From: Planctomycetota bacterium
GTDB lineage: Bacteria > Planctomycetota > UBA8108 > UBA1146
Length of the DNA: 34,730 nucleotides
Assembly (NCBI GenBank): GCA_036338595.1
Contig: JAYZBV010000076.1
Span: 1-34,730 of the forward strand
Direction of reading: 5' to 3'
A model generated the notes under the pieces. It saw nothing but the letters and a program-made list of their open reading frames with translations, had not been told where the DNA came from and did not search any database. The position numbers were made by a program, and so were the translations under genes. Each line of letters starts with the position of its first letter. The stretch's first letter is position 1. This document shows, piece after piece, positions 1-34,730 of the stretch.

Positions 1-12
1 AGGTCGGAAGAT

Positions 13-51
13 CGGGCCGGTCGTCCATCGGACGACCGGCCCGGTTTTTTT
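13..51 (+). terminator. Intrinsic terminator immediately upstream of the inositol-3-phosphate synthase RBS
   Basis: Perfect 14-bp inverted repeat CGGGCCGGTCGTCC (13-26) / GGACGACCGGCCCG (30-43), loop ATC, then T7 (45-51); GGGAGG follows at 52-57. Confidence 0.85.
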
Positions 52-65
52 GGGAGGATGTTACG

Positions 66-1265
66 TTGGCCCGCACGGGAGTCTGGCTGGTAGGTGCTCG
101 AGGTGGTGTCTCCACCACCGTGATCGCGGGCCTAGCCGCGATGAAACGGCAACTGACAGCGAGCATCGGACTGCTCACCGAGACCTCCCTGTTCGCGCAG
201 TGCGACCTTCCTTCCATCGAGGATCTGATCATCGGTGGTCATGAGATTCGCGACGGGTCGCTTCGAGCGAGTGCTGAAGCCATCTGCTCCGATAGCGGCA
301 GCATCTCTCACGACATCATCGAGGCAGTCAGTGACGACCTGGAGCAAGCGGATCAACAGATTCGCCCCGGAGTGTTGCTCAATGCTGGCGAGGCCATCCT
401 CTCACTACAAGGCATCGATCGATCCTGCATCTCCGATCATCCCGCTCCTGCTCTGGAGAGGATCGAATCTGACCTGCGACAATTCATCGAGGATCAACAG
501 ATCGATGGATTGGTGGTGGTCAATCTTTCTTCGACGGAGGCAGCCCTTGCGCCACACCCATGCCACCAGACAGCAGCAGAGATGCGGCGACAACTCGCAG
601 CTGGATCGGCTGAACCGTTCAGCTCCAGTACTCTCTACGCCATCGCCGCAGCTCACGTTGGCGCGTCCTTCGTCAACTTCACTCCCTCACCTGGAGCACT
701 GTTACCGGCAACCTGCGAACTGCTGGAGGAGCACGGATGTGCCTACGCAGGGAGCGACGGAAAGACGGGAGAGACCCTGGTCAAGTCGGCGCTGGCGCCG
801 ATGTTTCTCCAGAGGGCCCTCAAGGTCCTGTCGTGGCAGGGCTACAACATGCTCGGTGATCGAGATGGGGAAATCCTGGCCCATGCAGACAATCGCCAGA
901 CCAAGATCGACTCGAAGGGGGAACTGATCGAGCAGATTCTGGGTGCCGATGTTCACAGCCAGGTGTCGATCGACTATGTCCCTAGCCTGGGAGATAACAA
1001 GACCGCCTGGGATCTGATCCACTTCGAGGGTTTCCTGGGCCACAAGATGACGATGCAGTTCACCTGGCAAGGCTGCGACGCTGTGCTGGCCGCTCCGCTG
1101 GTACTCGATCTGTGCCGGATGCTGGAGTGGGCCAGAAGGCGTGGTGATTCGGGGCTTCAGCGTCAGTGTGGGCTTTTCTTCAAGAGCCCCCATGCATCGG
1201 ACGTCTTCGATCTGCCAACCCAGTACCACACTCTCACCGAGTACATCGAGCAGTCTAGGGGCTGA
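66..1265 (+). CDS. ino1: Inositol-3-phosphate (myo-inositol-1-phosphate) synthase
   Basis: N-terminal Rossmann GVWLVGARGGVSTT, VVVNLSSTE, VNFTPS, GSDGKTGET, YNMLGDRDG, DNKTAWD, GCDAVLAAPLVLDL, FFKSP; SD GGGAGG 8 nt before TTG. Confidence 0.93.
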   Translation: MARTGVWLVGARGGVSTTVIAGLAAMKRQLTASIGLLTETSLFAQCDLPSIEDLIIGGHEIRDGSLRASAEAICSDSGSISHDIIEAVSDDLEQADQQIRPGVLLNAGEAILSLQGIDRSCISDHPAPALERIESDLRQFIEDQQIDGLVVVNLSSTEAALAPHPCHQTAAEMRRQLAAGSAEPFSSSTLYAIAAAHVGASFVNFTPSPGALLPATCELLEEHGCAYAGSDGKTGETLVKSALAPMFLQRALKVLSWQGYNMLGDRDGEILAHADNRQTKIDSKGELIEQILGADVHSQVSIDYVPSLGDNKTAWDLIHFEGFLGHKMTMQFTWQGCDAVLAAPLVLDLCRMLEWARRRGDSGLQRQCGLFFKSPHASDVFDLPTQYHTLTEYIEQSRG

Positions 1266-1322
1266 TCCCGACCTCGTTGCGTCAAGATCCAGGCCTGCTC
1301 GGCACCACAGTTTCTCTCCCGG

Positions 1323-1365
1323 AAAAAAAAGAGGCGCAACTGGTAGAGGATACCAGCCGCGCCTC
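1323..1365 (-). terminator. Intrinsic terminator of the candidate sRNA
   Basis: Minus strand GAGGCGCGGCTGGTA-TCCTC-TACCAGTTGCGCCTC-T8; 15-bp stem whose two imperfect positions are G-U pairs only on the minus strand. Confidence 0.88.
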
Positions 1366-1391
1366 ATGGGCTCTGAAAGGTGGGATTCAGA
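1323..1391 (-). ncRNA. Candidate ~70-nt small RNA of unknown family
   Basis: Bounded by a near-consensus sigma70 promoter and a strong terminator; 5' hairpin UCUGAA-UCCCACCU-UUCAGA; no complete SD-led ORF inside. Confidence 0.65.
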
Positions 1392-1396
1392 CTTTC

Positions 1397-1425
1397 AATG
1401 TAAGTGAAGTACGCCCGATTGTCAA
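1397..1425 (-). promoter_or_regulatory. Sigma70-type promoter
   Basis: Minus strand TTGACA (1425-1420) - 17 nt - TACATT (1402-1397); palindrome GATTG-T-CAATC (1417-1427) overlaps the -35. Confidence 0.75.
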
Positions 1426-1458
1426 TCCCGTTGTACTACTGTTGGGCGGCTTCACCCC

Positions 1459-1511
1459 TCGAGAATCGCTGACTGCGTTCCAGCGCGCCTGGAATGCGTC
1501 AGCGGTCTCGA
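1459..1511 (+). repeat. Long intergenic inverted repeat / hairpin
   Basis: TCGAGA-a-TCGCTGAC-t-GCGTTCCAG-cgcgc-CTGGAATGC-GTCAGCGG-TCTCGA: 23 bp including two G-U pairs on the + strand, two single-nt bulges. Confidence 0.7.
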
Positions 1512-1686
1512 AAACTCGTGGACCTGTCTCGGAGGTCCCTCTTGGCTCCACATCCGAAGCAACGCCCCGGCAGGACAGAGCGTTCCTGAACTTCCGAAAA
1601 ACTTATGGGTGCCAGGGGGCTCGACTACAGTCGTGGATGCTGACGATCCGGAATGTGCTGGAGATCGCAGCCAGTACGCGGAGAGA

Positions 1687-2070
1687 TCAGGTGGATAGAC
1701 CCGGATCTTCATTCTTGGGTGCTGGCAACACCTCACCATAGTAGGCCAGCGCATCCTGGAGGAATAATCTCAACTCTGCAGGAAGCAGGATCTTGTCGAG
1801 TCTCTCCACTTCACGGTCACCGTCAAAAAGCGCCAGAGTCGGTACCGTTCTGATCGAGAACTTTTGTAATTTTTTCACATCCTGGAGGGGCACATCCACG
1901 GTTGCGATCTGTAGTTGTCCGACAAAGTCGGGAGCGATCAGTGCCAGACTCCTCTGAGCGAAACCGCAGGAGGAAACGAGCGGTGAACCGAAGTGGACCA
2001 GCATCAAACCGTCGTTGGATTCGAGTCTCTGATCCAATTGATCTATATCAAGGAACAAGAACTGACTCAT
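1687..2070 (-). CDS. Thioredoxin-fold protein lacking the CxxC motif
   Basis: LMLVHFGSPLVSSC in place of VLVDFWAxWCxxC; IATVDV, KFSIRTVPTLALF (cis-Pro), GDREVERL; SD-like GGAAGGTG. Confidence 0.8.
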   Translation of the reverse strand: MSQFLFLDIDQLDQRLESNDGLMLVHFGSPLVSSCGFAQRSLALIAPDFVGQLQIATVDVPLQDVKKLQKFSIRTVPTLALFDGDREVERLDKILLPAELRLFLQDALAYYGEVLPAPKNEDPGLST

Positions 2071-2073
2071 CTT

Positions 2074-2265
2074 TCACCTTCCCACCAGCTGCCGATTCTC
2101 CCCTGAATGGGCAATTTCCCTGCCAACAAGGCAATAATAGCACGCAGCCATAGTGGGATCGCTCTGCACACGCTCTCTGCGACAACTGTGGCATGAAAGG
2201 ATGGTTGCGACAGGTGAGGGATACAGTGTCGATTGCCGAGACAGGAGTTGCTGTATAGGATTCAC
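2074..2265 (-). CDS. Possible small zinc-ribbon protein (start uncertain; ORF open to 2313)
   Basis: CHSC-x13-CYYC; stop lies 3 nt upstream of the thioredoxin ATG; fills an otherwise empty gap. Confidence 0.35.
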   Translation of the reverse strand: MNPIQQLLSRQSTLYPSPVATILSCHSCRRERVQSDPTMAACYYCLVGREIAHSGENRQLVGR

Positions 2266-2334
2266 CCGGTAATCGATTCCATCTGGCTGTTGGATACATT
2301 CATTCCGAACCATTTCTCACCAAGGAGTGCATTG

Positions 2335-3426
2335 ATGACTTTTGACAAAAACCTCGTGGTCGAAACGGTGAATCAACTGCTGAATGAGATTCCTGTTCCT
2401 GGAACGTCGAGCAGCATCGTGAAAGCGGGAGTGATTCAGCGCGTGATCGCTCACGAGGGAGAAGTGACGGTAGTGATCCAGTTTCCTGCGGGCCTCACCG
2501 CCCAGGAGGGTTCGATCTCCGAACGGATCGAAGAGGTAGTTCGTACGATCGATGGCGTCGATAAGGTCACTCTTCTGCATCGTACCGAGACACCCGCTGC
2601 TGCACCCGATGCTGCTGCGGGTGCGCCAGGCCCAGGTCCATCCGCGGTCGGCGCCCAGGATATTCCAGGAGTGAGTCATGTGATTGCGGTCGCCAGCGGC
2701 AAGGGGGGTGTCGGGAAATCAACGATTGCGGTCAACCTGGCCCTGGCGCTGGCTGCCAGGGGGCTTCGTATCGGATTGCTCGATGCAGATGTCTATGGTC
2801 CCTCGACTCCCAAGATGCTCGGTACCGAGGAGGCTCGTCCTCAAGCCACCCAGGAGGAGACCATCGTGCCCATCGAGGTACACGGCCTGAAGACGATGTC
2901 GATCGGGTACTTGCTCGAAGATGACTCGCCGGTGATCTGGCGCGGCCCGATGGTCACGGGGCTGCTACGCCAGTTTCTGTTCCAGGTAGAATGGGGCAAA
3001 CTCGATTATCTGGTGCTCGATCTTCCACCTGGAACCGGAGATGCCCAGTTGACCCTGGTTCAGTCGATCGCTCTCGCAGGGGGCGTGATCGTCACGACTC
3101 CCCAGGATGTGGCGCTGCTCGATGTGCAAAGAGGCATCCAGATGTTCCAGCGCACCAATGTACCGATCCTGGGAATACTCGAGAACATGAGTGGCTTCGA
3201 ATGCTCCTCCTGTGGGCACGTCACGGAGATCTTTCGTGGCGGCGGTGGAGAAGACGCTGCGAAGCGTTACTCGGTACCATTCCTGGGCAAGATCCCGCTC
3301 GATCCACAGACGGCACTCAGTTGCGATGGAGGCTCCCCTGTGATGCTCTCCGATCCAACGGGAGCACTGGGGTCGGTGATGACCAGCGCCAGCGAACAGA
3401 TCGTGTCCCTCGTCGCTGCAGGTTGA
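2335..3426 (+). CDS. mrp: Mrp/NBP35 Fe-S cluster carrier ATPase (ApbC) with N-terminal DUF59-like domain
   Basis: ASGKGGVGKST, DADVYGPS, VIWRGPM, DLPPGTGD, VTTPQ, ENMS..CSSC; SD AGGAG before ATG 2335. Confidence 0.95.
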   Translation: MTFDKNLVVETVNQLLNEIPVPGTSSSIVKAGVIQRVIAHEGEVTVVIQFPAGLTAQEGSISERIEEVVRTIDGVDKVTLLHRTETPAAAPDAAAGAPGPGPSAVGAQDIPGVSHVIAVASGKGGVGKSTIAVNLALALAARGLRIGLLDADVYGPSTPKMLGTEEARPQATQEETIVPIEVHGLKTMSIGYLLEDDSPVIWRGPMVTGLLRQFLFQVEWGKLDYLVLDLPPGTGDAQLTLVQSIALAGGVIVTTPQDVALLDVQRGIQMFQRTNVPILGILENMSGFECSSCGHVTEIFRGGGGEDAAKRYSVPFLGKIPLDPQTALSCDGGSPVMLSDPTGALGSVMTSASEQIVSLVAAG

Positions 3427-3454
3427 TTTTCCACCCACTTCGGTGTGAGACAGT

Positions 3455-4495
3455 TCAAGTCGATGCCCGCTGAAGCCAGTGACGCGCCTCATCGATCACC
3501 TGCTGCGGTTCGATGAGAGTCATGCAGTTGTGATGCTCCAGTGGACACACCTTCATCTGGCACGGGCTGCAATCCACATCCTCCCTGCGAATCACGCTCG
3601 TGATCTCGAGGTATGCATCGGTGTAGTCAGGGCTCGTGGGCCCCATCAGGACCACCTGTGGCGTCCCCATCCCGGCTGCGATGTGGCGAGGACCTGTATC
3701 TCCGGTGACCAGCAGAGCCAGCTGCCCCATCAGGTACTTGAGTTGATCGAGCGGCCACAGATCCTCGGAGAGGTCGACCACATCTCCGCCAATCAGTCCT
3801 CGAAGTTCCGAAGCCAGCGCCTCTTCTCCTGGGCCGCAGGTGATGAGCACTCCACAGCCATCCTGGTCGCGCAGGGTTCTCGCCACCTGTGCCATCCTGT
3901 CCAGTGGCCAGATCTTCGAGGGTCCAAATGCAGCCCCTGGATGAAATCCGATCCAGCGGCGATCCGATCGGACCGAAAGTGCCGACAGCCTCTCTGAAGC
4001 GGAAGCAGCCACCTGATCCGAAACAGCCAGCATCGATCCGTGTCCATCCCCCGAAGCACCGAGCGGAGCGACCACCTCCAGATACTCGTGATGCATGGGG
4101 ATCGCCCGGCGCCCGGCCGACAATCTGTGCGGAAGCAGGGGATCGGTCAGAAGCCACCCTCGGCCCTGGCGAGCAAATCCGATGCGCCGGGGCACACCGC
4201 CTCTCCACATCTCCCAGGCTGTGCGAAATGAATGAGGAAAGACCAGGCCTACATCTGCTGAGAAAGTTGAGATGGAAGTGACATTCTTCGACACTTTTGC
4301 AGATCCAGAAGATGTCTGGACCCATTCGTCGAAGAGGGATGCATCATCGAGCAGTGGTTCGAGGTGCGCCCCCCCCATCAAGGCTATATGTGCATCGGGC
4401 TGGCTGCGCCGGACAGCACGGAGTGCACCTGTAGCCATCACTGCATCACCGACCCAGGTCGGCATACGGATCAGAATCCGTGCTGGGTCAGCCAC
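3455..4495 (-). CDS. waaF: GT9 LPS heptosyltransferase II-like
   Basis: ILIRMPTWVGDAVMA, HPGAAFGPSKIWP, GDTGPRHIA, GPT, C-terminal CSPC..CPLEHHNCM; start moved to GTG 4495 just after the pilT stop. Confidence 0.88.
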   Translation of the reverse strand: MADPARILIRMPTWVGDAVMATGALRAVRRSQPDAHIALMGGAHLEPLLDDASLFDEWVQTSSGSAKVSKNVTSISTFSADVGLVFPHSFRTAWEMWRGGVPRRIGFARQGRGWLLTDPLLPHRLSAGRRAIPMHHEYLEVVAPLGASGDGHGSMLAVSDQVAASASERLSALSVRSDRRWIGFHPGAAFGPSKIWPLDRMAQVARTLRDQDGCGVLITCGPGEEALASELRGLIGGDVVDLSEDLWPLDQLKYLMGQLALLVTGDTGPRHIAAGMGTPQVVLMGPTSPDYTDAYLEITSVIRREDVDCSPCQMKVCPLEHHNCMTLIEPQQVIDEARHWLQRAST

Positions 4496-4499
4496 GGGA

Positions 4500-5564
4500 T
4501 CAACCCTTCTGAAAGTGCTGGAATTTTTTCTTCTCGGCAGCCCAACGGAAAGCATGCTCAGGACTGATGTGGCCACTCTTCAGCGCAACCATGATGGCAT
4601 CGTCCATCAATTGCATTCCCTTACCTCGCCCTCCCTCGATGAGCGACACAATCTTGTGAACAGCACCTTCACGGATGATGTTTGGCAAGGACCCGTCATA
4701 GAACAACAACTCGTTGACCGCAACACGCCCTTTACCGTCACTCCTTGGAATCAGCAACTGAGCGATGATCCCCTTGAGGGAGGAGGAGAGCATTGTTCTG
4801 ACCTGGTTCTGCTGATCCTCCGGAAACACGTCGATGATCCGGTCGATGGTCTTGGCGGCACTGTTGGTGTGCAGCGTCGCAAAGACCAGGTACCCCATTT
4901 CGGCTGCAGTGATGGCGAGTCCAATCGTCTCAAGATCTCGTAGTTCTCCAACCAGAATCACATCCGGATCCTGCCGGCTCACTGAACGCAATGCCCTCGC
5001 AAATGAGTCCGTATCGATCCCCACCTCGCGCTGGGTGATCTGGGACTGCTTGTTCTGGTGAACAAACTCGATCGGCTCCTCGATGGTCACGATATGGCGC
5101 GACTGATTGCGATTGATGAAGTCGATCAGCGCAGCCAGCGTCGTCGACTTGCCGCTGCCGGTCGGCCCGGTGCACAGGATCAGTCCGTTTCGAAGTTTGC
5201 AGAAGTCCTCGATGTGTGAGGGAATCCCCAGTTCCTGTACCGTCTTGATCTCTTCAGGGATCAGTCTGAAAACCCCCGACATTCCATGTTGCTGACGAAA
5301 GAAACTGCAGCGAAACCTCGCCATTCCTGGAATCGCATAGGCCCAGTCGAGGTCATTCTTGTCGTCAAAGGTCTTTCGTCGCTTCTCATCGAGGGAAGGC
5401 AGTAGCAGGTCCTCGACTTGCTTGTTTGTGAGCGGCTCCTTGGAAATAGGTCGCAGGTGACCGTGCACGCGGATTTTTGGCGGCATGCCGGCACTGAGGT
5501 GAAGGTCGGATCCTTCCACCTCACGGATCTTACGGAGCAGTTTTTCCAGTTGTTCGTTGGCCAT
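4500..5564 (-). CDS. pilT: Type IV pilus retraction ATPase PilT
   Basis: SDLHLSAG, Walker A GPTGSGKSTT, TIEEPIEF, QREVG, RQDPDVILVGELRD, TLHTN, NIIRE. Confidence 0.95.
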   Translation of the reverse strand: MANEQLEKLLRKIREVEGSDLHLSAGMPPKIRVHGHLRPISKEPLTNKQVEDLLLPSLDEKRRKTFDDKNDLDWAYAIPGMARFRCSFFRQQHGMSGVFRLIPEEIKTVQELGIPSHIEDFCKLRNGLILCTGPTGSGKSTTLAALIDFINRNQSRHIVTIEEPIEFVHQNKQSQITQREVGIDTDSFARALRSVSRQDPDVILVGELRDLETIGLAITAAEMGYLVFATLHTNSAAKTIDRIIDVFPEDQQNQVRTMLSSSLKGIIAQLLIPRSDGKGRVAVNELLFYDGSLPNIIREGAVHKIVSLIEGGRGKGMQLMDDAIMVALKSGHISPEHAFRWAAEKKKFQHFQKG

Positions 5565-5572
5565 CCCTACTC

Positions 5573-6943
5573 CTAACCAGCCATCGCGGAGGGGTCCTCC
5601 GCATGGAACCGTGCCGATTCCGGGGTGACGATCCCATTTCTGAGCAGAACGCGGATCGAATCATCCATGGTGATCATGCCCTGCTTCCGTCCCGTCTGGA
5701 GCACCGAGGCGAGCTGGTATGTTTTCCCCTCCCTGATCAGGTTTCCCACCGCAGGAGTGGAGAACATGATCTCGAAAGCGGGTTCCACACCGGTCCCGTC
5801 TTTTCTGGGCAGCAACTGCTGAGAAATCACACCTCGCATCGATTCTGACACCATCGCCCTGATCTGCTCCTGCTCCCGAGGAGGGAACACATCGATCAAT
5901 CGATCGATCGATCGTACTGCGTTGGTCGTGTGAAGTGTCGCCAGGACCAGGTGCCCTGTCTCCGCAGCAGTGATCGCCATCGATATCGTTTCAACATCGC
6001 GCATCTCACCGACCATGATCACATCCGGATCCGCCCTCATGGCAGATCTCAATGCCGTGTAATTGGTTTCAGTGTGGTGATGAACATGCCGCTGATTGAT
6101 GTTACAGCCAGCGGGCGTGAAGATGTACTCGATCGGATCCTCAACCGTCACGATGTGGTCATTTCTTTCCTGATTGATCCGCTCGACGATCGCAGCCAGT
6201 GTCGCGGACTTGCCGCAACCTGCCGGCCCCGTGACCAGCACGATGCCCTGGCTGTACTGGGTGAATCTGGTCAGCGTGTCAGGGAGATGCAGATCATCAA
6301 ATGAAGGAACCACATCGGGAATGATTCGAAAGACCGCTTCCAGACCCTTTCGCTGCTTGAAACAGTTGGTCCTGTAACGGCCTCCCTCTTCATCCTCGAG
6401 ACAGAAGTCGAGATCGAGCTCCGCTTCCAGGTGTTTCCATTGTTTCTCATCGAGGAATTCCTTGATGGTCTTGGCCGTGTCCTCTGCAGTCAGTACAGGA
6501 TGTTTCCATCGCAAGAGATGACCGTGAAGTCTGACCAACGGTGGCGAATCGACCTGGAAGTGGAAATCAGCGCAGCCCAGTTCTCGTGCCTTGCGGAGGT
6601 ACTCCACCAGCGGCTTTCCGTGCAGCGAACTGAAATCCATCCGTTCGACTTCTGCAACGGAGATCGCTCCTTCCCTGCTGGCAGCGCTGCTGGCTCCTGA
6701 CGGCTGCTGGTCAGCGGAGGAGTTGCGTTCTGATACCTTTTTAGAAATCGCCTCGGCGTGTTTCTCGGAGATCAGTCCTGCCGAGACGAGCGCCGCCCCC
6801 AGATCTGCGCCGGAAGCGAGTGTCGACATCACCTTGCGCAGGTCAGATTCCTCTACCAATCGATTCTTGAGGACGATGCGGCCAAATAGGGACGCTGCGT
6901 TGGAGGGCCGATCGGCGGTCCCCTCCTTCGTCTCATCAGTCAT
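5573..6943 (-). CDS. pilT: PilT/PilU-family ATPase with ~100-aa N-terminal MshEN-like extension
   Basis: GPAGCGKSAT, TVEDPIEY, RADPDVIMVGEMRD, AETGHLVLATLHT, AVGNLIRE; N-terminus LFGRIVLKNRLV...DLGAALVSAGLI. Confidence 0.92.
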   Translation of the reverse strand: MTDETKEGTADRPSNAASLFGRIVLKNRLVEESDLRKVMSTLASGADLGAALVSAGLISEKHAEAISKKVSERNSSADQQPSGASSAASREGAISVAEVERMDFSSLHGKPLVEYLRKARELGCADFHFQVDSPPLVRLHGHLLRWKHPVLTAEDTAKTIKEFLDEKQWKHLEAELDLDFCLEDEEGGRYRTNCFKQRKGLEAVFRIIPDVVPSFDDLHLPDTLTRFTQYSQGIVLVTGPAGCGKSATLAAIVERINQERNDHIVTVEDPIEYIFTPAGCNINQRHVHHHTETNYTALRSAMRADPDVIMVGEMRDVETISMAITAAETGHLVLATLHTTNAVRSIDRLIDVFPPREQEQIRAMVSESMRGVISQQLLPRKDGTGVEPAFEIMFSTPAVGNLIREGKTYQLASVLQTGRKQGMITMDDSIRVLLRNGIVTPESARFHAEDPSAMAG

Positions 6944-7086
6944 GGCAAGCTCCCGGTTCGAGCGAATGAGTCCCCTGGAGTGGGCTCCGGAAAATGAAAT
7001 CGTCCGATGGGCACCCCGCAGGGTGAGGTCCGGAATGGGCTCTCCGGATCAGACGCTGACCACACCCGCGGCGTGGAGACTGCATC

Positions 7087-8592
7087 CTAGCCTTCCGGCG
7101 TCGGGGGGCAAGTTCGAGTCCCCGTGCGAATCCTCTCGATGAGTCCCGTGGTGGAGGCTCCCTGAACCAGGGTGACCCTCTCGATCCTGCCGCCTGCTGC
7201 TTCCACGACCTCTCTTCCCACGACATCACTGGCCTGATAGTCCGATCCCTTGACCAGCACATCCGGCAGCAATTCGCGGATCAGTTGCTCGGGAGTATCC
7301 TCCTCGAACATCACCACATGGTCGACACAGGCGAGCCCCCCGAGCAATCTGGCACGATCCTCCACTGGCATGATCGGCCTCTCGGGTCCCTTGAGTCGCT
7401 GCACCGATTCATCCGAGTTGATTCCGACCACCAGCAGATCACCGAAGGCTCTCGCCGCTTCCAGCAGTTGCAGATGACCAGCGTGGAGCAGATCGAAACA
7501 TCCGTTCGTGAAAACGACCACCTGAGCTGCGGCCCTCGACCTCTCTGCGATCTCGCGTATCTGCTCGCGACTTCGCAGCGGATCGGGAGATTCTCCGATC
7601 AGCGATTTCCTGGCAGCTTCCAGTTCCCACCTTTCGACCGGCTGAACCCCGACCTTCTGAACCTCGATCCCCGCGCCGAGATTGGCGAGTTGACAGGCGT
7701 CATCGATGTTCCAGCCGCTCGCCAGAGCCAATCCCAGCAGGCTCAGCACCATGTCACCAGCACCGGCCACATCGGTGATTCCATGAATCACGGTGGGATG
7801 GCGCCGATTCTCTCCTCCGCGTGAGATTCTCGTGATGCCGTCTCGATCGAGAGTCAGGATGCAATGTTCCAGATCGAGATCATCGAGCAACAATTTCCCC
7901 GCTTCCAGTTGTCTCTCTACCGAACTCGATAGGTCGATACCGCTGGCACTACTCGCCTCGTAGCGGTTCGGACAGATCAGCGTCGCACCACGATAGGAGG
8001 TCCAGTTGCCGGAACGACCTGGATCGACCAGAACTGGAATCGAGCGGGAACGTGCGGATTCGATCAGCAGTTTGAGGATCTCTTCTCCCAGAAGCCCCTT
8101 CTCGTAGTCCGAGATCAGCACCACATCTGGCGCCTCCTCGAGTGCTTCCCCGACGGCACCGATCAGTGCCGCCTGCTCGGTTTCGTCGGTGGCTCGTAGT
8201 TCTTCCCTGTCGAGACGAAGCACCTGCTGCTGGCCGCGTCCCGAGTGCTGGACCCCTGCCAGGATTCGCGTCTTGCGGCTGGTCGGCCGACTTTGCGAAA
8301 CAACCAGCCCGTCGACCGAGCACCCTGCCTCATGCAACGCTTGCCGGATGAACCCGCCCCCCTCGTCATCGCCAACGAGCCCGATGACGGAACTCTCGAT
8401 ACCGAGCGCGGCGAGATTGGTGACCACACTTCCAGCGCCACCTACACGCATTTCGTGGTGCTTCCCCTGCACCACTGCGACAGGCGCTTCCGGAGAGATC
8501 CTTTCGATGTCGCCGTACACGTACTCATCGACCATCAGATCGCCGACCACGAGAATTCGAACTTCTCCCAGGGAATCGAGTTCAGGAATCAT
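7087..8592 (-). CDS. hldE: Bifunctional heptose-7-phosphate kinase / heptose-1-phosphate adenylyltransferase
   Basis: VVGDLMVDEY..RISPEAPV, SDYEKG, PNRYE, DVAGAGD; second domain FTNGCFDLLHAGH, GINSDESVQRLKG, VKGSDY; start set to ATG 8592 overlapping the upstream stop. Confidence 0.95.
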   Translation of the reverse strand: MIPELDSLGEVRILVVGDLMVDEYVYGDIERISPEAPVAVVQGKHHEMRVGGAGSVVTNLAALGIESSVIGLVGDDEGGGFIRQALHEAGCSVDGLVVSQSRPTSRKTRILAGVQHSGRGQQQVLRLDREELRATDETEQAALIGAVGEALEEAPDVVLISDYEKGLLGEEILKLLIESARSRSIPVLVDPGRSGNWTSYRGATLICPNRYEASSASGIDLSSSVERQLEAGKLLLDDLDLEHCILTLDRDGITRISRGGENRRHPTVIHGITDVAGAGDMVLSLLGLALASGWNIDDACQLANLGAGIEVQKVGVQPVERWELEAARKSLIGESPDPLRSREQIREIAERSRAAAQVVVFTNGCFDLLHAGHLQLLEAARAFGDLLVVGINSDESVQRLKGPERPIMPVEDRARLLGGLACVDHVVMFEEDTPEQLIRELLPDVLVKGSDYQASDVVGREVVEAAGGRIERVTLVQGASTTGLIERIRTGTRTCPPTPEG

Positions 8593-9553
8593 TTCGCCCT
8601 GCTCCCCTGGTCGACTGGAGACGCTGCAGAAGTGCCACCCGAAACAGCGGCAAGTTGATCTCGTGATGTCCAATCAACGAGATGCCACGCTCCACAGGAC
8701 GTTCGAGAACATTCCTGCTGGTGCGGTAGTGCGGCATCATGTCAAAGTTGATGGCGGTCACCCCATCGAGAGGTTTCCCCAGATTGCGAGCGATGTTGAC
8801 GACCTTGAGAAACACCTCCGGCATCACCACCGCAGAACCGATGTTGAGCCAGCAACCCTTGGCCAGGTCACTGACCACCGCAGCCAGCAGACGAAAATCG
8901 ATGGCAGTCGCTTCGCCCATCGCTGCTCCTGCCACACCGGGATGCATATGAACAATGTCAGTGCCGATGGCCACATGCACCGTGGCAGGGATTCCCAGTT
9001 GCCTGGCCCTGGCCAGCATCGAGATCTCGGCATGGGGTTGCCCCGTCGAAACGATCCATTCTCCGAGCGCTGCACCGAGTCCTCCGCCTCCGGATCCATC
9101 GGCGCTGGCATCTCGAAATGCGCTGGCAGTTTCCCTCGACATGCCAAATGACCCATCGGCGACACTGGTCGCCACATCCTCGGAAGTCTGACCGATCATC
9201 GCCAGTTCCAGGTCATGGATCGCTGTCGCCCCGTTCATGGCGATGGCAGAGATCACGCCTCGCTCCATCAGGTCGTTGATGACGGGTCCCATGCCCACCT
9301 TGGCGACATGGCCACCGAGAGCCGCCACCACGGGAGCCTCACACTCCATCGAATGGACCACCGCAGCCACGGCAGACCGCAGTTCACTGGCGGCGAGGAT
9401 ATCGGGCAAGGAATCGATGAACTGCTCGATCGAGCCGTGCGGATCGCACAGGTCGCGAAACTGCTCCCTGTGGACGATATTGATGCGATCACCGAGGGGA
9501 CTCGGCTTCACATCATCGAGATCGAGCGGCTGCCATCGTGGATCGGGGGACAA
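8582..9553 (-). CDS. Conserved hypothetical protein, deoxyhypusine-synthase-like fold (GSU2086-like)
   Basis: LGGHVAKVG, AMNGATAIHDLE, TSEDV, GSFGM, VHVAIGTDIVHMHP, GSAVVMPEVFLK, GHHE; TTG 9553 preceded by GGAGAG; family name recalled from memory. Confidence 0.75.
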   Translation of the reverse strand: MSPDPRWQPLDLDDVKPSPLGDRINIVHREQFRDLCDPHGSIEQFIDSLPDILAASELRSAVAAVVHSMECEAPVVAALGGHVAKVGMGPVINDLMERGVISAIAMNGATAIHDLELAMIGQTSEDVATSVADGSFGMSRETASAFRDASADGSGGGGLGAALGEWIVSTGQPHAEISMLARARQLGIPATVHVAIGTDIVHMHPGVAGAAMGEATAIDFRLLAAVVSDLAKGCWLNIGSAVVMPEVFLKVVNIARNLGKPLDGVTAINFDMMPHYRTSRNVLERPVERGISLIGHHEINLPLFRVALLQRLQSTRGAGRNDS

Positions 9554-9587
9554 GGACTCTCCATTTCTCCAGCGAGTTGTCTGGATG

Positions 9588-10637
9588 CTAGCAGGAAGGG
9601 GCACTCGTTTCACGCGTCCCCGAGGCAGTCGATGCATCAATTCCGGCGAGAATCGGCCCCACATCGAGTGATATCTGCATCTCCTGGACCAGGATCGGCA
9701 ACTGGCAGTTGTATCCAGAGGCGAGCAGACGCTCGATCTTCGGTGCATCCTTGGCAGTACACACCAGTGCCTGGGCTCCAGCACTGATCGCCGCACGGCT
9801 GAGACGCTCCAGATCCCGCGTCGAGTAGCGATGGTGGTCTGCCAGCGACCTCCACGCACACAGGTTCCAGCCACCCTCGACCAGGCTGTCGCGGAAGGAG
9901 TCTGGAGTGCCGATGCCACAGAAGCCGAGCACCGGAATCGCTGGATCGGGAGTTGTTCGGTCCTCGCCGCAGAGCACCCTCACATCTGCCAGCCGGGTGC
10001 TGGCGAGGGATCGGGGAATGCCGGGAAACCACTGACGAAGAAACCCCACCGATTGTGATAGCTGAACATCCACACAGCGCTGCGCCCCGGTCAGGATCAG
10101 GTGGTCGGCTCGAGCGAGTTGCCGCCATGGCTCTCGCAACCTACCCAGCGGCAGACAGTGGCCTCCCGCCAGAGGCTCGAGCGCATCGAGGAGCACCAGA
10201 TCCACGTCTCGATGGAGACGTCGGTGTTGAAATCCGTCGTCGACGAGGATCAGATCGGTGTCGGGGTGCTCCTCCAGTAATCGTGTGCCCGCAGCGTGAC
10301 GACAACGGTGCTGCTGGTGCGGGACCTCGGGTAAGGCTCTGCGAAGCATCGCGAACTCGTCGTTTCCTTCTGGACCACCTCGGTACCCTCGACTGACGAT
10401 GCCGGGTCGCCCCCCTCGCTGGAGCCAGTGACGAGCCAGTGCCTCGGTGATCGGTGTCTTGCCGGTTCCCCCGACCGCGATGTTGCCGATACTCACCACC
10501 GGCACCGGTAATTTCAACGGCCATTCGCCGGATCGTTCTCGTCGCTGATGACGCCAGCGGTCGATACCGATCACACCTCTCCAGCACGCCTCGAGCAGGC
10601 TCAGTATCGGACGGGGCCAGGGCAGGATCGGTTCCAC
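9588..10637 (-). CDS. lpxK: Tetraacyldisaccharide 4'-kinase
   Basis: PVVSIGNIAVGGTGKTP, SRGY, DDGFQH, LPLGRLRE, FCGIG, DHHRY, CTAKDAPK. Confidence 0.93.
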   Translation of the reverse strand: MEPILPWPRPILSLLEACWRGVIGIDRWRHQRRERSGEWPLKLPVPVVSIGNIAVGGTGKTPITEALARHWLQRGGRPGIVSRGYRGGPEGNDEFAMLRRALPEVPHQQHRCRHAAGTRLLEEHPDTDLILVDDGFQHRRLHRDVDLVLLDALEPLAGGHCLPLGRLREPWRQLARADHLILTGAQRCVDVQLSQSVGFLRQWFPGIPRSLASTRLADVRVLCGEDRTTPDPAIPVLGFCGIGTPDSFRDSLVEGGWNLCAWRSLADHHRYSTRDLERLSRAAISAGAQALVCTAKDAPKIERLLASGYNCQLPILVQEMQISLDVGPILAGIDASTASGTRETSAPSC

Positions 10638-10645
10638 GGGCTGGA

Positions 10646-10876
10646 TCAGCTCTTTCGTTGACGCTGGCTGGGGCTGCCGTGAAGGACTTCGAGTACCTCG
10701 AGTACCTGCTTGTCGGTCATGTATCCAAGATCGATCAGGATCTGACCGAGGAAACGGTGCGGTGCCCCACTGACCTCATCTCGAGCCTGTAGTGCCAGCG
10801 CTTCGTAGAGGTGAGCAGTGGTGATGCGTTGCATCTCGAAGGCGACCTCGCCAAATAATCGGGTGTCGCCAGACAT
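10646..10876 (-). CDS. Stand-alone 76-aa MshEN-like (putative c-di-GMP-binding) protein
   Basis: Tandem motifs RLFGEVAFEMQRITTAHLYEALALQ and RFLGQILIDLGYMTDKQVLEVL; perfect SD AGGAGG before ATG 10876. Confidence 0.78.
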   Translation of the reverse strand: MSGDTRLFGEVAFEMQRITTAHLYEALALQARDEVSGAPHRFLGQILIDLGYMTDKQVLEVLEVLHGSPSQRQRKS

Positions 10877-10991
10877 GGTTCCTCCTGTACACCGGTCGCT
10901 CCCACCGGCAGAAGATCGTGAAGCCGGCGTGATCCAGAACTGGGTTACATGGAGATAACGATAACCCTGACTTGCCATCATCGCCACTGTA

Positions 10992-12011
10992 CTAGGCGTT
11001 GCGACGACGCCTCTCCTGAACCTGTCTCTGATAGAGGAGGTCTGCACTGGAAGTGATTTCATCTTTCTCGAGTAATCCATCGAGCAGCGGTGAAGGAAAG
11101 CACTCCTCGCCCACGCATGAGCCGACCAGTGCTCCTCCAACAGCCGCCGTCATCTCCACTGCCCCGCCGGCGTGAAGGCAGGAGCCGATCACTTCCATCG
11201 GATCTGAAGGACTGCGCAGCCAGCTGTGAAGAGCGACAAGAAAGATGGGAAGAGCTCGATTTTCAACCCCCGAGTGGTCTACATCGGAGATCCCCTCCTC
11301 AGGTCCAGCCAGTTTCTCGAATGCCTCGGCTTCGGAAGCGGCCAGCAACATCGGTATTTCCTGGATTCGCTTCGGTACCGAAGTGTCGATTCTTGCTGCA
11401 GCAGTGGTTGCGCCGTCGATCACATCTCCCAGCACAACATCATGATGCGTGAGATTGTGTCCGATGATGCTGGCGAGTGCAGCGCACACCGCTCTCACCT
11501 CGGTGTCCTCATGAGTGATACCGATCAGTCTTTCGCAGTCATCGACGAGAACATCGGGTGAGTCATGATCCCACAACCCGATCAGTACGCTGCAAACCAG
11601 CGATCCGCTGCCGTCCTCGCCCGGTCCGCAAGCACACCCCCGCGCCTCTGCTCCACGTCTGAGCCAGCGCGACATCGCAACATCGACATCCGGCAGCCGT
11701 TCGATGATCCGGTTCTCTCTCCAGAGAGGAATCCAGTGAGCGACGATCTGCTCCGGATCCACGGAACCCGCCTGTGCAATCGCTTCTGCAGCGAGCGAGA
11801 GCAACTGAACCCCTGCGCCGTGCTGTCCCTCGGGAAAGTAGCCATTTCGATGGCGGAGATAGCCCTGCAGCACCTCGGAGCCGAGCGCACGCATGAAGGT
11901 ACGTGATGAACCGGAGTGGGGAAAACCGAGTGCGCTGCCGATCGCAGCACCCTGGAGGGTACCTCGGAAGCGAGATGGTAGTTGATCCTTCAGTGTCGTG
12001 GTGCTCTTCAC
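10992..12011 (-). CDS. ADP-ribosylglycohydrolase-fold protein, metal-binding motifs degenerate
   Basis: SRFRGTLQGAAIGSALG, ITH, AGGAVEMTAAVGGALVG; GTG start overlaps the upstream TGA (GTGA, 12008-12011). Confidence 0.8.
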   Translation of the reverse strand: MKSTTTLKDQLPSRFRGTLQGAAIGSALGFPHSGSSRTFMRALGSEVLQGYLRHRNGYFPEGQHGAGVQLLSLAAEAIAQAGSVDPEQIVAHWIPLWRENRIIERLPDVDVAMSRWLRRGAEARGCACGPGEDGSGSLVCSVLIGLWDHDSPDVLVDDCERLIGITHEDTEVRAVCAALASIIGHNLTHHDVVLGDVIDGATTAAARIDTSVPKRIQEIPMLLAASEAEAFEKLAGPEEGISDVDHSGVENRALPIFLVALHSWLRSPSDPMEVIGSCLHAGGAVEMTAAVGGALVGSCVGEECFPSPLLDGLLEKDEITSSADLLYQRQVQERRRRNA

Positions 12012-13123
12012 GTCTGTTCTCTCGTCTCCACATCGGAACTTCCGCTGGATGCGGCACACTGATCCATCCACTGCTGGAGGGCAACTGTCTTGCACCTCTT
12101 TCGCCACAGCGGTCTCAGGTCGCGATACCAGCCGAGTCCTACCCCGGCCAGCAATGCAGGAGCGCGCGAGGCGACACCGAAGTCTGCTGACACGATCATC
12201 GAATCTGGATCAACACTCCATGACTGAGTTGGATCAATTTCAGCAGCATCGTGAACCACATCGGAAAGCGGAGTCTCTCCTTGACGGGGGTCGGCGACCT
12301 CGATCGCTTCTCGATGATACCAGTGATCCCCCTGTGGAGCCGGGATCACATCCTCGCAGCTGGCGCTGGCATCCGGCGCTGCCCCGACTCGCCAGAGGGT
12401 CGCTCCCTCTGGCTCCAGTAGCACTATTCCCTGACCGGGTCTTGGCTCCGCAGCCAACCACAGCCGAGCAGCACGGGGAGAAGTACCAGCACATACCCAG
12501 GTACCTCTCGGCAGGCCCGTGTCGGTGACCAGATCCTCCTGCAAGGTACCGACCCTGTGAGGACCCGGCATCAGCGGCGGAACCTGACCCGATTCGAGGC
12601 CCACCTTCTGCAGTGCCACCGGATCGAAGCGTTGTGCGGGACTGCTGCTGCTCGAGAGCCCGGAGTGCCAGGCGAAGGTGCTCGAGGTGGCGACCGCACC
12701 GGTCCATCGGTATCGGAGCCAGTCCTGCAGGTCCATCACCGAATGCAGTCCGCGCAGGATCGATGGGAATCGCTCCAGTGTGCTTCGCAGCACCTGCTCG
12801 GGGCTCGAGTCGTGTCGATCGAGGTGCTGCCAGTCGAGCGCCCGCGGCGGAATCGGTTCCATCTCCGCATCGACGAGGACCAGCGATGGCTCGCAGGAGA
12901 TTCCCACGGCAGCGATCGATGCAGGGCGAATGTGCCCCTCCTGTAGTGCATGCTGGAGGAGCGCCCGCACCGACCGAACTCTCTCGTCAGGATGAGTCCC
13001 CCACCAGCGCTCAAACGGAACACTGACCGGCTCTTCCAGCAGCGCGAGACGGGTCCCCCTGCGATCGACCGCCTGTAGCCGGATGCAGTTGCCGTGCAAT
13101 TCGATACCAAGAAGAACGCTCAT
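12008..13123 (-). CDS. Shortened, degenerate FGGY-family sugar kinase homologue
   Basis: LLGIELHG.., IAAVGIS, LVLVD, DWLRYRWTG, VGTL....TGLPRGTWVCAG, C-terminal ALLAGVGLGWY. Confidence 0.72.
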   Translation of the reverse strand: MSVLLGIELHGNCIRLQAVDRRGTRLALLEEPVSVPFERWWGTHPDERVRSVRALLQHALQEGHIRPASIAAVGISCEPSLVLVDAEMEPIPPRALDWQHLDRHDSSPEQVLRSTLERFPSILRGLHSVMDLQDWLRYRWTGAVATSSTFAWHSGLSSSSSPAQRFDPVALQKVGLESGQVPPLMPGPHRVGTLQEDLVTDTGLPRGTWVCAGTSPRAARLWLAAEPRPGQGIVLLEPEGATLWRVGAAPDASASCEDVIPAPQGDHWYHREAIEVADPRQGETPLSDVVHDAAEIDPTQSWSVDPDSMIVSADFGVASRAPALLAGVGLGWYRDLRPLWRKRCKTVALQQWMDQCAASSGSSDVETREQT

Positions 13124-13203
13124 CGGCTCACTTTCAGGGGAATCACCCCTCAAGGCGCGAAGGGGACTTCCCTCGAAGCCCCGGGGAGATCATTCTACCT
13201 GAC

Positions 13204-14289
13204 GTGAGACCTCTTCCCAGCAAACCACTATCTCCGAGATCGATCCTTGTCGTTCGCCTGAGCGCACTGGGAGATCTGATTCAGGTGCTCCCTGCCCTCG
13301 ATGCCGTGTCAGCACGGTTCCCCGGGGCCTCCATCGATGCCGTGACTGAATCACTCTCAAGTGGCATTCTTGAGGGTCACCCGGCACTTCGACGTGTGAT
13401 CCGCCTTCCCCGTTCGGAGATGAAGAAGTGCTGGCGACAACCTCATCGCCGATCGATGACATGGTCGCTCTTCGATCAATTTTGCCGCGAGTTGAGGAGC
13501 GAGCGCTACGATCTGCTGATCGACTGGCAGTCCAATTATCGTTCGGCGCTCGTCAGGGGGCTGGCTCGCGCCAACATCGTTCTCGGTATCCATCCAGATG
13601 ACGGAGGAGAATTACCACGTTGGTGGCCAGGCTACCGACCTGCCACTGCTGCCGGATATGTTCACCGCAGCGAACGAGCGCTGCATGTTGTCCGCAGCCT
13701 CGGCTGGCATGGAGATGCGCCCGCTGGAAGACTTGGAGATGTCGACGATTCCCTCGAAGGAGTGGATCTTGATCGGGTCGATGCGATCGGTGCTCCCGTC
13801 CTTCTGCACCCCTTCGTCAGTGACTTCGGCCGCTTCAAGGAGTGGCCTGCCCATCGATGGACTGAACTGGCCCGATCACTGTCAGGTCAAGGGCTGCCCG
13901 TCTGGATCTCTGGAGCTCCCGAAGATCGCCATGCCGTGGAAACAATGGTGGAAGCGACCGGGAATTGTGCCGTCGCTGCACCCGTCACCTCGAGCCTGAA
14001 GCACCTGGCAGGATTGCTGGGCTGCTGTCGTGCTGTCGTGGCAGCGGATACGGGAGTGCTTCATCTCGCGGCCATCCGTGGAGTTCCGTCGATCGGGCTC
14101 TATGGACCCAAGGATCCAGCGGTCCATGCACCGAGGGATCGCTGGACCCGGGTCGTCCGAAGCGCCGTACCCTGTTCCCCCTGCACACTTCGCCGATGCG
14201 ACCATTCCTTCTGCATGGCTGCCATCTCGGTCAACGATGTCGAGGCTTCCTTGCGAGAACTGCTCGATGCTGAGGCAACGCCGCATTGA
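13204..14289 (+). CDS. GT9 LPS heptosyltransferase (WaaC-like)
   Basis: ILVVRLSALGDL, YDLLIDWQ, KEWP, AADTGVLHLA, LYGP, CSPC. Confidence 0.85.
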   Translation: MRPLPSKPLSPRSILVVRLSALGDLIQVLPALDAVSARFPGASIDAVTESLSSGILEGHPALRRVIRLPRSEMKKCWRQPHRRSMTWSLFDQFCRELRSERYDLLIDWQSNYRSALVRGLARANIVLGIHPDDGGELPRWWPGYRPATAAGYVHRSERALHVVRSLGWHGDAPAGRLGDVDDSLEGVDLDRVDAIGAPVLLHPFVSDFGRFKEWPAHRWTELARSLSGQGLPVWISGAPEDRHAVETMVEATGNCAVAAPVTSSLKHLAGLLGCCRAVVAADTGVLHLAAIRGVPSIGLYGPKDPAVHAPRDRWTRVVRSAVPCSPCTLRRCDHSFCMAAISVNDVEASLRELLDAEATPH

Positions 14290-15056
14290 CGACACACGAC
14301 CGGAGGCCTCATCCTGTCACCATGGATACCCAGTCGACGCTGCCACCCTATCCGATGGCAGGCAGGGCACTCTCCGTGCTGCTTCCTGCCATGTATGAAT
14401 CCCTCGACCTGCGCTGGTGGGGTGGTCACCACGCGACCGATGCGTTGCGACAGCATGGAAACCTGGTCGTAGGATTCTGGCACGAGTGGGTATTACCTCT
14501 CAGCTATACCCTTCGATCCAACGGGTTTGCAGCCATCACCAGCCAGCATCACGATGGAGCTCGCCTTGGATCCGCGCTTTACTTTCTCGATGTCGCTCTC
14601 GCTCTAGGATCGAGTAGCCGTGGCGGATTGCCTGGATTTCAGAGGTTAGAAACGCTGGTGCGAGAGGGGCACTCGCCGGTGTTCGCCGTCGATGGCCCCA
14701 AGGGGCCTGCCCGGGTCGCCAAGGAAGGTGCTGCGGCACTGGCAAGACGCGTCGGCATACCCATGATCCCACTCGGATTTGCCGTCGACCGATCGATCCG
14801 CCTCGGAACCTGGGATCGAATGCTCCTGCCTGCACCGTGGGGTAAGGCAGTGATCGTGGTCGGGGAAGCGATCTCACCGGCAACCGAGCGCAAGGGCGAT
14901 GCAGCGGCTGCGAGTCAATTTCAGCGAGCGCTCAACGATGCCTCCGAGGCAGCGGAGGGCGATTTCGAACGCCTCTGGCGTCAGGGCTGCGGAACCTCGC
15001 CTCTGGGTCGGTCTGGTCTCACTTTAGCAGCGCAACGAAATCCACATAGGCAGTGA
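14286..15056 (+). CDS. DUF374 / lysophospholipid acyltransferase-superfamily protein (start may be 14322)
   Basis: FWHE, SQHHDG, GSSSRGG, AVDGPKGP, TWDRMLLPAP. Confidence 0.85.
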   Translation: MTTHDRRPHPVTMDTQSTLPPYPMAGRALSVLLPAMYESLDLRWWGGHHATDALRQHGNLVVGFWHEWVLPLSYTLRSNGFAAITSQHHDGARLGSALYFLDVALALGSSSRGGLPGFQRLETLVREGHSPVFAVDGPKGPARVAKEGAAALARRVGIPMIPLGFAVDRSIRLGTWDRMLLPAPWGKAVIVVGEAISPATERKGDAAAASQFQRALNDASEAAEGDFERLWRQGCGTSPLGRSGLTLAAQRNPHRQ

Positions 15057-15900
15057 ATCTCTTGGATCCCAGGAACTGGATTCTGAAATCCTGGACACGA
15101 TCCCAGGAGACATCGCCTTGCCCCTTGAAATTACGCAGCGGTACTTCGATTCGCTTGAGACCCTTGTGCGATTTCATCTGCATGATGTAAGCGTTCTTCA
15201 CCAGTTGTGCCTGGGTCACCCCTGCGATTGATTTTCCAGGGACGACGAAAACAAGTTGATACGGTGCCCCGCCCTTTGGCATATCGAGGTAAAATGCAAT
15301 CGACTTGAAGCCACTCAGGTTCGCAGGTAGCCCCTTGATCTTCAGTTCGGTCTTTCCCGAGGCGACATCCCACCTCAGTGCTCGCTGCCCCTCCTGCACA
15401 AGTCCCGCTTCATCGATGAATTTCTTGCCATACTTCTCTGAGTACCTGCGGGAGACTCGCTCAAAATCCTCCAGTACATGGAACAACTTCTTCTGGAGTT
15501 CGGTGATGAACTGCTTGTATTCGGCACCGATGGGAGTGGCTGCAAATTTCGAATAGTTCTTATCAGCAATTCGATAAGCCGCTTTCTCCTTACCTCCTTC
15601 CGCCTGCCGCTTCAGCGCTGCCAGTTCGTTCGCACCTTCCGTGGAAGCCAACCAGACATCGACATGTGCCCGGGTATCGCGATTCTTTGCCTGCTTGCGA
15701 GCATCCTTGAACTTGCCGTATGCGGTCTTGTAGTCGCCAGCCTCGTACGCGGTCTTCGCCTCGGCAAAGGCCTCCGCCCCGGCAGTTTTCTTCCAGGTCA
15801 ACTCGGGCGAATCCTGGCCTTGCAGTAGCCACATCGGCATCAGTAACAGGACCACTAGCCACATCAGTCGTGAGTGCACATGGAATACTGGCATCGTCAT
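15019..15900 (-). CDS. Secreted Lys-rich protein with TPR-like helices and a C-terminal galactose-binding-like/CBM-like domain
   Basis: Hydrophobic N-terminal segment; AFAEAKTAYEAGDYKTAYGKF; LEDFE...NLSGFKSIAFYL...IEVPLRNF...WDRV...YVDFVAL; SD AGGAG before ATG 15900. Confidence 0.7.
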   Translation of the reverse strand: MTMPVFHVHSRLMWLVVLLLMPMWLLQGQDSPELTWKKTAGAEAFAEAKTAYEAGDYKTAYGKFKDARKQAKNRDTRAHVDVWLASTEGANELAALKRQAEGGKEKAAYRIADKNYSKFAATPIGAEYKQFITELQKKLFHVLEDFERVSRRYSEKYGKKFIDEAGLVQEGQRALRWDVASGKTELKIKGLPANLSGFKSIAFYLDMPKGGAPYQLVFVVPGKSIAGVTQAQLVKNAYIMQMKSHKGLKRIEVPLRNFKGQGDVSWDRVQDFRIQFLGSKRFTAYVDFVALLK

Positions 15901-15986
15901 CTGGACTCCTTCCCTTCCTGTGGCCATCTCGGGATCATCTGCATACACATCGCAGCGTCATCGAGTCGCCGATGGGGAACACCATG

Positions 15987-16979
15987 TTAGGCGCCCCGCA
16001 CCTCTCCCTCAAGCGAGCGGCTGGTGTGTCGTAGTTTCCGACGTGCGACCACCTCAGGAGTCGAATGCCATCTTGCATGCATCCAGGGCCACTGCGTTGG
16101 ATGGCGCCGAATCGCTCTCTCGATGGCTTCATTCGTCGCGATGGTGATGGCCCGGATCTGCTCCTCATCATCTCCCTGAAATTGGGCTGGCTCGATCGGA
16201 TCATCAAATTCCAGGTGATATCCCTGGGAATCCCGGATGATGAAGAACGGAAAAAGAATGGAATCGGTTTTCATGGCGAGTCTCGCCGGGACGGTGGTTG
16301 TATGAGCCACCTCGCCAAAAAACGGGACATGAATTCCGTCCATCTTCTTGATGTCCAGATCTGTCAGCATCGCCAAGATGCCACCTCCGTGAAGTAACCT
16401 GACCGAGCGTAGTAGCGATTCATCCTGATAGACAAGACGAGCGCCCAGTCGGTGTCGTAGATGATCCACATACTGTTGCTCGACAGGATTCTCATACCTG
16501 CGAGCCACGAACAGACTGTCGTGGGGAAACTCTCTCCCGATGATGGATCCGGCGAGTTCCCAGCTTCCGATGTGCCCGGAGATGGGGATCACTCCCCTAC
16601 CGGTTTCTCTCAGGGCAGAGATCTTCTCCCGCAATGCAACCAGTCCTGCAATGGAGACTCCTCCGGGGCGAGGCGGTGTCCCCAACCGATCAAAATCCTT
16701 GCCGCCGAGTGAAATCAGTTCGAGGATCGTTTCCCCCATCTGCTCGAAACACCTGCGTGCGATTCGCGCTCTGGTACGCTCGCCCAGCGAAGCATCCAGG
16801 TGGGCCAGGTTTTGACAGGCCAGTTGTCGATCCCCACGTCGTAGTCGCCACCCCCATCTGCCCAGAGACCGACCGAGACTCCTGGCAAAGGAGATCGGCA
16901 GGAAACCGAACAGGAGTGAGAGGATCCTCAGTACAAGCCAGAGGAATAACTGTGACAGGGATCCGGGGATTCGATTCAA
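15987..16979 (-). CDS. Lipid A secondary acyltransferase (LpxL/HtrB family)
   Basis: N-terminal TM segment, NLAH, SGHIGSWE, MLTDL, VPFFG, PARLA, PTQWPWMHARW. Confidence 0.88.
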   Translation of the reverse strand: MNRIPGSLSQLFLWLVLRILSLLFGFLPISFARSLGRSLGRWGWRLRRGDRQLACQNLAHLDASLGERTRARIARRCFEQMGETILELISLGGKDFDRLGTPPRPGGVSIAGLVALREKISALRETGRGVIPISGHIGSWELAGSIIGREFPHDSLFVARRYENPVEQQYVDHLRHRLGARLVYQDESLLRSVRLLHGGGILAMLTDLDIKKMDGIHVPFFGEVAHTTTVPARLAMKTDSILFPFFIIRDSQGYHLEFDDPIEPAQFQGDDEEQIRAITIATNEAIERAIRRHPTQWPWMHARWHSTPEVVARRKLRHTSRSLEGEVRGA

Positions 16980-17113
16980 TTGCTGCTCCTCGGGTCGAAG
17001 ATATCACCGATCGGAGCGCGCGGAAACAGCACCGGATCGCTGGAGTTGACACCCCATCAGAGGTAAATTGGTGACAGAAGTCCGTCAGCGTACCCCATTG
17101 GAAGATCGTCACG

Positions 17114-17473
17114 ATGATTCATGTCACCGAAGCAGCTGGAGCGGAAATCGCCCGCCTCACCAGTGAAAAATCAGCCCGGGAAAAGGGTGGTCTACGCCTG
17201 TATGTACAAGGTGGAGGCTGTGCAGGTATGTCCTACGGCATGGAGATCGTCGAGGAACCGGGAGATAAGGATCGCGTCTTCGAGGTCGAGGGAGTGCGAG
17301 TGATCATCGATCCCAAGTCGTGGCTGTTTCTCAATGGAACCACCGTCGATTTCAAGGAGTCACTGATGGGGCGGGGGTTTGTCTTCGAAAATCCCAATGC
17401 CAGTGGAGCCTGCGGATGTGGCACCTCGTTCAGCATCGAGGACGCAGCCGAGAAGGATTCGACGACTCCGTAA
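17114..17473 (+). CDS. iscA: A-type Fe-S carrier (IscA/HesB family)
   Basis: LRLYVQGGGCAGMSY, F.NPNASGACGCGTSF. Confidence 0.93.
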   Translation: MIHVTEAAGAEIARLTSEKSAREKGGLRLYVQGGGCAGMSYGMEIVEEPGDKDRVFEVEGVRVIIDPKSWLFLNGTTVDFKESLMGRGFVFENPNASGACGCGTSFSIEDAAEKDSTTP

Positions 17474-17480
17474 CCGCATC

Positions 17481-18575
17481 TCAGCCTGCAAACACATCGC
17501 CGAGCATCGCATCGATATCTGGAATCGCATCTCGACGGCTGACCAGAGCTCTTTCTGCCGCCCGCTCCACCTCTTCTGCCACCTGCTCTTCCCACTCCGC
17601 CATCGCTGCATGTGGATCCCGGCCCATCCGTTGCTGCTGATCGCTGAGCCACTCCTCGAAGCACCCGATCGGCTCCCTCTTGGCCCAGTGATCGAAGATC
17701 TCCTGTGAGAACAGATCACGTGCCTCCGCCTCATCATGTGTGGCGTGACCACCAAACCGAAAGGTACGGGCCAGGATGATCACGGGCCCCTCTCCCTCCA
17801 GACAGATGGCCCTGGCGCGTGTCACCGCGGCGTGAACATCCAGTATGTGATTGCCATCACACTCAATTCCGACGGCATCGTAGGCCGCTGCCATGTTCAC
17901 CAGAGAAGCGGATAGACTTTCATCCCGTGGTGTTCCGAGTGCGACTGCGTTGTCCTCGACCACGACGATCAACGGCAGTGAGCGACTGGATGCGAAGGAG
18001 AGTCCTTCATGGACTGCTCCGGTTCTGGTCGAGCCATCCCCCACCCATGTCAGTGCAACGTTTTGCTGTTTCTGCAGCTGGAATGACAGGGCAAAGCCCG
18101 CACAGACGGGAACCAGGTCGCCAACATGACTGATGGGAGCGACGACACCATGAGCGAGATCGCCGAAGTGGAGATCTCGCCCCTTGGTGATTCCGTCACC
18201 CGTTGCGAGATACGAACGGAATGACTCCTCGATGGGAATGCCTCGCTCGAAGGTCGCTGCCGCGTTACGAATCATGGGGCCGACAACATCCCCATCTTCG
18301 AGAGCATGACAGGCGGCCACCGTCACGGCTTCCTCGCCGCAGCCGAGCCAGGCTTTCGTGATGACTCCTGTGCGCACCCAGCGCTTCAGCGCGATGTCAT
18401 GAAGACGTGCTCGCAGTAGCCCTCTGTACAGAGTCTCCAGGCCGCCGGGACCGAGCGATTCGACACTGGCGGCCACCTCAGGCTGCTCGATCCGGCGTCG
18501 ATAACTCTCCATCACCTCTGCGTCAGGCTTCCAATCCTGGTACTCGGGAGGGTCGTAGGCTGCGCTTCTCTTCAC
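17481..18575 (-). CDS. TPP-dependent 2-oxoacid dehydrogenase E1 alpha subunit
   Basis: GEEA, TKGRDLH, GDGSTRTG..HEGL...EDN TPP motif, CDGNH, TFRFGGHATHD; GTG 18575 overlaps the upstream TGA. Confidence 0.9.
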   Translation of the reverse strand: MKRSAAYDPPEYQDWKPDAEVMESYRRRIEQPEVAASVESLGPGGLETLYRGLLRARLHDIALKRWVRTGVITKAWLGCGEEAVTVAACHALEDGDVVGPMIRNAAATFERGIPIEESFRSYLATGDGITKGRDLHFGDLAHGVVAPISHVGDLVPVCAGFALSFQLQKQQNVALTWVGDGSTRTGAVHEGLSFASSRSLPLIVVVEDNAVALGTPRDESLSASLVNMAAAYDAVGIECDGNHILDVHAAVTRARAICLEGEGPVIILARTFRFGGHATHDEAEARDLFSQEIFDHWAKREPIGCFEEWLSDQQQRMGRDPHAAMAEWEEQVAEEVERAAERALVSRRDAIPDIDAMLGDVFAG

Positions 18576-19399
18576 GCTGAAAATTCCTCTTCGATCCAGT
18601 GGCAGATCACTTCGATCACCTGTTGTGCGTGTGCGTGCGGACCTGCGAATGGATGAACCAGCCCAAACGTGTGGCCTGCTCCCTCGATCAGTATCCGGGT
18701 CGCATATCTCTCCTCGACTCCTTCGAGCAGACGCAGAGAAGATGAGCACTCGACAGCCGGGTCTGAATCCCCGTGTATCGACAGCACCGGGACCTGCGCC
18801 TTCGAGAGCGCCAGAGGTGCGTTGTAACGATCTCCCTGCTTCATGAAATCCTCCAGGACAACTCGATCCTGGACCAGAGTCTCACCTGTTCTTGCGTTGA
18901 CGATCTCCCTGACTCCCGATTCGAACCACTGGTTGATCTCTTCCTCTGTCAATCTCAACAGTTGATCCGGAGTCCCCATCGTGATGACTCCATCCACTCC
19001 TGAACAACTGTTTGCTGTCAGCGCAGCGACCAGACCACCGCGAGAGTGTCCGAGCAAGAGAGTCCTTGAATCTGACAGCTCAGGGTGCTGAAGCAGCGTG
19101 ACGACATCTTCGACATCATGTGCGAGCGTCTGCCGGGCAAATCGTTCGGGCTCGTCAAAGACGTCGAGACCTGCACCCACTCCACACATCGATGGGTTGA
19201 TGCGAGCCACACGGTGCCCTGCTGCGGCAAGTTCTCGACAGAACCATGGCCAACCACCCCAGTCCTTGAATCCCTTGAAACCTGGAATGAAAACAACAGT
19301 GGGAGAATCAACCGGCCCATCGCCTGGCTCATCGACAGAAACACGGACGACTCGGTCGTCCTCGAGGTGCACCTCGAAGTCACGGGAAATGGTCGCCAT
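18572..19399 (-). CDS. Alpha/beta hydrolase
   Basis: GFKGFKDWG, GHSRGG nucleophile elbow, IHGDSDPAV, GAGHTF. Confidence 0.9.
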   Translation of the reverse strand: MATISRDFEVHLEDDRVVRVSVDEPGDGPVDSPTVVFIPGFKGFKDWGGWPWFCRELAAAGHRVARINPSMCGVGAGLDVFDEPERFARQTLAHDVEDVVTLLQHPELSDSRTLLLGHSRGGLVAALTANSCSGVDGVITMGTPDQLLRLTEEEINQWFESGVREIVNARTGETLVQDRVVLEDFMKQGDRYNAPLALSKAQVPVLSIHGDSDPAVECSSSLRLLEGVEERYATRILIEGAGHTFGLVHPFAGPHAHAQQVIEVICHWIEEEFSA

Positions 19400-20721
19400 C
19401 AGCGGCCATCCGGTTGCAGGTCCGAACGGATCAATTCGATCGCCTCGGCAACAGAAATTTCCTGCTGGCTCCCTTGATCCATCGAACGGAGTCCAACAGT
19501 TCCCTGTCGATGCTCTTCCTCTCCGATCACGATGACATAGGGGATTCCCGCTCTCTGAGCGAACTGCAGCTGCTTCTTCAACTTGGCCTCTTGTGGGTAA
19601 ACGACCACAGAGATACCGGCTCCACGCATCTGCGAGGCGACCTCGAAACTCGCCGCAGCCAGCTCGTTGGAGAAGAGCACTACCAGCACCTCTGCAGGAT
19701 GGCTGCGCTGCTCGAGCAGATCCATCTCCTTCATCGCAGCAAACAGACGATCGATGCCAAGGCTGATTCCGATGGCTGGGAGGTCCTTACCGGCAAACAT
19801 ACCGACCAGCCCATCATAACGCCCTCCGCTCATCACCGACCCAAAGCCTGGCAGAGCATCGAGGTAGGTTTCATAGACCAGTCCCGTGTAATAACTGAGT
19901 CCTCGCGCGATGGATGGATCGACATGGCAGTCATCACCGACACCCGCTGCTTCCACGAGATCGAGAACTCCACTCAACCGTTCGATCGAGGACTGCGCCT
20001 CTGAATCGGTATCGAGTGCTTGCTGCAACATCTGCAACATTTTCCTCGAATCCCCTCCCTCTGCGAGCACCGCTTCCAGCACCTTCTCGACTCCGCCAGT
20101 ATCGATGCCCGGAAGCTTTGCCACCTGATCGCGAAAGGAATCCGCTCCGATCTTGTCGAGCTTATCCAGCAATCTCAGGAAGTCTGCTTCCCCATCCGTG
20201 CCCAGTCCCGCCAACCGGCACAGAGCACTCAGGATGCCACGGTGATTGATGCGCAGCCGGTAGCCATCGATACCCAGTTCTTTCATCACCGCGGCACCGA
20301 TGACCAGCATCTCGGCATCTGCCGCTACCGAATCGGCACCGATCAGATCCACATCACACTGCATGAATTCTCGAAATCGGCCCCTTGCAGGTTTCTCAGC
20401 TCGCCACACCGGAGCGATCTGGTATCTGCGAAACGGCATGGTGATTTCACCGTGCTCGGCAAGGACTCGCGCCAGAGGAACCGTCAGGTCATAACGCAAC
20501 GCCACATCACGATCTCCATTGTCGCGGAAACGATAGAGCAGCATCTCGCTTTCATCGCCATACTTGCCGAGCAGGATCTCGGAGTACTCGAGAGCGGGAG
20601 TCATCAGAGGCGGATACCCATGCCTCTCGAAGACGCGCTGGACCGCATGAATCATCCGGTCCTTCTGCAGCATCTCCTCGGGCAGGTAATCCCGGAACCC
20701 TTTCAGGCACTGCACCTTCAT
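19399..20721 (-). CDS. hisS: Histidine--tRNA ligase
   Basis: KGFRDYLP, LRYDLTVP, VWRAEKPARGRFREFMQCDVD, RGLSYYTG, GGRYD, anticodon-binding domain; SD GGAGGAG before ATG 20721. Confidence 0.97.
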   Translation of the reverse strand: MKVQCLKGFRDYLPEEMLQKDRMIHAVQRVFERHGYPPLMTPALEYSEILLGKYGDESEMLLYRFRDNGDRDVALRYDLTVPLARVLAEHGEITMPFRRYQIAPVWRAEKPARGRFREFMQCDVDLIGADSVAADAEMLVIGAAVMKELGIDGYRLRINHRGILSALCRLAGLGTDGEADFLRLLDKLDKIGADSFRDQVAKLPGIDTGGVEKVLEAVLAEGGDSRKMLQMLQQALDTDSEAQSSIERLSGVLDLVEAAGVGDDCHVDPSIARGLSYYTGLVYETYLDALPGFGSVMSGGRYDGLVGMFAGKDLPAIGISLGIDRLFAAMKEMDLLEQRSHPAEVLVVLFSNELAAASFEVASQMRGAGISVVVYPQEAKLKKQLQFAQRAGIPYVIVIGEEEHRQGTVGLRSMDQGSQQEISVAEAIELIRSDLQPDGR

Positions 20722-20785
20722 CGCTCCTCCGTCCTCTGACGGCACCACTATCGGGAGCCGACAGCAAACTCGCAAGGGGATGCGA

Positions 20786-21970
20786 TCAAGGCAGTAGCCC
20801 CAGGTCCTTTCCCACCTCCGAGAAGACGGCGATGGCGCGGTCGATCTGGTCAGTATCGTGCCCCGCGGAGATCTGGACGCGGATCCGCGCCTCCCCCCTT
20901 GGAACCACAGGATAGGAGAAACCGACCACGAAGATGCCCCGCTCGTTCATGGCGCTGGCCATTTCCATCGTCTTTCGCTCGTCGTGGATCATGATCGGCA
21001 CGATCGGGTGAACACCGGCAGTGATGGCGAAACCAGCTCGAGTCATTCCTTCGCGGAATCGGAGCGTATTTGACTGGCTGCGCGCGACTCTCTCTGGCTC
21101 TTCATCGATCAGATCGAGCACCCTGATCCCCGCAGCAGTGATGGCGGGTGCGAGCGTATTGGAGAAGAGGTATGGACGAGATCGTTGTCGAAGCAGCGAA
21201 ATCATCTCGCTGCGACCGGTGGTGAATCCGCCACTGGCTCCTCCGAGCGCCTTGCCAAGGGTACTGGTGATGATGTCGACTCTGTCCTGGACTCCGAAGT
21301 GCTCAGCGGTTCCTCGACCCGTCTTGCCGATGAACCCGGTCGAGTGACTATCATCCACGACAAGGATCGCCCGGTGCTCCTCGCAAAGTGCGGAGATTTC
21401 ATCGAGGGGCGCCAGGTCGCCGTGCATGCTGAAGACACCATCGGTCACGACCATCCGAGTTCGAGCATCGGCGGCTTCTGCCAGACACCGCTGCAGATCA
21501 GACATGTCTGCGTGGGAGTAGCGATGTCGCTTGGCCTTGCACAGGCGGATCCCATCGATGATGGATGCGTGATTCAGTTCATCGGAGATCACTGCATCTT
21601 CAGGGCCCAGCAGAGTCTCGAACAACCCTCCGTTGGCATCGAAACAGGATGTGTAGAGGATGGTGTCCTCGGTCGACAGAAACTTCGAAATCCGAGCTTC
21701 CAGTTGCTTGTGAATGTCCTGGGTTCCACAGATGAATCGGACGGAGGATAGCCCGAATCCGTGGCTGTCGAGTGCAGCGTGTGCGGCTTCCAGGATTGCG
21801 GGGTGACTCGACAGTCCAAGGTAATTGTTGGCGCAAAAGTTGAGCGCCTCGCCATCCTCGGTGGTGATGCGAACCCCCTGAGGGCCCGTGATCAACCGCT
21901 CCTGTTTCCAGAGGCCAGCGTCTTCGATCTGCTGCAACTCCTCGACCAGGCGTTCGCGATCGGCAAACAT
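20786..21970 (-). CDS. kbl: Glycine C-acetyltransferase (2-amino-3-ketobutyrate CoA ligase)
   Basis: NFCANNYLGL, SVRFICGTQ, SCFDANGG, NHASIIDG, DDSH, TLGKALGG, RSRPYLFSN, ARIRVQ. Confidence 0.97.
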   Translation of the reverse strand: MFADRERLVEELQQIEDAGLWKQERLITGPQGVRITTEDGEALNFCANNYLGLSSHPAILEAAHAALDSHGFGLSSVRFICGTQDIHKQLEARISKFLSTEDTILYTSCFDANGGLFETLLGPEDAVISDELNHASIIDGIRLCKAKRHRYSHADMSDLQRCLAEAADARTRMVVTDGVFSMHGDLAPLDEISALCEEHRAILVVDDSHSTGFIGKTGRGTAEHFGVQDRVDIITSTLGKALGGASGGFTTGRSEMISLLRQRSRPYLFSNTLAPAITAAGIRVLDLIDEEPERVARSQSNTLRFREGMTRAGFAITAGVHPIVPIMIHDERKTMEMASAMNERGIFVVGFSYPVVPRGEARIRVQISAGHDTDQIDRAIAVFSEVGKDLGLLP

Positions 21971-21993
21971 CTCATCTCCTCCCCTGATTCCGG

Positions 21994-23034
21994 CTAGAGG
22001 GCACACTCTCCCGGATACAGGATGATCTTGCCACACTTTCCCTGGCGAATCAGATCGAACGCGGTTTCAAACTCCTCGAGTGGCAATTTGTGAGTGACGA
22101 TCGGGGAAACATCGAGTCCAGCCTCCAGCAACCGCGCAGTATCGTGCCAGGTATCCCACACCTTGCGCCCCAGGATGCCCCGCAGCCGTGCTCCCTTGAA
22201 AATGATGTCGCGAGCCACATCGATCGAGATTCGCTCGGAAGGAACGCCAAAGAAGCGGTAGTCGCCACCACGGCTCAGGCACCTCAACCCGTCCTCGATC
22301 GCCTGCTCATTTCCTGACATCTCGAGTACAACGTCCGCGCCCCTGCCGTCTGTCAATTCATGCACCCTGGGAACCAGATCACAGTTCAGTGGTGAGATCG
22401 TGTGATCCGCTCCCAGCTGAGTCGCCAGCGACAACCTGTAATCCTGAACATCGACAGCAGTGACAGAAGCGGCACCACAGGTCTTTGCGATGGCAACGGC
22501 AAATAATCCGGTAGGCCCACAACCCGTGACCAGCACATGGCGCCTCGACACTTCGTCAGCCAACGCGACATGAACCGAATTTCCAAGCGGCTCCTGGAGT
22601 GTTGCGATCTCCGGAGGAAGTTGTGCTGGAGTACGCCAGACACAGCGTTCTGGCATCACGATTTGCTCGGCAAATGCTCCGTCTCGCTGTACGCCTATGA
22701 TCTTCTCGTTCTCACAGATGTGGCGCTGCCCGGTGCGGCAGGGACGACATTGATCGCAAAAGACATGGGACTCGGCAGCCACATAATCGCCAGCCTGGAA
22801 GCGACTCACGCCGGGTCCCACCTCCAACACTTCACCGCAGAACTCATGCCCCACGGTCAACGGGGCCGTTACCTTGGAGGCCGCCCATCTGTCCCAGTTG
22901 TAAATATGAAGATCCGTGCCGCAGATGGATGTGGCCAGAACCTTGATCCGGACCCCATCGTCAGTCATCTCGGGGATCGGCTTCTCGATGAGTCTCAAAC
23001 CCGGTCCCGGGCCAGACTTGACCAGTGCCTTCAT
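21994..23034 (-). CDS. tdh: L-threonine 3-dehydrogenase
   Basis: MKALVK, SICGTDLHIYNWD, GHEF, structural Zn C-x2-C-x2-C-x7-C, EPLGN, EMSG; adjacent to kbl. Confidence 0.95.
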   Translation of the reverse strand: MKALVKSGPGPGLRLIEKPIPEMTDDGVRIKVLATSICGTDLHIYNWDRWAASKVTAPLTVGHEFCGEVLEVGPGVSRFQAGDYVAAESHVFCDQCRPCRTGQRHICENEKIIGVQRDGAFAEQIVMPERCVWRTPAQLPPEIATLQEPLGNSVHVALADEVSRRHVLVTGCGPTGLFAVAIAKTCGAASVTAVDVQDYRLSLATQLGADHTISPLNCDLVPRVHELTDGRGADVVLEMSGNEQAIEDGLRCLSRGGDYRFFGVPSERISIDVARDIIFKGARLRGILGRKVWDTWHDTARLLEAGLDVSPIVTHKLPLEEFETAFDLIRQGKCGKIILYPGECAL

Positions 23035-23311
23035 CTTCGCCTCACGATCCACCTCATTGTCTTGGCGCAACATCGACCCGTAGCCGTGTCGAGAGGCGCC
23101 GGTCGAGTTGCAGGATATGCACTCCTGATCCTATCGCCTGAGGCTCTTCTCAGGAAGCGGTCCAGCGATTCTCTTCCCTGACACCTTGCTCCCACAGGAG
23201 TTGGTGGGTCCAATAAAGGGTGCCTGTCAGACTTTATTTGTGGGGCCACAGGGTGATCTGATCAGTTTTGATCTGTCGATTCCCGGTTGTGGCGCCCTAG
23301 GAGAAATTCTC

Positions 23312-24652
23312 ATGAACACGATTCAACGACTGCTGATCACGGTTCTGATGATCGGCTTGCCAACGCTGGCCTGTAGCCAGAACATTCTCTCCATCGAAGA
23401 CGGTTCGGCACTTCCAGGAGAGAGTGTCGGCATTGGCGTCCAGATCACCCACGATGACCCTGTCCTCGGCTTCTCCTTCGGAGCGGCTCACGACGGCACC
23501 GTGTTGACTCCGACCAGTCTCGTGCAGGGGGCAGCCCTGACGCCCCTCAATGGCGGTACCGGAGCGGATTACTTCTTCGAGGACCTCGCTCCTGCCAACG
23601 GGCCAGGAGTGGTGCTCGCCTGCATCTTCACCTTTGGCGGCGTTCTCGATTCGCTCCCCCCGGGTGCAGGCCAGGAGATTGCCGTCATCAACTACGCCGT
23701 TTCTCCTGCGGCGACACCTGGCAGCAGCACTGCGGTGTCTCCCTCGACTGCTCTCGGTGTTCCTCCCATCAATATCGTCTTCACCGTAGGTGGGACCAGC
23801 ATATTTCCATCGAGCACCGCAGGTACAGCCACCGTCGAGGTACCTGCACCTTCTGGACTCACCAGCACACTCGCTGACATCTGCATCTGTAGTTACGATC
23901 TCAGTTGGACCAACAACGCCTCATACACCGGCATTCAGGTTCGACTTCTGGGATCGCTGATCGCCACCTTGCCGGGGAGTGCGACCTCGACAACGATAAA
24001 TCTGCCTGCTTCCACCGCCGACATCTGCGTCACTGGAGTGATCGGACCCGCATCCTCGGCGCAGACCTGCATCGACGATTCATGTCCTGGATACTCGGCA
24101 CCGCCGCCGCCAAGTGGGCTCTCCTGTTCCATCATCGATACCGATCCCGTCAGTGGATGTTCTGTCGATGCGAGCTGGACCAATCCTGGTGGCTACTCTG
24201 CCATCGATGTTTATGTCAACGGCATCCTGTCCGAGTCGATTCCATCCAACGCAGTCGCCTGGCAAGGAGCCCTCGACCTCTCGCCGGACCCACAGGACAT
24301 CTGTATCGAGGCGACCGACGCATGCGGTGGCGTACTGGCTCAGGTTTGTTGCCAGTTGACGTGCACTGCAGGCCCCATCTTCATTCGCGGAGATTGCAAC
24401 GCAGACAGTCTCTTCAATATTGCAGATGTGGTCGCTGCGCTCAGTTTCCTGTTCGGGGGTGCCGGACCTCCACCCTGTGGAGATGCGTGTGACATCAACG
24501 ATGACGGGGGCCAGGACATCAGCGACCCCGTTTATCTGCTTTCAAATCTCTTCTCGAGTGGTAATTTCCCTCCCGCGCCCTTTCCGGACTGCGGTGAGGA
24601 CCCGACCGAGCCGGATGGGATCGACTGCAGCAGTTTCCCTCCCTGCCCCTAG
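23312..24652 (+). CDS. Secreted Cys-rich modular protein: cohesin-like domain, two FnIII-like repeats, C-terminal dockerin/EF-hand-like domain
   Basis: Signal peptide; PGESVGIGV...VLGFSFG; two PSGL...SWTN..Y..I.V repeats; FIRGDCNADSLFNIAD...DACDINDDGGQDISD; SD AGGAG before ATG 23312. Confidence 0.8.
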   Translation: MNTIQRLLITVLMIGLPTLACSQNILSIEDGSALPGESVGIGVQITHDDPVLGFSFGAAHDGTVLTPTSLVQGAALTPLNGGTGADYFFEDLAPANGPGVVLACIFTFGGVLDSLPPGAGQEIAVINYAVSPAATPGSSTAVSPSTALGVPPINIVFTVGGTSIFPSSTAGTATVEVPAPSGLTSTLADICICSYDLSWTNNASYTGIQVRLLGSLIATLPGSATSTTINLPASTADICVTGVIGPASSAQTCIDDSCPGYSAPPPPSGLSCSIIDTDPVSGCSVDASWTNPGGYSAIDVYVNGILSESIPSNAVAWQGALDLSPDPQDICIEATDACGGVLAQVCCQLTCTAGPIFIRGDCNADSLFNIADVVAALSFLFGGAGPPPCGDACDINDDGGQDISDPVYLLSNLFSSGNFPPAPFPDCGEDPTEPDGIDCSSFPPCP

Positions 24653-24678
24653 TCAGGGACCATATTGAAGCCACTACC

Positions 24679-24708
24679 GGCCCGAGACACCCAACGGTGT
24701 TTCGGGCC
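24679..24708 (+). terminator. Stem-loop after the dockerin gene (no U tract)
   Basis: GGCCCGAGACACC-CAAC-GGTGTTTCGGGCC, 13 bp with one G-U pair. Confidence 0.5.
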
Positions 24709-24779
24709 ATTCGTGTATCGAGGGTGCCAAGCTCCGAGGTGCTCTTTACAGCAGAGCCCCATCCCTCCATCCTCGACCC

Positions 24780-26261
24780 ATGACTACTGATCAAAAAACC
24801 ACTTTCAGGCAGACCAAGATCGTCGCCACTCTGGGGCCAGCCTCCTGTTCCGAGGGTGTGCTCAGGGGAATGTTCGAGGCAGGGCTGGATGTGGTTCGCA
24901 TCAATGCCTCTCACGGTGCCCACGAGGAAGATGAAGCGACCATCCAGCGTGTCCGGGACATCGCCAGAACAGTCGGCAGACCCATCGGGATCCTGTACGA
25001 CCTTCAAGGTCCCAAGATTCGCCTGTCAGATTTTGAGGGTGATCCGATCGCCGTCGCACAGGGAGACGAGATCCGGATCGCTGTTGGCAGGCCGTCCGAG
25101 AAGGGTGAGATCGGCAGCGACTATGAGTTCCTCGACCAGGACCTGTCGGTGGGAGATCCGATCCTGATCGATGATGGAATCATCGCACTGAAGGCGACTG
25201 CCGTCTCGAAAGGCCTGGTGGTAGCGAGGGCAGAAAATGCCGGATTGATCCTTCCTCGAAAGGGAATCAACCTCCCTGGCAGCAGCATCTCGGCACCAGC
25301 AGTGTCCGAAAAAGATCTCGACGACGCATTCTTCGCAGCCTCACTTCATGTGGATTTCATCGCACTATCCTTCGTCAGGAAAGCTGAAGATGTGCTGCAG
25401 TTGCAGGATCTTCTCGCTACCAAAGGAGCTTCTACCCCCATCATCTCGAAAATCGAGAAGCCCAGGGCACTCGAAGATATCTCCAGGATCCTGCAACACT
25501 CCTGGGGAGTGATGGTGGCGCGAGGTGATCTGGGAGTTGAGATTCCTCCCGAGCGGGTTCCCGTCATCCAGAAACAGATCATCGCTGCTGGTATGAAACT
25601 GGGTCGCCCGGTCATCACGGCAACGCAGATGCTCGATAGCATGACCAGGAATCCGCGCCCGACCCGAGCGGAGGCGAGTGACGTCGCCAATGCCGTCCTG
25701 GACGGTACCGATGCCGTGATGCTCTCTGGAGAGACGGCCATCGGGGATTATCCGGTCGAATCAGTGCAGATGATGTCCGATGTGATTCGCTACACCGAGC
25801 AGAATGCTGTTCGTCCGACTTTCAGACGCCGAAGAGAGCATCTTCTCGAAACGACACCGGAGGCGGTCACCGAGGCAGCATGCCAGGTGGCAGATAATGT
25901 CGGAGCCCATGCCCTCTGCGCGTTCACTCAGTCTGGATCCACAGCCCTGCTGGCGGCACGGCTTCGCCCTGAGCACCCGATACTTGCCTTCACCACCAAC
26001 GAGACGGTTCGAGATCGGCTCACCCTCGTCTGGGGGGTACGTCCCTACCAGATCCGACCTGCCCACATGACCGACGAAATGATCGCGGAACTGGACAAGA
26101 CCCTTCAGACCGATGAAGTGGCGTCGGTGGGAGATCTGATCGTATTGCTGATGGGCGCACCGACGCACAAGATGGGCCGTACCAACCTGATGCTGGTCTA
26201 CAGGGTCGGGTCCTGGTCAGGCCTCGAGGGTCCCAGTCACTTTGACGACGAGGACGAATGA
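24780..26261 (+). CDS. pyk: Pyruvate kinase
   Basis: TKIVATLGPAS, RINASHG, DLQGPKIR, KGINLPG, SKIEK, MVARGDLGVE, TATQMLDSM, PTRAEASDVANA. Confidence 0.98.
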   Translation: MTTDQKTTFRQTKIVATLGPASCSEGVLRGMFEAGLDVVRINASHGAHEEDEATIQRVRDIARTVGRPIGILYDLQGPKIRLSDFEGDPIAVAQGDEIRIAVGRPSEKGEIGSDYEFLDQDLSVGDPILIDDGIIALKATAVSKGLVVARAENAGLILPRKGINLPGSSISAPAVSEKDLDDAFFAASLHVDFIALSFVRKAEDVLQLQDLLATKGASTPIISKIEKPRALEDISRILQHSWGVMVARGDLGVEIPPERVPVIQKQIIAAGMKLGRPVITATQMLDSMTRNPRPTRAEASDVANAVLDGTDAVMLSGETAIGDYPVESVQMMSDVIRYTEQNAVRPTFRRRREHLLETTPEAVTEAACQVADNVGAHALCAFTQSGSTALLAARLRPEHPILAFTTNETVRDRLTLVWGVRPYQIRPAHMTDEMIAELDKTLQTDEVASVGDLIVLLMGAPTHKMGRTNLMLVYRVGSWSGLEGPSHFDDEDE

Positions 26262-27085
26262 CCTTCAGGGGTATTCCAGAGTGATCTGAAATCTTCGACG
26301 GTTGCAGGAGCATGACCTGCATAGTGGTTGTTGAAGAACCCGAACACCTCCACCGCAGATTCTCTGAACTGCTTCATCACCGGTATCCAGCGAGCAAGAC
26401 GGTCTCGACGGTCGACGACCTGGCGGTCCCACGTCTGGGTGATTTCGTCGATGGCCTTGTGATCGCCGAGGAATCTGAAATATCCGAAGTCGGTGGTCGG
26501 TCCCGTGACCCTGCGGGGCCATTCCTCAGGTTCAGGCATCCAGGCTTGATCTACCCAGGCCAGCGCCACCCGGTGGGCACTGAGCAACTGCTGCAATTCA
26601 GGGCCAACCCAGTTGCGATTCCTCACCTCCACCACATATCGAGGGCCCTCGGGAATCGTTTCGAGAAACTGATCGAGCAGGTCCAGAAAGGGAGCCGCTG
26701 AATCAAAGGCTTTCTTGTTGAAATAGGGGAACTGCAACAGGAGAGGGCCGAGACGGTCTCCCAGCACCTGCATCGTTTCTACAAACAACTCGATGTCCTG
26801 CTGCGCATCCTGGAGCACCTTGTCATGAGTGATCACCCTCGGAACCTTGGCAGCGAATCGAAACTCCCCGGGCGTCCTCTCCCTCCACCCCTCGACAGTG
26901 CTTCGGGTGGGAATGGCATAGAAGGTGGCATCGATCTCGACGCAGTCAAAAACAGTGGCGTAGTGGCTGATGAAATCTCGAGAAGCGACGCGCTGCGGAT
27001 AAAAAACCCCCTGCCAGCTCTTGTGAGACCAGGAGGAGGTACCTATATGTAGCGAGGAATCCTGCTCGAACAATCGCATCTCCAC
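26237..27085 (-). CDS. DUF72 (YecE-like) protein
   Basis: IGTSSW, VEIDATFY, FAAKVPRVITH, LLQFP, VEVRN, YFRFLG, FFNNHYAGHA. Confidence 0.92.
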   Translation of the reverse strand: MEMRLFEQDSSLHIGTSSWSHKSWQGVFYPQRVASRDFISHYATVFDCVEIDATFYAIPTRSTVEGWRERTPGEFRFAAKVPRVITHDKVLQDAQQDIELFVETMQVLGDRLGPLLLQFPYFNKKAFDSAAPFLDLLDQFLETIPEGPRYVVEVRNRNWVGPELQQLLSAHRVALAWVDQAWMPEPEEWPRRVTGPTTDFGYFRFLGDHKAIDEITQTWDRQVVDRRDRLARWIPVMKQFRESAVEVFGFFNNHYAGHAPATVEDFRSLWNTPEGHSSSSSK

Positions 27086-27114
27086 TCTTGACTGGTTCCC
27101 CTGGAGGATGCGGG

Positions 27115-27522
27115 ATGGAATCCATGATGAACAGCACTGAGGATGCCCGCAAAAAGATTCTTGCGCTGGAGAAGATCCGATTCGTTGAAACCAACTTGAT
27201 CCAGTTCTCTATTCCACTGATCAGAAGGCTCGAGATGGATCTGGAACAACGATTTGGTCAGACCCTCCCTGCCGAGCTACGCGAACTCCTGCTCAGGGGG
27301 GAATCCTGGTGGCAACCGACACGGGTGGGTGTTCGCCACGACGATCCCAGAATCTTTCCCGTCGTTCATCAGGTGAGTGAAGCGATAGAAGAGCAACACG
27401 GATCTCGATGGTCACCAGGCAAGGAGCCGATCGAAGGGGTTTCCTACCTCGACCTCATCGAGCCACTGCGGAAATTGCTCGAACAGAGAACCGATCTGGC
27501 ACAGAGTGCTGGCGTCGACTGA
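27115..27522 (+). CDS. Hypothetical protein
   Basis: GGAGG 7 nt before ATG 27115; ORF fills the gap between the flanking genes; LEQRFGQTLPAELRELL segment. Confidence 0.7.
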   Translation: MESMMNSTEDARKKILALEKIRFVETNLIQFSIPLIRRLEMDLEQRFGQTLPAELRELLLRGESWWQPTRVGVRHDDPRIFPVVHQVSEAIEEQHGSRWSPGKEPIEGVSYLDLIEPLRKLLEQRTDLAQSAGVD

Positions 27523-27537
27523 TCTGCTGTCGATTTT

Positions 27538-29547
27538 CTAGGTGGACGACTGATAGGCGACAATATGTCCGGCCAGCGCACTGGCCGCGACCGTCAGAGG
27601 ACTGGCGAGGTAGACCTGTCCAGGCCCCGATCGACCGGGGAAATTCCGATTGACGGCGCTGATACTGACCTGTTCTGGAGTTCGGCTGACACCAGGCCCC
27701 GCATTGATACACGCACCACACGACGGCTCGATCACCTGCGCTCCCGCATCCTCGAAGATCTTCAGGTAACCCTGCTGCTCGCAGTATTCCCTCACCTCCT
27801 GAGATCCGAACTGAATCCAGAACTCGACGCCTTCAGCGACATGCAGCCCCTGACTCAACCCATCTCGGAGCACCTCTGCGTACATATCCATGTCTTCTTT
27901 TTTTCCTGCAGTGCAGGAGCCACCATACGCGATGTCGATATCGACCCTCTGCTCGAGGAGAGAGATCTCCACACCATTTCCTGGATCTCCCGGAAGCGCC
28001 ACGAGCGGTTCGAGAGATGCGACGTCGATGACGATCTCATGGCAGTAGGCTGAACCTTCGTCACTGAATAAACCCTCGCAGTAGGACCTGGCCACATCGG
28101 GATCGATTCCCCGTTCAGCGACCAGGAACTCGACCGTCTTCTCGTCGGGAGCGACGATGCCGCTGAAGGCTCCCACTTCTGCAGCCATGTTGGTCATCGT
28201 CGCTCTCTCATCGATGGAAAGCGCTTCTACCGCAGGTCCGCAATACTCGACCATCTTTGCGATCGCATGTCCCTCAGCGACATAGGGAGTCCTGAGAATG
28301 GCCAGCATCATGTCCTTGGCAGTGATTCCCGAGGGGCGCTCTCCACGCACCACTATCTTTACCGTCTCCGGCACCATGGAATAAACGTCCTGGGTGATCC
28401 AGGAGTTGAAAATGGCGGTGGTGCCGACTCCGAAGGCGACACAGCCAATGGCTCCCGAATGCGGAGTATGAGAGTCGCTTCCGATGATCAACTGACCAGG
28501 TAGAGCGTAATCTTGCAGTATTTTCGAGTGGCAGATGGCCTCGGAGCCACCGCGGTCGGTCTCTCCATGAAGAGTGATCCCGTAGTCACGGGCGAACTCC
28601 TCCTGCTTTATCTTCAATTGCTCCGCTGTCTCGAGCAAACCCATCTTCCGTCGCTGAGGCGTGATCGCCTGCTCCAGAAAAGTCAGATGGTCACGAAAAA
28701 AGATGATCGAATCGGGATCGGTCAGCGGTTCACCTTTACCAACTTTTTCCTCGAACAAGTTGGCAGCCATCGGAGTGACATATTCGTGACTGAATCGAAG
28801 ATCGGTCCGAAAAAATCCTGCATCTCCCACCCTGGAACTTTCACTGCCGACCTCTCCCGTGGACGAATCCAGGATGCGACTGCGAGCAAATATCTTCTGG
28901 GTGATGGATTGCGGACCATCGGCGAGTTGTGGTCCGGGGAGGTCTACCCTGCCCTGGAGTCTTGCCAGGTTGAACTCGAACAAGCCACCCCACTCGATGA
29001 TCTGACTGGAAACCGGATCCTGACCGTTCGTGAACTCCGAGAGCGGTACCGACTCACCCTCGACGAGGCGCTTCAGGATCGTGAGGTCGGTGGAGGTCAG
29101 CAAACCAAGATTGATGCAGTTCTGCTCGTAGATCCGCTCAATATTCTCGGCGAAGACCAGTTTGATCCCCGCACACAGTTCAGCATAAGGGGAGGCCTCT
29201 CTGCTCGACCCCTTGCCACGCCTCTTGCCACTGACCGAGGCACCAAACCCTGCATCTTTGATCGAATTGCGGGAAACCGGGAACTCTCCCCCCGCCGAGA
29301 AGCCGACATAGGGAAACTCACCGAGGGTCTCATCGTGGTAGTAACAGACATAGGCAGGAGTGATCTCGTCCGTGGAGATGTTGTCCCGGTATGGAATCGA
29401 GTGATCCAGTGGAATGTCTTCACCAGCTAATTGTCGGGTGATCTCTCCCGCGTCATCGACGAGGTGCAAGACTCTGCCCACCAGACGAACCTCTTCCGGT
29501 CGCCTGCTAACTTCCCTTTGCTGTAGACGTCCGATCAACTCTGACAT
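27538..29547 (-). CDS. Aconitase-family dehydratase, fused LeuD-like (N-terminal) + LeuC-like (C-terminal)
   Basis: DNISTDEITP, GKGSSRE, RIYEQNCINLG; then DH, ICH, GSDSHT, ERATMTNM, GSCT, PSCGAC, NRNFPGR, LASP. Confidence 0.9.
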   Translation of the reverse strand: MSELIGRLQQREVSRRPEEVRLVGRVLHLVDDAGEITRQLAGEDIPLDHSIPYRDNISTDEITPAYVCYYHDETLGEFPYVGFSAGGEFPVSRNSIKDAGFGASVSGKRRGKGSSREASPYAELCAGIKLVFAENIERIYEQNCINLGLLTSTDLTILKRLVEGESVPLSEFTNGQDPVSSQIIEWGGLFEFNLARLQGRVDLPGPQLADGPQSITQKIFARSRILDSSTGEVGSESSRVGDAGFFRTDLRFSHEYVTPMAANLFEEKVGKGEPLTDPDSIIFFRDHLTFLEQAITPQRRKMGLLETAEQLKIKQEEFARDYGITLHGETDRGGSEAICHSKILQDYALPGQLIIGSDSHTPHSGAIGCVAFGVGTTAIFNSWITQDVYSMVPETVKIVVRGERPSGITAKDMMLAILRTPYVAEGHAIAKMVEYCGPAVEALSIDERATMTNMAAEVGAFSGIVAPDEKTVEFLVAERGIDPDVARSYCEGLFSDEGSAYCHEIVIDVASLEPLVALPGDPGNGVEISLLEQRVDIDIAYGGSCTAGKKEDMDMYAEVLRDGLSQGLHVAEGVEFWIQFGSQEVREYCEQQGYLKIFEDAGAQVIEPSCGACINAGPGVSRTPEQVSISAVNRNFPGRSGPGQVYLASPLTVAASALAGHIVAYQSST

Positions 29548-29624
29548 TCATCACTCCACGGGTTCAGCTGGTGAAAATGAGATCCCTCGCGGTGGGTGCA
29601 TTATTCACCCTAGTGCCTATCCGT

Positions 29625-30689
29625 TCAACTCGCGTCGCCCCGAACCTCCCTGAATCTGGGGAGTATCTGCTTCTGAATCACCTTGCGCCGGGTGGAGTGC
29701 TCGCAAAAGGCACCCTTCATCGAGTTGACGGCGATGCGCTCAAGATCGTCGAGGCCGAGCCCGAACAGGTCAATTGCCAGTTGCCACTCCCTGGTGAGTG
29801 TGGTGGCAGACATCAGCATGTTGTCAACATTGAGGCCTACTCGATACCCCTCGCGGAGATAACGAGGAAAGGGATGGTCCTTCAACGCCGAGACTGCCCC
29901 TGTATGGAGATTGGATGAAAGGCACATCTCCAGTGGAATCCGGTGGTCAAGGATGTACTCGCCAAGAGTACCTCTATGCGCGCCCGGCACCGTATCGTCC
30001 TCTACCAACCTCGTGGCATGGCCGATGCGATGGGCTCCACAGTGTTGAATAGCCTGCCAGATCGAGGAGAGTCCAAACGCCTCCCCAGCGTGAATGGTGA
30101 TGTTGAAATTGCTCCTGCGGAGGAACTGAAACGCGTCATTGTGATGAGCAGGTGGGTGTCCAGATTCGTCTCCAGCGAGATCATAGCCGACCACACCTTT
30201 GTCTCTGAACTTGACAGCGACCTCTGCGGATCGAAGCGAAATTTCAGGATCCATGTGCCTGAGTGAGCAGACGATGATGCGGACATCGATTCCGGTTGCC
30301 GAACACCCGGATGCAATCCCTTCAAGTACCGCCTCCAGTACCGCTTCTGGACCCAGATCCTTCTCGGTGTGAAGCACCGGAGCGAAGCGAACCTCCCCAT
30401 AAATCACACCATCTGCAGCGAGACTCTCGACATGCTCCTTCGCTACCCGCACCAACGCATCCTGGTCCTGCATGACGGAAGTTGTGACGGCAAACCCCTC
30501 CAGATATCTGGGCAAGCTGCCCTGATCGGCACCGCGAAAGAACCACTTTCCCAGTTGATCGGGATCTGATGAAGGGAGTTCGATCCCCCTCTCCATCGCC
30601 AGTTCTATGATCGTTGACGGGAGCAGCCCCCCATCGAGGTGATCGTGGAGTTGTACCTTTGGCAGTTCACTGATTGAAATGGTCATCAC
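29625..30689 (-). CDS. add: Adenosine deaminase
   Basis: LPKVQLHDHLDG, YGEVRFAP, DLAGDE, TIHAGE, RIGHA, EMCLSSN, NVDN. Confidence 0.95.
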   Translation of the reverse strand: MMTISISELPKVQLHDHLDGGLLPSTIIELAMERGIELPSSDPDQLGKWFFRGADQGSLPRYLEGFAVTTSVMQDQDALVRVAKEHVESLAADGVIYGEVRFAPVLHTEKDLGPEAVLEAVLEGIASGCSATGIDVRIIVCSLRHMDPEISLRSAEVAVKFRDKGVVGYDLAGDESGHPPAHHNDAFQFLRRSNFNITIHAGEAFGLSSIWQAIQHCGAHRIGHATRLVEDDTVPGAHRGTLGEYILDHRIPLEMCLSSNLHTGAVSALKDHPFPRYLREGYRVGLNVDNMLMSATTLTREWQLAIDLFGLGLDDLERIAVNSMKGAFCEHSTRRKVIQKQILPRFREVRGDAS

Positions 30690-30748
30690 GAGTTCCTTGT
30701 CTTCATCGACGTCTGATCATCCTGAATTTCTGAACATCCCGGGCTGTA

Positions 30749-32455
30749 TCAATCTCCGCCAGAGTCACCGACTCCTGCAGCATCTCCAGAGTCGATTCCT
30801 GGAAAAACGACTGCAGCATCTTTTCCTGAACTTCGCCCCTCGCTCAGTAACAGACTGCGGGTGGTGATATCGATCATCTCCCGGGCTTCTGGCGTAAGAG
30901 TCTCCCAGATTCGACGCTTGACCGACAGGGGTGCTGCGGCACTCGGGGTTCTCAGGGCTCTGGCGATGGCACCTCGGGGGATCTCCGCTGACCGGCTGCC
31001 AAACAGATCCAGCTCCAGCTGACTCGCAAGTAGCCTTCCCCTGGATGCCTCCACCTCGGTGCCGCCCCCACCGCCTGCTACCAGCGCACGACCATGGATT
31101 CCGACCAGTAGCGACCTCTTCTCCCGGTCTCCATCATCCGCATCCAGCGTATCCAGTACCAGCGACTTCACCACATCGACCAGATCATCGGATTGCGGTC
31201 TCGGCTCCGATCGAGCCAGCACATCTCTCCGTTGCAGCAGTTGCCGCGCCAGTTCGTCCTCTCCCTGCAACCAGGAGGTGACCACAGCAGCCGAAACGAT
31301 TTCGAGTACGCGAGGCAGTAGTTCGGCTGCAATGCCCTGGCCATCGGTGAGAAGTAGCAGTGCTCTCTCATATGCAGGCAAGATGCCTGGCTGCGGCAGT
31401 GTCGTGACCAACCGATCGTCATCGCCCAGTAGTACACGACCGTGGGCAACCAGTTGTTGCAAACCGATCCGAACATCGATGGCCGTCAACACTTCATCGA
31501 TATTGTCAGAATTGAGTCCTGTCGAGAGATCATCCGAACCGGCACGAAGAGCACCCTGTGCACCCCAGTAAATTGCGTGCGCTGCCGCAGTTCTCCAGTC
31601 GACGGGACCCAGTTCTTCACCCAGCCTTGCCATCAGATCCGGTGACATGTTCAACTCATCTTCGATCAGCCTGCGCCTGAGAAAATCCTCGACAGCCTGT
31701 ACTCCCTCTGCTTCGAGTGAAGGGAATTTTGAAGCCACCCCGCTGCTCAATGCCATCTCTGGATCACGAGCAGCCTGTCCGAGGCGATCGATCAGGTCGG
31801 AATCGGTGGCGAGCCCCATCGACAACTCCCTGACCTGATCGGGAGATCCGGCAACTCGGTCGAGAACTTCAAAGTAACGGGATGCATCTCGCCCAGGCGG
31901 ATGGCCAAGAATGGTCTGCCAGCGCTGGCACAGACGCTTCTGGTAGTACGGGGCAGCTTCGTCCTGAAACTCGCCGATCTTGAACCAGAACAGATATGAA
32001 AGTTGCCTGTGAATTTCCTGGCTGTGAGGATTGGCCCGCAGCCCCGGCCCGCGAAGCAGGTCGATCGCCTCACGGACCCAGGTCCAGCGCTGTTGGGGAT
32101 CACGACTATCGAGTGCCATCTCGAACGCCAACATCCAGGCCTGGAAGTTCCACACCCGGGGGAAATAGGGTTGCAACTTGGTGATCCAGTGCGCCAGTTC
32201 CATCGACTCGTGTAACAACCCCTGATCTCTGCGCTCCAGCGCACGCAACCAGAGGGCATCGATGGCCCACCCCCTGAATGCACCCAGTGTTTGTTGCATC
32301 AACAGGACATCCGCAGGAACTCCGGTTGCACTGGACACGGGCAAGGCGATGCCATCTTTCTCGAGCCCTCGATCGAGCGGAATCGTGGTCAGCGCTGCAG
32401 CGCTGATCAGAATGGATGCCAGCAGCAGCGGGATCGCCTCGGATCGCTGAATCAT
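30749..32455 (-). CDS. Membrane-anchored helical protein of the PVC-type family found beside ABC-2 permeases
   Basis: N-terminal TM segment; LGAFRG...LW, ITKLQPYFPRVWNFQAW, RWTWV, NP, KIG, VDWR..AAHAIYW; ATGA overlap with the permease. Confidence 0.75.
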   Translation of the reverse strand: MIQRSEAIPLLLASILISAAALTTIPLDRGLEKDGIALPVSSATGVPADVLLMQQTLGAFRGWAIDALWLRALERRDQGLLHESMELAHWITKLQPYFPRVWNFQAWMLAFEMALDSRDPQQRWTWVREAIDLLRGPGLRANPHSQEIHRQLSYLFWFKIGEFQDEAAPYYQKRLCQRWQTILGHPPGRDASRYFEVLDRVAGSPDQVRELSMGLATDSDLIDRLGQAARDPEMALSSGVASKFPSLEAEGVQAVEDFLRRRLIEDELNMSPDLMARLGEELGPVDWRTAAAHAIYWGAQGALRAGSDDLSTGLNSDNIDEVLTAIDVRIGLQQLVAHGRVLLGDDDRLVTTLPQPGILPAYERALLLLTDGQGIAAELLPRVLEIVSAAVVTSWLQGEDELARQLLQRRDVLARSEPRPQSDDLVDVVKSLVLDTLDADDGDREKRSLLVGIHGRALVAGGGGGTEVEASRGRLLASQLELDLFGSRSAEIPRGAIARALRTPSAAAPLSVKRRIWETLTPEAREMIDITTRSLLLSEGRSSGKDAAVVFPGIDSGDAAGVGDSGGD

Positions 32456-33876
32456 CGGTCAGCCCCCAGTCCATGCTCCTTGCGAGCACTGATCCAGAGC
32501 CCGACCAACATCGTGACGCCTGCCCAGAGCAACCCGATCTGAACAAACCCCGACAGCACCTCGCTGATGGTCACCGCTTCACCTGCGGCGACGCGGCCAC
32601 CGGTGACATGCTGATTCCAGGTCGCCAGTTGGCTGACAATCCAATCGCCACCCTCGGCGAGTGTATCGAGCACGATGCGAGTGGGATCGCCATGTCCATG
32701 ATCGTGGTGAGCAACCTTGTTCGACCCCTCGAAGGCTCCCGAGAATCCACCACCTGCCGCTGCGATGAGAAAACAGAACACGAACAGTGTCGCCACCGGC
32801 AGGCCGAGAAAAGTAGACACAGTCAACCCCAGCGCGGCGATGAACCCACAACGGATCCACAGCAATATCTGGGACCGGATCAAGGTAGCCAGATGAGTTC
32901 CATCCGGAACGCGAAGTTGGATCGCATCGGCGCCGCTCCAGATCACAGAGGGGATGCGAACATCCTCATCGACGGCGCCGAGAAACTCCATCGAGATGAC
33001 GATCTCCTGCTCACCGTCGAGGGCTTCTGGCAAGGATATCCGGGATCTCAACCCGTTGCGGATCAGGATCTCCTGCGAGGTGGCTCCCACGTGAACTCTC
33101 ATGCGAGCCCGCTGGGATCGATGCGCCCTTCCCATCGATGGTCGAAACGCCAGTTCGGTCCCTTTGCTCAGCCCTGGCGAATAGTTGAAGTGGTAATCGG
33201 AACGACCGCCCATGAGCACACTGCGAGACAGCCTTTCGAGCCGCGAGTGTGCCGCTCGAATCGCTTCTTCATGATCGAGGCGACCCCAGCCAGCAGGATC
33301 TTCCAGCTGCTGAAACGCCAGGTATTGCTCGACCTCTTCCGGTGTCACATGCAGTTGCTCTGGCTTCACCAGCGAAACCGCAGGAGAGTCCAGCAACACC
33401 GTGGCACTACCGGAGACCTGCCCCGAAATCAGCACCAGCATCAAGGTAGCGGGAAGCAACATCGAAAAGCATGCGGCCAGCAACCCCAGCCACTTACCCG
33501 GTAACACCGACCACCTTGCCCCTGGCGATACGACCAGAAACCGCATTCTGCCCGTCACGATCTCATCGCATAGACTTCCGCAAGCCATCAGTGATGTCAG
33601 CAGGATCAAGACGATGGAAATCCACAGCTGGCCATAATCGAGCACGATCTGAAGACTGGCAGCCGCATCGGAGTTGTCCTCCACTAGCAGCGGCAAGAGT
33701 GCCAGTCCGGCGAAGAGAATCATGCCTCCTACGGGCAAAATTCCACGGCGCCACCCCTCAGCCAGCAACGTACGAGCGATGGCGAAGATCGAACCTTCCT
33801 GCCATCTGGTTCTCTGAAGTGCCAAGACCACAACTGCCATCAAGATCCAGGCCAGGATTGCCATCAGCAACGGCAT
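32452..33876 (-). CDS. ABC-2 type permease with a large extracytoplasmic loop
   Basis: Multiple TM helices, IARTLLAE..R, DEIVTG...GKWLG, C-terminal ARKE; coupled to the ATPase gene. Confidence 0.82.
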   Translation of the reverse strand: MPLLMAILAWILMAVVVLALQRTRWQEGSIFAIARTLLAEGWRRGILPVGGMILFAGLALLPLLVEDNSDAAASLQIVLDYGQLWISIVLILLTSLMACGSLCDEIVTGRMRFLVVSPGARWSVLPGKWLGLLAACFSMLLPATLMLVLISGQVSGSATVLLDSPAVSLVKPEQLHVTPEEVEQYLAFQQLEDPAGWGRLDHEEAIRAAHSRLERLSRSVLMGGRSDYHFNYSPGLSKGTELAFRPSMGRAHRSQRARMRVHVGATSQEILIRNGLRSRISLPEALDGEQEIVISMEFLGAVDEDVRIPSVIWSGADAIQLRVPDGTHLATLIRSQILLWIRCGFIAALGLTVSTFLGLPVATLFVFCFLIAAAGGGFSGAFEGSNKVAHHDHGHGDPTRIVLDTLAEGGDWIVSQLATWNQHVTGGRVAAGEAVTISEVLSGFVQIGLLWAGVTMLVGLWISARKEHGLGADR

Positions 33877-34730
33877 CAGGGGGTCCCCCCATGGCCACCC
33901 AGGAAGGGGGGAAGTTGGCCACCCGTTCCAGCACCGGAGGTCGTCTCTCCGCTATCGCGAGCCTCTTCCACCGTTTCCAGAAATTTCTCCTCCAGGCTCC
34001 TGGATCCTGGTCCGACCGAGATCACCTCTACCCCTGCTTCCTCGATGCTCTGACGAACAGTGGCGAGTACCGTCTCGTCCGGGCGTGATGTGGTCCACAA
34101 GGTGCGATCATCTCTGGCCAGGATCTCCTCGATCGACCCGGAGGACTGAACCTTGCCTCCGTACAGGATGGAGACACGATCACAAACCTGTTCCACGTCA
34201 GCCAGAAGGTGACTGCTGATGAGCACAGTTTTTCCCAGTTTCCGGAGACTGATGATCCAGTCCTTCACCTGCCTGACCCCGAGGGGATCGAGTCCATTGG
34301 TGGGCTCGTCGAGAATCAGCACCTCGGGATCGTGGATCAGCGCCTGTGCGATTCCGATGCGGCGCTGCATCCCCTTGGAGTAATCGCCGATCTCCCGGTG
34401 AGCTGCGTCTTGCAGCCCGACCATCTCGAGCAAGTCAGAGATCCTCCCCTTTCGCTCCCTGGCAGGTACTCGGCACAGACTCGCAGAAAGGTCCAGCATC
34501 TCGGCACCGGTGAGGAAGGGATAGAACACCGAATCCTCGGGAAGATAGCCGATGCGATTCTTACTCTGGGGAGTTCCGGGGGGAGTTCCCAGCACCGAGA
34601 CGGTGCCAGCACTCGGGAACAGCAATCCAAGCAAGATCTGGATGGTCGTCGACTTGCCCGATCCATTCGGACCCAGCAAGCCATACACCTCGCCCGAATG
34701 GATGCTGAGGTCGATACCCCGCAGAGCCTC
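33876..34730 (-). CDS. ABC transporter ATP-binding protein (5' end outside the window)
   Basis: Frame open to the edge (EALRGIDL); GPNGSGKST, YSKGM signature, ILDEPT, SSH. Confidence 0.95.
   Translation of the reverse strand, partial: EALRGIDLSIHSGEVYGLLGPNGSGKSTTIQILLGLLFPSAGTVSVLGTPPGTPQSKNRIGYLPEDSVFYPFLTGAEMLDLSASLCRVPARERKGRISDLLEMVGLQDAAHREIGDYSKGMQRRIGIAQALIHDPEVLILDEPTNGLDPLGVRQVKDWIISLRKLGKTVLISSHLLADVEQVCDRVSILYGGKVQSSGSIEEILARDDRTLWTTSRPDETVLATVRQSIEEAGVEVISVGPGSRSLEEKFLETVEEARDSGETTSGAGTGGQLPPFLGGHGGTP

Follow-up and report, generated by a model that had tools for sequence, protein, structure and literature searches.

Introduction

RosA of Bacillus subtilis is an independently transcribed, G-rich sponge RNA that binds the C-rich region CRR1 of the small RNA (sRNA) RoxS (PMC8216469). 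According to two further papers, the sponge QrrX of Vibrio cholerae pairs with the sRNAs Qrr1-4 and sends them to decay by RNase E (PMC9732341), and the stress-induced sponge CrfA of Caulobacter crescentus inactivates the conserved sRNAs SisA-D (PMC12559287). For planctomycetes, literature titles gave no description of sRNAs, base-pairing RNA regulation or RNA motifs; supplements of motif surveys (e.g. PMC5737381) and subscription papers could contain the motif described here.

The window, i.e. the whole stretch of DNA analysed, comprises 34,730 nucleotides of contig JAYZBV010000076.1 from a Planctomycetota bacterium whose genome is called G000 below. Its minus strand carries an RNA gene at 1323-1390, which we call the window sRNA. 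A second RNA, predicted to be transcribed from a sigma-54 promoter and complementary to the window sRNA at its 5' end, is called the partner sRNA.

Results

Anatomy of the window sRNA gene

The first-pass annotation had described TTGACA-N17-TACATT on the minus strand, followed by a hairpin, a 15-bp terminator and U8, and every one of these elements was recovered in place. The sigma-70-type -35 hexamer TTGACA (1420..1425, minus strand), found by motif search and kept at a fixed distance in 23/38 copies of the gene, is separated by a 17-nt spacer from the -10 hexamer TACATT (1397..1402, minus strand), and transcription is predicted to start near 1390. The predicted short form of about 67 nt (1323..1390, minus strand; from fold, covariance model and alignment) comprises a weak, clade-specific 5' hairpin of 6 bp with the loop UCCCACCU (1372..1391), the invariant core CCYACCU(U0-2)CAGAGCCCA (1367..1384), a terminator hairpin whose 15-bp stem is capped by the conserved top GGUAUCCUCUACC and usually contains a mismatch near its middle (1331..1365), and the U8 tract of the intrinsic terminator (1323..1330), all on the minus strand.

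The 73-nt fold of the window sRNA had a z-score of -8.0, and 0/200 shuffles were as stable. Within the first 4 kb of the window, neither the promoter count (1 vs 1.0 in shuffles) nor the terminator count (2 vs 1.9) exceeded chance. Because the window sRNA is conserved, these counts no longer give reason for doubt. The convergent myo-inositol-1-phosphate synthase gene ino1 (66..1265, plus strand; PF07994 and PF01658, synteny) serves as context only, and a GC-rich long inverted repeat with a U-run was seen just 5' of its start (8-53, plus strand).

Conservation, strand and the conserved unit

With a covariance model trained on 15 close copies, the window sRNA was detected in 34/34 genomes of the order and in 0/25 other genomes of the class. 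By BLAST it was found in 24/24 genomes of the family and in 3/6 other genomes of the order. The copy in G033 scored weakly by the model (E 1.6e-4) yet has the full core. The exact core pattern occurs in 13 of 401 genomes of the phylum, every one inside the order. A metagenome scan returned 42 matches, about 18 of them true copies by inspection and the remainder chance, which left the range unchanged, and viral contigs gave 0 matches for the window sRNA and 0 for the partner sRNA. Second weak model matches at two loci (L219 and L221) proved to be generic terminators. Two near-identical window sRNA copies in G022 (C135 and C289) probably reflect a mixed bin and not paralogs.

In the terminator stem, 98.2% of cells pair, and 12/13 pairs show two-sided change among 31 distinct copies, a count that leans toward pairing as the alignment was fitted to the covariance model. 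G-U pairs number 18 when read on the minus strand vs 2 on the plus strand, which fixes the minus strand as the transcribed one. The self-contained minus-strand sRNA gene with a C-rich pairing region that the first-pass annotation had proposed is borne out by its presence throughout the order, as is the strand that it had read from the G-U pairs, and its call for conservation and covariation was answered by the BLAST and model matches and by the covarying stem. We conclude that the window sRNA is a real RNA family, conserved across one order of uncultured planctomycetes as judged from these alignments.

The same annotation had centred on the hairpin with its C-rich loop, which the homologs do not support as the conserved unit. 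The first hairpin is predicted (P>0.5, with only 3-5 bp) in 15/23 copies of the sigma-70 type and, among these 23, in none of the 8 copies of genus g7, where the predicted start coincides with the core itself. Alignment by inspection indicated that copies without the U insert also lack the 3' arm of this hairpin. The core, in contrast, is present and unpaired in 31/31 distinct copies, including paralogs whose hairpin loop has decayed; in paralogs generally, the core is kept and the hairpin varies. Family f2 genomes hold up to three copies, and G031 has three. Hence the conserved unit is the core, and the hairpin is clade-specific.

Two features of the terminator, namely the retention of its top GGUAUCCUCUACC in copies linked to a thioredoxin-like (trx-like) gene and the single mid-stem mismatch in most copies, are not accounted for by partner pairing.

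Assignment to known RNA classes

The first-pass annotation had recognised no family, and a search of the window against Rfam 15 agreed: no match reached the gathering score, the best having E 0.16 and 20.3 bits vs 50. Among seven homolog loci, Rfam returned only an unrelated piece of a group II intron, and ARAGORN reported nothing on the window sRNA, which is thus uncatalogued at the Rfam gathering score. CcsR1 (RF02791) was rejected at 15.5 bits vs a gathering score of 65.3 (E 0.41), and the window sRNA has no CCUCCUCCC loops. A peptide from the conserved AUG was also discarded: the frame has no stop ahead of the terminator in the window, but some g7 copies contain a stop codon and the copy at L058 a frame shift. 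The CCCC loop variants, judged by inspection, gave no support to pseudoknot pairing of the loop with AGAG. With promoter motifs of two types (23 and 27 of 38 copies), a terminator, conservation and no coding capacity, the gene has the make-up of an independently transcribed sRNA.

As to the RNA machinery, Hfq (PF17209) was found in 0/5 genomes, with control rings in 5/14 and G000 being 88% complete, and the Hfq-dependent class of sRNAs does not fit. The genes for rpoN, RNase III and RNase E/G were each found in 5/5 genomes, and CsrA in 2/5, G000 not among them. A CsrA sponge of the CsrB/RsmZ type was rejected as well: the plus strand is the one with the GGA motifs, the G-U pairs favour the minus strand, and G000 has no CsrA that we could find.

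Assembled contigs of the RNA runs X1, X3 and X4 do not cover the window sRNA, although contigs cannot show a 65-nt RNA; X1 contains just short ino1 pieces. Contigs of X1, X3 and X5 are likewise without the partner sRNA, and small RNAs get dropped from contigs.

Promoters and neighbouring genes

Conservation of the promoter held in part. The sigma-70 motif occurs 34-42 nt upstream of the core in 23/38 copies, and these account for every one of the 23 genomes in genera g1, g5 and g7 (genome-wide background 0.00045 per 60 nt). A second promoter motif of the ECF type, GGAAC-N17-CGTT (1561..1586, minus strand), had been missed; transcription from it, starting near 1553, would produce a long form that measures about 230 nt. 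In the form GGAAC-N17-CGT it lies 129-288 nt upstream of the core in 27/28 copies of family f1 and in 0/10 copies of families f2 and f3 (genome-wide background 0.018 per 300 nt). The f2/f3 copies carry neither motif, and a conserved C/A- and C/U-rich 5' extension stands in place of the promoter motifs in distant copies. A long hairpin with a CCAG..CTGG top (1459-1511, minus strand) was observed within the predicted long form, and similar ones occur in other genomes of genus g1.

GGAAC-N17-CGT also precedes an ECF sigma gene of G000 (L373:714-2083, contig C92). The best model for this gene, SigH_actino, reaches 142 bits where the cut-off is 252, and the gene after it encodes an RsrA-like anti-sigma, likewise under its cut-off. 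The motif is present at this sigma gene in G000 and in 5/5 orthologs but 0/3 paralogs, a conserved autoregulatory motif by its appearance. Promoters of SigH/SigE in Corynebacterium read GGAAC-N17-18-cGTT (PMC10012870). Because the motif matches these promoters and precedes a SigH-like sigma gene, we infer that the window sRNA is induced by stress. Transcription would accordingly be driven by a housekeeping promoter in three genera and by a SigH/SigR-like stress promoter in family f1. The same motif was seen 5' of a Clp ATPase gene and of 24 other predicted genes, and a second ECF sigma paralog (L383, L384) has a sigma-54-like motif upstream instead.

The trx-like gene (1687..2070, minus strand; PF00085, E 4.6e-6) lies upstream on the same strand. 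This arrangement recurs in 31/38 copies, with the gene 135-600 nt before the core in relatives; four f2/f3 copies sit only 135-138 nt past its stop, and no trx-like gene was found upstream of three copies or in any of 5 out-of-order genomes. The protein lacks CxxC and reads SPLVSSC, and some f2 genomes have two trx-like paralogs, each followed by a window sRNA copy. The rpoN gene is located 3.5-6.5 kb from the window sRNA in 3/4 order genomes tested (G009, G014 and G030). In G000, 2.5 kb separate rpoN from the end of its contig, C37, and the window likewise begins at a contig end, which makes a similar proximity in G000 plausible.

A sigma-54-type partner sRNA

A weak covariance-model match on contig C113 of G000 led to the partner sRNA, a predicted sigma-54-driven small RNA gene of 170 nt (G000:C113:96010-96179) with a sigma-54-type motif, five helices and a terminator. 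Clear or some two-sided change was seen in 4/5 helices, and the gene is convergent with a rodA/ftsW gene. By model, it occurs in 30/34 genomes of the order and in 13/25 other genomes of the class. It was not found in G011, G018, G022 and G029 (genomes 79-82% complete), and a match with one mismatch in G029 turned out to be coding sequence. The combination of the sigma-54 motif with GGGCUYU was detected in 27/34 order genomes, with 2 control matches, and the 3' seed in 22/23 genomes of the class and 0/378 others. The first 10 nt are predicted to be only partly unpaired (0.2-0.87), and the seed has a predicted mean unpaired probability of 0.5-0.97 in 9/10 homologs.

Several side observations concern this RNA. 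Two near-identical partner copies in G008 (C223 and C236) probably reflect a mixed bin and not paralogs. In family f4 (G034, G036, G038 and G040) there are 2-3 perfect seed matches per genome, although model R2 found no partner in these genomes; they are possibly multiple diverged partner copies. Only G000, G001 and G007 show a seed match of about 15 bp at the start of dnaK (L394:285-315, G000:C73); dnaK, third among 2261 starts in G000, was dropped as a conserved seed target on account of its absence as such in 5/5 more distant genomes. A sigma-54-like motif was noted upstream of dnaK in G000. Three further strong sigma-54-type motifs of G000 are intergenic with no gene within 300 nt (C37:39620, plus; C108:12130, minus; C72:16336, plus) and may mark additional sRNA genes.

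The core is complementary to the partner 5' end

The partner starts with GUGGGCUCU followed by UGGGA, which are complementary to AGAGCCCA and UCCCA, both of the core. This complementarity was first spotted by eye after the weak model match, and the pairing tests are therefore post hoc. With the partner start set 11 nt after the -12 motif and the first 25 nt scored, these 25 nt outranked every other partner window in pairing with the cognate core in 30/30 order genomes (-21.0 to -29.4 kcal/mol). Partner homologs outside the order, of which 13 were tried and 2 had no detectable promoter, gave the best-pairing window at the 5' end in 0/11 cases (-4.7 to -16.4 kcal/mol, ranks 14-60), even though each was given the best of all core variants. 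The genomes of these 11 homologs do not possess the window sRNA.

Changes that preserve pairing were found on both RNAs as C-to-U opposite G, together with the paired changes AAUCCCA/UGGGAUU in G030 and CACAUAC/GUAUGUG in G032. The partner keeps GACA in genera whose window sRNA no longer pairs there. A trans-encoded complement of the middle of the partner was found in 0/5 out-of-order genomes.

In energetic terms the short form is modest. The complementarity to another sRNA, as a sponge would have it, is conserved, and it is weak by energy in G000, where the partner site came 319th when 5980 windows were scored against the core and 276th when the scan was reversed, and where the duplex of 9 + 5 bp has a net cofold energy of only -10 to -12 kcal/mol. 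Across 21 short-form genomes, the net cofold energies ranged from -11.5 to -21.2 kcal/mol. The 25-nt core alone showed no cognate preference (p 0.44, 15 genomes), which is expected because the core sequence is invariant. Taken together with the long forms below, the window sRNA and the partner very probably pair in some way, as far as their sequences tell.

Long forms extend the predicted duplex with cognate bias

Among nine long-form genomes, the extension pairs with partner nt 13-85, and the clearest examples (G010, G013, G016, G031 and G032) have duplexes of about 35-45 bp; G009 and G033, also among the nine, gave no extension signal. No comparable extension pairing was seen in five short-form genomes tested. 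Cognate pairs averaged -34.2 vs -29.9 kcal/mol for non-cognate pairs (9 genomes). The permutation p for cognate pairing was 0.0001 at full length, 0.004 when each genus was represented by a single genome, and 0.0019 for the extension alone with row and column effects removed (9 long-form genomes), where kin genomes are not independent and kinship inflates all p values of this test. The cognate pair was the top of its row in only 2-3/9 long-form genomes, and family f2 alone gave 8/120 in the cognate test. Against a surrogate background, G000, the long duplex outscored all 1891-2669 seed-sharing windows in 5/7 cases; 8 and 1 surrogate windows scored better in the other two.

Discussion

Sequence comparison establishes the anatomy and strand of the gene, its conservation across the order, the partner gene, and a conserved complementarity that gains length and a cognate bias in distant genera. 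The reading that we favour, at a probability of roughly one half, is that the window sRNA acts as a base-pairing sponge that binds and silences the partner sRNA; the direction of the interaction and its outcome would be as follows. The partner 5' GUGGGCUCU would serve as the toehold on which AGAGCCCA nucleates. The C/U-rich extension of long forms may then displace the first helix of the partner and yield the duplex of 35-45 bp, whose degradation (RNase III and RNase E/G are present) would lower the partner level, and mRNAs repressed by the partner's 3' seed would be released. The short form in the window retains only about 9 + 5 bp of this duplex.

Because the duplex spares the partner's seed, two other outcomes keep a share of the probability. 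The direction may be reversed, with the 5' domain of the partner trapping the window sRNA, itself a regulator of many mRNAs, or binding the 3' end of the trx-like mRNA. We regard this as unlikely. An invariant core facing a variable partner site is indeed what a seed with many targets would show, the three copies in G031 suit it, and so do the f2/f3 copies without both promoter motifs, four of which lie 135-138 nt past the trx-like stop. However, no conserved mRNA target of the core was found in G000, the only genome scanned; the partner, which occurs class-wide, is the older RNA and carries an invariant seed of its own; and the f1 copies have their own promoter motifs, with three copies having no trx-like gene found upstream.

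Less likely again is activation, in which masking or cutting the 5' domain would stabilise or release the module of 3' seed and terminator. In its favour, the duplex would occupy the first helix and the 5' end of the partner but not the seed, and RoxS is processed to a shorter form with the help of RosA (PMC8216469). For most homologs, however, structure prediction gives no sign that the 5' domain sequesters the seed (9/10, by the unpaired values given above), and the papers on the sponges RosA, QrrX and CrfA report inhibition or decay. A more elaborate version, about as improbable, is an Hfq-free switch of two RNAs: toehold invasion of up to 45 bp would not destroy the partner but set off the cleavage that frees its 3' seed module, which the whole class shares, and the ECF stress sigma factor together with sigma-54 would form an AND gate at the RNA level.

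The first-pass annotation had viewed the C-rich loop as a base-pairing seed for Shine-Dalgarno (SD) regions. As an independent sRNA of this kind, the window sRNA would block G-rich ribosome-binding sites and would match the partner by chance. CCCACCU and the loop UCCUC do resemble the anti-SD sequence, AGGAG/GGAGG are the commonest 5-mers before starts in G000, and the partner site there is unremarkable by energy. Nevertheless, the seed claim found no support in the scan of 2242 starts in G000, which contained no outlier (best -27.8, mean -12.5, sd 3.6), and pairing of the core to the trx-like start, visible by eye in G000, is not conserved (-6 to -24 kcal/mol, 30 loci). Chance matching also fits poorly with rank 1 at the partner 5' end in 30/30 vs 0/11 and with the cognate bias of the long duplex, so we consider this reading improbable. 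Least credible of all is that there is no independent RNA but a terminator of the trx-like gene plus a conserved DNA operator, or a plus-strand CsrA-binding RNA with GGA motifs: the same-strand trx-like gene in 31/38 copies, GAGGA in the plus-strand loop and the three RNA runs whose contigs have no reads over the gene (and cannot show a 65-nt RNA) would agree with it, but two promoter motifs lie between the trx-like gene and the core, G-U outnumbers A-C by 18 to 2 on the minus strand, CsrA is in only 2/5 genomes and not in G000, and variable spacing within the core and changes of the G-U type suit RNA pairing.

Returning to the sponge reading, the window sRNA is the first candidate interactor of the sigma-54 sRNA. 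Chaperone-free RNA regulation can be tested directly with two named sRNAs that share a predicted toehold and that offer long forms, short forms and paired changes made by nature, in an uncultured lineage with no Hfq found. If the reading is true, a SigH/SigR-like stress sigma factor would be linked to sigma-54 at the RNA level.

Among known RNAs, those of the CcsR1 type (RF02791, C-rich anti-SD sRNAs) are likewise short, with C-rich single-stranded motifs and a terminator, whereas the window sRNA has no CCUCCUCCC motif and no SD target was found for it. The Qrr RNAs are sigma-54-dependent. QrrX involves Hfq and induction by a LysR-type factor, whereas here Hfq was found in 0/5 genomes and the promoter motifs are of the sigma-70 and ECF types; CrfA is associated with Hfq and has several sibling targets, and no homology of either to the window sRNA is shown. 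RosA, a sponge of RoxS/FsrA, resembles the present case in sRNA-sRNA pairing through C-rich and G-rich regions, and it changes the stability and processing of its partner. Here, in contrast, the binding RNA is the C-rich one, and its site covers the first helix and the 5' end of the partner and not the conserved 3' seed, over a predicted 35-45 bp in the long forms, and no homology to RosA is shown. The predicted features that set the window sRNA apart are thus, with respect to QrrX and CrfA, the absence of a detected Hfq and, with respect to all three sponges, the length of the trans duplex and the binding of a 5' domain that is not the seed.
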